This document shows, in pieces, positions 1-64,000 of a stretch of DNA of 64,000 nucleotides; the first letter of the stretch is position 1; each line of letters starts with the position of its first letter. Under the pieces are notes generated by a model that saw nothing but the letters and a program-made list of their open reading frames with translations, was not told the origin of the DNA and searched no databases. Where the stretch lies: positions 1 through 64,000 of the IMG/VR virus record IMGVR_UViG_3300036770_004343; one strand, given 5' to 3'. The stretch is from an uncultured virus (IMG/VR IMGVR_UViG_3300036770_004343) (taxonomy: Duplodnaviria; Heunggongvirae; Uroviricota; Caudoviricetes). A program made the position numbers and the translations under genes.

Positions 1-863
1 TCTTCTATTTTCTCAACGCCCCAATCAGGATAATCAAATTCACTACCAACCGGTGTAGTGTTCCAATCACTATCAGTTACTTTTATCGATAAATTATTAC
101 CTTTAATAGCTTTAACAACAGCTTTTATACCCATTCCTTTAAATTTTACTTTGTCACCCACTTTGAATTCAACACCGACTTTATCTGCAACAGATGGTTT
201 AGGTGCGGGTGGAGGAGTTTCTTTCTTGGGCTCTTCTTTATCATACAGTTCATTGTATGAAATTATTCCGCTGCCAATTTCATATAAACATTCTTCGGGG
301 TTATATCCGTTGAACTCTATGACTTTCTCATATTGTTCTTTATATGGAAGTACTTTATTTTTATTATAATCCCAGAATGTGACAATAATAGCTTTACCAC
401 TTGGTATTGTACTTTCAATTTGTAAATCTAAATTTTCAGGTGGTTTGCTATCTGTATTGTCTACCTCAAATATTCTACCTTTCGTAATAGGATCTGAATA
501 TTGACTCATTCTACCCAATCCCTTTAGGATATTTTCCAAATCCAAATGACCGCCACCATTACTACTATCCTTTAATCGTTTGATACCTTTTTGAGCCCAA
601 TAATCCAATTGTTCTCTCTTATTAGAATCATACTTTATTTCTGGAGCATCTTCCATTTCTTTGATGTCTTTTAATACATCACCATCATCCGAATAAAATT
701 GTTTTTTGTTGTCACTATATCCAAATGTTGAATTTTTGCCGCTCACATCATCTTTATAAACAAAGAAAGCACATCTATTTGCTGGGGTAGTATAACTATA
801 AGTCTTTCTCTTATAATATACAGTATCAGGATTCTCCAAAAGTAAGTCTCTAAATCTGGTCAT
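1..863 (-). CDS. Hypothetical phage protein, partial (runs off left edge); probable late/virion-associated
   Basis: Own translation: ATG at 863, MTRFRDLLLENPDTVYYK..., open to position 1; ATATTTAT motif 6 nt upstream. Confidence 0.75.
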   Translation of the reverse strand, partial: MTRFRDLLLENPDTVYYKRKTYSYTTPANRCAFFVYKDDVSGKNSTFGYSDNKKQFYSDDGDVLKDIKEMEDAPEIKYDSNKREQLDYWAQKGIKRLKDSSNGGGHLDLENILKGLGRMSQYSDPITKGRIFEVDNTDSKPPENLDLQIESTIPSGKAIIVTFWDYNKNKVLPYKEQYEKVIEFNGYNPEECLYEIGSGIISYNELYDKEEPKKETPPPAPKPSVADKVGVEFKVGDKVKFKGMGIKAVVKAIKGNNLSIKVTDSDWNTTPVGSEFDYPDWGVEKIE

Positions 864-876
864 ATAGTTATAAATA

Positions 877-1050
877 TTAGTCAAACCTACTCTTATGCTT
901 ACTTTTAAAGTGTTTCAACCGTTCCATTATTTCTTCACGTTGTTTATCAGTATAAAACGACCAATCCCTCAACTCTTCCCAAGTACGTCCACATCCTTCG
1001 CATAGTTTATTATCAACTACTACACAGATTCTTTTACACGGGGTTTTCAT
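877..1050 (-). CDS. DUF1289-like small Cys-rich protein (57 aa)
   Basis: Own translation MKTPCKRICVVVDNKLCEGCGRTWEELRDW...; PCxxxC/CxGCxRTxxExxxW pattern. Confidence 0.75.
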   Translation of the reverse strand: MKTPCKRICVVVDNKLCEGCGRTWEELRDWSFYTDKQREEIMERLKHFKSKHKSRFD

Positions 1051-1065
1051 ATTATTTTTTTACAC

Positions 1066-1093
1066 AAAAAAACCCGTTCATTTCTGAACGGGT
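1066..1093 (-). terminator. Rho-independent terminator
   Basis: ACCCGTTCA-GAAA-TGAACGGGT followed by a T tract on the minus strand. Confidence 0.85.
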
Positions 1094-1107
1094 CAATTGA
1101 TTTTACT

Positions 1108-1605
1108 TTAAATGTTTTTTGCTTTTTCTATAATTTCTTTTAACTTTTTACTCTTTTTAGCGTCCATTGCGGCTTTCTTCATTGGTTCTGTTTTGTTGCC
1201 ATCTTTATCCAAATCCAAAAAGTCAGGCTTTGCACCTTCTTCATAACACTCATCACATTCCATATATTCCATCATCTTATCAATATCAGCTTCTTCTAGT
1301 TTTCTACCTACATATGGAGTAAGTATTTTCTTGATTTTACCAAACAAGTCAGCATCACCTTGGTCACCAGCAAATCTGTTTTTGTCACTGTGTTTGTCAA
1401 TTGTCTTGACAAAGGTCTTGGTAATCTTGCCTGGTTCTTCTGATTTTGGAGCTTTTTTAGCAACTGGCTTTTCAGCTTTTGGCTTTTCAACCTTTGGTTC
1501 GGCCTTTGGTTTTTCAGCTTTTTCAGCTTTTTCAGCTTTTTTAACTTCGGTTGCTACTTCTTCGTATACTTCTTGTATAAGTTTTTTTAAATCTGTTTTG
1601 GTCAT
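1108..1605 (-). CDS. Modular Lys/Glu-rich phage protein (KAEK/KPKAE repeats, DLDKDG motif); probable capsid cargo
   Basis: N-terminal MTKTDLKKLIQEVYEE; low-complexity repeat; C-terminal PDFLDLDKDGNKTEPMKKA module. Confidence 0.6.
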   Translation of the reverse strand: MTKTDLKKLIQEVYEEVATEVKKAEKAEKAEKPKAEPKVEKPKAEKPVAKKAPKSEEPGKITKTFVKTIDKHSDKNRFAGDQGDADLFGKIKKILTPYVGRKLEEADIDKMMEYMECDECYEEGAKPDFLDLDKDGNKTEPMKKAAMDAKKSKKLKEIIEKAKNI

Positions 1606-1644
1606 AATAGTATTATATTGATGTTATAGAAATAAATATAACAA

Positions 1645-1944
1645 TCAATTGGTTATAATTTGTTTTTTTATCAAACCGTCATACCATTTTCTACCAATTT
1701 CACTAAATCTATAGTCCCACTTTAATATGTAACGACTTTTTAATTCATTAACCATCGCCGTAGCATATCCTCTTCGACGATGTTCATAACTTATGTTTAT
1801 ATATTCTATACATACAATATCATCATAGCAGTTGACCTTGTAATACTTACAAAAGCCAACAGCATTGCCTTGTTTATTTAAAATTTCACAATTGTATTCG
1901 TCTCGGTTATTGTTGTAACCCAAATACGTGTGAATGAATTTCAT
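1645..1944 (-). CDS. GNAT family acetyltransferase
   Basis: Motif A EHRRRGYAT. Confidence 0.75.
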   Translation of the reverse strand: MKFIHTYLGYNNNRDEYNCEILNKQGNAVGFCKYYKVNCYDDIVCIEYINISYEHRRRGYATAMVNELKSRYILKWDYRFSEIGRKWYDGLIKKQIITN

Positions 1945-1947
1945 AAA

Positions 1948-2640
1948 CTAAGCGTGACACAACCAAGCTTGTATATTAAATCTCTTGTTTTCCCAAGACA
2001 AATCCTTCGGTGCTGTAATTTCACTACAAGCGTGAAACACACTAGATGGAAAAATAGTCAATTGATTGCTGGTCAATGGTAACTTATATGTATTGTTCTT
2101 GTACATAAAGTACTGTTCTCCACCTTTCATTACACTTGGATCTTGTACCAATGTAAGCGCAAATGTAAATGCGTTTTGTTTGTTTACCTCTATGCCATCC
2201 CAAGTCATACCACTAACAGATAAATCACGGTGCCAATTATAATAACCACCGTCGCCATAGTTGATGATATGATACTTATACAAATATCTGTATTTTGAAT
2301 ACGCGTTTAATTCTTCATTTTTAGCGTGGGTTAGAAAATCTAGTGTTCCTTGGTGAAAAATATATTTGCTTAGATTTGATATATAATAACCAAGATCTTG
2401 ATTTTTTTCTTGGTTCTGTTTTTCAAACGGAAGCCAAACATCTTGTCCAGTACACAATGGACTCAATGGTTCATCTGGATTATAAGCAAGTCCATCATTA
2501 TAACCACCACTCCAATGTGGTACACCAAAATGCGGTTTTAATCTAATAAAGTCTTCATATAGTTTTTTTACATAATCTCTGGGAAGAAAATTATCAATTA
2601 CTACAAGAGGAATGGTTTCGTGTTCTACAGGAATATACAT
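1948..2640 (-). CDS. 2OG-Fe(II) oxygenase
   Basis: VIDNFL, WHRD, GGE, IFPSSVFH, C-terminal R. Confidence 0.85.
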   Translation of the reverse strand: MYIPVEHETIPLVVIDNFLPRDYVKKLYEDFIRLKPHFGVPHWSGGYNDGLAYNPDEPLSPLCTGQDVWLPFEKQNQEKNQDLGYYISNLSKYIFHQGTLDFLTHAKNEELNAYSKYRYLYKYHIINYGDGGYYNWHRDLSVSGMTWDGIEVNKQNAFTFALTLVQDPSVMKGGEQYFMYKNNTYKLPLTSNQLTIFPSSVFHACSEITAPKDLSWENKRFNIQAWLCHA

Positions 2641-2653
2641 AACATTTATATTT

Positions 2654-3358
2654 TTAATTATACCAACCAGATACGCTAATTCTTTCTTTGTTTGAATTGT
2701 TGACCACCTGAGTTACACAATGAGGTGCAACTCCAGCGGTTACTTCAAAAATAACCAATTTATTAAAAGATGGATTAATAGCTCTAATGTTGTTTTTGTC
2801 TCTCAAATCCAAATATAACCCACCAAAATCAGGATTCCAATCTTTAGTTAAATGACACACAAATGCCAGCTTGCCATTTACATCATCTGTATGATTGCTT
2901 AAAAAACATTTTTCAGAATAACGACTTACAAATGTTTTATCACCCGTCGTAATATTTAGATCTGTTACACTATTGATAAAGTCTATCATTTCTTTACCGT
3001 TAAAGAAAGCCATTGTTTCATTATAAACAGTGCAATTGAACTTTTCCATTACCCCAGGCATTGTTTTAAAGAAAAAGTAACTAAACAAATTGTTATCTCT
3101 GGCATTACAAGCGTGTTGATACGCTTGTTCCATAACATATCTGTTGGTAGGAACATTTTGCCACCATTCCCAATCACCTTCATATCTAAGAGATGGCATA
3201 TATGTAGCACACCAATGTTCTTTATTCATCTCAGTTGTATAGTACTTGTGTAACTTTTCAGCCCATTCTTCTGTCAAAAAGTTATCTATTACAACCCGTC
3301 TGTTTTTGATAAATTCTTCTTTATAAGCAGAAGCATTGATATTTTTTATATTAATCAT
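2654..3358 (-). CDS. 2OG-Fe(II) oxygenase (prolyl-hydroxylase-like)
   Basis: HTD, W-x-P-x-FGG, FNKLVIF, PHCV, RISVSGW. Confidence 0.85.
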   Translation of the reverse strand: MINIKNINASAYKEEFIKNRRVVIDNFLTEEWAEKLHKYYTTEMNKEHWCATYMPSLRYEGDWEWWQNVPTNRYVMEQAYQHACNARDNNLFSYFFFKTMPGVMEKFNCTVYNETMAFFNGKEMIDFINSVTDLNITTGDKTFVSRYSEKCFLSNHTDDVNGKLAFVCHLTKDWNPDFGGLYLDLRDKNNIRAINPSFNKLVIFEVTAGVAPHCVTQVVNNSNKERISVSGWYN

Positions 3359-3361
3359 ATA

Positions 3362-3595
3362 TTAGCCATTTAAAACATTTTTGACACATCCTTTTGATAG
3401 AGCTAAAATTTCATCAAGTGTTTCCTTAACTCTAATAGATCCACCATTCTGGTGAGATGTATTAATAACAGTGTGCTTACCACTAGGACTTGGTTCCATA
3501 CTAACCGCTCTATCCAAATTAAATAAAATTGGAATATAAGTGCGGGTATTATCGTGATTCAGATCCAACTGATTTAGTTTTACAAAATGTGCCAT
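3362..3595 (-). CDS. FlbD/SwrD-like small protein
   Basis: FVKL...FNLDRAVSME...TVI...VKETLDEI pattern. Confidence 0.5.
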   Translation of the reverse strand: MAHFVKLNQLDLNHDNTRTYIPILFNLDRAVSMEPSPSGKHTVINTSHQNGGSIRVKETLDEILALSKGCVKNVLNG

Positions 3596-3605
3596 ATTTT
3601 CTATT

Positions 3606-3634
3606 AATATATAACGAGTATTTTAGTGGGTCAA
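3606..3634 (-). promoter_or_regulatory. sigma70-type promoter
   Basis: TTGACC-N17-TATATT upstream of the 3595 start. Confidence 0.55.
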
Positions 3635-3669
3635 GTAAAATATGAAAATATAATAACTACTTATAGTTA

Positions 3670-4065
3670 ATGGCAGTTACTAATACATTTGGATCAGTTT
3701 GTGAAACTTGGAACTCATATTGTTTCACTTGGGGCGATTGTATTGCTTCTGTTGTTGAAGTTTTGGAGGGAGGAGCTAGAAATCCTCAAGAATGGGGAGA
3801 TCATCCTTTTGATAATTATGAAGATCAACAAAAGGCATTGCTTGATTTTCAATTAAAGAATCCTCAAAAAACAGCTAAACTTGTTGACATATTATTAAAG
3901 TGTCAAAATAAAAAATATAAGAAAACTATTGAAATACCCGACAAAAAGATATTTATAAAAGTAAATGACGTAAACTTTATTATTGATACACTTAATGAGG
4001 TAGGCGTTGACATAAAAAATATAAGAAAGTATAACGACGATGAGCTACAAAATTTACTTGGATAA
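3670..4065 (+). CDS. Hypothetical protein
   Basis: 131-aa ORF, CTACTTAT motif 5 nt upstream. Confidence 0.65.
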   Translation: MAVTNTFGSVCETWNSYCFTWGDCIASVVEVLEGGARNPQEWGDHPFDNYEDQQKALLDFQLKNPQKTAKLVDILLKCQNKKYKKTIEIPDKKIFIKVNDVNFIIDTLNEVGVDIKNIRKYNDDELQNLLG

Positions 4066-4555
4066 AGATTTTGCATTTGAATGTGAAGCAGCAATTAAAA
4101 ATGCATCATACAAAAACAGTTCCGCTCGCTTGATCCTCGAAAGCGACGACGTAAATCTTGTGTTTTATGGCAACGTAGATAAAAATACAATCAATGTACC
4201 AATCAAAAGTTTAAAGAAATACTTTACAGAAAAAGATAGTGCAAAAATAAAATTGGAAGTTATTGTAGAAAATCAATTGGTTACTCCGTGGGAAAGTGAA
4301 GTTGAATTTGATAACTACAATAAGGTGGAGATCAAAGAAATCAAAAATATCAAACAAAACCCATTGGTGGAAATTAAAATAAAAGAAGAACCAAAAGAAG
4401 AAGTTATCGTTGAAAAAACAAAACCTGTGGATAGTCCAAAACAAAGTCTTTTAAAGAACATCAACGAAGAAATCAAAAAGATAAAAGCAAACGGAAAAAT
4501 AAATAAAGAGGCAAAAAAAGAATTAATTAAAAATCTATTACAAAAAGGTTTATAA
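4040..4555 (+). CDS. Hypothetical protein, possibly structural
   Basis: 171-aa ORF with beta-rich N-terminus and charged tail. Confidence 0.65.
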   Translation: MSYKIYLDKDFAFECEAAIKNASYKNSSARLILESDDVNLVFYGNVDKNTINVPIKSLKKYFTEKDSAKIKLEVIVENQLVTPWESEVEFDNYNKVEIKEIKNIKQNPLVEIKIKEEPKEEVIVEKTKPVDSPKQSLLKNINEEIKKIKANGKINKEAKKELIKNLLQKGL

Positions 4556-4570
4556 TTAATATAATATGAT

Positions 4571-5122
4571 ATGCCAGTTTTTCCATCACAAAATCTAAAT
4601 ACACAAAAAATTTGTGAGTCATATCCAAAATTATTACAAGTATATAGCAGTAGCTTAGTTCTCGACGGTACAGGTAGTTTAATAAAATTTTTAAATCTTA
4701 CATCAAGTTATGCACTCAATTGTAACTGTCCATCAGGATCGGGCGGTACACAACTATATACAGGCAGTACTTATCCAATTACAAGTAGTTGGGCATTATA
4801 TACACTGACTAGTAGTTATATACAAGTTACAGGTGTAAGTTATCCAGTAAGAAAAATCAATAACAACTACACTATAGTAAAAACCACTGATTATACTATT
4901 CTATGTGATGCAACTAGTGGTAGCTTTGATGTTAAATTGCCAAATCCATCGGGTAACACAAACATTTATAACATAAAAAAAATAGATCACACAGGTCATT
5001 GTGTAAACGTGATGGTAACAAATGCTTCTTATATAGACTATGATGTTACTCAAAGTATTTGTCATAGAGGTACAAATATGACCATACAAAGTGATGGTAC
5101 AAACCAATATTGGATATTATAA
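4571..5122 (+). CDS. Putative virion structural/fibre-associated protein
   Basis: SSYA/SSWA/GS motifs; C-terminal DYTILCDATSG...LP...SDGTNQYWI domain typical of fibre proteins. Confidence 0.6.
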   Translation: MPVFPSQNLNTQKICESYPKLLQVYSSSLVLDGTGSLIKFLNLTSSYALNCNCPSGSGGTQLYTGSTYPITSSWALYTLTSSYIQVTGVSYPVRKINNNYTIVKTTDYTILCDATSGSFDVKLPNPSGNTNIYNIKKIDHTGHCVNVMVTNASYIDYDVTQSICHRGTNMTIQSDGTNQYWIL

Positions 5123-5125
5123 TTT

Positions 5126-6358
5126 ATGTCATACTTCGAAAAAACAAGAATATTATCAGCAGACAGTCCAAGCATCGATGCTTTCGGTAAATGGCGTGTT
5201 AGTCAACCAACCACATTATTCGATGGCAAACAAATAGTTGATAGCGGCAGTTTCTACTTTGATATCAAAACAACATCTGGCGGTACTGTAACGTGGAATA
5301 GTGGTAGCGCTCAAAGCACAATGGCTGTAACTTCTACAAGTGGTAGTAGAGCTATAAAACAAACCAAAAGAATATTTATATATCAGCCAGGTAAAAGTCA
5401 ACAAATCATTTGCACAGGTAAATTTGATGGCAGAGTTGACGGCATAAAGAAAAGTATGGGTAGTTTCGATGATGATAATGGATATTTCTTTCAAACAAGT
5501 GGTAGCAGTTTTGGTATAGTATTAAGAAAAACAATCAATGGTGTAAGAACAGATACATTTGTAAGTCAAAGCACTTGGAACTTAGATAAAATGAATGGTA
5601 CAGGTCCATCTGGTAATACCTTGGATGTAAGTAAAGCTCAAATTTATACAATGGATTATGAATGGTTAGGTGTGGGTAGAATTCGTTATGGAGTTGTACA
5701 AAAAGGTATATTGATATATGTACACGAAATAAACAACTATAATAGTCTAGAAACAGTTTACTTGCGCAATCCTAATTTACCCATAAGATATGAAATAAGT
5801 ACCCACAAAAATACCACAACTGGCAGTTTGATGACACAAATATGTAGCACAGTTATAAGTGAAGGTGGTTTTGATAATACAGGCAAAAGAGTGGTCATTA
5901 CAAGTAATAATGGTGCTACTATTGGTGCAAGTGAATATGACGCTGTATTGTTTATAAGATATAATAGTGCTACGTCTAAATGTGCTCAAATCATACCTGA
6001 ACAATTAGATTTATTGATAAAGCCTGGCAATAGTAGCACCTTTGCCGGAAGATGGGAGTTATTAGTTAACCCAACGGTAACAAATGCCGTAACCTATAAC
6101 AACGTTAGTGGATCGGTAGTAACACAAGTGGGTGTAGTAAGTGCTGGAAATGTTATAATAGACCCAGGCACAATTATAGCAACTGGATATTTTGCTGGTA
6201 CATCAGCTAATAGTGTGGCGCAAATGGTAACATTGGATCCATATTATGGTTTGGGTAGAAAAATAGACAATAGCAGCGATGTATTAGCAATTGCTATAAA
6301 AACAATAGATAATACATACACAGTATATCCATCATTAATAGTTAGAGAATTAACATAA
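5126..6358 (+). CDS. Putative virion structural protein (beta-sandwich/lectin-like)
   Basis: DAFGKWRVS-P-TLFD, YQPGKS, YEWLGVG motifs; Ser/Thr/Gly-rich. Confidence 0.6.
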   Translation: MSYFEKTRILSADSPSIDAFGKWRVSQPTTLFDGKQIVDSGSFYFDIKTTSGGTVTWNSGSAQSTMAVTSTSGSRAIKQTKRIFIYQPGKSQQIICTGKFDGRVDGIKKSMGSFDDDNGYFFQTSGSSFGIVLRKTINGVRTDTFVSQSTWNLDKMNGTGPSGNTLDVSKAQIYTMDYEWLGVGRIRYGVVQKGILIYVHEINNYNSLETVYLRNPNLPIRYEISTHKNTTTGSLMTQICSTVISEGGFDNTGKRVVITSNNGATIGASEYDAVLFIRYNSATSKCAQIIPEQLDLLIKPGNSSTFAGRWELLVNPTVTNAVTYNNVSGSVVTQVGVVSAGNVIIDPGTIIATGYFAGTSANSVAQMVTLDPYYGLGRKIDNSSDVLAIAIKTIDNTYTVYPSLIVRELT

Positions 6359-6471
6359 AATATAAAGATATATAAACCAATATTTATTGCTATAAGCACT
6401 ACAAGAAACAACCACACGAATAAAAATACTAGAAAATAGAATCTCACAACTAGAATCTAAACAATAACCAC

Positions 6472-6505
6472 AAAAACCCCACCAAATTAATGATGGGGTT
6501 TTTTT
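6472..6505. terminator. Probably bidirectional Rho-independent terminator
   Basis: AAAAACCCCA...TGGGGTTTTTTT. Confidence 0.75.
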
Positions 6506-6572
6506 ATTAAATAATTTTAACGATTTTTCTACTTTTTTTCTACTTTGATATATTCAATCACTATTTATTAGT

Positions 6573-6716
6573 ATGGGAAGAAAACAAAAATATATCACAG
6601 ATGAAGAAAAATTAAACGCACGCCGTGAAAGACAAATGCGTTATTATTTCAATAATCAACAAGTTAAAAAAGAAAAAGCATTAGAAAGATATTACAAAAA
6701 GAAAGGGGAAAAATGA
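6573..6716 (+). CDS. Small basic protein (47 aa), translationally coupled to the endonuclease
   Basis: Own translation MGRKQKYITDEEKLNARRERQMRYY...; ATGA overlap with 6713. Confidence 0.7.
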   Translation: MGRKQKYITDEEKLNARRERQMRYYFNNQQVKKEKALERYYKKKGEK

Positions 6717-7519
6717 AACTCTATTTGATGATAAAAACACATAATATAACCGGCAAAAAATATTTATGCAAAAAACAAGCTAGAAGTGATGTAGAGGCTG
6801 TTAAATACACAGGATCAGGTCTTAAATGGAAACCACATTTAAAAGAATTTGGCAAAAATTTTACTACTGAAATTTTGTTTGTTTGTCCAATTGAAAACAA
6901 GAAGGAATTTAGAAAAATAGCTATAGATTATAGTTATAAACTTAATATTTTAAGTGATTCAAATTGGATGAATATGATATTAGAAGATGGCGGTGGTGGT
7001 TCAACATCAGAAACAAATGGTAGTAAAGGTAAAAAATGGATTTATAAAGATGAACAAAGAAAAAGTGTATGTCAAAGTGTATTGCAAGAGTATCTATCAA
7101 ATGGTTGGACTCTTGGATTTCCAGAAAAATTTAAAAAAATCATTTCTGATTATAGCAAAGGAAAAATTCCGTGGAATAAAAATAAAAGTTTAAAACTTCC
7201 ACATGAATATACATCAAGAATTTATAAAAAGAAATATAATACAAATAAAAATAAAAAGAATGAATATACTAGTGAACTTAGAAGTTTAATTGCAAAAGAA
7301 TGTTTAAATAGACCAGAAGTATTATTGAAATTTAAACAACCAAGAAAATCCCCAATTACAGCAAAAAATGTAACCACGAATGAAATTAAAACTCTTGGTA
7401 GAAGACAATGGCATGATGTTCACCAAATAGATTATAGGAAACTTTTGAAGGGATATACATCAAAAGGATGGAAGATGGTAGTGGTACCGGGACTTGAACC
7501 CGGAACTTCACCCTTATAA
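6713..7519 (+). CDS. Free-standing GIY-YIG (Seg-like) homing endonuclease
   Basis: KLYLMIKTHNITGKKYL...YTGSG, later N; NUMOD-like PWNK repeat; sits beside the tRNA array. Confidence 0.75.
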   Translation: MKLYLMIKTHNITGKKYLCKKQARSDVEAVKYTGSGLKWKPHLKEFGKNFTTEILFVCPIENKKEFRKIAIDYSYKLNILSDSNWMNMILEDGGGGSTSETNGSKGKKWIYKDEQRKSVCQSVLQEYLSNGWTLGFPEKFKKIISDYSKGKIPWNKNKSLKLPHEYTSRIYKKKYNTNKNKKNEYTSELRSLIAKECLNRPEVLLKFKQPRKSPITAKNVTTNEIKTLGRRQWHDVHQIDYRKLLKGYTSKGWKMVVVPGLEPGTSPL

Positions 7520-7552
7520 GGAGTGTACTCTAACCACTTGAGTTATACCACT
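7476..7552 (-). tRNA. tRNA-Ile (UAU)
   Basis: AGTGGTA/TACCACT acceptor, CACTC-CTTATAA-GGGTG anticodon arm, TTCAAGT T-loop, encoded CCA. Confidence 0.9.
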
Positions 7553-7561
7553 ATCAAAAAA

Positions 7562-7641
7562 TGGAGCGGTGTCTCGGACTTATTTATTCACCGGCCTTCT
7601 CACTGGAATGTGAACGTGCTCCTCATAGACACTAACACCGC
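7562..7641 (-). tRNA. Aberrant tRNA-Gly-like (UCC in a 6-nt loop; non-canonical T arm)
   Basis: GCGGTGT/ACACCGC acceptor + U73 + CCA; TTCAC-ATTCCA-GTGAG; no TTC T-loop. Confidence 0.6.
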
Positions 7642-7649
7642 ATTAAAAT

Positions 7650-7722
7650 TGGAGCGGGTCCGAACTTTGCATTTCGCCTTTTAGTCTGGTAGACTAACGT
7701 GCTCTCTTTACACTTGACCCGC
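7650..7722 (-). tRNA. Aberrant tRNA-Gly-like (ACC anticodon)
   Basis: GCGGGTC/GACCCGC acceptor + U73 + CCA; TTAGT-CTACCAG-ACTAA; D-loop lacks GG; 4-bp T stem CGAA/TTCG. Confidence 0.65.
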
Positions 7723-7732
7723 ATCTTAAATC

Positions 7733-8035
7733 AAAATAGGAAGGACTAATGATTACCTCCAAGTTTCAGAATCACGACTGGTTATTCATCCACAGTCCAC
7801 ACGGTTAATTACTCCTTGTGTTAATGACTGATGGGATTTGTTTTTCCCACAACGGGCTACGATTTATCATTTATATTTTAGCTACGATCCCGATACGCTC
7901 AAATTCAAGGTTGTACGACCTCAAATTCTCCATAGATTTACCCTCCATAACTCTTACTCCAACCAATATACAACGTTTTTCAACGCCATATATTGTGCGT
8001 TACAACTAAACTAATCGTTGTTCCGCCACTATCTT
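7733..8035 (-). ncRNA. Candidate ~300-nt structured ncRNA, family unassigned
   Basis: Ends pair (AAGATAG/CTATTTT); internal helices CAATATAT/GTATATTG with a GAAA tetraloop, TTTGAGGT/ACCTTGAA, TGGGA/TCCCA, GACTG/CAGTC, TGATT/AATCA; lies within the tRNA transcript. Confidence 0.6.
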
Positions 8036-8038
8036 AAA

Positions 8039-8051
8039 TTGTTAAAGAACT
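8039..8051 (-). promoter_or_regulatory. boxA-like antitermination element
   Basis: AGTTCTTTAACAA versus rrn boxA TGCTCTTTAACA. Confidence 0.55.
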
Positions 8052-8052
8052 A

Positions 8053-8186
8053 TTGAAAAAGTTGATGGGACTTGAACCCACATACATAACGTCTATTTGT
8101 AGTTATATCGTTAATCGGCGGTTTTCCCCGTGTCTACAACTTTGGGTACCGACCTCCTGCTACGCCATTCGCTACAACCTTCTCAA
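8053..8186 (-). ncRNA. tRNA-like RNA with the anticodon arm replaced by a ~75-nt insert
   Basis: 12-bp terminal stem, TA linker, D-loop with GG, GTGGG-TTCAAGT-CCCAT T arm; no encoded CCA. Confidence 0.65.
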
Positions 8187-8194
8187 TTGAAAAA

Positions 8195-8472
8195 TGGTAG
8201 GCGTGAGTGGATTCGAACCACCGCTTTACAGATTTTCGTACCACTATAATTTTCATTACACATTTCTGTTTTGTGGTCTGGACTTTCTCTTCATCATAAC
8301 ATTTCTGTTTTAGATGTTTGCCGTTAAGTCTCTACACCTTCTCATTTCTGAGCTTGGCTCGGGATTGGCAGTTAAGCTTTCCCCGAATTTGACAAATTCT
8401 ACTTTAGAGATTTCTCTCTAAGCACTCAATTTACGCTAAAGTCTGTTGACTCTTCCGCTGGTCTACACGCCC
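8195..8472 (-). tRNA. tRNA-Leu (UAA), intron-containing (exons 8439-8472 and 8195-8236), short variable loop
   Basis: GGGCGTG/CACGCCT acceptor, spliced loop ACAGA-CTT^AAAA-TCTGT, TTCGAAT T-loop, CCA. Confidence 0.85.
8237..8438 (-). ncRNA. Group I intron (IC3-like, ~202 nt, no ORF) in the tRNA-Leu(UAA) anticodon
   Basis: P1 ACTT/GAGT with U.G at the splice site; core AAATTCGGGGAA, AATCCCGAG, GTAGAGACT, AAGAGAAAGTCC; terminal omega-G. Confidence 0.9.
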
Positions 8473-8513
8473 ATTTAAATTACTTACAAAGAACTATTAC
8501 TTACTACTCTTTC

Positions 8514-8541
8514 ATCTTACCACATCTTACTTACTTGTCAA
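8514..8541 (-). promoter_or_regulatory. sigma70-type promoter
   Basis: TTGACA-N16-TAAGAT with TG extended -10. Confidence 0.7.
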
Positions 8542-8561
8542 ACAAGTTTTTCAGAAAAAAA

Positions 8562-8645
8562 TGGTAGGGATGGAGGGACTTGCACCCCCACGGTTTTACC
8601 CACGGCTTTTTGAGAGCCGCATGTCTTCTGTTCCATCACATCCCC
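8562..8645 (-). tRNA. tRNA-Leu (CAA)
   Basis: GGGGATG/CATCCCT, CGGCT-CTCAAAA-AGCCG, long variable arm, T-loop TGCAAGT, CCA. Confidence 0.85.
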
Positions 8646-8655
8646 GTTTTTAAAA

Positions 8656-8749
8656 TGGTGGTTCCGCCCGGATTCGAACCGAGACCGTGCTCAAATCTAG
8701 AGCTTATCAACGTTATAAGCGTTGCGTTCTACCGTTAAACTACGGAACC
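8656..8749 (-). tRNA. tRNA-Ile (UAU) with a long variable arm
   Basis: GGTTCCG/CGGAACC, CAACG-CTTATAA-CGTTG, 24-nt variable region with GCTC-TAGATTT-GAGC hairpin, CCA. Confidence 0.85.
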
Positions 8750-8755
8750 ACTAAA

Positions 8756-8834
8756 TGGTAGCGGGGACAGGATTTGAACCTGTGACCTCCTGGTTATGAG
8801 CCAAGCGAGCTGATCCGGGCTGCTCCACCCCGCA
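8756..8834 (-). tRNA. tRNA-fMet-like (CAU)
   Basis: T1:T72 mismatch, GCGGGG stem, CTTGG-CTCATAA-CCAGG, TTCAAAT T-loop, CCA. Confidence 0.85.
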
Positions 8835-8841
8835 AATTGTT

Positions 8842-8854
8842 TTGTTAAAGAACT
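8842..8854 (-). promoter_or_regulatory. boxA-like element
   Basis: AGTTCTTTAACAA just downstream of a promoter. Confidence 0.55.
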
Positions 8855-8865
8855 AACTAAAAATT

Positions 8866-8893
8866 ATCTTATCACACATTGATGTTTTGTCAA
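8866..8893 (-). promoter_or_regulatory. sigma70-type promoter
   Basis: TTGACA-N16-TAAGAT. Confidence 0.7.
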
Positions 8894-8990
8894 CATCTAA
8901 AATCGTCGCCGGTCTTTTAATTGGCGCTTTAATCCTCTGGTGGGGAACCAACTCAAGTGTCCTATTAATCGGGTATTCTCCGGGCGTAAA

Positions 8991-9062
8991 TGGTTGGAAC
9001 GGTGGGTGCTGCCCCCACTTAAACTGGCTTATGAAACCTGTTTCTTTGCTGAAAGCGCTCCA
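8991..9062 (-). tRNA. Aberrant CAU-anticodon tRNA-like gene
   Basis: TGGAGCG/CGTTCCA + A + CCA; D arm CTTT-CAGC-AAAG without the 8-9 linker; loop TTCATAA; T-loop GGCAGCA. Confidence 0.6.
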
Positions 9063-9069
9063 ATTAAAA

Positions 9070-9146
9070 TGGTTGCTGAAGCGTAGGAATCGCACCTACT
9101 TAATGAGTGGTTATGAGCCACCCCCAGATCTAACCTGCCGCCAGCT
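9070..9146 (-). tRNA. Aberrant CAU-anticodon tRNA-like gene (initiator-like 1:72 mismatch)
   Basis: GGGTGG-CTCATAA-CCACTC 6-bp anticodon stem, GTAGG-TGCGATT-CCTAC, bulged acceptor, CCA. Confidence 0.6.
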
Positions 9147-9156
9147 ATTAAATTGT

Positions 9157-9288
9157 GTTGGTTTCGATAATACACGGAGGTTTATTTCAACGAACTAGCG
9201 TTTTTTATTGACTCACAATTATCATTTTTTTCTCAGGTTTGTACGCTTTTCAGCGTTCCATCAATCTGATACTCTATTTTCCACCAAC
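9157..9288 (-). ncRNA. Candidate ~130-nt structured RNA
   Basis: GTTGGT/ACCAAC closing stem, ACGCT-GAAA-AGCGT, TCAG/CTGA, TGATAAT/ATTATCG. Confidence 0.45.
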
Positions 9289-9362
9289 TAAAATTATCAA
9301 AAGAACAAATTAAAAATTGTGTTGGGTGTGTTTATTGAATACTCTATCCACCCAACAAACAG

Positions 9363-9391
9363 AGTATACCATACGCTAACCCCGCAACCAA
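9363..9391 (-). promoter_or_regulatory. Extended -10 promoter
   Basis: TTGGTT-N17-TATACT with TG. Confidence 0.5.
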
Positions 9392-9487
9392 GAAGTTTTT
9401 TAAGAGATCTTCCATACTCTAGGGGTGTTATGGTTTAACGCCCTCCACCAATCAGTTTTATCTTCTGGATAACTGATCAACCAGTAA

Positions 9488-9562
9488 TGGTAGAGCCACA
9501 GAGAATCGAACTCTGATTACTGCCTTGAAAGGGCGGTGTCCTGGCCGTTAGACGATGACTCC
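9488..9562 (-). tRNA. tRNA-Glu (UUC)
   Basis: GGAGTCA/TGGCTCT, CCGCC-CTTTCAA-GGCAG, TTCGATT, CCA. Confidence 0.92.
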
Positions 9563-9569
9563 GTTAAAT

Positions 9570-9645
9570 TGGTGGGACCGGACGGACTTGAACCGTCAAC
9601 CAATTCGTTAAAAGCGAACTGCTCTGCCAATTGAGCTACGATCCC
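9570..9645 (-). tRNA. tRNA-Lys (UUU)
   Basis: GGGATCG/CGGTCCC, GTTCG-CTTTTAA-CGAAT, TTCAAGT, CCA. Confidence 0.92.
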
Positions 9646-9653
9646 ATTAAAAT

Positions 9654-9666
9654 TTGTTAAAGAACT
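9654..9666 (-). promoter_or_regulatory. boxA-like element
   Basis: AGTTCTTTAACAA between the promoter and tRNA-Lys. Confidence 0.55.
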
Positions 9667-9678
9667 TATTACAAAATC

Positions 9679-9706
9679 ATCTTACCACACATTCTTAACT
9701 TGTCAA
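9679..9706 (-). promoter_or_regulatory. sigma70-type promoter
   Basis: TTGACA-N16-TAAGAT with TG. Confidence 0.7.
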
Positions 9707-9710
9707 GTAT

Positions 9711-9818
9711 TTCTTTGTTCTTTGTTGGTGACCCCCTTCGGTTAAAGGCCGAGGCAGTTCCGCCATACGTAGATGTTCTAGAGGAGTGCTTCTCCCACCG
9801 TGCTTAAAGAACAAAGAA
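9711..9818 (-). ncRNA. Candidate ~110-nt multibranched sRNA with a 13-bp terminal inverted repeat
   Basis: TTCTTTGTTCTTT/AAAGAACAAAGAA; GC-rich interior; own promoter. Confidence 0.5.
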
Positions 9819-9839
9819 TCGTTTACTTACTACTTCTTT

Positions 9840-9867
9840 ATCTTAACATTCAATTTTCAAAGATCAA
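9840..9867 (-). promoter_or_regulatory. sigma70-type promoter
   Basis: TTGATC-N16-TAAGAT. Confidence 0.55.
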
Positions 9868-9935
9868 GAACTTTCTTTCAAAAGTTTTGAGGTAAAATAT
9901 AAATATAATCAAATATTAGTAAATTACCGAAAAAG

Positions 9936-10011
9936 TGGTGTCCCCGCCAGGAATTGAACCTGGACCAGAGAGGTAGAAGCTCTCTGCTCTATCCATTTAA
10001 GCTACGAGGAC
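9936..10011 (-). tRNA. tRNA-Arg (UCU)
   Basis: GTCCTCG/CGGGGAC, GAGAG-CTTCTAC-CTCTC, TTCAATT, CCA. Confidence 0.92.
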
Positions 10012-10018
10012 ACTGAGA

Positions 10019-10351
10019 TTACTTACCGTTATCAAGTTCTTTACGAAGAGCTTTACCAAGTTCAGTTAGCTGAAACAGTGGTTCGCCGTCTTCGTTATGA
10101 CCGGATACATATAATAGACCATCTTCTACCATTTTGTCAACTGTTTCTTTAACTTCTGACAACACAAGTTCGTTATAGATTACTTCTGCTTCAAACTCAT
10201 TGCATTCAAGTTCTTTCATAATTACTTGAATACAAGCTTCTTTTTCCTCGACTTTGACTTGTTCTTCAACTTTATCAACGTCTAAGTTGGAACAATGACT
10301 GAGCAGATCATCGATTGATCCGGTAAAGTTGTCTGTGATATATTTATCCAT
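10019..10351 (-). CDS. Hypothetical protein with a winged-helix-like C-terminus
   Basis: MVEDGLL...FQLTELGK. Confidence 0.6.
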   Translation of the reverse strand: MDKYITDNFTGSIDDLLSHCSNLDVDKVEEQVKVEEKEACIQVIMKELECNEFEAEVIYNELVLSEVKETVDKMVEDGLLYVSGHNEDGEPLFQLTELGKALRKELDNGK

Positions 10352-10365
10352 TGTATGGTCTTTTA

Positions 10366-10656
10366 TTAGGCTACCCAGGCGAATTCTACGTTCTTGTAAT
10401 AACGAACGGATCGCTTTGCGATGCTGTCAAGTGACTTACTGACATTGTGGGGAACACGAACATTCTTACCCCAACCATTTTCAGCTCGGCCTAGAGCAAT
10501 AGCAAATCCCTTGCGTTTATCAAAACGATCACCAGCCTTTGTATTGGTATAACTCCAACCAACACGAACTGAGTCATTAATAACTGTGGCTACCACATAA
10601 CCACGGGGTTGACCATTGCGGTCACGTACCAACTGCTTGAGTGTAGTGTCTTTCAT
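10366..10656 (-). CDS. Conserved hypothetical phage protein (start likely ATG 10656)
   Basis: VGWS...DRFDKRKG..IALGRA motif; this start avoids overlap with the upstream ORF. Confidence 0.65.
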   Translation of the reverse strand: MKDTTLKQLVRDRNGQPRGYVVATVINDSVRVGWSYTNTKAGDRFDKRKGFAIALGRAENGWGKNVRVPHNVSKSLDSIAKRSVRYYKNVEFAWVA

Positions 10657-10681
10657 ATAACTTGTTTTTAAATGTTTTGGT

Positions 10682-10864
10682 TTACTTTCCTTCGACGTAT
10701 CGGAGTAGATCACGATTTGGTTCGACCCCAATCTTTTCGTCTACAGTCTGCTTGATAGCAGCTTTGTAATAATACTGTGCGTATAGATCTGTTAGTTGTA
10801 GTTTGCGTTCAGCAATTTTTTCTTTGAGGTTATTAATAACTGTTTGAGTTGTCTTCGTCTTCAT
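10682..10864 (-). CDS. Hypothetical protein
   Basis: 60-aa ORF in a co-directional run. Confidence 0.55.
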   Translation of the reverse strand: MKTKTTQTVINNLKEKIAERKLQLTDLYAQYYYKAAIKQTVDEKIGVEPNRDLLRYVEGK

Positions 10865-10988
10865 ACTTTGAATTGTAACGTGATGGCTTTACTTCAGTAT
10901 TTTGCCATTTCTTGTTAGTCTTTTTATTTGCTTTGTTGCGCCAATTTCCTTCGTTGCGTGAACGACGATCTTTGAATGACTTTCCCAT
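10833..10988 (-). CDS. Small basic hypothetical protein (51 aa)
   Basis: Own translation MGKSFKDRRSRNEGNW... Confidence 0.55.
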   Translation of the reverse strand: MGKSFKDRRSRNEGNWRNKANKKTNKKWQNTEVKPSRYNSKYEDEDNSNSY

Positions 10989-11017
10989 ATACTACTTTTA
11001 AAAATAAATAGTGTTAG

Positions 11018-11051
11018 AAAAAGGGATTAATAAGTTTTTTTATTAACCCCT
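11018..11051 (-). terminator. Probable terminator
   Basis: AGGGGTTAATA/TATTAATCCCT + T tract. Confidence 0.5.
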
Positions 11052-11066
11052 CAATCTTTGAACTGT

Positions 11067-11345
11067 TTAATTTGCAGAAGTCTGAGACGATTCAGCAGTA
11101 GTAGTTGTTGACTCAACAGCAGGAGTTGCGTCGTAGGTATACACGATACTTGGCTTACCACGCTTACCGGTCTTCTGTGATCCACTAATCTTGTATCGAC
11201 CAGCGGTTACATTACGCTTAACGTGCATCCGAATTGTCGGAGCCTTAACGTTGGCGTTGATGTTAATCAGATCAACAATAGTGAAATTGCGATCAGTGAT
11301 TTCGTTTACTGCGGTTGCCTTACGGCCTGTCTTGTTCTTGTTCAT
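11067..11345 (-). CDS. Small winged-HTH-like DNA-binding protein
   Basis: FTIVDL...TIRMHV...GKRGKPSIVY. Confidence 0.55.
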   Translation of the reverse strand: MNKNKTGRKATAVNEITDRNFTIVDLININANVKAPTIRMHVKRNVTAGRYKISGSQKTGKRGKPSIVYTYDATPAVESTTTTAESSQTSAN

Positions 11346-11384
11346 ATTTTTTATTTTTTGTTAATGTTAACCGACTACAAATTC

Positions 11385-11413
11385 ATCTTACCACATACTT
11401 TAAACAATGTCAA
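11385..11413 (-). promoter_or_regulatory. sigma70-type promoter
   Basis: TTGACA-N17-TAAGAT with TG. Confidence 0.75.
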
Positions 11414-11423
11414 CGTTCTTTTT

Positions 11424-11633
11424 TTAAATCTTTCGAGCTGATTCAAAAACCAGAGCATTGGTGAGATCACCAAAGCCATAACGCTTGCCATTTCGATCAA
11501 ACGTAGTGTCGCTGCTCTTGCTGTAATAACCAACGTTCTCACCATTAGGACCGTGAGCGTAAATTACGTTGCCACTGTCCTTTACATATCCAATTCGGAC
11601 GTTCTTACCATCCATAATATATTTTGTACTCAT
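11424..11633 (-). CDS. Hypothetical beta-hairpin repeat protein
   Basis: Repeating D-x-N-G-x-x-V/I-G-Y units. Confidence 0.6.
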   Translation of the reverse strand: MSTKYIMDGKNVRIGYVKDSGNVIYAHGPNGENVGYYSKSSDTTFDRNGKRYGFGDLTNALVFESARKI

Positions 11634-11642
11634 ATTTTGTTT

Positions 11643-12185
11643 TTAGTTGTTATCAATAAAGTTACGATAAAATCCCATCACAATTCCACTGGTAGTACCC
11701 ACATTAAGTGAACGTACACTACCATACGCAGGAATGGTTACAATATAATCAGCATTGTCAAGAATATAATCACTCAACCCACTCTTTTCTTCACCAAAGA
11801 CAAACATTGGCTTATCTACACCAGTAAATACCCAGTGGTTAAAAATAGATACAGTCTTGTCACTATACTTGGGAATGTTGTTTTCTACTGCAATTAGTGT
11901 ATAACCATTGTCATTCACATACGCAACAAAGTCTTGTTCTGTCTTGATGTGACTAAGATCGGTGTAATGATGAGTGCCAACAGTACCACGGCGATCCCAC
12001 TGCTTACTACCACCAACATACATTGCTTCCTTGAAGCCAAAGAAGTTGGCGTTGCGTACTAGAGTGGATAGATTAAAGTCACCGTTAACGTGCATCATAG
12101 CAACACCAGCGTCAATACAGGTGTCCTTACAATACGACTTGATATCGTCCACACTCTTGTTCTTCAGATGATCCAAAACATTCAT
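11643..12185 (-). CDS. SpoU/TrmH-family (SPOUT) RNA 2'-O-methyltransferase
   Basis: NLSTLVRNA, VFGEEKSGLS, IPAYGSVRSLNV. Confidence 0.88.
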   Translation of the reverse strand: MNVLDHLKNKSVDDIKSYCKDTCIDAGVAMMHVNGDFNLSTLVRNANFFGFKEAMYVGGSKQWDRRGTVGTHHYTDLSHIKTEQDFVAYVNDNGYTLIAVENNIPKYSDKTVSIFNHWVFTGVDKPMFVFGEEKSGLSDYILDNADYIVTIPAYGSVRSLNVGTTSGIVMGFYRNFIDNN

Positions 12186-12194
12186 AGTAAAATT

Positions 12195-12223
12195 ACTTTA
12201 CCACGAAGTTTATAATAAGTCAA
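12195..12223 (-). promoter_or_regulatory. sigma70-type promoter
   Basis: TTGACT-N17-TAAAGT. Confidence 0.6.
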
Positions 12224-12471
12224 TTCTTTTTCTTAATTGTCTTTTTGGACTTATTCTCTGATTCTTTTGCATATTCCACAGGAGAGTTTGCAACTGTAGA
12301 TTTGCTGTTAGCATATTCCTTTTCAGCTTCTTCAATTACAGCTTTAACAAAATCTGTAAGTAGACCGCTCCAATTATTTCGTTCACTATCTTCTACGATT
12401 GCCAGTTTTTTCCATCGTGGCAATTCGTTGAATTTGCGTTGATATACTGTTTTATAGAATGATGCAGTCAT
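12220..12471 (-). CDS. Hypothetical protein
   Basis: 83 aa; ATATTTAT motif upstream. Confidence 0.6.
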   Translation of the reverse strand: MTASFYKTVYQRKFNELPRWKKLAIVEDSERNNWSGLLTDFVKAVIEEAEKEYANSKSTVANSPVEYAKESENKSKKTIKKKN

Positions 12472-12483
12472 ATAGTATAAATA

Positions 12484-12735
12484 TTAAAATGAAGTACTCA
12501 AACGACTAGCATATGCCATATTGCTAGCTTTTCCTTTGCGGTATGACACTTTGGAATAGTTGTCAAATGCTTTCTTTGAAGTGATTACAATACTACCCGC
12601 AGTTTTGTGTCCAAAATGCAAATAACCATACTTTTGGGTACGTTTAGCGACTGATTCGCCACACGGCAAACAAATCTTGTAACCAAGTTCATAACGTTCA
12701 GGATGAATTTCATTTCCACAACCACATTTGATCAT
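12484..12735 (-). CDS. DksA/TraR-type C4 zinc-finger protein
   Basis: CGCGNEIHPER...ICLPC. Confidence 0.6.
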   Translation of the reverse strand: MIKCGCGNEIHPERYELGYKICLPCGESVAKRTQKYGYLHFGHKTAGSIVITSKKAFDNYSKVSYRKGKASNMAYASRLSTSF

Positions 12736-12743
12736 ATATAAAA

Positions 12744-12772
12744 AGTGTACATCAAGCTGTGGTTGCGGTCAA
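12744..12772 (-). promoter_or_regulatory. sigma70-type promoter
   Basis: TTGACC-N17-TACACT. Confidence 0.6.
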
Positions 12773-12774
12773 TA

Positions 12775-12800
12775 AAAAAAGCGTACCGAGTGGTACGCTT
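12775..12800 (-). terminator. Rho-independent terminator
   Basis: AAGCGTACC-ACTC-GGTACGCTT + T tract. Confidence 0.8.
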
Positions 12801-12807
12801 GTTGTTT

Positions 12808-13317
12808 TTAATTGGTAGGTTCGTGGTGATAATCAGATCGAAGGTGAACTAGTTCAGCGTGTAGCTTGTTGAGTTCAGATTCGTAAATATCCAATTTACG
12901 TTCAATGTCACTGATTTTTTGTAGTCTTGCGTCGAGAATATAATCTGGATCTGAATGTTCTCTGTTCTTAATATCTTCTTCTAGAGCACAACCGATGTGA
13001 TTTGTGCCAAAAAGATACTCAACGTCATCATTATAAGTATTTTTACCGCAGTAACTGCAAGTCCACTTTTCTTTTCGTTCATCTACAATAATTTTATCTA
13101 ACCTAGTTAGTGTTTCTACAACTTCGGTATTAGATTCAGCGTTAAGAATATCATATGCCCAATTTAAAGCATTGTCTTCACGGTCTTCTAATTCTGGGTA
13201 AAGTTTGATTAGTTCTTTCTCAATTAGATTGATGTATGGATCAATTTGTTCTTTTTGAATTGTACGCAATGCTTTTGCGTATGTTAGTATGATGTTTTTG
13301 CTTATTGTGTTATTCAT
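12808..13317 (-). CDS. Hypothetical protein with a CxxC...H..C site and coiled coil
   Basis: WTCSYCGK...HIGC. Confidence 0.6.
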   Translation of the reverse strand: MNNTISKNIILTYAKALRTIQKEQIDPYINLIEKELIKLYPELEDREDNALNWAYDILNAESNTEVVETLTRLDKIIVDERKEKWTCSYCGKNTYNDDVEYLFGTNHIGCALEEDIKNREHSDPDYILDARLQKISDIERKLDIYESELNKLHAELVHLRSDYHHEPTN

Positions 13318-13318
13318 A

Positions 13319-13474
13319 TTAGTTTTTGATTAAAGCTCTTAATACTTCTTTAACTGTGAAGTAGAATATAAACGGAATTAGTACCGCAAAGAAAATTGCT
13401 AATACTAATATTAGTCCTAATGCAAATATAGTACCAAAGATCAATCCAAGAATCAAGTTTATAATTTTACTCAT
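13319..13474 (-). CDS. Small membrane protein (51 aa)
   Basis: Own translation MSKIINLILGLIFGTIFALGLILVLAIFFAVLIPFIFYF...; fills the gap with coupled start/stop. Confidence 0.6.
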   Translation of the reverse strand: MSKIINLILGLIFGTIFALGLILVLAIFFAVLIPFIFYFTVKEVLRALIKN

Positions 13475-13737
13475 TTTTTTAAAAATCTATTGTATATTAG
13501 TTTGCCAAGATTTGCTGCAAATTTACGTGCTTTCTTTTCTGGCAAATCAAAGAAATGTGCGTGAAATACTTCTTCTATCAAGACGTTTAGTTGTCTACGT
13601 GATTTTAAATTGGGGTCTACAATTATTGAAGGATGTTTACTATTGGGATTGTAACATAGTCCAGATGCTTTATATTTACCTAATGGTTTATTATAATTTA
13701 CATTGTATTCTACCCCTTCAAAATTCTTAAATTTCAT
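13471..13737 (-). CDS. Zincin-like protein with a degenerate HExxH (EEVFH)
   Basis: GLC...IIVDP...LIEEVFHA. Confidence 0.5.
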   Translation of the reverse strand: MKFKNFEGVEYNVNYNKPLGKYKASGLCYNPNSKHPSIIVDPNLKSRRQLNVLIEEVFHAHFFDLPEKKARKFAANLGKLIYNRFLKK

Positions 13738-13922
13738 TATTCACCTTTCACAAAACTCTTCTTTGTTTCTTTAAGAAGAATACTAATATCATCAAGACTA
13801 CGTATTCTATCACGATATAAAATTTCTGTTTTCACTCGCTCTTCATCAATAAGTTTAATTAACTCATTGAGTTTTTGCATAGTAACTACTGGTTTCGTTC
13901 GTTCAAATTCATTTACATTCAT
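13737..13922 (-). CDS. Hypothetical protein
   Basis: 61 aa, coupled to neighbours. Confidence 0.55.
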   Translation of the reverse strand: MNVNEFERTKPVVTMQKLNELIKLIDEERVKTEILYRDRIRSLDDISILLKETKKSFVKGE

Positions 13923-14163
13923 TTAGAAACTCCTTTAATTGTTTTTGGTTTTCTGTATTTAAAATAACGAAATCAGACCATGGTTTACCATATCTAAGTA
14001 TTTGCCAGCACCATCTTAGTCTTTCTGTCCAACATAATGTTCTACCTTTAAGTCCTCTTTCAAACAAACTCAAAGACACTTCATTTTCATCTTTAAATTT
14101 TTCTACAAGAAGACCGTGTTCATAACAGTCACAAATCAAAAAAATTGAATCTTGATCTTTCAT
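13909..14163 (-). CDS. Hypothetical protein
   Basis: 84 aa, CDC..H motif. Confidence 0.6.
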   Translation of the reverse strand: MKDQDSIFLICDCYEHGLLVEKFKDENEVSLSLFERGLKGRTLCWTERLRWCWQILRYGKPWSDFVILNTENQKQLKEFLNECK

Positions 14164-15149
14164 AATTGTGTTTTAATCCAGTTAAATGTTTTTTCAATAC
14201 CAATTTTAAGAGGTTGTGATGGTTCCCAGTTCATCTTTTCTCTATATAAACTATTGTCTGATTTACGACCTCTTACACCAGTTGGACATTTAAAGCCATA
14301 TTTTTGTTTAAAGTTCTCTCCATCAATGTTTTTGACTTTGATGTTTTTATTTGTCAAGTCAATTGCCATTTGAGCCAATTCATTGATTGATACCATTTCT
14401 TCGGAACCAATGTTCACTGGTCCTAAAAATTCATCTTGTTTCATAAACCTCATTACAGCTTCTACGCATTCATCTATGTACAAAAACGATCTGGTCTGTA
14501 GACCGTCACCCCACACTTCCAATTCTGCACCGTCTGAAGTTTCCAATGCTTTTCTACACATTGCAGCAGGCGCTTTTTCTTTTCCACCTTTATATGTGCC
14601 ACAGGGACCAAAGATGTTATGAAATCTAGCAATTCTCACATCTAGTTTATGATTTCTATTATATGCTAAATATAATCTTTCACTAAACAACTTTTCCCAA
14701 CCATATTCACTATCTGGTTCAGCTGGATATGCATCTTTTTCAGCACATTTGGGGTTGTTTGGATCCATTTGATTATATTCTGGATATGCGCATGCGCTTG
14801 AAGAATAAAACACTTTTTTTACTTTCTTTTTAACACATTCGTGTACCACATTTAAATTGATCAAAGCAGAATTATGCATTACATTTGCATCGTTTTGACC
14901 AGTAAAAATATACAATGCACCACCCATATCTGCGGCCAATTGATACACTTCATCTGCATTTTCAGTAATTACTGATTTTACTACGTTTACATCAGTAAGA
15001 TCGCCAATTACAAATTCATCTGCATAATTATGATATTCATTATTTTTAATATCAACGCCGCGAACCCAGTAACCTTCTTCTTTTAGACGTTTTATTAAAT
15101 GTCCACCTATAAATCCCCCTCCGCCTAAAACGATTGCTATTTTTTTCAT
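14160..15149 (-). CDS. GDP-mannose 3,5-epimerase-like NAD-dependent epimerase
   Basis: GGGGFIG, LAADMGG, SSSACAYP, YGWEK, RFHNIFGP, EKAPAAMCRK. Confidence 0.85.
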   Translation of the reverse strand: MKKIAIVLGGGGFIGGHLIKRLKEEGYWVRGVDIKNNEYHNYADEFVIGDLTDVNVVKSVITENADEVYQLAADMGGALYIFTGQNDANVMHNSALINLNVVHECVKKKVKKVFYSSSACAYPEYNQMDPNNPKCAEKDAYPAEPDSEYGWEKLFSERLYLAYNRNHKLDVRIARFHNIFGPCGTYKGGKEKAPAAMCRKALETSDGAELEVWGDGLQTRSFLYIDECVEAVMRFMKQDEFLGPVNIGSEEMVSINELAQMAIDLTNKNIKVKNIDGENFKQKYGFKCPTGVRGRKSDNSLYREKMNWEPSQPLKIGIEKTFNWIKTQL

Positions 15150-15152
15150 AAC

Positions 15153-15740
15153 TTACATTTTTAAAAATTTTTCCAGTTCCCAGATCTTATAAGATATCCA
15201 ATATGACACTGTGTGAATTTTGTTACAAACAATCTTTATTGCTTTGTTATAAGGTTTACCAAACAATATGTAAAATTTTGTTTTTTCAAAGTTTCGTCTC
15301 TTTGTCCAGTACTCAATATCCTTACGATGTTGTTCTTTACGTTCACTATTATCAGTAGCGGTAAATTCTATCACTTTAGCTCCAGTAACTTTACCATCTA
15401 CAAATATAACATCATATTCAATCCAATAATCATATGTTTCATTAGTATCACTATCATACGCATACAGTCTGACTGTATCTGTTATAGGGAAAATTTGTTG
15501 CCACCAAGTTTTGATTTCTTTACGAGTTGGTAATTTTTCAATTAAACTTTTAGCATTTGGATTACCGTCTGTATATTCATACTCAGCACAATGTAACCAA
15601 AGAGTACCGTCTTCACGGATTTCATATACGTCCATTGCATTATCAAAGTCTTTGGTTTGATACTTGTTGTTACAATAACCCTTCGGATCTTCTGGTAAAG
15701 GAAGTGGGTATTTACATACTACATCATCAAACATTCCCAT
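15153..15740 (-). CDS. Conserved hypothetical phage protein
   Basis: MGMFD...YQTKD...F.DG pattern. Confidence 0.65.
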   Translation of the reverse strand: MGMFDDVVCKYPLPLPEDPKGYCNNKYQTKDFDNAMDVYEIREDGTLWLHCAEYEYTDGNPNAKSLIEKLPTRKEIKTWWQQIFPITDTVRLYAYDSDTNETYDYWIEYDVIFVDGKVTGAKVIEFTATDNSERKEQHRKDIEYWTKRRNFEKTKFYILFGKPYNKAIKIVCNKIHTVSYWISYKIWELEKFLKM

Positions 15741-15743
15741 AAA

Positions 15744-15977
15744 TTAATTTCCTCTATTTTTGTATTCTTCTATGTCGAGTAAGAAATTGCGAAATGCGGC
15801 GTGATCATCAAGGTCCGCTTGAGACAACTTCGATAGATTATAATCAGCAATATACTCCAAAAGTACACCAACATAATAGCCTGGAATGGTAATATTCTTA
15901 CCATCAAACTTTAGGTCATCGTGTTGAATAATGATCGGATTGTTCACTTTGTCTTTAATAGTTAGTTCTTTTTCCAT
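15744..15977 (-). CDS. Hypothetical protein
   Basis: 77 aa directly downstream of a promoter. Confidence 0.6.
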   Translation of the reverse strand: MEKELTIKDKVNNPIIIQHDDLKFDGKNITIPGYYVGVLLEYIADYNLSKLSQADLDDHAAFRNFLLDIEEYKNRGN

Positions 15978-15983
15978 ACTTGT

Positions 15984-16012
15984 ATCCTAGTTTAACTATC
16001 AAACTGTGTCAA
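15984..16012 (-). promoter_or_regulatory. sigma70-type promoter
   Basis: TTGACA-N17-TAGGAT. Confidence 0.6.
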
Positions 16013-16053
16013 TATAAAAAATTATTTCTGAATATAAAAAATACGTATATTTG

Positions 16054-16896
16054 ATGAAAGGAATTATTCTAGCTGGAGGTACTGGTAGCAGATTATATCC
16101 GTTGACTAGTACAATAAATAAACAGTTGTTGCCTGTTTACGACAAGCCAATGATTTATTATCCATTCTGCACATTATTGTCTTGTGGTATAAAAGACTTT
16201 TGCATTATTTCTTCCCCAGAGTATTTACCTTCTTATGAAAAATTGTTTGGGGATGGAAGTCAACTGGGTATTAAAATTACTTATAAAGTACAGTACAAAC
16301 CCAGAGGTATAGCAGAAAGTTTTATTATAGCTGAAGAATTTATAAGTAATGATTCAGTTGCGCTTATACTAGGTGATAATATATTTCACGGAATGCCTAG
16401 AGTCAAGCCCATACTTCACGGAGCTGTTATATTTGGTTATGAAGTTAGTGATCCAAGATCATATGGAGTTATTGAGTTTGATAGTGATAACAACGTAATA
16501 AGCATAGAAGAAAAACCCACTGAACCAAAAAGCAATTATGCGGTACCTGGCTTATATTTTTATGATAAGAACGTGGTTGAATATGCTAAAACACTTAAAC
16601 CATCTGCAAGAGGTGAAATTGAAATAACTGATTTGAACTTAATATATCTTGACAACAAGCAGTTGACCGCTGTAAAATTTGCTAAAGGCACAGCGTGGTT
16701 AGATGCTGGAAGTGCTGAATCATTATTTGAAAGTAGTGCTTATGTTCAAGCTATTCAATCAAGACAAGGAATTAAAATTGGTTGTATTGAAGAAGAGTGC
16801 TTCAAGCGCAAATATATAAGCAAAGAGCAGCTTAAAGCGCTTATGGAAAAATTACCCAACAGCGAATATAAAAAATATTTAAATAAATTATTATGA
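16054..16896 (+). CDS. rmlA: Glucose-1-phosphate thymidylyltransferase
   Basis: GIILAGGTGSRLYP, KQLLPVYDKPMIYYP, LGDN, EEKP, RGEIEITD, WLDAG. Confidence 0.95.
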   Translation: MKGIILAGGTGSRLYPLTSTINKQLLPVYDKPMIYYPFCTLLSCGIKDFCIISSPEYLPSYEKLFGDGSQLGIKITYKVQYKPRGIAESFIIAEEFISNDSVALILGDNIFHGMPRVKPILHGAVIFGYEVSDPRSYGVIEFDSDNNVISIEEKPTEPKSNYAVPGLYFYDKNVVEYAKTLKPSARGEIEITDLNLIYLDNKQLTAVKFAKGTAWLDAGSAESLFESSAYVQAIQSRQGIKIGCIEEECFKRKYISKEQLKALMEKLPNSEYKKYLNKLL

Positions 16897-17759
16897 TTAT
16901 ACTATTTGGATCAAGCGGTTATATTGGAAGTGAATTTAAAAAGCAATTAGCTGAATTAAAGCTACCTGTTTTTCTTTGGCCAAATGCAAGAAATACAACA
17001 TTTGCTGACTTGGAAAAATGGTATGAAGACACAGGATACCCTATTATAGGCGCTGTAATAAATGCAGCTGGGTACACTGGCAAACCAAATGTTGATGCTT
17101 GTGAATTAAATAAAGAAGCTACCGTACACGGTAATATTGTGTGGCCACAAATACTAACTGATTGGTGTATGTTGAATGATATACCTTTGGCGCATGTTTC
17201 CAGTGGATGTATATATGAAGGTAGACGAGCTGATGGTGCTCCTTTTACTGAAGAAGATGTGCCAAACTTTAGTTTTGCGCATAATAATTGTAGTTTTTAT
17301 AGTGGCACCAAAGTAATAGGTGAACAAGTAGTGAAGAAGTGGGAAAAACATTACATTTGGAGACTTAGAATACCATTTGAAGAATTTGATAATTCAAGAA
17401 ACTACATAAGCAAAATCTTAAAATACGATAAGCTTTTGGATGCGGAAAATAGTGTAAGTAATAAACAAGAGTTTGTAAGTGCTTGTATTCAAACCATAAC
17501 CAAAAACGTACCTTATGGCACATACAATATTACCAATAGTGGTTTTATCACAACCAAACAAATCACTGAAAAGTTTAAGCAAACAATTGCAAAAGATAAA
17601 GTCTTTAATTTTGTTGAAGAATGTGAATTTTATAAAAATATTGTTAAAACTCCCCGTTCAAATTGCGTAATGAGCAATGAAAAGTTGTTGTCAACCGGCA
17701 TCAAAATGAGAACTGCAGATGAAGCTTTTGACTATTGTTTAAATAATTGGACACTATGA
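16893..17759 (+). CDS. RmlD-fold, UER1/NRS-ER-type 4-keto-6-deoxyglucose epimerase/reductase
   Basis: NAAGYTGKPNVDACE, SSGCIY, YSGTK, RLRIP, PRSNC. Confidence 0.75.
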   Translation: MIILFGSSGYIGSEFKKQLAELKLPVFLWPNARNTTFADLEKWYEDTGYPIIGAVINAAGYTGKPNVDACELNKEATVHGNIVWPQILTDWCMLNDIPLAHVSSGCIYEGRRADGAPFTEEDVPNFSFAHNNCSFYSGTKVIGEQVVKKWEKHYIWRLRIPFEEFDNSRNYISKILKYDKLLDAENSVSNKQEFVSACIQTITKNVPYGTYNITNSGFITTKQITEKFKQTIAKDKVFNFVEECEFYKNIVKTPRSNCVMSNEKLLSTGIKMRTADEAFDYCLNNWTL

Positions 17760-18712
17760 ATATACTAGTAACAGGAGGAAGTGGGTTTATAGGCAGCCAC
17801 TTCATTGAAGAAGTCATTAAACGTGAGGATGTAGAGAAGGTATACAATATTGATTGTAATACTTACGCTTCGAATAAAAACCTTCCATTTCAAAACAGTA
17901 CTAGATATCAAAAATTAACTTTAGACATTTCAACTCCAAACTTTTCTGACTCAAAGAAATATATTGACTCATTGAATTTAGATTATGTAATTCACTTTGC
18001 AGCTGAGTCACACGTGGATAATTCTATCAAATCCCCCAAAAGATTTATAGAAACAAATATTGGTGGAACTTTCAATTTGTTGGAGATATTCAAAGATACA
18101 AATATCAAAAAGTTTATTCATATTTCTACAGATGAAGTATTTGGTAGTTTAAGTTACAAGGAAAGAGAATTTAATACAGACAGTCCATATCGTCCAAATA
18201 GTCCGTATGCAGCGAGTAAAGCAGCTAGTGATTTATTGGTAAGAAGTTATGTTAAGACTTATAATTTTCCAGCTATAATTACAAATTGCAGCAACAATTT
18301 TGGACCAAGACAGTTTGCAGAAAAGCTTATTCCGGTTTGTATTGACAAATTGAAAAAGAAAGAAACGATTCCACTATACGGAAATGGGTTGAATATAAGA
18401 GATTGGATTTATGTAAAAGACCACGTTAATGCGATTATATGCGTTATGCAAGATGGTATTGTTGGAAAACAGTATTTGATAGGGGGTAACAACGAAATAT
18501 CTAATATACAACTAATACATTCGATTGTGAGTGTATACGAAACCATCACTAAACAAAAAGTTGACTGGGAATGGTTTGAATATGTAACTGACCGTAAAGG
18601 ACACGATTTTAGATATGCGGTAGATACCAAAGACTTTGAAATGGAGTTTCCTCAATTTAACACAACAGATTTTGACAAAGCTATTTTAGAAACGGTGAAA
18701 TCATATTTATAA
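17756..18712 (+). CDS. rmlB: dTDP-glucose 4,6-dehydratase
   Basis: TGGSGFIG, HFAAESHVD, STDEVFG, YAASK, NCSNNFGP, DRKGHDFRY. Confidence 0.95.
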   Translation: MNILVTGGSGFIGSHFIEEVIKREDVEKVYNIDCNTYASNKNLPFQNSTRYQKLTLDISTPNFSDSKKYIDSLNLDYVIHFAAESHVDNSIKSPKRFIETNIGGTFNLLEIFKDTNIKKFIHISTDEVFGSLSYKEREFNTDSPYRPNSPYAASKAASDLLVRSYVKTYNFPAIITNCSNNFGPRQFAEKLIPVCIDKLKKKETIPLYGNGLNIRDWIYVKDHVNAIICVMQDGIVGKQYLIGGNNEISNIQLIHSIVSVYETITKQKVDWEWFEYVTDRKGHDFRYAVDTKDFEMEFPQFNTTDFDKAILETVKSYL

Positions 18713-18715
18713 TAT

Positions 18716-19102
18716 GTGCCCATTAGAATTTATTCTAAAGAAGCCAAAGACTTAACTCTATTTGAAGAAAAGAGTTGTGCTAAACTAATTTCCTCTGGTT
18801 CCATATACTCGTTATATGTTGAGTGTTGTTCGCCTGATAAAAAAGTACCAAACAGAGTCTTTATGGCCAAAGAAAATGGCAAGATTATAGGGTGGTCAAT
18901 AATACGATTAAAGAAAAAGATAGGTGTTAACGGATACTTTGAGTTTATGGTTTATATCAAACGACTATACAGACGTAGAGGTATAGCAACAAAAATGTAT
19001 AAACGATCCAGAAAATTCTTTAATTTGGAAGACGATGATATAAAGGTATACAAAACTGATACTGCTAATATAAGATTCTTTGACTCGGTTATGGAGTCAT
19101 AG
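18716..19102 (+). CDS. GNAT family acetyltransferase
   Basis: YRRRGIAT motif A. Confidence 0.7.
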   Translation: MPIRIYSKEAKDLTLFEEKSCAKLISSGSIYSLYVECCSPDKKVPNRVFMAKENGKIIGWSIIRLKKKIGVNGYFEFMVYIKRLYRRRGIATKMYKRSRKFFNLEDDDIKVYKTDTANIRFFDSVMES

Positions 19103-19465
19103 ATTCTTGTTATAGATAGCTAATTTTGGATTTGCATATCCAAATTTTTTAACCAATTGACCAGCTACACTATTAGCTTCATCTTCAATTTCACCACCAA
19201 TGTCTTGAGTTGGTTCTTCTAACTTACCAAGTTGATTTTGGTGATGGTGTATTAGTTCGTGTGCAATACTACGAAGAACGTCGGCTAATCCTCTATCTTT
19301 ACAATAAACCTTTACAAGACCGTTTTGAGGATTGTAATAAGCATATGTTTTTAAATCATCGTCTCGTTGTTTTACCAGAGATACCTTAAACGGAGTATTA
19401 ATGTTTAGTTCATCATTGATGAATTTAATAAACTTAACGATAGCATATTTGCTTAATTTATCCAT
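19097..19465 (-). CDS. Zincin-like metallopeptidase domain protein
   Basis: LRSIAHELIHHHQ...EDEAN. Confidence 0.7.
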   Translation of the reverse strand: MDKLSKYAIVKFIKFINDELNINTPFKVSLVKQRDDDLKTYAYYNPQNGLVKVYCKDRGLADVLRSIAHELIHHHQNQLGKLEEPTQDIGGEIEDEANSVAGQLVKKFGYANPKLAIYNKNL

Positions 19466-19466
19466 A

Positions 19467-19919
19467 TTAGAGTCCTGCTTCTTTGTAAGACATCTTTACT
19501 CTGCCAGCATCAATCAAACGTTTGCGGTTTTGTAAATGAAGATTCTTCACGTTTTCTTTATTTTCCCCAAGATATTTCACAGCATAACCTTCCTCAACCA
19601 ACAAATTGTTTAAAACTTCTTTGGTTTCTGGGTTGATTATTTCACCTAAAATTCTACCAAACTTTTCAACATCATCGCTCTTATGTGTACGGACTATCAC
19701 GTGTTTCTTACTATTTTCAATAAATTCTTTAACATAATCTTTGCTAATCAAACCAAATACCTTTTCGGTTTTATCACTGGTACGGCTTTCTGGGGTATCA
19801 ACTCCCAACAATCTTACACTTTGATTAGATAGAACCACATTAAATCCCAAGTCAATATCAACAACAATTGTGTCTCCATCTACAACTTGAGTGACCTTTG
19901 CGTGATATTCGTATGGCAT
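19467..19919 (-). CDS. Thermonuclease (SNase-like)
   Basis: VVDGDT, RLLGVDTPE, KFGRILG, LVEEGYA. Confidence 0.88.
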   Translation of the reverse strand: MPYEYHAKVTQVVDGDTIVVDIDLGFNVVLSNQSVRLLGVDTPESRTSDKTEKVFGLISKDYVKEFIENSKKHVIVRTHKSDDVEKFGRILGEIINPETKEVLNNLLVEEGYAVKYLGENKENVKNLHLQNRKRLIDAGRVKMSYKEAGL

Positions 19920-19920
19920 A

Positions 19921-20280
19921 TTATGATAGTGTTAACAAATATTTTAGCTTATTTAGTTGAGCCAACATTTCATCCCGTATGTTAAATAAATCTGTATCCG
20001 ATTCTTCCAAAGATTTTGGCAATTCATTTACCAAATAATCAATGTATTTGTCACAAAAATCGGTTGGGGGCATATCTTTGTAATTGGATAATTCAATCTT
20101 AAAACCTTCTCGACTTTCTATCCTACCGTATTTACCCATAAAAACTTCGACAAATTCGTCTACTAGATCAGAAAATTCATCATAAGCTCCACCTAAAGCT
20201 TGATGTTCAGCATAACTTTTTGTTTGCCAATGATGGATTTTAAGTTGGTTGTGTAAAGTTAATAAGTTTGTGACTATCAT
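19921..20280 (-). CDS. Ferritin/Dps-like four-helix protein (start likely ATG 20280)
   Basis: HHWQT-SYAEH-AL...D.FVE...KYLLTL. Confidence 0.8.
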   Translation of the reverse strand: MIVTNLLTLHNQLKIHHWQTKSYAEHQALGGAYDEFSDLVDEFVEVFMGKYGRIESREGFKIELSNYKDMPPTDFCDKYIDYLVNELPKSLEESDTDLFNIRDEMLAQLNKLKYLLTLS

Positions 20281-20348
20281 AATAGATATAAATATCATAT
20301 TTAGAATAAAATAACTAAAACAAAACGTAAATCTATTATTTATACACA

Positions 20349-20684
20349 ATGAAATCAGTTATATATTTTGTTTTTAAAATCAATGAAGAAAATTACATAG
20401 ACGACATACAGAGTCAGATAAATCACGATGTTAAACAATACATAATAACTGACATCATCAACCCTTCAAAATCGATTTATAACAAAGTTGACAATATTTT
20501 TTACTTTAAAGATAAAATTTCGTGTTTGAACGGCACAATGCATTTATTGAATTACCTTGAAACTTTCAATTGTACGGAAACATTGTTATTGAATACAAAC
20601 AAACAATATGATTTGAGTCAGTTAACCTACAAAAACATATCAAATGTGAAAGAAGAGTTCGCCGTTGTAAATAACATTCTGTGA
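20349..20684 (+). CDS. Hypothetical protein
   Basis: 111 aa; TTATTTAT motif 5 nt upstream. Confidence 0.5.
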   Translation: MKSVIYFVFKINEENYIDDIQSQINHDVKQYIITDIINPSKSIYNKVDNIFYFKDKISCLNGTMHLLNYLETFNCTETLLLNTNKQYDLSQLTYKNISNVKEEFAVVNNIL

Positions 20685-21659
20685 TCCATCGAATGTTTTA
20701 ACTAATTTATCATTTACTACAATTTTGGTATTGCCTATCAAAGACGGATCTATATAAGAATAATACCAACATCCAGGATGTATAGTAGTATCTTCGTGTA
20801 GTACATTTCCAACGTATATTTTTAAACGTACCGGATCAGGTAACAAACAACTAGAATAGTAAAACACTGGTTTGTTGTTTATAATGTCGTAGATAAAATT
20901 GCATCTAGAATCATCAATCAAATTTCTATATGAGTATACTTGATTGATTGATGAATATTTAAATATGTCGTTTAAATTGGTGTGTTCTTCAAAAACAACG
21001 AAATTATCAGGTTTGTATGTATCAACTAACTTAGTAAAAACTGTTTCAAAAAAGTGACCGTATATATCTATGTTGTTATTTTTGTACTCAAATTCATTGT
21101 AAGCAAAGTTTTTTGCAATTGAAAACATACTGTTTACTTTTGCAAAATGAAAATATGTACAGTACACTTGTTCGTTGCTAGTGGATTGTTTTTTAAAACA
21201 AAAAGTTATCAAATCATATTCTGTTAGTTTATCAAAATATTTTCTGATATGACAAAGATCGTGGTTATGAATAAAATGATCGTCTTCTATGTAAAAATAG
21301 TTATCATACCCAAGACATTTAGCATAACTAATTAAAGAACGTTGATTACGAAGTAAAGATGGAAAATGGGTGTCGTGGTAAAACATTACTTTGTGATGGG
21401 TATTAAAATCATACATAAAATACCCACCACTAGAAATTTTGTAATAGTCAAAATAAAACTTTTTGTCACACTTATGAGTTGTGTAATCGTAAATTATATG
21501 TTTGGATTTTTCTATAACATACTCAGGCAACAAGTCTGTAGTAGATAAAGTTATGATATCGTATCCCAAGTTCAATAACTGCTTGAAGTTTTTCAAACAC
21601 ATTTTGGACCGATTAACTGAATTGGGACTGGTTAGAAATAATATAACATTTTTAGACAT
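20640..21659 (-). CDS. Hypothetical protein, possibly GT-A fold
   Basis: FYIEDD DxD-like motif. Confidence 0.55.
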   Translation of the reverse strand: MSKNVILFLTSPNSVNRSKMCLKNFKQLLNLGYDIITLSTTDLLPEYVIEKSKHIIYDYTTHKCDKKFYFDYYKISSGGYFMYDFNTHHKVMFYHDTHFPSLLRNQRSLISYAKCLGYDNYFYIEDDHFIHNHDLCHIRKYFDKLTEYDLITFCFKKQSTSNEQVYCTYFHFAKVNSMFSIAKNFAYNEFEYKNNNIDIYGHFFETVFTKLVDTYKPDNFVVFEEHTNLNDIFKYSSINQVYSYRNLIDDSRCNFIYDIINNKPVFYYSSCLLPDPVRLKIYVGNVLHEDTTIHPGCWYYSYIDPSLIGNTKIVVNDKLVKTFDGSQNVIYNGELFFHI

Positions 21660-21662
21660 AAC

Positions 21663-21860
21663 TTATGTGACCACTTCAACCTTACACTTGGTCTTATTAA
21701 AAAATCCTTCGTCAATCAAATACTTAACAGTTAAATCACAACGATTTTTAAAATCATAAAAAGCGATCTCAGATGGTTTCCAGATACGAATAGTATTGGT
21801 ATCTTTTATTTCAAATTTTATACCATTAACATATCCGCTTTTTTTAATACTACTGAACAT
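21663..21860 (-). CDS. Hypothetical protein
   Basis: 65 aa, YLIDEGF; ATATTTAT upstream. Confidence 0.6.
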   Translation of the reverse strand: MFSSIKKSGYVNGIKFEIKDTNTIRIWKPSEIAFYDFKNRCDLTVKYLIDEGFFNKTKCKVEVVT

Positions 21861-21960
21861 TAATAATAAATATCTCGGTATAATTGAACGACATTAAAAT
21901 ATAGATTGTATACAAATATAAAAATTTTGATAGCAAAAACATTGCTGGATAAACTATATA

Positions 21961-22449
21961 TTGAGAATGAAAGTAGAGTTACAAAGTTATTTAAAGAAAA
22001 AATTTCCACAATTGTATCCAGTTGATTTTTCATTTGAATGTGGAACAGGTTGGTTCAGAATTATTTTGTGGCTTAGTCGATATCTGGAAATGTATGTTAT
22101 GCAACAAAATGAATGTGCGCAAAAACATCCACAGCAATATCAACCTGTAAAACCAATAGTAGCTCGTCAAGTAAAACAAAAGTTTGGAACATTACGGTTC
22201 TACTATGAGGGAGGAGATGAACACACAACCTCTATTATTAGTTTTGTAGAATTTATATCTGGATACATTTGTGAATCCACCGGTGATTTGGAAGATGTAG
22301 GATACAACCACAAAGGAGTTATACAAACAACACATACATCTCTGAAAAGAGATATAACAGACTTCAACTTCGTTGACGACGAAGAGTTACGTAACATAAT
22401 AAAAAAATTAAAATATGAGCAAAATTATCAAAAAACTAATGATCAGTAA
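21961..22449 (+). CDS. Conserved hypothetical phage protein
   Basis: ECGTGW...QVKQKFGTLRFY...ICESTG. Confidence 0.7.
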   Translation: MRMKVELQSYLKKKFPQLYPVDFSFECGTGWFRIILWLSRYLEMYVMQQNECAQKHPQQYQPVKPIVARQVKQKFGTLRFYYEGGDEHTTSIISFVEFISGYICESTGDLEDVGYNHKGVIQTTHTSLKRDITDFNFVDDEELRNIIKKLKYEQNYQKTNDQ

Positions 22450-23023
22450 CGAAGACGTTGACGACCACTCAGACGAAAAACAAAAAATTGTCTCTGTAAT
22501 AAACAATAACGAACTATATTTCTACGAAGGAATAAATCCAAGCTCAATTCTTTTGATAAATAAAAACATTGGTGATCTATCTCGTCATATGTTAATAACC
22601 CAGATCACATTTGATTTACCTGAACCGCCACATATCAAACTTCATATAAACAGCGATGGCGGTGAAGTATTTAGTGCTTTATCATTAGTAGACAGAATAC
22701 GTTCTTCCAAAGTTCCAATTCATTCATACTCAGAAGGATTAGTTGCGTCAGCTGCTACACTAATAAGTGTTAGTTGTCAAAAACGATATATACGTAGAAA
22801 TACTATTTTTCTTATTCATCAAGTACGTAGTTGGTTTGAAGGTACATACGAAGACCTAAAAGACGAAAAGCAAAATATGGATTTGATAATGAAAATTGTT
22901 AAAGACATATACCTAAAGCACACAAAGTTCAAAGAAGAAGAACTTGATGAATTGCTAAAACGAGACATTTACTTAAACGCTGATGACGCTATTAGATATG
23001 GACTTGCAGACGAAATCATCTAG
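22415..23023 (+). CDS. ClpP-like protease
   Basis: INSDGG, VASAA (Ser), LIHQ (His), RD-YLNA-DA--YGLAD. Confidence 0.85.
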   Translation: MSKIIKKLMISNEDVDDHSDEKQKIVSVINNNELYFYEGINPSSILLINKNIGDLSRHMLITQITFDLPEPPHIKLHINSDGGEVFSALSLVDRIRSSKVPIHSYSEGLVASAATLISVSCQKRYIRRNTIFLIHQVRSWFEGTYEDLKDEKQNMDLIMKIVKDIYLKHTKFKEEELDELLKRDIYLNADDAIRYGLADEII

Positions 23024-23342
23024 AAACAAAGAAGGATACGTGTATATTATTAGCAATAGTAACTTCCCAGGTTATTATAAGGTGGGTGTTACTAATGATA
23101 TAAAATCACGATTACGTACATATCAGACATCATCTCCACTGCGTAACTATAAAATTGAATACTATATATATCACCCAGATTGTTATGGGGCGGAGAAACA
23201 AATATCTGAAAAACTCAAGTACTTTGCTACCGAAATCAAGAATGAATGGTTCAAATGTGACCTTGAACTTGTCAAGGGAAGAGTAGAAGAAAGTCTTGAG
23301 CCCGAAGAAAATGTCTTGACTTTTATAAAAAGAGGTGTATAG
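22983..23342 (+). CDS. GIY-YIG / T5orf172-domain protein
   Basis: GYVYII...YKVG-T...RL--YQTSSP...EWF. Confidence 0.8.
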   Translation: MTLLDMDLQTKSSRNKEGYVYIISNSNFPGYYKVGVTNDIKSRLRTYQTSSPLRNYKIEYYIYHPDCYGAEKQISEKLKYFATEIKNEWFKCDLELVKGRVEESLEPEENVLTFIKRGV

Positions 23343-23343
23343 T
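23316..23343 (+). promoter_or_regulatory. sigma70-type promoter
   Basis: TTGACT-N16-TATAGT. Confidence 0.55.
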
Positions 23344-23355
23344 TATAGTATAGTT

Positions 23356-24000
23356 ATGAATACAATAGCTAATAAATTGATCTGTTTGAATCTAAATTCT
23401 AACTGGCAGCCAATTGGTTTCAAAACCGTAAAAGATGCAATTATTGATCTTTGTGGAGCTGAAGTCGATGGCAAGCCTTCTAGTTTGGCTTTGGACATTG
23501 ATTACGAAATGAACGAAAACGGAGAACCAAATCTTTCGGTTCCAACCACTATGAATCCTGTGAGTTGGACCGAATGGTTGAAACTTCCTATTCGTCCTTG
23601 GGATCTTGTGATCAATTCAGCACATATGTCCGTACGTGTGCCAACTGTAATCATTGCTGTTAACTTTAATAAGATGCCTGTAAAGTCATTTAAAGGCAAA
23701 CCCAGCAAAGATGCGATCTATAACCGTGATAATGGTATTTGTCAATACACCGGCAAAAAGATTGATCGCAACAGTGCTACCGTTGATCACATTCTACCTC
23801 GTAGCAAGGGTGGAGAAGATAGTTGGACCAATCTGGTATTGTGTTCACGTGATGTCAACTCCAAGAAAGGCAACAAATTGAATAGTGAAGTTGGACTAAA
23901 GCTAATCAAACAGCCAAGTATTCCACAACCAGTACCAGTGTCAGCTTTGATAAAAGAAGCAAAACACAGAGACTGGGAACACTTTTTGATGGGAGTTTAA
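23356..24000 (+). CDS. HNH endonuclease (McrA-like)
   Basis: RDNGICQY, TVDHILPRSKGG, WTNLV, N-KK. Confidence 0.88.
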   Translation: MNTIANKLICLNLNSNWQPIGFKTVKDAIIDLCGAEVDGKPSSLALDIDYEMNENGEPNLSVPTTMNPVSWTEWLKLPIRPWDLVINSAHMSVRVPTVIIAVNFNKMPVKSFKGKPSKDAIYNRDNGICQYTGKKIDRNSATVDHILPRSKGGEDSWTNLVLCSRDVNSKKGNKLNSEVGLKLIKQPSIPQPVPVSALIKEAKHRDWEHFLMGV

Positions 24001-24071
24001 ATAATTTTTCAATATTTTTAAAACACACGAATATATAATCTTAATCGATTATATATTTTTTTTGCGTAGTT

Positions 24072-24248
24072 ATGAAAAAAACCAAAAGCGTCACCATCAA
24101 CATCAACGGAAATGAGGTAACATTAGAAGAAACCCAAATCAAATTCTATTTGTCAGAAACAAAGAAAAAGAAGGTATATAAGAACAAGATAGAAAAGTTT
24201 TTCACTAACTTAGGTGATATTTTTAATAAAAATAACAATTTAAGTTGA
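24072..24248 (+). CDS. Small hypothetical protein (58 aa)
   Basis: Own translation MKKTKSVTININGNEVTLEE... Confidence 0.55.
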   Translation: MKKTKSVTININGNEVTLEETQIKFYLSETKKKKVYKNKIEKFFTNLGDIFNKNNNLS

Positions 24249-24260
24249 TATTTATTGTAC

Positions 24261-24848
24261 GTGGATCAATATAACAAATTTCTATTAGAAGCTTATCGGG
24301 GGGGACTACGTGCTTGGTTTGGCAAAGGACCAGTAGGCAGTTCATCTGGTGGGGGGTGGGATCGTTATGACAGCACTGGTAAAAAGGCTGGTAAATGTGG
24401 TGATGCTAAAAAAGGATCCAGTTATAGTGCTTGTTTAGGAAAAAAATATGCTGCCAGACTAAGAGCTAAAGGTGGTAAAAAAGCAATTGCTAATTGGGTC
24501 AAACGTAAAAAATCAGCACAAAGATCTGCTGGTAGAGGAGAAAAAGGCAGTGGTGGCAAAGGACAATCTCCTGTAAGAGTAAGTTATAAAGAATCATTGA
24601 GTGAAATATTTGTTATTGCTCAAAAAGAAGGTTTAAAGCAAGATCTGATAAATTTTTTACGTCAAGAATTTCAAAGTGGACGTTTAAAGCCAATTCACGG
24701 GGGTGTAAGTACAACCGAATTTAAACCAGATGATTGGTTAGAAGATATTGCGGAGCACACAATTAATCATTTGATCAGTTATTTTGAAACAATAAGAAGT
24801 CAAACAGAACGTAATATTTACTCATCTGTACCTATGGTATCCAAATGA
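24261..24848 (+). CDS. Basic Gly/Lys-rich modular protein, probable capsid cargo (start likely GTG 24261)
   Basis: LLE then GLRAWF...GGW...KCG...CL; ATATTTAT 5 nt upstream of the GTG. Confidence 0.65.
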   Translation: MDQYNKFLLEAYRGGLRAWFGKGPVGSSSGGGWDRYDSTGKKAGKCGDAKKGSSYSACLGKKYAARLRAKGGKKAIANWVKRKKSAQRSAGRGEKGSGGKGQSPVRVSYKESLSEIFVIAQKEGLKQDLINFLRQEFQSGRLKPIHGGVSTTEFKPDDWLEDIAEHTINHLISYFETIRSQTERNIYSSVPMVSK

Positions 24849-24907
24849 GATTATAATATTAAAAAGATATTGAACGTTACATAGTTATATAGTACTATAA
24901 GAAATAT

Positions 24908-25207
24908 ATGAGTTACTATATCAAAGATACAACAAAAAACAAAGTGGTCACATTTACTGACCCAAACGAAGTAGTCAGTTATTTAGAAAACCTATGTCGG
25001 GTTAAACTTCGTAAAACACGTAAAGAACTAATGTTTGAAATGGAATCATTAGGTCACGGTCACGATGACCCACAAGGTGTAAACTTTACAACAATGATGG
25101 GAGAATATTTTGAAGTTGGTGCTTTAAAGAAAGATGGAAGAATGGTACGTACCAACATTCATGAATTAGCAAGAAATTTGAAATATCGTAAAGAAATGGG
25201 TGATTGA
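24908..25207 (+). CDS. Hypothetical protein
   Basis: 99 aa after TTGAAC-N17-TACTAT. Confidence 0.65.
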   Translation: MSYYIKDTTKNKVVTFTDPNEVVSYLENLCRVKLRKTRKELMFEMESLGHGHDDPQGVNFTTMMGEYFEVGALKKDGRMVRTNIHELARNLKYRKEMGD

Positions 25208-25210
25208 TTT

Positions 25211-26815
25211 ATGATTAACTTGGATATCAAGTGGTCTGATCCAGTTCAAATCGAAAAAGGTGGTGATATAACCTTTCAACGTGAGTGGACAATTACACCT
25301 GCTTACTTAAATCAATTCTTTGCTTACTGGAAAGTAAACAAACTGATGTTGAAAAGTAAAGGTTACGGAGTCACAAAACGAAATGAGGACTGGGTTCTTA
25401 CAGAAACCAAAGATAATCCAACACTATTCAGAGATCCAAAGAAACCCAAACAAAAAGTAGACGAAACACTACCAGACTATGAAGTAAAATTGCCAGATGG
25501 TTTACGTCCGTGGCAAGTTGGCGCTGTAGGCAAGATAGTATCTTCACTCAAGAAGTGGGGTGCTGCCGTTGATGGTAGCGACGTAGGCATCGGCAAGACA
25601 TACACTGCAACAGCTGTAGCGAGAGAGTTAAATATGGACATTATGATTGTATGTCCTAAAGCAGTTAAAGAATCGTGGAAACGTGTTATTAAGAACCACT
25701 TTAAAATGTGGGGCAAGTGTGTAGGTATTACTAACTATGAAGCTCTACGTACTGGTAAAACTGATAATATATTTGCCTCTTATGTAAAACGTAGAGATAC
25801 CCACCGTAAAGAATTTGTCTGGAAAATACCTAAGAATACTCTCATTGTATGGGATGAAGCACAAAAGTTAAAGAATGCCAAGACCAAAAATAGTGAAATG
25901 TGTATGGCAGCACTTAAACAAGGTTACAAGATGTTGTTTTGTAGTGCTACAATGGCAACCAATCCATTAGAACTACGCACTGTTGGGCAATGTATTCAGT
26001 TGTTTAAAAACAACAAACAGTATTATGAATGGGCATATGCACACGGTGTTACTAGAGGTAGATTTGGATTGGAGTTTCGTGGTAATACAGATGCTTTGAA
26101 GAAACTAAGCAATGATATATTTGTTAACAGAGGCGTTCGTCTCAATCGTGATGCCATTCCTAACTTTCCAGAAAGTCAGATTATTGCTGAATGTTATGAA
26201 ATGGAAAAAGAAGATCAAGACAAGATCAATTCGGCTTATGCGGAAATGCAACTTGAGTTGTTGAAGATTGAAAAACTACTCAAGAAAGACAAAAAGAGCA
26301 CAGAACTTACAGCTATTTTAAGAGCTAGACAAAAAGTGGAAATGATTAAAGTTCCACTATTTGTAGAAATGGTTGAAGAAGCTCTTGAAAACAATATGAG
26401 TGTTGCTGTATTCTTAAACTTTACAGAGACTATTGAAGCACTCAGTCAAAGGTTGAATACCAAATGCATTGTTAATGGTGAAGCTAAATATGCTAAAGCT
26501 CGTCAACAAAACATAGATGATTTTCAGGCAGATAAACAAAGGGTTATATTAATAAATCTCGCTGCTGGTGGTGCTGGTTTGAGTTTACACGATGTTACTG
26601 GTAAGTATCCTCGTTTGGCTTTGATCAGTCCATCCTATTCAGCTGTCAATATGAGACAGGCTACTGGTAGAGTGTGGCGTGATAGTGCAAAGAGTAAAAG
26701 TATACAGAAGATTGTGTTTGTGTCAGGCACAGTCGAAGAAAAAGTGTGTAACAGTGTAAATCAAAAGTTAGCTAACTTGGATTTACTTAACGATGGAGAT
26801 ATGAACTATGTCTAA
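25211..26815 (+). CDS. Superfamily 2 (SNF2-like) helicase
   Basis: GIGKT, DEAQ, SAT, GAGLSL, QATGRVWR. Confidence 0.9.
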   Translation: MINLDIKWSDPVQIEKGGDITFQREWTITPAYLNQFFAYWKVNKLMLKSKGYGVTKRNEDWVLTETKDNPTLFRDPKKPKQKVDETLPDYEVKLPDGLRPWQVGAVGKIVSSLKKWGAAVDGSDVGIGKTYTATAVARELNMDIMIVCPKAVKESWKRVIKNHFKMWGKCVGITNYEALRTGKTDNIFASYVKRRDTHRKEFVWKIPKNTLIVWDEAQKLKNAKTKNSEMCMAALKQGYKMLFCSATMATNPLELRTVGQCIQLFKNNKQYYEWAYAHGVTRGRFGLEFRGNTDALKKLSNDIFVNRGVRLNRDAIPNFPESQIIAECYEMEKEDQDKINSAYAEMQLELLKIEKLLKKDKKSTELTAILRARQKVEMIKVPLFVEMVEEALENNMSVAVFLNFTETIEALSQRLNTKCIVNGEAKYAKARQQNIDDFQADKQRVILINLAAGGAGLSLHDVTGKYPRLALISPSYSAVNMRQATGRVWRDSAKSKSIQKIVFVSGTVEEKVCNSVNQKLANLDLLNDGDMNYV

Positions 26816-27146
26816 AGAAAAAAATAAATATCTAGTAAAGTCAGCTAATTGGTCTATGACTGTACAAGTTGATGAATCAATATTCAACGATCCACACATA
26901 GAAGCGTGTACAAAGTGTATCGAAGACAAAATTAAAAATTTAAGAAACGATGATGACTTTTTAGTTAATCCCATAATGATAGTTAAATCGTTAAAAAGAA
27001 AAAATAGCAAAGAAAAAATAGTAAACACTTATAAAGTGCTTTTAAACGCTTCTTTTCCGTATAGAGCAGAAACATTGCGTAGAGTGTTTTATGATAGCAC
27101 AGAAATAGATTTAGCGAAAGAGCCGTTATCATCATCTAAATTCTAA
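26808..27146 (+). CDS. Hypothetical protein
   Basis: 112 aa, coupled to neighbours. Confidence 0.6.
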   Translation: MSKEKNKYLVKSANWSMTVQVDESIFNDPHIEACTKCIEDKIKNLRNDDDFLVNPIMIVKSLKRKNSKEKIVNTYKVLLNASFPYRAETLRRVFYDSTEIDLAKEPLSSSKF

Positions 27147-27889
27147 TGGACAACATATTCGACAATCAAGAAATTACCCGTAAGTTAAAAGAACTTGATG
27201 AACTTAAAAGTAAAGTTGAAAAACTATTATCGTTAAGTGAATTGGGTGAGGATGTAAAACAAGAAATTGAAAAGATAAGAATTTTACAATCCAAGGGTAT
27301 AACTATTCCGCATTTAGAAAAACAATATGCGGACCAATTATACCCCAAGAGACCAACAGATGGTAATAAAAGAAAGCCTATTACAGAGTCTGAAATTTTA
27401 GAAGCAATTGAAAGAACGCCTTCAGCTAGAAAAGCAGCTAAATTTTTGGGTGTAAGCTATCCCACATTTAAAACCTATTCTAAAAAATATGGTGTACATA
27501 AAACCAAGGGATGGCCAATAGTAAAAAGTGTACACATAAGAGGTCCAATTAGTCCATACAGAGGAAAATATCCTATCAATGATATATTAGATGGAAAACA
27601 CCCAGAGTTTCCAGTTCATAGATTAAAAGATAAATTGATTAGAGCCAATATTAAAAAACCAGAATGTGAACAATGTGGTTTCAAAGAAAGAAGAATTGTT
27701 GATGGCAAGTTACCACTGTTACTAAACTTTGACGATGGCAATAACAAAAATCACAAATTAGATAATATGAGACTATTATGTTATAATTGTACGTTTACCA
27801 GCGGAAAAGGTTATATTAGCAAAGGTCCAAAAATATTTGATCCTGATATATTGCAAGACAGTAAAAAGATTTTAAGACAAAGATTTTAA
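27146..27889 (+). CDS. HTH + degenerate HNH zinc-finger protein
   Basis: SARKAAKFLGVSYPT; CEQC...NFDDGNNKN...NMRLLCYNC. Confidence 0.7.
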   Translation: MDNIFDNQEITRKLKELDELKSKVEKLLSLSELGEDVKQEIEKIRILQSKGITIPHLEKQYADQLYPKRPTDGNKRKPITESEILEAIERTPSARKAAKFLGVSYPTFKTYSKKYGVHKTKGWPIVKSVHIRGPISPYRGKYPINDILDGKHPEFPVHRLKDKLIRANIKKPECEQCGFKERRIVDGKLPLLLNFDDGNNKNHKLDNMRLLCYNCTFTSGKGYISKGPKIFDPDILQDSKKILRQRF

Positions 27890-27909
27890 CCCATATATAT
27901 AATATTATA

Positions 27910-28380
27910 ATGAATAATATAAAACATCTATTGTCGCAAAATGGCATATTGGCATCATTCAATATATGTAAAAAAATTAGTCCTACAAAAATAAAAAGCA
28001 TAAAAAAGAAACTGTTAGATAAAGGTGTTGCAAAAGATAAACTAGAGGATGAACTTTACAAACACATTGCAAACAAACACGTAGATAATTCAGACATAGA
28101 AGATATACCAGGTATAATATTAGAAGGTGTACCACCTAAAATTAAAATAAAGCCGGATGTTCAGAAAAAAATAGTTTCGATGTCAAACTCAGCAAGCAGT
28201 TACTTCAAGAAAAACAAATTAACAAAAGAAGAAATAATATTATATATACAGGCTGTGTTTTTTCTGTGTGGAATAACAAATGACGATGTTGTAAAATTTA
28301 AAGAAAAATATAATATTAATAATGACGCTGACGATGACTATTTAGATGAAGAGGACGAAGATGATGAACCTGGTTTTTAA
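27910..28380 (+). CDS. Hypothetical protein with an acidic tail
   Basis: 156 aa. Confidence 0.6.
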   Translation: MNNIKHLLSQNGILASFNICKKISPTKIKSIKKKLLDKGVAKDKLEDELYKHIANKHVDNSDIEDIPGIILEGVPPKIKIKPDVQKKIVSMSNSASSYFKKNKLTKEEIILYIQAVFFLCGITNDDVVKFKEKYNINNDADDDYLDEEDEDDEPGF

Positions 28381-29496
28381 ATGAAATATCTTATGGAAAT
28401 ATATAATATAAATGATGTGGTTTCTTTCACAGAAAACAAAAAAGTTGCATTTGTGACGGGTGTTACTGGTCAAGATGGTAGTCTTATGGTAGATTATCTA
28501 CTTAAAAATACAGACTACTTTGTAGTGGGGGGTGCTAGAAGATTGAGTATCAAAAACCACGAAAATATTAGACATTTGGAAAATAATCCCAGATTTAAAT
28601 TGGTAAACTTTGATCTAAGTGATGCTCATAGTATTAGCAAAATAGTAGAGAAGTTAAAACCAGATTATTTTATCAATTTAGCTGCACAAACGTTTGTAGG
28701 TTCTAGCTGGGACTTTCCAGCACAAACTTGGGAATGTAATACAACTGGTGTGATTCATATATTAGAAGCAATTAGACAACACAAACCTTCTTGTAGATTT
28801 TACAACGCTGGCAGTAGCGAAGAATATGGCAATGTAGCATACACACCACAAGACGAAAATCATCCAGCAAAACCACGTAGTCCATATGGAGCGAGTAAAT
28901 CAGCTGCAAGACAATTGGTTAAAGTGTACAGAGAATCCTATAATTTGTATGCGGTACAAGGTTTATTGTTTAATCACGAAGGTATTAGAAGAGGTGAAGA
29001 ATTTGTCACACGTAAGATTACAAAGGGTGTAGCTAGAATCAAGAAAGCTATATCTGAAGGCAAATCATTTGAACCGATTGAATTGGGAAATGTAAAAGCC
29101 AGAAGAGATTGGAGTGATGCTGAAGATTTTGTTGATGGTATCTGGAAAATGTTAAATCAAACACATCCTAATGAATATGTTCTTTCTAGTAATGAAACAC
29201 ATACCATTGCGGAATTTGTATGGTTTGCTTTTAAATCCGCTGATATTGAAGGTGCTTGGCACGGAGAAGCAGAAAGATCGGAATTTAGTATCACCACAAA
29301 AGATGCAATTAAATATGAACCCGTAACATCTGTTTTAGTCAAAATCAATCCCAAATTCTATAGACCAGCTGAAGTAGATTTGTTATTGGGTGATAGTACC
29401 AAAGCTAGAAATGAATTGAAATGGGAACCAAAAACATCATTTGAACAACTTGTAGACAAGATGGTTGTCAATGATTTAAAACAAATAGGACTATGA
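28381..29496 (+). CDS. gmd: GDP-mannose 4,6-dehydratase
   Basis: TGVTGQDG, LAAQ, PRSPYGASK, LFNHE, FVTRKI, RPAEVDLLLGD. Confidence 0.93.
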   Translation: MKYLMEIYNINDVVSFTENKKVAFVTGVTGQDGSLMVDYLLKNTDYFVVGGARRLSIKNHENIRHLENNPRFKLVNFDLSDAHSISKIVEKLKPDYFINLAAQTFVGSSWDFPAQTWECNTTGVIHILEAIRQHKPSCRFYNAGSSEEYGNVAYTPQDENHPAKPRSPYGASKSAARQLVKVYRESYNLYAVQGLLFNHEGIRRGEEFVTRKITKGVARIKKAISEGKSFEPIELGNVKARRDWSDAEDFVDGIWKMLNQTHPNEYVLSSNETHTIAEFVWFAFKSADIEGAWHGEAERSEFSITTKDAIKYEPVTSVLVKINPKFYRPAEVDLLLGDSTKARNELKWEPKTSFEQLVDKMVVNDLKQIGL

Positions 29497-29891
29497 CTGA
29501 CACGTATACATTATATAACAACACCGTAATGGATCATTTTATGAACCCAAGAAATATGGGTGATATAAAAGAAGCAGATGCCATAGGTGAAGTTGGCGCA
29601 GCAGCTTGCGGCGATATTATGAAGATCAGTCTCAAGATAGACGAATCTACACAAACAGTTACCGATGCAAGATTCAAAACTTTTGGATGTGGTAGTGCGA
29701 TAGCCGCTTCATCTATGGCTACAGAATTAATTAAAGGCAGAACCATAGAAGAACTTGAAAAGAATTTTACTAATGATAATATAGTAGATGCACTAGGCGG
29801 CCTTCCACCAGTAAAAATTCACTGTTCGGTTTTGGCACACGAAGCACTGAGTGCAGCATTAGAAGATTACAAAAAAAGAAAAGGAATATAA
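29493..29891 (+). CDS. iscU: Fe-S cluster scaffold IscU/NifU-N
   Basis: DHFMNPRN, CGD, FKTFGCGSAIA, LPPVKIHCS. Confidence 0.93.
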   Translation: MTDTYTLYNNTVMDHFMNPRNMGDIKEADAIGEVGAAACGDIMKISLKIDESTQTVTDARFKTFGCGSAIAASSMATELIKGRTIEELEKNFTNDNIVDALGGLPPVKIHCSVLAHEALSAALEDYKKRKGI

Positions 29892-29894
29892 ATT

Positions 29895-30158
29895 ATGTTT
29901 AACAATAAAATAGATGGTATGAATATGCCACAACCAAATGTTAATTTTGGACTAAAAGATACACAATCCGTACAATGCACCGAATGTCAAGGTGCGGTTT
30001 TTCAAAACGGAGTTATGTTCAGAAAAGTCAGCAAAATACTAGCTGGAACAGATAAAGATGCATTGGTGCCAATTAATATTCCATATTGTGTGAACTGTTT
30101 GGAACCGTTGGACGATTTGCTTCCGTCTGAACTTAGAAAACAAAAATTTAGTTTGTAA
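29895..30158 (+). CDS. Small zinc-ribbon protein
   Basis: CTEC...CVNC. Confidence 0.7.
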   Translation: MFNNKIDGMNMPQPNVNFGLKDTQSVQCTECQGAVFQNGVMFRKVSKILAGTDKDALVPINIPYCVNCLEPLDDLLPSELRKQKFSL

Positions 30159-30164
30159 ACCCAC

Positions 30165-30187
30165 AACCCCTTAAAAAAGGGGTTTTT
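30165..30187 (+). terminator. Rho-independent terminator between convergent genes
   Basis: AACCCCTT-AAAA-AAGGGGTT-TTT. Confidence 0.75.
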
Positions 30188-31574
30188 ATTTGTAGTTATA
30201 TTTTGTCTTGATCGTCTTTGGATAAAAATGTAAACAGTCTAGTACGTCTTTATCATCAAAAACTGCCCATTTCTGCCTATCATCATTATACCAATTGTGA
30301 TAAACTTCCATATTAAATGGAGATTCTAGTGTGTAGCTGACAAGTGAATCTGTGATAGACAAAAATTCTTTTTCAGCACCAAACTTACCACATATAACTT
30401 TGTTACCAATTTTTTTAGCAGTATATGTACACAGACCAAATCCTTCACCTCTATTTAATGTAAAATATACATCTCCAAATTCGTGAATTAGATTTACTTC
30501 GTCATCACTTAAACTATCAAAACAAAATATAATAGGTGGAATATTATCATAATTATTAAGAAGTTCTGCGAACTTATATTTCAACATTTCGGTTTGCGCT
30601 ACTGTAAACTCTTTGAAATATGTTTTGATAAACAAACAAACATTGTCATCACCTGTGAATTTACTGCAAAATGTAGATATAACTTGATTTATGTTTTTAC
30701 GTTCGTTATATTGACTAATGTTATAATATACAGTGTTGTTATCTATAATACTTTTAACAAGATTTGATGATTGTGTATAAACACCGTCTTTGTAAATAAA
30801 AAATTTATTTAATACATTGTTTACGCTTAAGTTGTCATTGTGTACAAAGCTAAAAATATCGTGATACCAAACATTTATATTTTTAACTACGCCACTATCA
30901 ATAAAAGATTTTTTATTAAAAAATGAAGGAACTATAACTTCATCTACCACACTTAAATTTATATAATCGACCCACTGTGAATGTAGATGAGTAGTTTCCC
31001 ACGTTGTGAGACCGTATACTTTTTTTGAATTTTTACAATATTCTTTAACCTCATTCCAACCAATTGGAACGTGGTGTATAATCATTGAGTCATAAACAAT
31101 CTTAGGATCATATTTGTTTTCACAATTAAAAACCAAACGTTCTTCTTCATTACAAGGTTCATATATGGATTTGTCGAAAACATTATTAATCCAGTGAACT
31201 GTATATCCATTTTGCAATAATTGAAATATATAATTTCTAGCGGAATAGCTATAACCACTGTAATTGTTCTGGGAAATATAAAGTATGCTTTTACCGTTTA
31301 TAAAATTAAAATTCTTAAATATATGGGCAAACATTATTTCATATGTGTCCAATCTAATTATTTTAAAAATTACATCATTCTTAAAAAAATCTATGTTTTT
31401 GTTTAGACCCGAATAATATCCAGTATTAGTGTATAGGTTTATAACCTCGGAGTGTAATGGTATTTTGGTCGTATTATCTTCCCACAAAAATAAAGCATTG
31501 ACATCATTAACATCAGTACCTATCAAAACTTCTATATTAAGAGGAGATTTTCTAGCATTTATCAGTTTGACCAT
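30186..31574 (-). CDS. GT-B (GT4-like) glycosyltransferase
   Basis: SGYS--AR, TWET, VPS, ERKN, RGEGFGL. Confidence 0.8.
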   Translation of the reverse strand: MVKLINARKSPLNIEVLIGTDVNDVNALFLWEDNTTKIPLHSEVINLYTNTGYYSGLNKNIDFFKNDVIFKIIRLDTYEIMFAHIFKNFNFINGKSILYISQNNYSGYSYSARNYIFQLLQNGYTVHWINNVFDKSIYEPCNEEERLVFNCENKYDPKIVYDSMIIHHVPIGWNEVKEYCKNSKKVYGLTTWETTHLHSQWVDYINLSVVDEVIVPSFFNKKSFIDSGVVKNINVWYHDIFSFVHNDNLSVNNVLNKFFIYKDGVYTQSSNLVKSIIDNNTVYYNISQYNERKNINQVISTFCSKFTGDDNVCLFIKTYFKEFTVAQTEMLKYKFAELLNNYDNIPPIIFCFDSLSDDEVNLIHEFGDVYFTLNRGEGFGLCTYTAKKIGNKVICGKFGAEKEFLSITDSLVSYTLESPFNMEVYHNWYNDDRQKWAVFDDKDVLDCLHFYPKTIKTKYNYK

Positions 31575-31595
31575 AACAAAAATAACTATATTAAA

Positions 31596-31934
31596 CTAAT
31601 CAAGCAACATTTTTTTATTACTTACTTTTTCATCAATTATACCCATCTTTCCCTTAAGCATTCTCAAAGCAGCTTTGGGATTCATTTTGCCAAAGTTAAA
31701 TCCCATTATTCCGTATCTTTGACAAAACTCTTCTAACTCTTGAATATCTTTTGGGTCATATTGTTGAACTACATCATTATTATAACCTGTATCAGTATCT
31801 ACATTTGATTGTCTACGTCTCAACATAGCTTGGTAGGGATCAAAGCCATTAATAGATGATACAGGCGCACTCTGTTGACGCATTACCATCATAGCTTGTA
31901 AGTTACCCATACCTATTGTTGGCCACTCACTCAT
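31596..31934 (-). CDS. Hypothetical protein
   Basis: 112 aa. Confidence 0.6.
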   Translation of the reverse strand: MSEWPTIGMGNLQAMMVMRQQSAPVSSINGFDPYQAMLRRRQSNVDTDTGYNNDVVQQYDPKDIQELEEFCQRYGIMGFNFGKMNPKAALRMLKGKMGIIDEKVSNKKMLLD

Positions 31935-31937
31935 AAA

Positions 31938-34547
31938 TTAGAAATAATAGTTAAAACCAAAATATTCAGACAAGAAACGTTTCAAGAACTCATTGTTTCT
32001 TCCTTTTAATTCTTTACCACCAGCATATCTCTTATACTCATCCCTCATACCACCCAAATCATTTTTCAACGCAAATTCTGTAAACTTAGGAAATTTCTTT
32101 AATGTACCCATATTGAATACAAAATCAATAAACATTTCTTCTTGTTTTGGAGTCAATTTCATACCACCAAGTTCCTTATAAACTTGATCTTTTGCTTTAA
32201 CCAAATCTTTTTTCAACAATTCTTCGGCTTGAGCATCAGTTATACCTTTACTAAAATCTTCTCCTTTTTGGATTTTATGACCGTATCCAATGGTATCACT
32301 TCCACCTTCAAAACTCTTATGTGGAAACCATAACTTTTTTTGCGCGTCATATCCAACCTTACCTTGATTTTCTACCTTTTTAATATAATCAGTAAACGAA
32401 CCAGATGATTTTTGAACGGATTGAGTCACAGATGGTTGATCAGTTTGTTTTATTTTAGCAGCATCTACGTTACCAGTAGTTGCTGCCAATCCCAAAGCAC
32501 CAGCTGCTCCAGCTCTGAGCCAATTTTTCCAATCTTCTTGCAACTTGATAGACTCAAGAAGATGTTCTGCTAATTGTGGTTCTGTATTGAATATAAAATC
32601 TTTAAGTAATTTACCTTTTCCAGTAGCAACAATTTTTATATTCTTGTCTATGATAAAATCCTCTATCGCATCTTTTGTTTCTCGTCTCAACTTTGAAGAT
32701 AAAAAGTCATAATTTGGAAGATTTGAGAGCGTTAAAAATTCACTCTGAATATCAAATACACCACGTACATAACCTTTAGCTACAGCGTTCTCGTATGTAT
32801 CTACTAAAGTCGCACCTACTAAAGACTTATCATTATTCTTGATCCAATCTTCATGACTATTACCTACATCTACTACTTTACCATTTGGAGTGAACCAATA
32901 TTTTTTGTAGTAACTGTTTTCATCCAAAGTTCTACCTTCTGCGCCAAAATGGTCTAGATGATGATATACATCGTCCAAATATTCACCTGCTAAGTTCAAC
33001 TTAGCTTTTACCCAATCTTCCAATTGAGTATTTGGTTGCAACATTGTTTCCAACTCCTTTGCATCACTGTTGAGTTGTTTCAAAGCTCCCATAGCCATAC
33101 TACTATTGAATTCTTTGATCATATGACGAACAACAGCTTCATAGATTTCTCTTACGGGCTTACTTTTGGTATGTTTACCAGCTTGTCTTAATCTTCTAGC
33201 TTTACAATGAGCTTTTTGACTAAATCCTTTTGGGTTACTACAATTAATGCTCTTCTTGTATGTATTACTCCACTTTTCATCTATTTGATCTTCTGGCGTA
33301 CCAGCTTCTTTTTCATCACGATAAAACTTCAAGTAATCTCTTACTGTAGCTACATAATCACACGCGTGATTCAACTTAGCCTTTACCCAGTCTTCCAAAT
33401 TATCATCTACACTAAACATTGACTGTAGTTTTTCACTATAATCAATTATCTTTGTTATATCACTTTGTGCCATTTCGGCATTTTCTGCTTTTAATTTACC
33501 AACGTGATGTTTAACATCGTTATTAATAGGGTGATCTGGATCTCCAACTCCTGTTGACATAGAATTCATCCACTGTTTTTTAGTCAATTCTTTCAATGAT
33601 GCATCCGTCCAATTCTTTACATCTATTTTTCCTTTTTGATGTAATTTAATCAAATCTGAACTATTAAATGTGTATTTACTTAAACCATTTAATTTTGTTG
33701 TCAGTTCTGGAAATTGTTTGCCTAAACCAATTAATACCGAGTCCAAAGCACTCTTGGTTACGATGTCGCTCGCAGAAACATTTGATTTGCCAAGTTGTTT
33801 TATTTTTTCTAATTTACCAATCAATTTCAGAGCGTAGTTCTTATAAGATTGATAAGCGTTATAATTAGACATTGCTGTATCGTTTGATTCGGTCATAGAT
33901 TGTAATTTCTTTAAAGCTTTTGCATAACTAACTGGTAATTCAGCTGTTTTCATATGTGCGGTTTGTACGAAGTCTTTTTCTTTTTTAGTTAATTTGGGTT
34001 TTTCAGAAGCAATTTTTGGAACAAAACTACTTACTAATTGAAATTTACTTGATGGATCTGATCCAGCCATTCCCATTTGAATGTATGTAGAATTTACCGG
34101 AAACTCAACCAAATACTCTTTTAAAGTGTTATATTGATTTTGTGTTATAGAGGTGTTCCAAATAGCTACAAAGTAATAATTTTTGTTTTGTAAAGTAACC
34201 AACCAAGATCTACCACTCAAACAAGTTCTTCGTAAAAACTCCATATCATCTTGCCCTCGATATTTATCTTTACGTATGTTTTGTAATTCTTTACTACCAG
34301 CATAAATTGTTTCTTTGTGGTCAGATCCAATGCGACCTTTTAATATTAATTTTTTATCACCGTCATTATAGATTATGAAGCCATATCCATTTTCTTCGGT
34401 TCCTGTAAATATAGGCGCATATTGTCCAGTGCCACGTTCAAGAGCACTTAACGTAAAACCTCTAGCAGAAGGTGGGGTGTCCATTATATCACCTGGACCC
34501 CCCACCATATATTCCACTTTACTTATTTGTATAGGATATGATTTCAA
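31938..34547 (-). CDS. 869-aa modular protein with a duplicated helical domain and a C-terminal T4-type (GH24-like) lysozyme
   Basis: Two LEDWVKAKLN repeats; SINC-NPKGFSQKAHC module; KKVE...TIGYGH...FNMG..KFPKF. Confidence 0.75.
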   Translation of the reverse strand: MKSYPIQISKVEYMVGGPGDIMDTPPSARGFTLSALERGTGQYAPIFTGTEENGYGFIIYNDGDKKLILKGRIGSDHKETIYAGSKELQNIRKDKYRGQDDMEFLRRTCLSGRSWLVTLQNKNYYFVAIWNTSITQNQYNTLKEYLVEFPVNSTYIQMGMAGSDPSSKFQLVSSFVPKIASEKPKLTKKEKDFVQTAHMKTAELPVSYAKALKKLQSMTESNDTAMSNYNAYQSYKNYALKLIGKLEKIKQLGKSNVSASDIVTKSALDSVLIGLGKQFPELTTKLNGLSKYTFNSSDLIKLHQKGKIDVKNWTDASLKELTKKQWMNSMSTGVGDPDHPINNDVKHHVGKLKAENAEMAQSDITKIIDYSEKLQSMFSVDDNLEDWVKAKLNHACDYVATVRDYLKFYRDEKEAGTPEDQIDEKWSNTYKKSINCSNPKGFSQKAHCKARRLRQAGKHTKSKPVREIYEAVVRHMIKEFNSSMAMGALKQLNSDAKELETMLQPNTQLEDWVKAKLNLAGEYLDDVYHHLDHFGAEGRTLDENSYYKKYWFTPNGKVVDVGNSHEDWIKNNDKSLVGATLVDTYENAVAKGYVRGVFDIQSEFLTLSNLPNYDFLSSKLRRETKDAIEDFIIDKNIKIVATGKGKLLKDFIFNTEPQLAEHLLESIKLQEDWKNWLRAGAAGALGLAATTGNVDAAKIKQTDQPSVTQSVQKSSGSFTDYIKKVENQGKVGYDAQKKLWFPHKSFEGGSDTIGYGHKIQKGEDFSKGITDAQAEELLKKDLVKAKDQVYKELGGMKLTPKQEEMFIDFVFNMGTLKKFPKFTEFALKNDLGGMRDEYKRYAGGKELKGRNNEFLKRFLSEYFGFNYYF

Positions 34548-34554
34548 ACCGTTA

Positions 34555-35787
34555 TTATAAACTTTCCTTTAATTTACGAAGTGTCATTGCCAATCTAGCA
34601 CGTTGACCCATTTTTCCACCCTTCTTAGCAGCTGCTGCTAATTTACCGGCTGGAATCTTTTCGCCTGCTGGTACGTTAAGAGCTTTCTTCAAAGCACCTT
34701 TTTTGCCTGGGTGAATTGCTTTTTGAATCCACTTTTTCTTGGTTTCATCAATTTCTTTGGATTGTTCAAATGTAATTTCACCCACAGTATCTTGTTCTTC
34801 ACCAGCTTCAGCTTCACCACCAGCAGATCCTTGAGGAGGTAATTGATCTTGATCCATAGTTGGAACTTGATCTTGAGCTTCGTCTCCTTCTGGTTGTTCA
34901 GGTTGTAGTTGAGTCATCAACAAATCGTGTAGTTTTTGAGCAAGTTCACGATCAAGAGTGATAGTTACATTTTCTTTTTCTGCATCTACACTTACATCGT
35001 CTTGTTCAATCTCACGAATCATTCGTTTGATAGCTTCTTTTAATTCTTGTTTATTCATAGTTGTTTGTTTGTTTTCTGCATATCCTACAAAATCATATCC
35101 ACTTCCAAATGTGCCTTGACCATCTGAAGAAACTTGTGATGGAAATGGACTTTCCATAGCTCTAGCTGGATAAGCTTCACTCATTCTCCAACCGCCGCCT
35201 TTGGATTTATACCATCTAGCTGCCCATCCATTAGCATAAGCACTTGGATAAACATCAAACTTGGATCTTGCAGCGGCCTTAGCTCTAGCCCACAAAGCGG
35301 GATTTGTTGGTTTTGGCTTTCTCTTTTTACCGCCTTTTTTTCTTCTTTTCTTTTCATCCAATATAGCTTCTTCCAAACTACTAAACACTTGTTCTTCTAA
35401 TTCAATGTCAATTGTTTTATTTACAATTGGATCACTATTTCTACCATCTACTTGACCAATTGGAGTGCCACCAGCTTTTCCGTGCATATTTCCTTGTTTT
35501 AAACCGCCATTTCCAATTCTTGATGGATCATTAAAACTTTGATTTGGGTCGCCAAATCCAGAATTGTGTGATGCTTGAAATTCACTTGCAAGACCAGCTG
35601 ACACCAACTTAGTATAATATTTTGGATCTTCTTTAAGATGATCCATTGCTATTTCCTTAGCAATATCAGGATCATTGGTGTGTTCCATTTCTATTTGAAC
35701 GCCTAAGCTTAATTGATTTGCATCAACTTGGCTGGTTTGAGTATTATCTCCAACTCCGCCTGGTAACTTTGATAAATTATTAATCAT
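34555..35787 (-). CDS. 410-aa modular protein (DUF5661-like plus basic modules)
   Basis: GVQIEMEHT...IAMDHLKEDPKYYTKL; YPSAYANGW; KKWIQKAI..GAL modules. Confidence 0.7.
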   Translation of the reverse strand: MINNLSKLPGGVGDNTQTSQVDANQLSLGVQIEMEHTNDPDIAKEIAMDHLKEDPKYYTKLVSAGLASEFQASHNSGFGDPNQSFNDPSRIGNGGLKQGNMHGKAGGTPIGQVDGRNSDPIVNKTIDIELEEQVFSSLEEAILDEKKRRKKGGKKRKPKPTNPALWARAKAAARSKFDVYPSAYANGWAARWYKSKGGGWRMSEAYPARAMESPFPSQVSSDGQGTFGSGYDFVGYAENKQTTMNKQELKEAIKRMIREIEQDDVSVDAEKENVTITLDRELAQKLHDLLMTQLQPEQPEGDEAQDQVPTMDQDQLPPQGSAGGEAEAGEEQDTVGEITFEQSKEIDETKKKWIQKAIHPGKKGALKKALNVPAGEKIPAGKLAAAAKKGGKMGQRARLAMTLRKLKESL

Positions 35788-35986
35788 TTTTCATTCCTTG
35801 TTGAAACTTTTGAAAACTTTTACCACTTCCAGCACCTGGATCTATCATCCATCTGCGACCTCTCATTACATCACTTCCCAAACTTGGATCGTGGAATTTA
35901 CCATCGCCAATATAATGCCATCCTTTATGCAAAGGTTCAGGCTTACGATACAGTGGTTTATCTTTAGCAAAATTAGCCATAATCAA
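35780..35986 (-). CDS. Hypothetical protein
   Basis: 68 aa, coupled to neighbours. Confidence 0.55.
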   Translation of the reverse strand: MIMANFAKDKPLYRKPEPLHKGWHYIGDGKFHDPSLGSDVMRGRRWMIDPGAGSGKSFQKFQQGMKND

Positions 35987-36507
35987 CTCCAGTTCCTACG
36001 TTGTTTTTTCTTTTCGTGTAAATCCTTCATTATTTCAGATATAGCTTTTTCTTGTGGAGTACGATAATCTGGTTGTTCAGGTTCATCGGTTATATCCAAC
36101 ATATGCAATTTACTGTAATACTTTGGGTCTTTTTTAAGGTTTGCAACAACATTTTGTTTAGCTACCTGTTTATCTTTTAACACCAGTTTTTTCATTTCAT
36201 AATCAATACCAGTGATAATTTCATCTGGGGTGACTTTGTATTTGATTTGACTGACATCTTTAACAAAATCTTCTGGTGGTTGACCAGTATAAGGTCCAAA
36301 TGGAGCTATTTTTTCCATTGAATCTTTTGATCCAGCTGTAATTTTGCTTTTGTCTATTAAAGTGCCAAAGTGGTTGGGATCTTGAGATACATCAGGACTT
36401 GTAAAAGCGGATAAATCAGAAGCACCTGATACTGATCCTCCTTGGTTATATGGAAGACCTTGCATCATTCTGTCGCCGGTATCTCCTAATTCTCGTAATT
36501 TAGACAT
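35983..36507 (-). CDS. DUF5661-like domain protein
   Basis: GIDYEM...NLKKDPKYYSKL, paralogous to the N-module of 34555-35787. Confidence 0.65.
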   Translation of the reverse strand: MSKLRELGDTGDRMMQGLPYNQGGSVSGASDLSAFTSPDVSQDPNHFGTLIDKSKITAGSKDSMEKIAPFGPYTGQPPEDFVKDVSQIKYKVTPDEIITGIDYEMKKLVLKDKQVAKQNVVANLKKDPKYYSKLHMLDITDEPEQPDYRTPQEKAISEIMKDLHEKKKQRRNWS

Positions 36508-36564
36508 ATACTTATAAATATAATCAACTAACTTTTATAGTTATAAATTATATATATAAGTGTT

Positions 36565-37173
36565 ATGATCAGAATGGTAAATGAAATATACGTTACAGAA
36601 TGCATTACGTTTCCTAGATGTGGTCACACTTGGTTAAGCCGAATATTAAAGTATTATTTTAAAAAAGATCTCAATTATTGTGAAATGTACAATAACCCCG
36701 ATTTAATGATCGATGTGAATGAAAATACAAATTTACAAAAAAATCACGATTTTAATTTAAATACGCAAATAAAAGCTGACAGAAAGTATTTGGTACAAAT
36801 AAGAAATAGAGAAGATTGTTTAAATTCTTTCTTCAATTTAGAAGTATTGTCTATAGATAAAAACTATACAAATGAAAATAATACAGTCAAATCACCATAC
36901 AAAAACTTTAGTGATTATGGAAAATATATAAATTGGATAGAAGAAAAAAAATATTTTTATAATCATTTTTTAAACAAATGGGTTTTTAATTATATACCAA
37001 ATTGTAAAATTGTCATATACGAACATCTAAAAAATAATACCTATGACGAAGTACATTCTATACTACAACATATGACAGATAAATCGATTAATGAAGAAAA
37101 TTTAATTGACGCAATTAAATATTCAAATATACCTCATAACAAAAACGAACCTTTTAAGGAATCATATATATAA
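36565..37173 (+). CDS. Sulfotransferase-like P-loop protein
   Basis: TFPRCGHTWL (5'-PSB-like), KNH, IRN--D---S, YE-L. Confidence 0.65.
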   Translation: MIRMVNEIYVTECITFPRCGHTWLSRILKYYFKKDLNYCEMYNNPDLMIDVNENTNLQKNHDFNLNTQIKADRKYLVQIRNREDCLNSFFNLEVLSIDKNYTNENNTVKSPYKNFSDYGKYINWIEEKKYFYNHFLNKWVFNYIPNCKIVIYEHLKNNTYDEVHSILQHMTDKSINEENLIDAIKYSNIPHNKNEPFKESYI

Positions 37174-37176
37174 AAA

Positions 37177-39894
37177 TTATACATACTTGTATTGATGCAT
37201 AATAACTTTTAAGTTGGTTTCTAACATATTCAATCTTTGTTTTTCATTATAACAAAAATCTCCACATCCTGAATAAGAAGAAGGCAACCATCCTACTTTT
37301 TTAAAAGAGTCATCTTTTAATTTATCATATATTCTTATACCAAGACCAAAGTCCCAAGGTCCAACATCATCAACGTGTTCACTTTTATTTAAAATTGTAC
37401 CATATAATTCTTTATTAAAGAACTCACACATTTTTTGAGTATTGTAAAATGTTAAAGCGCCGTTTGTGTAAATGGATATAGGAGCAGCGTGATCAATATT
37501 AATTGACACATTACATTCTTTGGAATAATTATATATATAATCTTGAGACGATTGAAAAAAGTTTCCAATTGCTAACTTAGGCATTCTAATTGCAGGAGTG
37601 CCTGTAATAATTGGCTCGTATGGCCACGATAAATGTTCTTGCCACAATGTATCAAACCAATAGTCTTTGGATATCAAACAATCCCATTCGTAACAAAAAA
37701 AATAATCCCAATTTTTTTCCTTTGCAATCTTTATACCTTCTACAAATGCCCAAAATGCATATTTATCACATTTTCGATACAAACCTGCATGCATTTCTTC
37801 CATTTTATTAAATTTAACATAGTTAAGCCCATTTAACTGTTCATCCGAATACACAACAAATGGTATATCGTGTTTAGATAATTTATAACTATTGATGTTT
37901 TCTATACATTTTTTTATACCATCGTTTATACTGTGTACATAAAAAATAATACCCACTTTTAAATTATTATTTATATGAAGAGTCTTTACCTTATTATACA
38001 TTTTTAAAAAATCACTGGAATTTTCCGTAGATTTTCTTCTTGCAATATCAATTTGAGTGGCACTAGTATTATGACTTATGCATTTTACACATTTTTCTTT
38101 ATAGAATAAAAATAAACCATTGGAATTATTTGTAAACGTAGACCAAATATATAAATCGTTACCAACGACGAATGTAGGTCTTTCATAAAACTCTCTGTCA
38201 TTTCCATGCAAACGTTCCCATTCATTCAAACACAAAAGCAATTTATCTGTAGGAAATACTCCGTGAATAGGAGAAAGAGAATATCCCTGACGAAGAATAA
38301 AATCTTTTATAACGTCTACTTTATATAGACCTGTTTTTAACTCCACATCTAATGTAGTTTCTAACTCCACTTTATTTGTAATAAAATTTTCAACTGATCC
38401 AGTCCAAACTCCAAAATCACAATTTTCATTCAACAGATTTACTGCATTTTTTATCTCAGGTAATACTATATCGTCGTCGTGTAAAATAGTAACCCAATTG
38501 GTAACAACGTTCTTTAAACCTTCTATCCAACACAAATTGTTATTTTTTTCATTTTCAATAACAACAACTTTGTGCTTTTGAGAAAGTTGTTTAGCCCAAT
38601 TTATATATTCTTTATTGGATCCTGATATAACAATAACAATATTATTTATTCCAGCATCAACAATTGATTGATATGATCTTTTACCAAACAAAAGTCTGTC
38701 TCCGTGACACGTTAATAAAACTGTATAGTTATCTAAATTAGATGAACTTTTTGTACGGGGAAATGAAAAAAATTTATCTGTATTAGTCTCGACATAACAT
38801 AATTTTTTATAAGAAAGATCGTCTTTATAATAAGCTACATCTGACATTTTAATAAATCTAGGATCATTATTTTTCCACAATGTAAATCCTGTCAATCTAA
38901 CACCCAATTTTCTATTATCTTCATTTATTTGACCAACACTTTTCTTATCTATTTCGCTTGGGATAAAAACAGAAGATTCAAACTTTATTTCAGATACATT
39001 ATCCAAACTAATTTTAGCAGATAATTTTGAGTCTTTTTTAGCTGTTAAAGTTGTGTAAAGTTTAAAATCACTATCTTGTTTGTTTTTGATATAACATTTT
39101 AATGTAACATCGCATGGCGAATTACATGATTCGAATGATAGAAAATTATATTCGGAATTTTTTATTTTTATAAACGATGTATCTGATGACCATCTCCACG
39201 CATTATTATCTGCTCCTTCTATATTATGCCATCCTCTACCTAAAAGAATATTATCTTCTTCATTTATTTCTACATCATCGTTGATTAATGAAAACAAACA
39301 AGAAAAATGTTCATTATCATCACCAAATACATCAAAATTTACACCGTCTATTCTTTTATTGTTTAATGGAGTATAACCATTTTTTTGCAAAATTTCCCAC
39401 GTGTTTTTGTGTATGCCGTTCTCTACTTCGTCATTAAATCTGCGACCGGATACGATCAATTTCTCGGTCATACCTTTTATATCTTTAAGATACAATGATA
39501 AATCTAATTCGTTGATATGTTGAAAAACCAACGTAGCAAATATAAAATCAAATTTTAAACATTTTAATTGATTCCAATCCGAAATCAATTTTAGATTATT
39601 GTAGTCTTTTACTTTTTTATTATATCGCAATACAGAGTATTCTTCTGCACGTGATATCATTGAACTATTATCATAACCAATTATATTGACGTTTGGGTAA
39701 TTATTAGCAATTGCAAAGATGTTTCTTCCAATACCACATCCAAAATCTAGTATTAGATGTTGATCATTAGATATATAATTATATATAAACTCATCTGGTG
39801 ATACATTATTGACTGATTTGTCTGTTACAATCAATCCCGCCAATTTATCTAAAGTGACATTATTTAGGTTATCCCAGTTGTTGAAATTAAACAT
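37177..39894 (-). CDS. Multidomain SAM methyltransferase / glycosyltransferase fusion
   Basis: LDFGCGIGR, VFQHI; ILHDDD; YEWD. Confidence 0.7.
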   Translation of the reverse strand: MFNFNNWDNLNNVTLDKLAGLIVTDKSVNNVSPDEFIYNYISNDQHLILDFGCGIGRNIFAIANNYPNVNIIGYDNSSMISRAEEYSVLRYNKKVKDYNNLKLISDWNQLKCLKFDFIFATLVFQHINELDLSLYLKDIKGMTEKLIVSGRRFNDEVENGIHKNTWEILQKNGYTPLNNKRIDGVNFDVFGDDNEHFSCLFSLINDDVEINEEDNILLGRGWHNIEGADNNAWRWSSDTSFIKIKNSEYNFLSFESCNSPCDVTLKCYIKNKQDSDFKLYTTLTAKKDSKLSAKISLDNVSEIKFESSVFIPSEIDKKSVGQINEDNRKLGVRLTGFTLWKNNDPRFIKMSDVAYYKDDLSYKKLCYVETNTDKFFSFPRTKSSSNLDNYTVLLTCHGDRLLFGKRSYQSIVDAGINNIVIVISGSNKEYINWAKQLSQKHKVVVIENEKNNNLCWIEGLKNVVTNWVTILHDDDIVLPEIKNAVNLLNENCDFGVWTGSVENFITNKVELETTLDVELKTGLYKVDVIKDFILRQGYSLSPIHGVFPTDKLLLCLNEWERLHGNDREFYERPTFVVGNDLYIWSTFTNNSNGLFLFYKEKCVKCISHNTSATQIDIARRKSTENSSDFLKMYNKVKTLHINNNLKVGIIFYVHSINDGIKKCIENINSYKLSKHDIPFVVYSDEQLNGLNYVKFNKMEEMHAGLYRKCDKYAFWAFVEGIKIAKEKNWDYFFCYEWDCLISKDYWFDTLWQEHLSWPYEPIITGTPAIRMPKLAIGNFFQSSQDYIYNYSKECNVSINIDHAAPISIYTNGALTFYNTQKMCEFFNKELYGTILNKSEHVDDVGPWDFGLGIRIYDKLKDDSFKKVGWLPSSYSGCGDFCYNEKQRLNMLETNLKVIMHQYKYV

Positions 39895-39899
39895 ATTAA

Positions 39900-40856
39900 C
39901 TATTTATTTAACGATTTTATAATTTTAGCAATACAAGCCATAAACGTAATTTCTTTGTCTACAACCATACTACTTTGATATACATATTCTGCGATTTCTA
40001 TAATAATTAATGTTTCTTTACCAACCGCATATTCATTGACTTTGGAATATAGTTCTGTGTAAAGTTCATCAAAAGATTTTGTACCAGCATCCGCAATTAA
40101 CTGTCGGATTTCATTAAAAGACTTAGTGTTTGTCTTACTATTCTTTAGTAATTCAATTAACTTGGTCTTAAGTTCAAAGTTTGCACTTTGATTTTTGATC
40201 AACTTCAAAGTTCCATTTGTAGAACTCTGTTGAATAAAATTCACAATCTTACGAATGTCCGGATAAAAACTATCAACAGAAGTCTTCAAATCAGCAAGTT
40301 CATACTTAATAGATTCTTTATCCAAAATGTTCTTAGTATACAAAGCTACATCCTTTTTAGCAGGAGGTTCGATCTGAAACACTTGACAACGGCTAATCAA
40401 TGGAGAAATAATCTTTTCCACATAATTACAAGTTAAAATAAACCGAGTTGTCTTACTATACGTCTCCATCAAATTGCGAAGTGACGCTTGTGAATTGGTA
40501 GACATATAATCTGATTCATCCAAAATAACAATCTTAAGATCATTAAAACCCATAGCAGATGCAAATGGTCTAATCTTGTCACGAACGAAATCTACACCAG
40601 TGTTATCAGATGCATTAACATACATCACATCACAAGGAATGTTGTTTGTTAAAATCTTTGCAACCGTAGTCTTGCCAGTACCAGCATTACCATAAAACAA
40701 CAAATGTGGAATATCTTTTTTGGAAATAAAATCTTTAAGAATACTTTTAAGTTGTTCATTGCAAATATAATTGTCTAGTACGTTGGGACGATACTTTTCA
40801 GCCCAAAGACTATGTTGTTCTGTATTAACAGACTTCTCTTCTTCAAAAAAACTCAT
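39900..40856 (-). CDS. Clamp loader subunit (RFC-small/gp44-like AAA+)
   Basis: WAEKYRP, GNAGTGKTT, NASD, LDESD, SRC. Confidence 0.93.
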   Translation of the reverse strand: MSFFEEEKSVNTEQHSLWAEKYRPNVLDNYICNEQLKSILKDFISKKDIPHLLFYGNAGTGKTTVAKILTNNIPCDVMYVNASDNTGVDFVRDKIRPFASAMGFNDLKIVILDESDYMSTNSQASLRNLMETYSKTTRFILTCNYVEKIISPLISRCQVFQIEPPAKKDVALYTKNILDKESIKYELADLKTSVDSFYPDIRKIVNFIQQSSTNGTLKLIKNQSANFELKTKLIELLKNSKTNTKSFNEIRQLIADAGTKSFDELYTELYSKVNEYAVGKETLIIIEIAEYVYQSSMVVDKEITFMACIAKIIKSLNK

Positions 40857-40864
40857 AATAGATA

Positions 40865-41602
40865 TTAATCTACGCTCTTGATGTCAATTAGATAATAAGA
40901 ACTGTTAAACAACTCGTTGTTAAACTCAACGTGCGCAATACCAGCATCACTGATCTTTAGTACAGCATTTTCACAATCACCGTTACTAGTGAGAATTTCT
41001 TTTAGATACTTAGCACTAAAGTGAATAGTCTTACCAAGACTATCTTTTCCGTCAACTGGTTTAACATCAATATTAATACGATTACTATTAACACTGCTGT
41101 ATCCAATAGTTAGCTTGATTTTATCCTTCTTGTCTTTTGTAAAAGTCATAGTATCAACATCGCTCAAAGCACTCTTTGCTTTTACAAATGTTGTTACAAA
41201 CTCTTTTGTAAGAGGAATTTCCAAGTTAAATGGAGGCAACTTCTTAAGATCAGGTACCTTTGGAATAACACTAAGATCCGCAGTAACATACTGTACATCA
41301 GTACTTTCACTGTTTAGTGATAGTGATACAATCTTTTCATCTCGTTTGTTAAACGTAATGTTTACATCATCTGTAAGTACACCAAGCAACTTCTTGAGTT
41401 TTGCAGTATCATTGATACCAATCTCAGCTTCAGACAAACCAGCGTCGTCTTTGATAGACACATAACTTACCACGTTTTTGTCATCACTGATAGATGATGT
41501 TTTGATCTGCTTGTTTTTGTTGTCAACGACCCACTTTACACTTTCAATGGTACCGTTGAGTGAATATTTGTCAATAAATGTATTTAATACTTGTTTCTTC
41601 AT
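40865..41602 (-). CDS. Sliding clamp (gp45-like)
   Basis: Size, beta/alpha pattern, position between the loader and polymerase. Confidence 0.7.
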   Translation of the reverse strand: MKKQVLNTFIDKYSLNGTIESVKWVVDNKNKQIKTSSISDDKNVVSYVSIKDDAGLSEAEIGINDTAKLKKLLGVLTDDVNITFNKRDEKIVSLSLNSESTDVQYVTADLSVIPKVPDLKKLPPFNLEIPLTKEFVTTFVKAKSALSDVDTMTFTKDKKDKIKLTIGYSSVNSNRINIDVKPVDGKDSLGKTIHFSAKYLKEILTSNGDCENAVLKISDAGIAHVEFNNELFNSSYYLIDIKSVD

Positions 41603-41610
41603 ACGCTATA

Positions 41611-41639
41611 ATGTTAACCGATACCAGCTTGTTTGTCAA
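41611..41639 (-). promoter_or_regulatory. sigma70-type promoter
   Basis: TTGACA-N17-TAACAT. Confidence 0.6.
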
Positions 41640-42043
41640 TTGTTGAATTCGAAAAATAACCCCACGTTTTCATTGGACTGATTTCTTTCAGACAGACATC
41701 TTATATTATTTACGAATAATTCAGATGGCGAAATATAAAATGATCCTATTTTATAATCTGCATATGCTACTGTACGCATTTGGTAATATACTTTTACGTT
41801 ACTATCATCGTTTGTTCTAAACTCAATATAATATACTTTTGGATCGCTTAATCTATATAATTGATTTTTGGGAATAAACAATTTGTCGCATAGTATTTGA
41901 TTGGTTGTAAATTCAATATATGGACCCCGTTGTCCAATAACAACACGTTCGTACTTATTTGCAATTACAGTATTAAGACTTGTTTTAAACTCCAAACTAC
42001 ATCCTTCTTCAGGTATAGTCAATAACTCACTATATTTTTTCAT
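41636..42043 (-). CDS. Conserved hypothetical protein in the replication module
   Basis: YERVVIGQRGPYIE...YYQ-RTV-YADYK. Confidence 0.65.
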   Translation of the reverse strand: MKKYSELLTIPEEGCSLEFKTSLNTVIANKYERVVIGQRGPYIEFTTNQILCDKLFIPKNQLYRLSDPKVYYIEFRTNDDSNVKVYYQMRTVAYADYKIGSFYISPSELFVNNIRCLSERNQSNENVGLFFEFNN

Positions 42044-42048
42044 AACTT

Positions 42049-44700
42049 TTAAAAACTAAAGAATTCTCCCAATTTAACATCTGTCTCATTAGGATAATCC
42101 CAATTTAACACATTGTAGAAGTCCAATAATTTACCTTTGAGTTCTTGTTCATACATAGCATTTCTATCTACATACTGTTCAATAAACTCCATAATACGAT
42201 CTGGATCAGTACCATCTGCTTTCATAGCAATACCGTCAATACCATATTGATTTTGTTTTAGATATACCCACTTGATCTTTTGACCGTGGAAGATCTCTGG
42301 TACTTCTTTGTCCAACTTCCAAGTCTTCAACAAATCATTATAAGCCAAAGCAGCCTTAGCTTGTGCTGGAGTGCCATCCATAAACTGAAATGGATGTCTT
42401 GTCTTTGGATTGTAATCATTATCGCCATTTTGACTCTTAAACTTTACACTGGTATTCTTAGCAATCTCAATAACTGGATAATTCGACATATTATCTTTGA
42501 ATTCAAGAATACTAGCATCAATCTGTTCTTTTGGAAGTTTACGCAACATATCATCCAAGAATTTTTGCATAAACTTACGAAAACGAATCGGGAATGAAGT
42601 ACGAACTACGTCAATACCCTTTACTTCCATTTCATCACACTCAATACCAGCTTTGTTGATGATAAACTGAGCATATCTCTTCTTAGCCAACCAGAAACTG
42701 GTCTTTGCAATAACTTCTTGTTTTGCATCAAAACGATGTTTCTCAATATTGAAGTATCGTTTTGCCATTACATCATAGAACTTATTAACAAATGATTGTA
42801 CATCACCAGTTACTTTTAGAATAGCCTCAGTCATTGCCTTTTCATCATTTAGATCAATGTCAGGCATATTCTTTTTGATGATAGGTAATGCACTAGCAAA
42901 ACAACTATCTGTATCTGTATAGATAACCCAATCTCCATCTTTCTCATTCAATGAACGTTTGAAACACTCATTGATAGCTTTACCAGTAGATTTGATAATA
43001 TCTTGACCAGTTATGGTAACAGCACTCGCGTTATCCTTGTCATAAAATCTAAAGATCGGTAGACCCAATACACCATAGATTGAATTAAGTAATACTTTTT
43101 GTACTTTTTGACGACCATCATAAAATTCATATTTTTCCCATTCTTTTACATCTGCATGCTTCTTAGCTAGTTTCCGAAGATCTTTACGTTCATCGAACCA
43201 CTTTACTAGAATTTCCGGAATAACACCAGTCTTGTCTTTTTTACACAATACACCATTACTAGCAATACTTAAATTGCTTTGAGTAACCAATTGTTTAAAT
43301 TCTTCATTGGTATAAACAGTTGATCCCACGTGATATTTGCCAATCTTGTCTTGAGCAAACAAACGAGCATTAAATGCGTATAATCGTTGTTCAAGATATT
43401 GATTAAATGGAGTTTTCTTCTGAGCGCCATCACTTAGGTTTTCATAGTCTTCACGAATTTCCTTGGTTCGATCATCAATATAACAATCATCATATTCGAT
43501 CTTATTAATAACCGCTACTTTAGTTTCAGGTGATAAGTTAAGACTGATGATGATATTCGGATACATTGATGTAAGGTCCAAGTCAAACACCCAGTCATAA
43601 CGACCGGGAGTAGGAGCTTTAACATAAGCACCTTCAAAGCCTTGCTCATTGTCTTCCATCTGAGTCTCATATTCATCACGACCTTCCAATGATTTATTTT
43701 TAGCAACTTGTCCTTTACGACGAAGATACATAAGAATAGCACCCTCAATGAATCGGGAACTCATTTCATACCACTCGTATGGAACGTGACCCTTATGACA
43801 AATAGCCCTAGCCAATTCAATAAACTGTAACTTCTTTTCCAATGCAACAATGATTTGTACGTCGTTCAAGTTATATTCAATATACTTCTGAATATCAGCT
43901 TTGTATAAATCATCCAAACTACCCTTATAGGTAATCTTTTCCATACCCACAATCTTTTTACCAATAGCTCCGAGAGCATAACTTGCTTCTTGTTTGATAT
44001 TGAGCTTCTTGTAAAGAGTCATATAATCCAAATGAGTTACTCCAGCTACAATAACTTTCTTATTCCAGTCATTGACATAAGCAACTCCAATAGGACTCAT
44101 TCGTTTTGCATTATTTGCACCAATAGTATTCTTGATACGACGATACAAGTAAGGCATGTCAAAGTTATCACTATTCCATCCAGTACTAATAGTTGGTTGA
44201 ATTTCTTCCCACTTGGTTAGAAAATGCATCAACAAACTACTTTCTTCTGTGAAACTCAACACTTCTACATTGTCTTTGGAGAAATCTTTTAACTTATATT
44301 CTTTATCAAGAATGAAAGCGGTATACTTTGCTGTTACACTATCATAGATAGCAATAGCTGTGATTTCTTTGTCTGCTTCGTCTACGTTTGGAAATCCACC
44401 TTCAGTACTAACCTCAATATCCAGATAAACAACACGATGTCCTTCAGATGGTTCGTCGCTATCTTCATAAGCATCAATTAAAATACGAGTTTCCGCTGGA
44501 ACGTCACTTTCAAATAAAGATGGATCTTTTGGATTGAATTTATAAACTTTTTCCAATTCATCGCCATATATACTACGATACATTCCACCTTCACGTTTGC
44601 GATAAGCGTATGGACGATAAGGAACAGTTACATATCCCTTTTTATCATCCCACAAATGAACAATATTGTCTTTCTTTGAAACAAAAATATTTTGATACAT
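42049..44700 (-). CDS. Family B DNA polymerase
   Basis: Exo DIE, WN--NFD, YNLND; Pol DLTSMYP, KVLLNSIYG, YTDTDS, KKRY. Confidence 0.97.
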   Translation of the reverse strand: MYQNIFVSKKDNIVHLWDDKKGYVTVPYRPYAYRKREGGMYRSIYGDELEKVYKFNPKDPSLFESDVPAETRILIDAYEDSDEPSEGHRVVYLDIEVSTEGGFPNVDEADKEITAIAIYDSVTAKYTAFILDKEYKLKDFSKDNVEVLSFTEESSLLMHFLTKWEEIQPTISTGWNSDNFDMPYLYRRIKNTIGANNAKRMSPIGVAYVNDWNKKVIVAGVTHLDYMTLYKKLNIKQEASYALGAIGKKIVGMEKITYKGSLDDLYKADIQKYIEYNLNDVQIIVALEKKLQFIELARAICHKGHVPYEWYEMSSRFIEGAILMYLRRKGQVAKNKSLEGRDEYETQMEDNEQGFEGAYVKAPTPGRYDWVFDLDLTSMYPNIIISLNLSPETKVAVINKIEYDDCYIDDRTKEIREDYENLSDGAQKKTPFNQYLEQRLYAFNARLFAQDKIGKYHVGSTVYTNEEFKQLVTQSNLSIASNGVLCKKDKTGVIPEILVKWFDERKDLRKLAKKHADVKEWEKYEFYDGRQKVQKVLLNSIYGVLGLPIFRFYDKDNASAVTITGQDIIKSTGKAINECFKRSLNEKDGDWVIYTDTDSCFASALPIIKKNMPDIDLNDEKAMTEAILKVTGDVQSFVNKFYDVMAKRYFNIEKHRFDAKQEVIAKTSFWLAKKRYAQFIINKAGIECDEMEVKGIDVVRTSFPIRFRKFMQKFLDDMLRKLPKEQIDASILEFKDNMSNYPVIEIAKNTSVKFKSQNGDNDYNPKTRHPFQFMDGTPAQAKAALAYNDLLKTWKLDKEVPEIFHGQKIKWVYLKQNQYGIDGIAMKADGTDPDRIMEFIEQYVDRNAMYEQELKGKLLDFYNVLNWDYPNETDVKLGEFFSF

Positions 44701-44707
44701 ACCATTA

Positions 44708-44935
44708 CTATACCTTCAACTTATTCACAAGTCCAGTAAAAACCGAATGATGTTCTTCTTTTACATACTGCGCACATTGTAGTAATCGGTCCATCAATTT
44801 TTTGTGTTTAATAGCAACAAACAACGATGGTTCCAATTCTATACCCGCTAATACTGATGGGTTTACTTTATTAACGCAAAACCATAGCATTGCCAATTCG
44901 TCTTCTGTTAAAGAATCTAAGTGATCTAATTTCAT
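44708..44935 (-). CDS. Hypothetical protein
   Basis: 75 aa. Confidence 0.6.
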   Translation of the reverse strand: MKLDHLDSLTEDELAMLWFCVNKVNPSVLAGIELEPSLFVAIKHKKLMDRLLQCAQYVKEEHHSVFTGLVNKLKV

Positions 44936-45666
44936 TTTAATTTAAAACCAAAAATATTTTGACCGTAATTTACAAATAATGTGTTATCCAACTTGGATTT
45001 CAAAGATTGAATGGATTTGGTATGAGCTTCTTTTTCTTCATCTTCCACTTCTTTTATACTAAAGCTATTTCCCAATTTAGTAACAGTAGCTTCTCTTGGA
45101 TTTAGTATAACTTGTGGGGTTACTACCAAATAATCTCCTTCTTTTAAATCTTTCTTTTTCTTGGATTTGTTATCCAATACTGTAATGTTACCGCCAACAA
45201 CATACAACTGAGTATACTTATCGCTTGATTTTAAGAAGAAACTTGTTTTATTAAATACAATTGAACACAATGAAGTTAAAATTGTGTTGGTAGGACCACT
45301 TTCACTTACACAGTATAACTCTCCGTTACTAGTGAAGTTAAACAAAGAGTCTTTTATTGCAATAACAGATGGCAACTTAAAGTCATTGTTGTATTCAGTT
45401 GATGTTTGATTAAAATAGGTACTGGTGTTTTCTCGTTGATGTATAGCAATTCTATATGGTAACACATATGTAGCAGTGCTATTGGTTTGAGTGTTTACAT
45501 TCAAACTGTTTGTAAGTGTAAAGGTATTACCAATTTGGACGTTTAATATACTAAGTTTATTGTTGATAACCTCGGTTATTTCAATTTGTTCGTGTGTATC
45601 GTAAAGATATAGATCATTTGCGACTATATCGACCGACATTAATAGGGTTAATAATATTTTGTTCAT
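44932..45666 (-). CDS. Hypothetical beta-rich protein with a possible signal peptide
   Basis: MNKILLTLLMS...; beta-strand periodicity. Confidence 0.55.
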   Translation of the reverse strand: MNKILLTLLMSVDIVANDLYLYDTHEQIEITEVINNKLSILNVQIGNTFTLTNSLNVNTQTNSTATYVLPYRIAIHQRENTSTYFNQTSTEYNNDFKLPSVIAIKDSLFNFTSNGELYCVSESGPTNTILTSLCSIVFNKTSFFLKSSDKYTQLYVVGGNITVLDNKSKKKKDLKEGDYLVVTPQVILNPREATVTKLGNSFSIKEVEDEEKEAHTKSIQSLKSKLDNTLFVNYGQNIFGFKLK

Positions 45667-45689
45667 ATACAATATATAGTTTTTATAAG

Positions 45690-45717
45690 TTGACTTTAAT
45701 TAATTATACATTAAGAT
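45690..45717 (+). promoter_or_regulatory. sigma70-type promoter
   Basis: TTGACT-N16-TAAGAT. Confidence 0.6.
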
Positions 45718-45723
45718 GATAGA

Positions 45724-46614
45724 ATGTCAACTGAGGAACTTAAAGAAATAAAAAAGAAACGAGTCAGCTTTAGCCAATATTCTACATTTTTGAAATGTCC
45801 ACATAAATGGTATTTGGATTATGTTAAAAATCTAAGAGTTAAAGATGATAACATTAATACCACATTCGGAACAGCAATTCATCATGCGTTTCAAACATAT
45901 CTTACTTCTCTCTATAAAGAAGGAGTGGGTATTGCTGATTCTTTGGATGTAAAGAAGTTGTTTCTTGATAAGTTCAATGAAGAGATTAAAAAAGTAAAAG
46001 ATGTAAATGAAGAAGAATTTACCGACTTTATTTTCGACGGCAATGATATCATTGATACTTTCTGTAAATCTGCTAATAGATTAAAGTATTTTCCAACCAA
46101 AGACTATGAACTGGTGGGTATTGAAATTCCCTTGGAAATTCCAATTAAGAATAACGTAGAATTCGTTGGGTTTATTGATATCGTTCTAAAAGAAAGAGAC
46201 AAAGAGTACTATCGTATTATTGATTTCAAGACATCTAGCAATGGGTGGAATAGTTATATGAAAGAAGATGTAAGCAAACTTGCGCAATTACATCTGTACA
46301 AAAGTGTTTATAGCAAAAAGTTTAATGTTCCTCTAAATAACATTGAAGTAGAATTTTTCATTGTTAAAAGAAAACTATATGAAAATGCTAGTTTTCCACA
46401 AAGCAGAATTCAGGTATTTAAACCATCTGCGGGTCCAACTATCATCAAAGAGTCGATTAAATCATTTGTTGAGTTTCTTGATTATGGATTTACCCAAGAG
46501 GGAAATTATAACGAAGTAAATGAATATATAAAAGTCCCAGGCAAAGCCAAGAAAAATTGCAAATATTGTATTCATCACAAAACAAACTGTGATGGAAAAG
46601 CAAGTAAATTATAA
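45724..46614 (+). CDS. PD-(D/E)xK Cas4/RecB-like exonuclease
   Basis: SFSQ...CP, GTAIH, E, GFID, IDFKT, QL-LY, CKYC...C. Confidence 0.88.
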   Translation: MSTEELKEIKKKRVSFSQYSTFLKCPHKWYLDYVKNLRVKDDNINTTFGTAIHHAFQTYLTSLYKEGVGIADSLDVKKLFLDKFNEEIKKVKDVNEEEFTDFIFDGNDIIDTFCKSANRLKYFPTKDYELVGIEIPLEIPIKNNVEFVGFIDIVLKERDKEYYRIIDFKTSSNGWNSYMKEDVSKLAQLHLYKSVYSKKFNVPLNNIEVEFFIVKRKLYENASFPQSRIQVFKPSAGPTIIKESIKSFVEFLDYGFTQEGNYNEVNEYIKVPGKAKKNCKYCIHHKTNCDGKASKL

Positions 46615-46624
46615 TTAATAGTAA

Positions 46625-46656
46625 ACATATGTACATATATACATATACACATATGT
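46625..46656. repeat. Four tandem 8-bp palindromic boxes (ACATATGT consensus); putative operator
   Basis: ACATATGT ACATATAT ACATATAC ACATATGT, ending just before ATG 46658. Confidence 0.7.
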
Positions 46657-46657
46657 T

Positions 46658-46876
46658 ATGGATCAAATTGTTACTACAGTAAAACTTAATCAAGAGTTAT
46701 ACACTCAGTTTAAAGAACTTAATATTCGTGGAAAAATATCATTCCAAGATTTTGTAAACAAATGTCTGGAAAGATACTTGACAGATGATGCTTTTCAAAC
46801 CGAAATAAGCGAGAGTGTTTGTCAAAAACTTAGTTACAATCAACCATTTCAATTATCTACAAAGGAATCTAAATGA
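46658..46876 (+). CDS. Ribbon-helix-helix DNA-binding protein
   Basis: TTVKL beta strand, ELY--FK helix, SFQDFVNKCLERY helix. Confidence 0.65.
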   Translation: MDQIVTTVKLNQELYTQFKELNIRGKISFQDFVNKCLERYLTDDAFQTEISESVCQKLSYNQPFQLSTKESK

Positions 46877-47427
46877 AGAAGAAAAAAATACTATTATTGA
46901 GCGACGATCTAAGAATGCATAGTGGAATCGCAACAATGTCAAGAGAACTGGTTTTGGGTACCGTACATCATTATGATTGGGTACAAATCGCTGGGGCTAT
47001 AAAACATCCAGAACAAGGTAAAATTGTAGATATGAAGGAAGCGGTGGATAAGTTAAATGGCCGTAATGATAACTATCTTAGACTGTATCCTGTTGATGGT
47101 TATGGAGATGAGGAAATTTTATTCCAGATTATGTCGCTGGAAAAGCCAGATGCTATTATGCATTTCACAGATCCACGTTTTTGGGGATGGTTGTATAATA
47201 TTGAAAATCAAATTCGTGCCAGAATTCCTCTGACATATCTCGACATTTGGGATGATCTACCATATCCAATGTGGAACAAACCATTCTATAAGTGTTGTGA
47301 TGCATTATTCGCAATTAGTAAACAAACAGACAATATCAATAAATGGGTACTTGGACCAGAAAATTGTACCAGTATCTTTGGTGATTTTGACAACAACGGA
47401 AACATTGTAAAGAAGGAGAACCTATAA
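46873..47427 (+). CDS. GT4-like glycosyltransferase, N-terminal half
   Basis: KILLLSDD...SGIA, KPD, IWD, AISK. Confidence 0.75.
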   Translation: MKKKKILLLSDDLRMHSGIATMSRELVLGTVHHYDWVQIAGAIKHPEQGKIVDMKEAVDKLNGRNDNYLRLYPVDGYGDEEILFQIMSLEKPDAIMHFTDPRFWGWLYNIENQIRARIPLTYLDIWDDLPYPMWNKPFYKCCDALFAISKQTDNINKWVLGPENCTSIFGDFDNNGNIVKKENL

Positions 47428-47428
47428 T

Positions 47429-48400
47429 ATGCCAGTAAACGGAAAACATCTATTGCACTTGGTACCACACGGCATCAACAGCAATGAATTTAGAGTATTG
47501 GAAAAGAACAATCCTTTGGTTCAAAAGATTAAAAAAGAACTATTGGGCGATGGCGAATACAATTTCATCGTAGCATTTAATAGTAGAAATGCTCATCGTA
47601 AACATCCAGCAAATCTTATTCTGGCATTCAGAACGTTTTGCGACTCTCTAACAAAAGAAGAAGCCAGTAAATGTGCGTTGGTAATGCATACTGATAAAGT
47701 ATGTGAAGCTGGTACAGATCTAGTAGCTACAATTGCATCTATTTGTCCAGAGTATAAAGTTGTTCTCAATGAATCACGTTGGTCGCCTGAAGAAATGACT
47801 GGGTTTTATAATCTAGCAGATGTACTAGCCAATGTAAGTTCAAACGAAGGATTTGGTCTAAGTGTGGCTGAAGCTATTATGTGTGGTACTCCAGTTATTG
47901 CAACAGTAACAGGAGGTCTACAAGACCAATTGGGAATTGTAGATGATAATGGCAATCCAATTGAATTCAATTTGGAATTTGGTACCAATGCTTCTGGTAA
48001 ATATACAAAGCACGGTAAGTGGGCTAAACCTGTTTGGCCAAAGGTACAAAATATGCAAGGTAGTCCTCCTACACCATATATCTTGGATGATTTAACCAAT
48101 TATTCAGATATTGCGGATGCAATTATGTATTGGTATCTAGCTGGTCCAGAAAAGCGTGAAGAATGTGGTCTTGAAGGAAGACTATGGGCAATGAATGAAG
48201 GTGGTATTAATAGTAAAAATATGTGTGATCAGTTCATTAAAGCTATGGACTTTACATTAGAGAACTTTAAACCAATTAAAAAGTTTGATATTTTCACCGA
48301 GTATGGGTATGATATTAAGAGTCAACCCAACGGAAAAATGGGTATCGATTTACACAAGATCGATGTTGATAAGATCAAAAAAGAAGTTTCATCCCTATGA
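47429..48400 (+). CDS. GT4-like glycosyltransferase, C-terminal half
   Basis: VPHGIN, RN--RK, EGFGLSVAEA--CGTPVI. Confidence 0.8.
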   Translation: MPVNGKHLLHLVPHGINSNEFRVLEKNNPLVQKIKKELLGDGEYNFIVAFNSRNAHRKHPANLILAFRTFCDSLTKEEASKCALVMHTDKVCEAGTDLVATIASICPEYKVVLNESRWSPEEMTGFYNLADVLANVSSNEGFGLSVAEAIMCGTPVIATVTGGLQDQLGIVDDNGNPIEFNLEFGTNASGKYTKHGKWAKPVWPKVQNMQGSPPTPYILDDLTNYSDIADAIMYWYLAGPEKREECGLEGRLWAMNEGGINSKNMCDQFIKAMDFTLENFKPIKKFDIFTEYGYDIKSQPNGKMGIDLHKIDVDKIKKEVSSL

Positions 48401-49089
48401 CGATTCAAGTATTAAAGAACGAGACATATCAGTCTACTGACAATCTACCCAAGAAAGGCACTGATAGAGCTACTGGTTTTGATATAGTTGTTACGAGTGA
48501 ACCAGAAATCGTTGGTGAACAGTATGAGAATGGTGCATACAAACGCATTGACTACATTCAATACAAGACCAATCTTAAGTTGGCAGTTCAAAAAGATCGT
48601 CAATTCAGTAACTTTGGTTATAACGATTTGGACTATGACATTCTAGCATTTCCTCGTAGTAGTGTTAGTAAGTATAATCTAGTATTAGCCAACTGTATTG
48701 GATTGATTGACGCAGATTATCGTGGTGAAGTATTACTTCGTTTCAAGTATATTTGGCAACCAGAAGACTATAAGATTAGAACTGATAATTTATTGGAAGG
48801 ATATATCAACTCTACTAAACTCTATAATAAGGGTGATAAAGTTTGTCAACTAAAAGTAACCAAGGTAGAAAATGTTGAGTTTGTTTTAGTAGATGAATTG
48901 GATTCTACCAATAGAGGTGACGGCGGATTCGGTAGTACCGATGTTAAAAAAAAAGATAACGTGATGTCTGAATCTAAAAAATCAACCACAATCGAAGAGT
49001 TATACGCTAACTCAAACAAATCAGAAACACCCAAAAAATATAGTCAGTTAATTGCAGAAAGAGACAACAATCAATTTAATCAAAAATAA
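48397..49089 (+). CDS. dut: Trimeric dUTPase with a C-terminal extension
   Basis: ATGFD, PRSS, GLIDADYRGE, Q, RGDGGFGST. Confidence 0.9.
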   Translation: MTIQVLKNETYQSTDNLPKKGTDRATGFDIVVTSEPEIVGEQYENGAYKRIDYIQYKTNLKLAVQKDRQFSNFGYNDLDYDILAFPRSSVSKYNLVLANCIGLIDADYRGEVLLRFKYIWQPEDYKIRTDNLLEGYINSTKLYNKGDKVCQLKVTKVENVEFVLVDELDSTNRGDGGFGSTDVKKKDNVMSESKKSTTIEELYANSNKSETPKKYSQLIAERDNNQFNQK

Positions 49090-49090
49090 T

Positions 49091-50431
49091 ATGAGTAAAC
49101 CATTATGTTTAATTTCAGGTCCAGTATTTAATCGAAGTGGATATGGCGATTGGGCTACGGCCGTAGCCAAGAGCTTAATCCGTCAGAATAAATATGATGT
49201 CAAAATTGCACCCACAAGATGGGGAGCTTGTCCAAGTAAAAGATTCTTGGAAGACTTAACCGATCCAGAAGATAGATTAGTAGCTGGTTGCATTTTGCAA
49301 GGAAACTTAAATAAGCAACCAGAACTATTTATCCAATTAACTATCCCAGAAGAGTTTCACCCAGTTGGAAAGTACAATATTGGTATGACAGCAGGCATCG
49401 AAACAACTATCTCACCTGGCAGTTGGATCGAAGGTATCAATAAAATGAATCTTACAATTGGTCTATCTGAACACGTTAAGAAAGTGTTTCTTGATACCAA
49501 AATGGTTAAACAACACGAAAATGGTCAGAAAGAACCAATTCAAGTAAACAAACCAATCGAAGTTTGTTTCTGGGGTGCAGATACGAATGTTTATAAAAAG
49601 ACAGATCAATCTGTTGAGACAGTAGACGAATCCTTGAGTAAAATTCCAGAAAAGAGTGCATTTTTATTCGTAGGTCAATGGACTCACGGTGGATTATACA
49701 ATGATCGAAAAGATATTGGCAATTTGATCAAAACATTCTGCACCGCATTTAAAAACAACAATCCAAATGATAGACCTTGTTTAATTGTAAAAACAAGCGG
49801 CAGTGGATATAGTACAGTTGATCGATTTGATATGTTGGATAAGATCAAAAGAGTTAAAAACTCATTTGGTGATGCTTGTCCTAATGTATATCTACTACAC
49901 GGTGAATTGAATGACGTTGAAATGAATGCGTTGTTGAATCACGAAAAGATCTTGGCACACGTATCATTTACACACGGCGAAGGATTCGGACATCCAATGT
50001 TACTAGCTACACTCAGTGGAAAACCTTTATTGGCTCCAAATTGGAGTGGTCAGTTAGACTATTTAAATGAAAGATATGCCAATTTGTTGCCAGGAACATT
50101 GGTAGATGTAGATCCAAAGTCCGTTAATCAATGGATTCTAAAAGAAAGCAAGTGGTTTAAAGTTTCTTATTCATTGGCAGAAGACAAATTTAAACAATTG
50201 TATTTTGCTCGTAAAAGTGATAAGTTTACTAAACCAGCTGAATTATTGCGTGTGGAGAATGAACAAAAGTTTAGTCTACAAGCAATGGATCAAAAGTTGT
50301 GGGCAATTCTTGATAAGTATGTTCCACAATTTGCAACAGAAAATACATTTGTATTACCCAAGTTAAAAGCAATTAATACAGAAAACAAAGAAGAACCAAA
50401 GATTGTTCTACCAAAACTAAAAATGTTGTAA
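49091..50431 (+). CDS. GT4-like glycosyltransferase
   Basis: RSGYG, AGIET, DRKD, HGEGFGHP. Confidence 0.8.
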   Translation: MSKPLCLISGPVFNRSGYGDWATAVAKSLIRQNKYDVKIAPTRWGACPSKRFLEDLTDPEDRLVAGCILQGNLNKQPELFIQLTIPEEFHPVGKYNIGMTAGIETTISPGSWIEGINKMNLTIGLSEHVKKVFLDTKMVKQHENGQKEPIQVNKPIEVCFWGADTNVYKKTDQSVETVDESLSKIPEKSAFLFVGQWTHGGLYNDRKDIGNLIKTFCTAFKNNNPNDRPCLIVKTSGSGYSTVDRFDMLDKIKRVKNSFGDACPNVYLLHGELNDVEMNALLNHEKILAHVSFTHGEGFGHPMLLATLSGKPLLAPNWSGQLDYLNERYANLLPGTLVDVDPKSVNQWILKESKWFKVSYSLAEDKFKQLYFARKSDKFTKPAELLRVENEQKFSLQAMDQKLWAILDKYVPQFATENTFVLPKLKAINTENKEEPKIVLPKLKML

Positions 50432-50432
50432 T

Positions 50433-51080
50433 ATGTTTTTATCATATCTAGTCACCGCACATAATGAAACTGATTGTTTGGATACATTGTTATCTAAACT
50501 GATTAGTTATAAAAAGAACAACCACGAAATTGTATTGTTAGATGATTACTCGGATAATCCCAATACAATTTCTATAATTGAGAAACACAAATCATTTGTT
50601 AATTTTCAACAAAAGAAATTGGAAAATGATTATGGTGCTCATAAAAATTATGGCATTAGTCTGTGTAAAGGTGATTGGATATTTCAAATTGACGCGGATG
50701 AATTGCCAACCGATGTTCTACTTGAAAACATAGATGAATTATTACAATCAAATTCAAACAATGAAACATTGTGGTTACCCCGACTTAATTATTTTGTTGG
50801 GGTAACACAACAAGACATTGAAATGTGGGGTTGGAATTATCACGATGGCATGATTAACTTTCCAGATTACCAATCCCGTCTTTATAAAAATCTTCCTCAT
50901 ATTAGATACGAACGAAGATTACACGAAAAGGTTGAAGGTTATAAGTCTTATGCTTTTATTCCTCCTCAAAAAGATATTGCGTTAATTCACAATAAAACGA
51001 TTGAGAAACAACGTGAAACAAATATGAAATACAACAAAAATTTCAGCCTTAGTGAAAACAAAGGATACGCTGTAAAATAA
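50433..51080 (+). CDS. GT2 glycosyltransferase
   Basis: AHNE, DDYS, WIFQIDADE, LHE. Confidence 0.85.
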   Translation: MFLSYLVTAHNETDCLDTLLSKLISYKKNNHEIVLLDDYSDNPNTISIIEKHKSFVNFQQKKLENDYGAHKNYGISLCKGDWIFQIDADELPTDVLLENIDELLQSNSNNETLWLPRLNYFVGVTQQDIEMWGWNYHDGMINFPDYQSRLYKNLPHIRYERRLHEKVEGYKSYAFIPPQKDIALIHNKTIEKQRETNMKYNKNFSLSENKGYAVK

Positions 51081-51081
51081 T

Positions 51082-51648
51082 ATGACAATAGATGAATTAT
51101 TAAAAGACATACCAGATAAATTTGAACATAGTACTACCACTAGTCATAAATTTAAACGTGATGTATTTGAATTTTTTGATAAACCAGAATTCAAAGAAAG
51201 TGTTTGTTTAGAAATAGGAAGTAATAGAGGTCACTCAACTAGAATATTAAGTTATCTATTTAAAGAAGTAGTGGGTTTTAACTATGATAATGTTGATATG
51301 GCGAGAGAGTTTAATAAAAATAGGCCAAATGTCAGATATTACGCACAAGATGTTTATAACACCACTTTGCCTCTAGATTATGGAGATGTATTTTTTATAG
51401 ACGCGCAACATACATATTTCGCTGTTATAGATGATACCGTAAGATCACTGAAATTCAGATCTACTAATAATTTAAAGAAGTATTTCATATATGATGATAT
51501 AGGTGTATTTCCCGAGTTAAGAAAAGCAATGGACGATCTTATAAACAACGACTACATAGAAATAGTTAAACCTATTGGATATGGACCAACAGAAAAATTC
51601 ACAAGACCGCTATACGATTACGAAGGTTATATATGCATCCAAAAATGA
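51082..51648 (+). CDS. Class I SAM methyltransferase (Methyltransf_24-like)
   Basis: LEIG--RG-ST, FIDAQH-Y, YDD. Confidence 0.8.
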   Translation: MTIDELLKDIPDKFEHSTTTSHKFKRDVFEFFDKPEFKESVCLEIGSNRGHSTRILSYLFKEVVGFNYDNVDMAREFNKNRPNVRYYAQDVYNTTLPLDYGDVFFIDAQHTYFAVIDDTVRSLKFRSTNNLKKYFIYDDIGVFPELRKAMDDLINNDYIEIVKPIGYGPTEKFTRPLYDYEGYICIQK

Positions 51649-52319
51649 ATAACAGAGAACTAAGAAAAAAGTATGGAGATTTTACAAAATCCGAAATTTA
51701 TACATATCCAGATCATTTCTTTTCCCCTAAAGATGATTTTACTTTGAATATTCAAAACTGGTCTACCTATTTGAGTAAATATGAAAATGTATCTGATCTT
51801 TTGTTTTTAGAGGTTGGAACAGGTCACGGTAGATCTGCTGTTTGGTTGTTGGAAAATATTTTAACTCATCAAACTTCAAAAATCATAACCATAGATATTT
51901 TGAACACAAGATCTTACAAACGTGGAGATCTTCCATTTGACTTCGGTGATGAATTGACATTATATGTAGATCAAAATCTAGAACCCTATATTCAAGGCAA
52001 CAAATGTGAATTTTATGAAATAGATTCAAAACTTCTCTTTAAAAAGATGCTGGGTAACAAATTAAATTCAAAATTTGTAACAAATGATCAATTTGAAAAT
52101 ATATTTGATTTCATATACCTAGATGGTTGTCACGAACCAGATTATGTAATGTACGAATCCGCAATGTGTTTTGATCTATTAAAACCAGGAGGTAGAATAC
52201 TATTTGATGACTATGGATGGGGCAATTGTAGATTTGGCATAGAATCATTTTTAAAATGTTATGAAAGCAAGATAAATCTATTAAGTAAGGGATGGCAAGT
52301 ATTAATTGAAAAGAAATGA
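51645..52319 (+). CDS. Class I SAM methyltransferase (Methyltransf_24-like)
   Basis: LEVGTGHGRS, IYLDGCH, LKPGG-ILFDDY. Confidence 0.85.
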   Translation: MNNRELRKKYGDFTKSEIYTYPDHFFSPKDDFTLNIQNWSTYLSKYENVSDLLFLEVGTGHGRSAVWLLENILTHQTSKIITIDILNTRSYKRGDLPFDFGDELTLYVDQNLEPYIQGNKCEFYEIDSKLLFKKMLGNKLNSKFVTNDQFENIFDFIYLDGCHEPDYVMYESAMCFDLLKPGGRILFDDYGWGNCRFGIESFLKCYESKINLLSKGWQVLIEKK

Positions 52320-53326
52320 AAATTAAGATCTTAGAATTAGATAAACACCGTAACGAAACAACATTTAGACCGTACATATATTCATCAAATGCATTTCGTG
52401 AGTATGGCGTTGAGTTTGTAGAAGACAATAGTAAAGCTGACATTTATTTTGTAGGACAAGCTTCGGTAATAGATAAAAAATTACCATTGAATCAATCAGT
52501 TGAAAATGGTGTCAAATTTCTTAGTGAACTTGATAAACCTTATATCTTATTCGATGGTCAAGATTCTTCTACATTAATGGGAGTATGGGACGTTTTCAAA
52601 CAATTGCCTGGGATAAAATTAGCAAAAAACGTAATTCACAAAAACAAAGAAAGTTATTTAAATCCCCATCCAAATGGTAGATGGTTTTGGGGAGAAGATG
52701 TGAATGGTTATAAACTTGATAAATCAGATCTATCTTTACTCAATGACAAATTAGTAAGCAGTGGCACCAATTGGTTAAATACCTACGGATTTGGCTTCAA
52801 ATGGAATCAAATTAAACCAAATAAAAAATATGATGTGGCTGTATTAATAGGCCTTTCAAAAGAAAATTATGAACACGGAGTACGTACTGATGGATATTAT
52901 AATCAATCAAGATTGAAACTTTTTGAAGAGGTAAATAAGCTTAAATGCAAAGTAGTTACTACTGAAAAAACAGGTAAGTTAAACAAAGAAGAATATTTCA
53001 AAGTATTAGAGGATAGTAAATTTTGTATATCTCCATTTGGATATGGTGAAGTTAACATCAGAGAAATTGAATGTTTGTTAACAGGTACAGTTATAATAAA
53101 GCCATCTATACCAAATGTCAAAACAGGACCATATATCTATAATAAAGATTCATCGTGTTTTAATTGCAATAGTGACTTTTCAGATATCAATCAAATAATT
53201 GAAAATGCATTAGATGACTACAATAGTATATCTGAACTTATGATATCCAACCAACGAAAAACATTTGATGAAATGGGTTCTCCAGAGTATATCGCACAAC
53301 ACGTAGTTAAAAACATAATAAATTAA
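52316..53326 (+). CDS. GT-B glycosyltransferase-like protein
   Basis: SKFCISPFGYGE--IRE-E---G--IIKP. Confidence 0.7.
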   Translation: MKIKILELDKHRNETTFRPYIYSSNAFREYGVEFVEDNSKADIYFVGQASVIDKKLPLNQSVENGVKFLSELDKPYILFDGQDSSTLMGVWDVFKQLPGIKLAKNVIHKNKESYLNPHPNGRWFWGEDVNGYKLDKSDLSLLNDKLVSSGTNWLNTYGFGFKWNQIKPNKKYDVAVLIGLSKENYEHGVRTDGYYNQSRLKLFEEVNKLKCKVVTTEKTGKLNKEEYFKVLEDSKFCISPFGYGEVNIREIECLLTGTVIIKPSIPNVKTGPYIYNKDSSCFNCNSDFSDINQIIENALDDYNSISELMISNQRKTFDEMGSPEYIAQHVVKNIIN

Positions 53327-53327
53327 T

Positions 53328-53945
53328 ATGAGTTTATTTAAAGATCAACATCCAGAAATAATGATGAGTGCGACACAAGTATCGTGCTTTATTAAATATT
53401 TAAACAAATCAGATGATGTATTTGAGTGGGGATCTGGTGGTAGCACTTATAATTTTTGTAACTATGTAAATGAATACTATTCAGTAGAACACGATTATAA
53501 GTGGTATAATGAAGTTAATAATATTTTAACCAGAAAGAATATTAAAAATGTAAACTATAAACATATATCAAACCACGAAATCATTCTGGATGAATCTTTA
53601 GATAAAGAGGCTTCAAATTTGTTAAAACTAACAAACAACGTTGAAATAAAAGACGGAATATATTACTCTAAAACCAGAGGTGGAGATGACTGGCATTGTT
53701 ATGTAAGATATATAAACAGTATATCTTCATATAATAAAAAATTTGATAAAGTTCTGGTAGATGGTAGAGCAAGAGTTTTTTGTGCTTACAAAGCACTTGA
53801 CTATATAAAAGACAATGGTATAGTATATGTACACGACTTCAAAGATAGAGTTAGATATAAAACTGTACTAGACTATTACAATGTCGTAGAAGAATGTATT
53901 GATGATGGGTGGCCAGGATCCTTGGTGGTTCTAAAAAAGAAGTAA
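53328..53945 (+). CDS. SAM methyltransferase-like protein
   Basis: FEWGSGGST, SVEHD, VDGRAR, HD. Confidence 0.8.
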   Translation: MSLFKDQHPEIMMSATQVSCFIKYLNKSDDVFEWGSGGSTYNFCNYVNEYYSVEHDYKWYNEVNNILTRKNIKNVNYKHISNHEIILDESLDKEASNLLKLTNNVEIKDGIYYSKTRGGDDWHCYVRYINSISSYNKKFDKVLVDGRARVFCAYKALDYIKDNGIVYVHDFKDRVRYKTVLDYYNVVEECIDDGWPGSLVVLKKK

Positions 53946-53946
53946 T

Positions 53947-54933
53947 ATGATAATCCAGAACAAATATGCAATTGGTGTACACGTAATGTTTTATGAAATT
54001 GAAATGTTTAAATCCTATATTGATGGGATATTAAACCTATTGTCTACAGTAGATAATAAAGAAAACGTATATTTAGATTTTGCATTTAACACATCTCAAT
54101 TCTTTGAAAAAATAGATACATCAAAAACGTCCAATGATGATTTAACTGATAGATTTGAGAAAGAACTGTCTAGACTAAAAGAATTGCCTAATGTTCATTA
54201 TAAAATAATTAATAATGACAATGAGTTTTATACCCAAACCAATTATAGAAGAGAGTTTAATACAAAATACTGTGAAAAGGTTGATTATGTAATTTGGGGT
54301 GAAACTGATAGTTTGTTTCCAAAAGAAGCTATAATTTCACTGGAACAACTAACACCTGTAGTTAGAAAACAAGGACTATACAGATTTATAGCTTGTTTTG
54401 CAGATAGAAAGTTATGGGATAATAGTTGGGATGCAACAGTTCATCCTAAATTTATAAATCACGTTTATAATGATAAAGATGTTAACAATATCAATCAAGC
54501 CAAGTCTTGTATGTCAATAGAACAAATGAATGCAATTAATTCTGAAATAGAACAAATTGATATACAAACTCTTAATTATCCAAAAATTGATGGTTCTTGT
54601 TTGGTGTTAACATCCGACTTAATAAAATGTGGAGTGAATATACCCCCTTGTTTTATTCATAATGACGATGAAAGTTTGTCAATGATGGCACAGAAAATAC
54701 TAGGGGATAAATACTTACAAATCATCTTTAAAAATGTTTTGAAAGTACACGCACGTAGACATCCTAATAAACGTATGTATATTGACAATGAAAATAACCC
54801 AAGAGGATTCTGTGGAAAAGAAAAAGGAGACTGGTGGCAAGTATTCAAGCAAATGTCTCAACACAATTTAAATACTCTATTCCATAATACAGGCAAGTTT
54901 TATACTTACGAAGATTTTAAGAAAAACCTATGA
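53947..54933 (+). CDS. GT-A-fold glycosyltransferase-like protein
   Basis: WGETD, DD motif, operon context. Confidence 0.55.
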   Translation: MIIQNKYAIGVHVMFYEIEMFKSYIDGILNLLSTVDNKENVYLDFAFNTSQFFEKIDTSKTSNDDLTDRFEKELSRLKELPNVHYKIINNDNEFYTQTNYRREFNTKYCEKVDYVIWGETDSLFPKEAIISLEQLTPVVRKQGLYRFIACFADRKLWDNSWDATVHPKFINHVYNDKDVNNINQAKSCMSIEQMNAINSEIEQIDIQTLNYPKIDGSCLVLTSDLIKCGVNIPPCFIHNDDESLSMMAQKILGDKYLQIIFKNVLKVHARRHPNKRMYIDNENNPRGFCGKEKGDWWQVFKQMSQHNLNTLFHNTGKFYTYEDFKKNL

Positions 54934-55877
54934 ATATTTGTTTTATTAGTCAAAACGGTCACGTTGGTAAGATTCCCCGTAACTTCCAAAATTGTAGAAC
55001 AGAGTTTGCCTGGCAGATTGCACTTAACGCGGATCATCTATCTTTCGATTATATTTGTCAAAATAAAGTACCAACATACGATTTAGCCATCATAATCCTA
55101 CCAAAGAAATTGGAGATAATTAATACAAATCAGATTTTAGACATTTGTAAATCTATTGGCAAAAAAGTATCAGTGATGCAAGAAGGTCCGGCTTGGTATT
55201 ATCAAGACTATAAATACGCAGATCAAGTTAACTATATCAACTTCTTAAGTGAAATGAATTTCTTGTTGGTTCACAATAAGAGTGATATTCCATACTTCAA
55301 AGGTATATTCAAGAAACCCACATTTAATCTTCAATCTCTTATGATTGAAGATATTGTCAAAGATGTGCCCCGTCAAAACAACCAAATGCCTATTATAGGT
55401 GGTAATTTCTGTAGTTGGTATGGTGGTATTGACAGTTACTTTGTAGCACAGAACTTTAATAAACCCATCTTTATCCCTAGTATGGGTCGTAAAATAGAAA
55501 ATGAAGATCAATTTCCTAGCTTACATCATCTACCATATATGATGTGGAATGAGTGGATACAAGCACTTGCAAATTTTAATGTGGGTATACACTTAATGCG
55601 TACTCACGCCGCAGGTACATTCGCCCTCAATTGTGCTTATCTAGGTATACCTTGTATTGGATATAAAGGATTAGATACACAAGAAACTTTGCATCCTGAA
55701 TTGACTGTGAACATAGGTGAGATTGATAAGGCAAATGAATTATCAATTAAATTAAGAGACGATAAATCTTTTTATAATCACTGTTCCACATCATCTAAAG
55801 AATTATATCAAATATATTATACAGAAGAAAAATGGTTACAAAATTGGAATACAATCTATGAGCAAATTAAAGACTAA
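54930..55877 (+). CDS. GT-B glycosyltransferase-like protein
   Basis: AAGTFALNCAYLGIPCIG. Confidence 0.6.
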   Translation: MNICFISQNGHVGKIPRNFQNCRTEFAWQIALNADHLSFDYICQNKVPTYDLAIIILPKKLEIINTNQILDICKSIGKKVSVMQEGPAWYYQDYKYADQVNYINFLSEMNFLLVHNKSDIPYFKGIFKKPTFNLQSLMIEDIVKDVPRQNNQMPIIGGNFCSWYGGIDSYFVAQNFNKPIFIPSMGRKIENEDQFPSLHHLPYMMWNEWIQALANFNVGIHLMRTHAAGTFALNCAYLGIPCIGYKGLDTQETLHPELTVNIGEIDKANELSIKLRDDKSFYNHCSTSSKELYQIYYTEEKWLQNWNTIYEQIKD

Positions 55878-56661
55878 AATTGGTATCGTGGGAAATGGTT
55901 ATGTAGGCAAAGCGTTCTACAATTTTTTTAAGAACCACTATGAGGTTTTTATATATGATCCAGCGTATGATTTATCAAACACTAAAGATGACATTAATAA
56001 GTGTGATTTAGCCGTAGTTTGCGTTCCAACCCCAGAAAATGAGGATGGCAGCTGCAATACTACTATCGTTGAAGAAAGTATAAACTGGATTCAAACGCCT
56101 TTAATTCTTTTAAAATCAACCGTCGAAGTTGGTACAACTGATAGATTGATTGAAAAATTCAAAAAGAATATCGTGTTTAGTCCTGAATTCGCAGGTGAAT
56201 CCAAACACTGGACCCCAGAAGCTTTCACTAATGATGTTAAACAAACACCTTTCTTTATTTTTGGTGGTAAAAAAGAACTTTGTTATAAAATAATTGAAAT
56301 TTATACGCCAATTACTGGTCCAAGTAAAACCTACAGAGTCACCGATCCTATAAATGCTGAATTGGCAAAATATATGGTAAATACACATTTGGCTCTAAAG
56401 GTTGCTTATTGTAATGAAATGTACGATTTGTGTAACAAACTTGGTACGAATTACTATGAAGTTAGAGATTTATGGCTGTTAGATCCACGTACAACCAAGT
56501 CACATACAGCAGTATTTACTGGAGAACGTGGATTTGGCGGTAAGTGTTTTCCTAAAGACACAAAAGCACTTGCTAAACTAGGAGATAAAGTTGGAATGGA
56601 CTTATCTATATTAAAAGCTGCGATTGTAAGTAATGATAAAATGTTGAAATTAAATGAATAA
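55858..56661 (+). CDS. Short UDP-glucose/GDP-mannose 6-dehydrogenase family protein
   Basis: GNGYVG, CVPTP, KST, PEF, AELAK--VN, GFGGKCFPKD. Confidence 0.85.
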   Translation: MSKLKTKIGIVGNGYVGKAFYNFFKNHYEVFIYDPAYDLSNTKDDINKCDLAVVCVPTPENEDGSCNTTIVEESINWIQTPLILLKSTVEVGTTDRLIEKFKKNIVFSPEFAGESKHWTPEAFTNDVKQTPFFIFGGKKELCYKIIEIYTPITGPSKTYRVTDPINAELAKYMVNTHLALKVAYCNEMYDLCNKLGTNYYEVRDLWLLDPRTTKSHTAVFTGERGFGGKCFPKDTKALAKLGDKVGMDLSILKAAIVSNDKMLKLNE

Positions 56662-57412
56662 AAATTGCATCATTATATTTGCCATTGACGATGGTAAATC
56701 CAAATTTAATCATAGTGGATATTACAATATAACCAAACAAGCTTGGGAATCATACTGTCGTAAACACAATATTGATTTTATATTTGTTGACAAATTAACA
56801 GATAATATCCCACATCCAAAATGGAATAAACATTGCGTTTTTGACTATGTAGAAGGATATGAAAAGATTGGTATGATGGATTTTGATACAATGCCTAATT
56901 GGTCTGCTCCAAATTTTTTCGATCAATATACCAACGAATTTTGTGGAGTCATAGATAATGAATCTATTAATTGGTTAGACAATAGTATTAATGCTTATAG
57001 AAAATCTTTTAAAGAGTTAGATGTTCCAATATCTTTATGTCAATACATTAATAGTGGCGTTTTATTCTTTACAAAAGATCACAAGTATGTGTTTGAAGAA
57101 GTATTAAAGTTCTATAAAAATAACAAACAATCATTAGACAACTGGAATGTACCAAATACAGGTCGTGACCAAACAGTTTTAAACTTAATGATTAACAAGT
57201 TGAATGTACAAAAGAAATATCTAGACTTTAGGTTCAATACAATGCGGTTAATTAAAAACGATTGGTTGCAGTATAATTGGCAACTAAATGAAGATAACAC
57301 TCCGTTTTTTATTAAATATTCTCATATATGGCATTTTACAGGATGTAGTATCGATGAAAGAAACGGTTTAATTAATCAAATCTGGAACCAAACCAAACAA
57401 TTTTACAAATGA
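56654..57412 (+). CDS. GT-A glycosyltransferase (GT8/GT34-like)
   Basis: W-K, DFD, NSGV, DQTVLN, HF-G. Confidence 0.8.
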   Translation: MNKNCIIIFAIDDGKSKFNHSGYYNITKQAWESYCRKHNIDFIFVDKLTDNIPHPKWNKHCVFDYVEGYEKIGMMDFDTMPNWSAPNFFDQYTNEFCGVIDNESINWLDNSINAYRKSFKELDVPISLCQYINSGVLFFTKDHKYVFEEVLKFYKNNKQSLDNWNVPNTGRDQTVLNLMINKLNVQKKYLDFRFNTMRLIKNDWLQYNWQLNEDNTPFFIKYSHIWHFTGCSIDERNGLINQIWNQTKQFYK

Positions 57413-58164
57413 ATGTAGTTTATATAATCAATATTGCAACTGATAGGAAGCCAGGTAGAACAGTACCATATAAATTTGGAATTGAGTCTTGGAAACATTA
57501 CTGTAATAAACATAATGCTAAATTGGTTGTGTTGGAAGAACCTATTCTTCCATATGATGACTTACGCCCCAATTGGCACAAAGTGTTTATCTTTGATTTA
57601 TTAGAACAATCAAATATTGATGTAGATAAGATTTTAATTGTTGACGCTGATACTATTGTACATCCGGACGCACCAAATTTCTTTGATGTAGCTGAAGACA
57701 AGTTTTGTGTGGTTAATAATATAGGATCTTATGATTGGTTGTTTAGAAGTATAGAAAATTACAAAAAATATATTTTCAATAACTACAATTTTGACGTAAC
57801 CAAATACTTCAATTCAGGAGTGTTAATATTAAATAAAACTCACAAAGAGTTCTTCAATAAAGTCAAAGATTTCTACTTTGCAAATAAAGAAAATTTGGTT
57901 AAAATGCAAGAAACGTTTTTTACAGGCACAGATCAACCTGTATTAAATTTTATGTGTCAGATTGAAAACATCGATATGAAGTTCTTGCCATACGAATTCA
58001 ATATGCAAGATTTACATCGTAGAGAAGCATTGAATGAAAATATGCCTTATTTAAATATGGGATACATATTTCACTTCAACGCTATTCCCAATAACGGAGA
58101 TAATTCCAAAACAATGTATTGGATGGAAACGACTTATAATAAATTATATGGTACAAATCAGTGA
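57409..58164 (+). CDS. GT-A glycosyltransferase (GT8/GT34-like), paralog of the upstream gene
   Basis: WHK, DAD, NSGV, DQPVLN, HF. Confidence 0.8.
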   Translation: MNVVYIINIATDRKPGRTVPYKFGIESWKHYCNKHNAKLVVLEEPILPYDDLRPNWHKVFIFDLLEQSNIDVDKILIVDADTIVHPDAPNFFDVAEDKFCVVNNIGSYDWLFRSIENYKKYIFNNYNFDVTKYFNSGVLILNKTHKEFFNKVKDFYFANKENLVKMQETFFTGTDQPVLNFMCQIENIDMKFLPYEFNMQDLHRREALNENMPYLNMGYIFHFNAIPNNGDNSKTMYWMETTYNKLYGTNQ

Positions 58165-58705
58165 AAAATATCCCACGCTCATTAAAGGTTCAATTGGAGA
58201 ACAAGCTGTAGATTTAATAAGATTTTTATTACCAGAGGGATCTTCTATTTTGGAATTTGGTTGTGGTGTTACTACTAAGTTGTTATTGACTTGGTATAAT
58301 GTATATTCAATTGAACATAATATGCAGTGGTTAAATCACCCAAATGCATATCACGTTCCATTGAAAGAATACAATAATACCGATTTTAAAGCACCCAACG
58401 ATATATCATGCCTTCCGTTTTATGAAAAACAAGTTGCTTGGTACGATCCAAATAAACTATCTGAAGTATTAAAATTGGTACCAAAATATGATCTAATTAT
58501 AATAGATGGACCAAACGGAAACTACGGTAGAGGTGGCTTTTATACACATCTAGATTTGTTTGACACAAACGCTCATATGGTATTTCACGATCTAAATAGA
58601 CAAGCCGAGATGGAGCTAATCAAAAAAGTATCTGAAAAGGTTGGCAGACCTGCTTTTGTTTTGGACAATGACGAAAAAACAGGAGTAATAAAATCACTTA
58701 ATTAA
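58148..58705 (+). CDS. SAM methyltransferase-like protein
   Basis: LEFGCG-TT, SIEH, IDGP, HD--R. Confidence 0.75.
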   Translation: MVQISEKYPTLIKGSIGEQAVDLIRFLLPEGSSILEFGCGVTTKLLLTWYNVYSIEHNMQWLNHPNAYHVPLKEYNNTDFKAPNDISCLPFYEKQVAWYDPNKLSEVLKLVPKYDLIIIDGPNGNYGRGGFYTHLDLFDTNAHMVFHDLNRQAEMELIKKVSEKVGRPAFVLDNDEKTGVIKSLN

Positions 58706-58746
58706 AAAAAATTTCAAGTCAATTCAAATAGTATCTATAATAGAGT

Positions 58747-59610
58747 ATGAAAAAATATAACTTCACAAACAAATTATTCTTAGTTACAGGTGGTAGTGGA
58801 TTTCTAGGCAAACCACTCGTTAAAAGACTTTTGAACGACGGTGCAAAAGTTCGTGTTCTATCAAGAGACGAAGGTAAATTGATTGATCTTAAACAATCAT
58901 TTCCATCCATAGAAATTCTCACGGGAGACGTTTCAGATCCATTTGAAGTACGTCAAGCTATGAAAGGAGTTAATGGTGTATTTCACTTAGCAGCATCAAA
59001 ACACATTGGTATTGCTGAAAAGCAAGTTCGTGAATGTATCAAGTCCAATACATTAGGATCACTTTACATTTTAGAAGAATCGCTTAATTATGAATTGGAG
59101 TTTGTAATTGGTATCAGCACAGATAAAGCGGCTCAAGTAGCTGGTGTATATGGTGCTTCTAAATTACTAATGGAACGTTTATTTAAGCAGTTTGAACAGC
59201 TAAATCCAAATACAGACTATCGTATAGTTCGTTATGGCAACGTGTTGTATTCTACGGGATCAGTACTATGTAAGTGGAGAGACTTGATTAGCGAAGGTAA
59301 AGACTTGATTGTTACAGAACCAGAAGCTACCAGATTCTTTTGGACAGTTGATCAAGCAATTGATTTGATCTATAATTGCTTGGAAAATTGTGCCGATTCA
59401 ACACCATACGTACCCACAATGAAAGGTATGAGTATAGGAAATCTATTGGAAGCACTAATTCAAAAATATGCTCCGGCTGGATCTAAACCAAATGTTAAAG
59501 TTATCGGTTTACAACCAGGCGAAAATAAACACGAAAAGATTCTAGAAAATGGTCCTTATAGCAACGAAGTTGAACAATATACCATCGAAGAAATCAAAGA
59601 TCTTATCTAA
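58747..59610 (+). CDS. PseB/CapD-like UDP-GlcNAc 4,6-dehydratase
   Basis: TGGSG-LG, SRDE, AA-KH, STDKA, YGASK, RYGNV--S-GSV, TRF. Confidence 0.85.
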   Translation: MKKYNFTNKLFLVTGGSGFLGKPLVKRLLNDGAKVRVLSRDEGKLIDLKQSFPSIEILTGDVSDPFEVRQAMKGVNGVFHLAASKHIGIAEKQVRECIKSNTLGSLYILEESLNYELEFVIGISTDKAAQVAGVYGASKLLMERLFKQFEQLNPNTDYRIVRYGNVLYSTGSVLCKWRDLISEGKDLIVTEPEATRFFWTVDQAIDLIYNCLENCADSTPYVPTMKGMSIGNLLEALIQKYAPAGSKPNVKVIGLQPGENKHEKILENGPYSNEVEQYTIEEIKDLI

Positions 59611-60425
59611 TGAAAATATTGGTTATAGGCGGAAATAGATTCGTTGGTAAAAAAGTCGCATATGAACTAAGTCAATTAGCCAACGTTGCTGTTCTTAATA
59701 GATCAGGCACAGGTCCAAATAAAGTTAAAGTAATCAAGTGGGATCGTAATGAACCATTTAATATCGAAAATGATTACAACGTTATTCTGGACTTTTGTCT
59801 TTTTAAACCAGCTCAAGCTCAACATCTTGTAAATTGGTTGAAACCGAACCAAAAATACATATTTATAAGCAGCGGCGCCGCATATAAAGACGCAAACTGT
59901 CTATCATACAACGAAGAAATGTACATTGGTGGTCGATCTGGATTTGGTGATTATGGTGTAGAAAAAGCAGATTGTGAAAATATAGTCAAACAAATAGACA
60001 CTAACTATATGATTATCAGACCACCATATATTGTTGGTCACGATTGTCCTAGACCAAGAATAAGTTACTATATCAGAAATATACTTAACAATAGACCTGT
60101 AGAAGTTGCTGGTACAGGAAATAAACTATTGAGTTTTATATGGGCAAATGATATTGTTAATACATTGGTGGATATGTCTACTACTAATCAATACAACACT
60201 AAAGATAGTTACAACATTGTAAACGAAGATGTTTACAGTGCCAGAACACTCATCGAAGAAATAAGTTTGTTTTTAAATAAAAAGGCAAATATTATTGAAA
60301 ATGGTACTAGTTCACCGTTTATAGACGAACATCTATTGTTGTCTCCTTTGAAATTAGGAAGGAAGTTTAGTAGTACAAAACAAAATCTACCTGAATTTTT
60401 CGATTATATCAAATCTACGTTATGA
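59610..60425 (+). CDS. NAD-dependent epimerase/reductase (atypical SDR)
   Basis: GG-RFVG, ISS, YG--K, RP. Confidence 0.75.
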   Translation: MKILVIGGNRFVGKKVAYELSQLANVAVLNRSGTGPNKVKVIKWDRNEPFNIENDYNVILDFCLFKPAQAQHLVNWLKPNQKYIFISSGAAYKDANCLSYNEEMYIGGRSGFGDYGVEKADCENIVKQIDTNYMIIRPPYIVGHDCPRPRISYYIRNILNNRPVEVAGTGNKLLSFIWANDIVNTLVDMSTTNQYNTKDSYNIVNEDVYSARTLIEEISLFLNKKANIIENGTSSPFIDEHLLLSPLKLGRKFSSTKQNLPEFFDYIKSTL

Positions 60426-61564
60426 ACAAATTATCAAGAACAAAGCCATATATTCCCAAAGAGGACCACAAAGAAATATTAGACAGAGTTGCGGATATTT
60501 TAAATACAGAATCGTTGGTTCAGTCCAAGTATGTTTCTGAGTTTGAGAATATGTTTGCAAAGTATTGTGGTACAAAATACGCAGTTGCAACTTGTTCAGG
60601 CGGCACTTGTTTGGAAGTAGCACTAAGAGCCTCTGGTTTGGTAGGTAAAAAAATAATTGTACCTACACAAACATTTATAGCAAGCGTTAGTGCAATAGTT
60701 CGTTCCAACAATATACCTCTAATTGTGGATATCGATGAAAATACACACTGTTTAAGTGCTGATGTAATTGAAAAGAATTTGGATAAAGATGTAGCGGGTG
60801 TAATGTTAGTACATATGGCTGGATATATTACTCCTGATTACTACAACATTAAAAAACTATGTGATAAACACGGCCTTTTATTGTTTGAAGATGCTTCTCA
60901 CGCAGTAGGGTCTACTATAGACGATCTTCATTCTGGAAATCTGGGATATGCAGGATGTTTCTCCCTATTTGCTACGAAGATTATTACCACAGGTGAAGGT
61001 GGAATAATTACTACAAACGATGCAAAGTTTGCAGAAACTTGCAAAACTTTGAGAAATCACGGGGCTGTTAGAAATCCAACACCAGTAAATGGAGTAGACT
61101 TTGGTGTGAGTTGTGAATTTATTTCTTCTAACTATAAAATGACAGAAATGGTTGCAGCTCTTGGTATTAGCCAACTAAAAAGAGCAAATGAATTTGTAGA
61201 GAAACGTAATGTTATAGCAAAAAGATATAAAGAAAAGATTACCAATCCCAAAATCAAATTTATCGATGTTCCAAATAATATAGTTAATACTTGGTGGCAC
61301 TACATTATAGAATTGCCAAAATCTACAACTTTAAATGAAAGATCAGAGATTTGTAAAAAACTATTTTTGGAATATAACATACCCACAGCAAATGCTTACT
61401 GGCCAGCTTGTCATCAACAAAAAGTATTTGAACCATATACTGTGAATCAAACATATGAATCAGCAGATGGTTTGTTGTCTAGACATCTATCTATTCCTAT
61501 GTACGTAGAAATGACGATGGATCAAGTTGATTATGTTTCGGATGTAATTAACAAAATTGTATGA
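60422..61564 (+). CDS. DegT/DnrJ/EryC1/StrS PLP-dependent sugar aminotransferase
   Basis: EDASH, FSLFATKIITTGEGG, RNHG. Confidence 0.92.
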   Translation: MNKLSRTKPYIPKEDHKEILDRVADILNTESLVQSKYVSEFENMFAKYCGTKYAVATCSGGTCLEVALRASGLVGKKIIVPTQTFIASVSAIVRSNNIPLIVDIDENTHCLSADVIEKNLDKDVAGVMLVHMAGYITPDYYNIKKLCDKHGLLLFEDASHAVGSTIDDLHSGNLGYAGCFSLFATKIITTGEGGIITTNDAKFAETCKTLRNHGAVRNPTPVNGVDFGVSCEFISSNYKMTEMVAALGISQLKRANEFVEKRNVIAKRYKEKITNPKIKFIDVPNNIVNTWWHYIIELPKSTTLNERSEICKKLFLEYNIPTANAYWPACHQQKVFEPYTVNQTYESADGLLSRHLSIPMYVEMTMDQVDYVSDVINKIV

Positions 61565-62250
61565 TTGTAAGTATTCATCAACCAAATTATTTGCCTTGGA
61601 TGGGATTTTTTGATAAAATAGCTAGAAGCGACATCTTTGTTATTTTTGATAACGTACAGTTTCCGAGAGGTAAACAACATTTTGGACACAGAAATTTAAT
61701 CAAGACTGATGGCGAACCAAAGTGGCTAACGGTACCATTAAATGGAAAAAGTGAACTCAAAAACTTTGATGAAATAGAAATCAATTATAATGGATGGAAC
61801 GATAATCATCTAAACTTAATCAAAAATTTCTATAGAAAGTCAAAGTACTTCAATGTATATTATGGCGATTTAGAGTCAATTCTCCGAGTCAACTATAAAA
61901 CATTATCAGAATTAAACAGTGCTTTGATCAAATATTTCTTAAATGTAATGGAAATCAAAACACAAGTTGTATTTTGTTCTGAAATATGTCCCAAGGAAGT
62001 TTCTGGTGGGGATCGTATAATGTATTTATTGAAGAATTTAAATGCTACAAAATATATTTCTGGTACTGGTCCAGGCTCAATGAGATATATAAATGAACAA
62101 GAGTTCAAAGATAATAATATAGAATTGATTTGGCAACATTATAATCATCCAAAATATACACAATTATATGGTGACTTTAAGCCATATATGTGTATAATAG
62201 ATTTATTGTTCAACGAAGGTACAAATAGTAAAAATATAATTTTAAGTTAA
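61561..62250 (+). CDS. WbqC family protein (proposed glycine transferase)
   Basis: SIHQPNYLPWMGFF, DNVQF, RN-I, WLTVP, Y-SG, Y-Q, IDLLFN-G. Confidence 0.88.
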   Translation: MIVSIHQPNYLPWMGFFDKIARSDIFVIFDNVQFPRGKQHFGHRNLIKTDGEPKWLTVPLNGKSELKNFDEIEINYNGWNDNHLNLIKNFYRKSKYFNVYYGDLESILRVNYKTLSELNSALIKYFLNVMEIKTQVVFCSEICPKEVSGGDRIMYLLKNLNATKYISGTGPGSMRYINEQEFKDNNIELIWQHYNHPKYTQLYGDFKPYMCIIDLLFNEGTNSKNIILS

Positions 62251-62251
62251 T

Positions 62252-62911
62252 ATGAAACGTGTAATGGCAATAGGAGCGCATCCTGATGATATTGAATTTG
62301 GTTGTGGTGGTACACTGTACAATCACAAATTAAAAGGAGATTACGTAGTATACGTATGTATGACCAACACAGAATCTGTGGACGGTACTAATGGAACGTT
62401 ATTAAGAACCGCAGAAGAAAATAAACTGGAAACCATTAATGCATCTAAGGTGTTGCAATGCGACGATGTGGAGTTCTTACCGTTCAAAGACTTACACGTG
62501 CCTTTTAGTTTTGACTCGGTAAGTAAACTTGAAAGCTTGATTAAAAAGCACAAAGTAAATACAATTTATACACATTGGGCCGGAGATGCAAATCAAGACC
62601 ATATTTCCACATTCAAGACTACGATGGCAGCCGCTCGATATGTTCCCAACGTATTATGTTATGAACAAATACCTATTTCCAGAATGACAGAGAATCAAAT
62701 GGATATAAATTACTATGAAAATATAGATAACGCATTTGATAAGAAAATTGAAGCTTCTATGTGTCATAGAAGTCAGATTTCAAAATATGAAAAAGTTGGA
62801 TTAAATGTAAAATCTAACCTAGAAATACTAGCAAGATTTAGAGGTATACAAGGTCAATGTAAATATGCAGAGGCTTTTAAGGTACTAAAAATGATAAACA
62901 CAAACCTATGA
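62252..62911 (+). CDS. PIG-L/LmbE family deacetylase
   Basis: AHPDD-E--CGG, DH, H-SQ, EAF. Confidence 0.88.
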   Translation: MKRVMAIGAHPDDIEFGCGGTLYNHKLKGDYVVYVCMTNTESVDGTNGTLLRTAEENKLETINASKVLQCDDVEFLPFKDLHVPFSFDSVSKLESLIKKHKVNTIYTHWAGDANQDHISTFKTTMAAARYVPNVLCYEQIPISRMTENQMDINYYENIDNAFDKKIEASMCHRSQISKYEKVGLNVKSNLEILARFRGIQGQCKYAEAFKVLKMINTNL

Positions 62912-63984
62912 ATATTGAATTTGACGTAACACTGCAGTGTAATTTTAGTTGTCCTAGTTGTAATAGACATAGTAATTTTAATGCATTAACAGATCCATTT
63001 GACAAAGATAATGCAGCTGGTCTTAATTACTATGAAAATACCAACGTAACAATGGATCACGTTGATAAATTGATATCCGATTGTAAAAGACAAGGTAAAA
63101 TTGAAAGAATACATATCATTGGAGGCGAACCACTGACGCATCCAAATATTTCTGATATAGTAGATAGACTACGTGATAATTTGTGGGGAGATCCAGTTCC
63201 AAACATTGTTATTATTTCAAATTTACACCCCAAAATGTTAAAGGCGGGTACTTTAGACACTCCAGATCGTGTTATCAAGTATTTCCCATTTGATAAAGTT
63301 GATAAGATTAAGTTATCATACATCGATCACATAAGTCCTATTTTCAAATCAATTGCACAATATCTAAATGATAGTCAAATCACAAAAGATCAATTGATTC
63401 CCAATCTGGATAAACTGGTATTTGAAATGCCAAATCAAGTATCACTGACAGAGTTACTATCAAAAGTAAACTTTTTCAGAGGCATACCAGTTACTAATTT
63501 CACCCCACTAGATGAAAAAGGAGAAATACATCGTTGTAGCTTAGTGGCTCCATATGATTCTGGTCAAGAAATGATTCCACAGTGCAATATTCCAAATAGA
63601 TGTGGTGTGAATTATTCATTTGATGGATATTGGCCTTGTTCAAATGGATCTGCTATAGCGAGATTGTTCAAATTAAATGGATACAACCGTAAAGATTTGC
63701 CTGATGATTTTACAGATTGGTCCGGCGTAAATGAAAAAGGCAACGCTGAAATTAATAAAAAATCAGGAATGTGGGATATGTGTAAAATGTGTCAAGTAGC
63801 TGCTAAAAATAAATTAGCAGAAAAAGATCACGGACGACCAATCTCTATTAGTTACAGAAAAGCACTGGGGTTGGAAAAATCAGATGAATCGTTATCAGAA
63901 TATGTTATCGAAAAACATTCAAAGAGACTAGCAACTGCAGCTATTCTAAAAGAAGGTATTTGCGTAGACGATAAATGTACTTAA
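62908..63984 (+). CDS. Radical SAM protein with a Cys-rich (Twitch/SPASM-like) C-terminus
   Basis: CNFSCPSC, GGEP, CG...WPC, CKMC. Confidence 0.85.
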   Translation: MNIEFDVTLQCNFSCPSCNRHSNFNALTDPFDKDNAAGLNYYENTNVTMDHVDKLISDCKRQGKIERIHIIGGEPLTHPNISDIVDRLRDNLWGDPVPNIVIISNLHPKMLKAGTLDTPDRVIKYFPFDKVDKIKLSYIDHISPIFKSIAQYLNDSQITKDQLIPNLDKLVFEMPNQVSLTELLSKVNFFRGIPVTNFTPLDEKGEIHRCSLVAPYDSGQEMIPQCNIPNRCGVNYSFDGYWPCSNGSAIARLFKLNGYNRKDLPDDFTDWSGVNEKGNAEINKKSGMWDMCKMCQVAAKNKLAEKDHGRPISISYRKALGLEKSDESLSEYVIEKHSKRLATAAILKEGICVDDKCT

Positions 63985-64000
63985 TATGATACTCAAAGTA

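Follow-up and report, generated by a model that had tools for sequence, protein, structure and literature searches.

To our knowledge, RNA C and RNA D of bacteriophage T4 have been without a known function since the 1970s. Both are encoded at the end of the T4 tRNA operon, where rnaC is 139 nt long and rnaD is 119 nt. In their passages on these RNAs, three papers describe the roles as unknown (PMC3014915, PMC9697503, PMC12685909), and one of them reports confirmation of both by Northern blot (PMC9697503). Non-decoding RNAs with tRNA shape also include YrlA, a bacterial Y RNA and partner of Ro60/Rsr which, in the sections of PMC4201824 that deal with it, mimics the T arm, D arm and acceptor stem of tRNA. 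The same sections state that, in M. smegmatis, RNase P cleaves YrlA and CCA is added to it (PMC4201824).

Here, we describe a 134-nt tRNA-shaped element in the window, by which we mean the whole stretch of 64,000 nt of phage DNA that was analysed. Judged by architecture and position, its closest known counterpart is T4 RNA C, without demonstrable homology. Like RNA C (species 1 RNA), the element is a non-tRNA RNA gene of a T4-type phage, co-oriented with, and at the end of, a tRNA operon. Sizes are similar (139 nt for rnaC versus 134 nt here). In both, the strand that comes after a canonical T arm pairs with sequence further upstream, and there is no anticodon arm. The interiors differ; that of rnaC is a long hairpin plus a second hairpin, whereas the element has a hairpin (H), a second helix (C) and conserved loops. 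A further difference is that the element is a presence/absence cassette. Comparison of the element with 50,697 phage records, using blastn, returned T-arm matches only. Similarly, a model built on nine element sequences (R1) scored 19.9 bits on the 3' 100 nt of T4 rnaC, which is less than the 26.4 bits scored on an ordinary tRNA-Ile.

Results

The element occupies a tRNA operon

The window has a G+C content of 33% and contains T4-type genes for replication and the baseplate, encoding a gp43-type polymerase, clamp loader and hub-lysozyme. The source is a T4-like freshwater (lake) phage. Its tRNA cluster spans about 10011 to 7476 of the minus strand. ARAGORN identifies 7 tRNAs here and an eighth is interrupted by an intron. 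No ORF of at least 80 aa was found between 7520 and 8852, and the short ORFs over the element do not exceed 45 aa. The relevant part of the operon, in the direction of transcription, is as follows.

8514 to 8541, minus strand: promoter-like sequence, TTGACA-16-TAAGAT (with a TG extension and 10 of 12 matches; sites of this type are also present at 8893 and 9706)
8195 to 8472, minus strand: tRNA(UAA) with a 202-nt group I intron (8237-8438), upstream neighbour of the element
8053 to 8186, minus strand: the whole tRNA-shaped element, 134 nt
7733 to 8040, minus strand: structured noncoding RNA of about 308 nt, downstream neighbour of the element

The promoter-like site at 8541-8514 is the likely start of the operon containing the element. 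Between this site and the 308-nt RNA, no other promoter-like site was found in the window. The intron of tRNA(UAA) is matched by Rfam (8256-8448, 74.8 bits). Intronless alleles of this tRNA are present in relatives L082 and L097, and read ACAGACTTAAAATCTGT; joints 8236->8439 in RNA runs agree. Following the rules for group I introns (a U preceding the 5' splice site and a G as the last intron base), the anticodon is UAA, not the GAA given by ARAGORN. Note that the intron-bearing tRNA(UAA) has a short variable arm; other relatives have a class II tRNA-Leu(UAA) at that site.

A tRNA-like frame without an anticodon arm

Below, the element is numbered on the minus strand, reading from 8186 to 8053 (idx = 8187 - position). 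Hence, idx 1 is 8186 and idx 134 is 8053. The parts of its frame are listed here.

8175 to 8186, minus strand: closing (acceptor-like) stem, 5' strand, idx 1-12, UUGAGAAGGUUG
8162 to 8174, minus strand: U8 A9 (8174-8173) and a small D-like hairpin, GCG-AAUGG-CGU (8172-8162)
8065 to 8081, minus strand: canonical T arm, GUGGG-UUCAAGU-CCCAU, with 5 pairs, 100% paired in 9/9 sequences
8053 to 8064, minus strand: closing stem, 3' strand, idx 123-134, CAACUUUUUCAA, invariant and without CCA

A preliminary description of this DNA had proposed such a frame, comprising a 12-bp acceptor-like stem, U8A9, a D-loop with GG and a canonical T arm, and each part is present on the minus strand. Chance does not account for the frame, which has the orientation of 8 tRNA genes and recurs in 9 distinct sequences, from 11 contigs, that are the alignment set used throughout. 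The same description noted the absence of both an anticodon loop and an encoded CCA. Reading the minus strand bears this out. There is no 7-nt anticodon loop across the insert of ~80 nt and no CCA, which ends 8/8 of the ordinary tRNAs that ARAGORN draws in the cluster.

The closing stem, formed by UUGAGAAGGUUG (8186-8175) and CAACUUUUUCAA (8064-8053), has 12 bp, or 13 bp if A8187-U8052 is counted. Across the 9 distinct sequences, 95.4% of cells in the 12 pairs are paired. The 5' strand is the most variable part of the element (GAGAAGG / GAAUAAG / GAAUGAG / GAAAAAG). Pair 6:129, corresponding to tRNA position 1:72, is unpaired in 5/9 variants, with a U-U mismatch. Because the closing stem continues for 5-6 pairs past a 7-bp acceptor, both leader and trailer are base-paired. 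Given this, the frequent U-U at 1:72 and the lack of CCA, tRNA-style maturation of the element by RNase P and RNase Z seems doubtful.

The D stem is weak (92.6% paired), with C16-G24 broken in 2/9 sequences, L076 and L098. The GG at idx 21-22, equivalent to G18 G19, is invariant in the 9-sequence alignment; variant L076 has a GG->AC change together with the D-stem break. The T loop retains U54, U55, C56 and A58 across copies, and reads UUCGAAU in L098. The whole-molecule fold has an energy of -34.3 kcal/mol and a z-score of -1.62, equalled by 12 of 200 shuffles. Recognition of the AlaRS type relies on G3-U70 as an identity rule. Only 3/9 variants have G3-U70, which is not conserved, and AlaRS-type identity was rejected.

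Known RNA families do not account for the element

We compared the element with the families that it most resembles. With Rfam model RF00005, positions 8053-8186 gave no match at E up to 10, and ARAGORN called nothing at the element with default settings. Only with a lowered threshold (-ps90) was a tRNA forced, 'Asn(att)', with a 32-nt intron and a long variable arm. With respect to canonical tRNA, the T arm and GG are present; a 5-bp/7-nt anticodon arm with U33 cannot be drawn. Intron-bearing tRNA genes are similar in that a tRNA frame is interrupted mid-way, and the element adjoins a true group I intron tRNA(UAA). A tRNA with an intron was rejected, since no pair of exons restores an anticodon arm and the ARAGORN intron option was empty at the default threshold. 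Similarly, Rfam found no group I intron match on the element at E up to 10. A group I intron remnant was also discarded; the best local alignment to the neighbouring intron scored 16, compared with a shuffle mean of 16.0, and 55% of shuffles scored as high. The preliminary description had likewise held the element to be too short for a group I intron.

The tRNA-like domain of tmRNA shares an acceptor, a T arm and a reduced D region with the element and, in tmRNA, pseudoknots replace the anticodon arm. Rfam, at E up to 10, detected only a 15-nt T-loop fragment of the tmRNA model, with 9.2 bits against a gathering score of 47. Both tmRNA and mini-tmRNA were excluded. The element is far too short, has no tag reading frame and no CCA, and ARAGORN finds no tmRNA. 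These searches agree with the preliminary description, which had set tmRNA aside.

In YrlA, as outlined in the sections cited above, the RNA ends form a Ro-binding stem and the tRNA-like part is internal, whereas the ends of the element form the acceptor-like stem. The topologies therefore differ and, in line with the preliminary description, the element is not permuted like YrlA. The Y RNA motif GNCGAAN0-1G is only near-matched in the element (AGCGAAUG). No TROVE/Ro60 protein was found among the 69 window ORFs scanned (22 + 47), and there was no Rfam match to a Y RNA on the element. On these grounds of topology, motif, protein and Rfam search, a Y RNA was rejected.

The insert is the most conserved part

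Pattern scans of IMG/VR for the element recovered six contigs at most, five of which had already come from the first three scans. Scans with 15-mers gave 41 and 15 stretches, of which the homologous ones came from five contigs only. A metagenome scan found 5 loci, all of them close variants. The most distant copy, in L098, was located via a motif of the neighbouring 308-nt RNA, and other relatives were located via the neighbouring virion protein. In bacterial genome contigs, the sole pattern match was a chance one, within coding sequence, and the element itself was in none of these genomes. Model R1 detected no paralogues in the complete records of 3 related phages (a set without L088 and L086), and none in 18 sources; the remaining matches were ordinary tRNAs and other tRNA-like genes.

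The nearest record, G001, has a copy of the element that is 100% identical to that in the window. For close variants, identity of the element is 95.6-98%, no higher than that of the flanks (94-96%). L098 is the only divergent homologue and matches the window element at 117/135 positions (87%). For the same pair of phages, the neighbouring structured RNA is identical at 251/311 positions. The differences in L098 cause zero breaks in the T stem or closing stem. Changes to the element are concentrated in its 5' third, and its longest stretches without any change fall in the insert (idx 39-56, and idx 73-87 with 90-101). The insert is thus the most conserved part of the element, which supports the earlier suggestion that it does not result from random decay. 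An unconserved insert, named beforehand as the observation that would point to decay, was not what we found, since the longest invariant blocks sit within it.

These observations bear on a neutral explanation, whereby the element is a decayed tRNA gene with a junk-replaced anticodon region, which illegitimate recombination placed in the spacer and which is still to be lost. Lack of CCA and anticodon is consistent with such a passenger. So too are the close variants, where identity merely equals that of the flanks, the gathering of changes in the 5' third, with the D stem and one proposed interior helix (A, below) broken, and the modest z-score of -1.62. However, decay should leave the insert least conserved and it is most conserved. 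In addition, the element of L098 is better conserved (117/135) than the adjacent structured RNA (251/311), and has kept both T arm and closing stem unbroken. Two further arguments against a passenger, compensatory changes and a second genomic context, are described in the following sections.

The interior is predicted to fold around hairpin H and helix C

The preliminary description viewed the element as a tRNA-mimic carrier, matured by RNase P/Z, that displays an H-type pseudoknot. In this model, helix A (33-38/69-74, GGUCGG/CCGAUU) and helix B (48-53/85-90, UUGUAG/CUACAA) cross, and a CGG-GGAAAA-CCG hairpin separates them. The window sequence permits each of the three helices, and helix B is 100% compatible in the 9 sequences, with two one-sided changes and zero compensatory ones. 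However, when the 80-nt insert was shuffled 2000 times with its dinucleotides kept, a crossing helix pair of at least 6 bp arose in 13.3% of cases. Furthermore, helix A has 4 unpaired cells, in 3/6 of its pairs, in L076 and L098 (2/9 variants). Shifting helix A (33-38/66-70) gives one compensatory pair and two breaks. No pair in the original helix model is changed on both sides.

Features that better describe the interior are the following.

8131 to 8148, minus strand: invariant block, UACCCAAAGUUGUAGACA, idx 39-56, in 9/9 sequences; includes UUGUAG, the 5' strand of helix B (8134-8139)
8116 to 8130, minus strand: hairpin H, CGGGG-AAAAC-CGCCG, idx 57-71, pairs 57-61/67-71
8087 to 8113, minus strand: helix C, UAACG/CGUUA, idx 74-78 with 96-100, 5 pairs, all unvarying

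The hairpin originally proposed can be drawn; its register, CGG/CCG (57-59/66-68), is preserved solely via wobble pairs. By comparison, hairpin H in L098 has C57-G71 changed to U-A and G61-C67 changed to A-U. These four differences make two compensatory pairs, which favour the register 57-61/67-71. Note that both come from one sequence, since L098 is the sole divergent homologue. Hairpin H uses nucleotides of the helix A 3' strand and so excludes helix A. It is, by this comparison, the best-supported internal helix. Helix C takes the place of an anticodon stem. Its loop, of 17 nt, includes the 3' strand of helix B, CUACAA (8097-8102). In L098, helix C is extended by a sixth pair. Putative anticodon positions in the 17-nt loop differ among copies.

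An alternative fold, derived using RNAalifold and our own pair count, and picked after viewing the data, combines hairpin H, helix C and a helix 24-28/47-51; 98.5% of cells pair, and the score of the model is reached by 4/500 column shuffles. Helix 24-28/47-51 is weak and mutually exclusive with helix B. Our modelling thus indicates that the interior of the element is folded. A long-range pairing of UUGUAG with CUACAA, between two invariant blocks, is possible. It would cross 74-78/96-100 and so form a pseudoknot unlike that first proposed. Conversely, the crossing of helices A and B was not upheld. The frequency of such crossings in shuffles, the breaks in helix A, and compensation that consumes its 3' strand, all count against the carrier model, as do the paired leader and trailer and the missing CCA. 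Hence, we regard this model as very improbable.

Filled and empty sites occur in related phages

We examined how the element is joined to its surroundings. A direct repeat is present at its ends.

8186 to 8194, minus strand: upstream copy of the direct repeat, TTTTTCAAT (9 bp), the spacer after the CCA of tRNA(UAA)
8052 to 8060, minus strand: downstream copy, TTTTTCAAT, part of the element; also in L098 despite another flank

A precise empty site, in L068, reads CCATTTTTCAATAGTTC. In context, this site is tRNA(UAA)-CCA-TTTTTCAAT-AGTTCTTTAACAATTTAAGAT, and L070-L073 are equivalent. Compared with the empty site, the window has 134 bp inserted, with TTTTTCAAT on either side. Of 18 IMG/VR loci with the 308-nt RNA, 6 carry the element, 11 are without it and 1 is deleted there. 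Both forms are found in a single run of lake-water DNA (X5), where a contig covering 8024-8178 has a depth of 43 and a joint 8055->8190, equivalent to a 134-base skip, has a depth of 24.6. Because this joint occurs in DNA, splicing of the 134 nt can be ruled out, and the same skip in an RNA-run contig is an allele. In RNA-run contigs X15, X16 and X17, positions 8048-8155 are almost uncovered; these populations have empty sites, so have no bearing on expression of the element. X15 bridges the empty site, and a loose end of X16 reads the empty-site spacer.

The tRNA upstream of the element varies among carriers. It may be the intron-bearing class I tRNA(UAA), another type of class I tRNA(UAA), a class II tRNA-Leu(UAA), one further type or, in L098, tRNA-Lys. 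L098 thus provides a second context, where the element comes after tRNA-Lys, and where a different sequence and then its own promoter come next. An empty site for this type of context is present in L090. Since the L098 copy still ends in TTTTTCAAT, although its flank differs, the closing stem has a 3' strand that is part of the element itself. The arrangement in the window is best explained, from the repeats, by insertion via recombination at a spacer that matches the end of the element. In L081 (IMG/VR contig ..32319_000568) there is a further insert, of ~180 nt, between element and 308-nt RNA and within direct repeats of TTTTCAATAGTTCTTTAA. The ~180-nt insert is a second cassette at the same place, which is a hot spot for their exchange.

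The element is dispensable, as many related phages live without a copy. Dispensability, and presence/absence polymorphism, would be expected of a neutral passenger. Against this, the element occurs in two independent contexts and, in L098, has two compensatory pairs. Taken with the conservation described above, we consider the neutral explanation rather unlikely, though a contender to be taken seriously.

A structured RNA of 308 nt follows the element

In every copy for which the 3' flank was read (window, IMG/VR contigs and metagenome loci) the 308-nt RNA is downstream of the element. It is found directly after a leader, past the ~180-nt insert, or past a promoter. Folding of 13 distinct homologues, using RNAalifold, gave 81 pairs, 11 of which have compensatory changes, and the 5' and 3' ends pair together. 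The RNA has no Rfam match. In riverine RNA runs X15 and X17, contigs of the 308-nt RNA have k-mer depths of 10^3 to 10^4, compared with 1-75 on neighbouring parts, although k-mer depth is a poor measure and comes from empty-site populations. Joints going back from 8038/8040 to 7733, with depths of 26, 29 and 469, suggest circular RNA or a tandem copy. The RNA is flanked at both ends by ATTTAAGAT.

Three copies of a motif, TAGTTCTTT(A/G)(A/T)AA..ATTT, are found on the minus strand, near 8850, 8490 and 8045. They are immediately 5' of tRNA-Met, tRNA(UAA) and the 308-nt RNA, respectively. The copies at tRNA-Met and tRNA(UAA) are downstream of TTGACA-16-TAAGAT promoters. The motif is probably a leader or processing signal, and it also appears to be the homology where cassettes are exchanged.

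The constant presence of the 308-nt RNA raises an alternative in which the element has no role in trans. Instead, it would punctuate the transcript in cis, as a module for processing or 3'-end formation, either setting the tRNA part apart from the 308-nt RNA or terminating the tRNA transcript. Consistent with this, the element in L098 is the last before a fresh promoter, and the spacer common after tRNAs is also, here, the 3' strand of the closing stem. A terminator-like score was obtained for the T arm with CAACUUUUUC, but the count of such sequences is 2, compared with a shuffle mean of 2.1. Moreover, the upstream tRNA alone suffices in empty-site phages. In the window, no promoter-like site separates element and 308-nt RNA, so termination at the element would have to be leaky. 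The invariant internal loops are also left unexplained. We therefore think a purely cis-acting role improbable.

Other unusual RNA genes are nearby

Two tRNA-like genes, at 7650-7722 and 7562-7641 (both minus strand), end in U-CCA and have acceptor stems beginning G1-C2-G3. Their anticodon-like loops are CUACCAG and AUUCCA, and their D and T loops are non-canonical, without GG and without UUC. Both genes were missed by ARAGORN and Rfam. The anticodon stem of the 7650-7722 gene covaries in L070 (UUAGU/ACUAA to CUGGU/AUCAG). From their identity elements, the two genes resemble aberrant glycine-type tRNAs.

The gene for 'tRNA-Ile(tat)' (8656-8749, minus strand) is 94 nt long and has a long variable arm. 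This class II shape is unusual for an Ile anticodon. The gene is conserved in relatives with two paralogues (L070 11336-11428 and 12196-12289), for which the variable-arm stems differ in a compensating manner, GCUC/GAGC versus CCC/GGG. In L093 (1424-1533) and L069 (1186-1305), tRNA(CAU) is like its intronless counterpart in L068 and L070 except for a hairpin of ~35 nt inserted in the anticodon loop. The hairpin may be a small intron-like insert or, alternatively, the gene may be disabled.

Within a 650-nt gap between tRNA-Glu and tRNA-Met, noncoding sequence at about 9210-9425 (minus strand) is highly similar, by eye, in the window and the L098 lineage. A weak tRNA-Sec-like match is present at 9075-9145 (17.3 bits versus a gathering score of 47). 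Finally, a gene for a SpoU-family RNA 2'-O-methyltransferase (11643-12185, minus strand, 82 bits) shares the strand of the tRNA cluster and is located 1.6 kb upstream of it. The enzyme may modify phage tRNAs or tRNA-like RNAs.

Discussion

We tentatively favour the view that the element is a gene for a tRNA-derived non-decoding RNA, able to move as a cassette and housed, in this T4-like freshwater phage, by the tRNA operon, although we give this not quite half of our credence. According to this model, the promoter at 8541-8514 would drive production of one precursor containing tRNA(UAA), the element and the 308-nt RNA. By analogy with T4 RNA C, the last gene of the T4 tRNA operon, the element may then be released as a stable RNA of about 125-135 nt. 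Its interior would fold as hairpin H and helix C, and the loop sequences UUGUAG and CUACAA may pair mutually. Spread of the element could occur by recombination at the repeated spacer plus leader motif, TTTTTCAAT-AGTTCTTTAACAA. Our guess is that the RNA would act in trans, as a decoy or sponge, by displaying its tRNA elbow and stem to some factor of host or phage that binds tRNA.

A bolder version of this model is that the element is a horizontally mobile and selectively maintained anticodon-less RNA of tRNA shape, in which UUGUAG (8139-8134) and CUACAA (8102-8097) pair to rebuild a compact tRNA-like core. In trans, such an RNA might be a decoy or inhibitor of a host factor that recognizes the tRNA elbow and acceptor, for instance a tRNA-targeting defence nuclease, or else a partner of the ~308-nt RNA. 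We view this version as a long shot.

The element is real and discrete, tRNA-derived, and of a kind known since T4 and never explained. It is unrelated in sequence to T4 RNA C, yet is similarly placed and tRNA-shaped. If the element is only a remnant, then the finding is ordinary. Filled and empty sites, in otherwise near-identical phages, and both in one lake sample, provide a natural comparison for the function of such RNAs. More broadly, the element shows the tRNA clusters of T4-like phages to be built from cassettes, swapped at a repeated spacer plus leader motif. Should the element prove to be a decoy in trans, or a partner of the 308-nt RNA, the RNA C class of RNAs from phage tRNA operons would gain a first function that can be tested.
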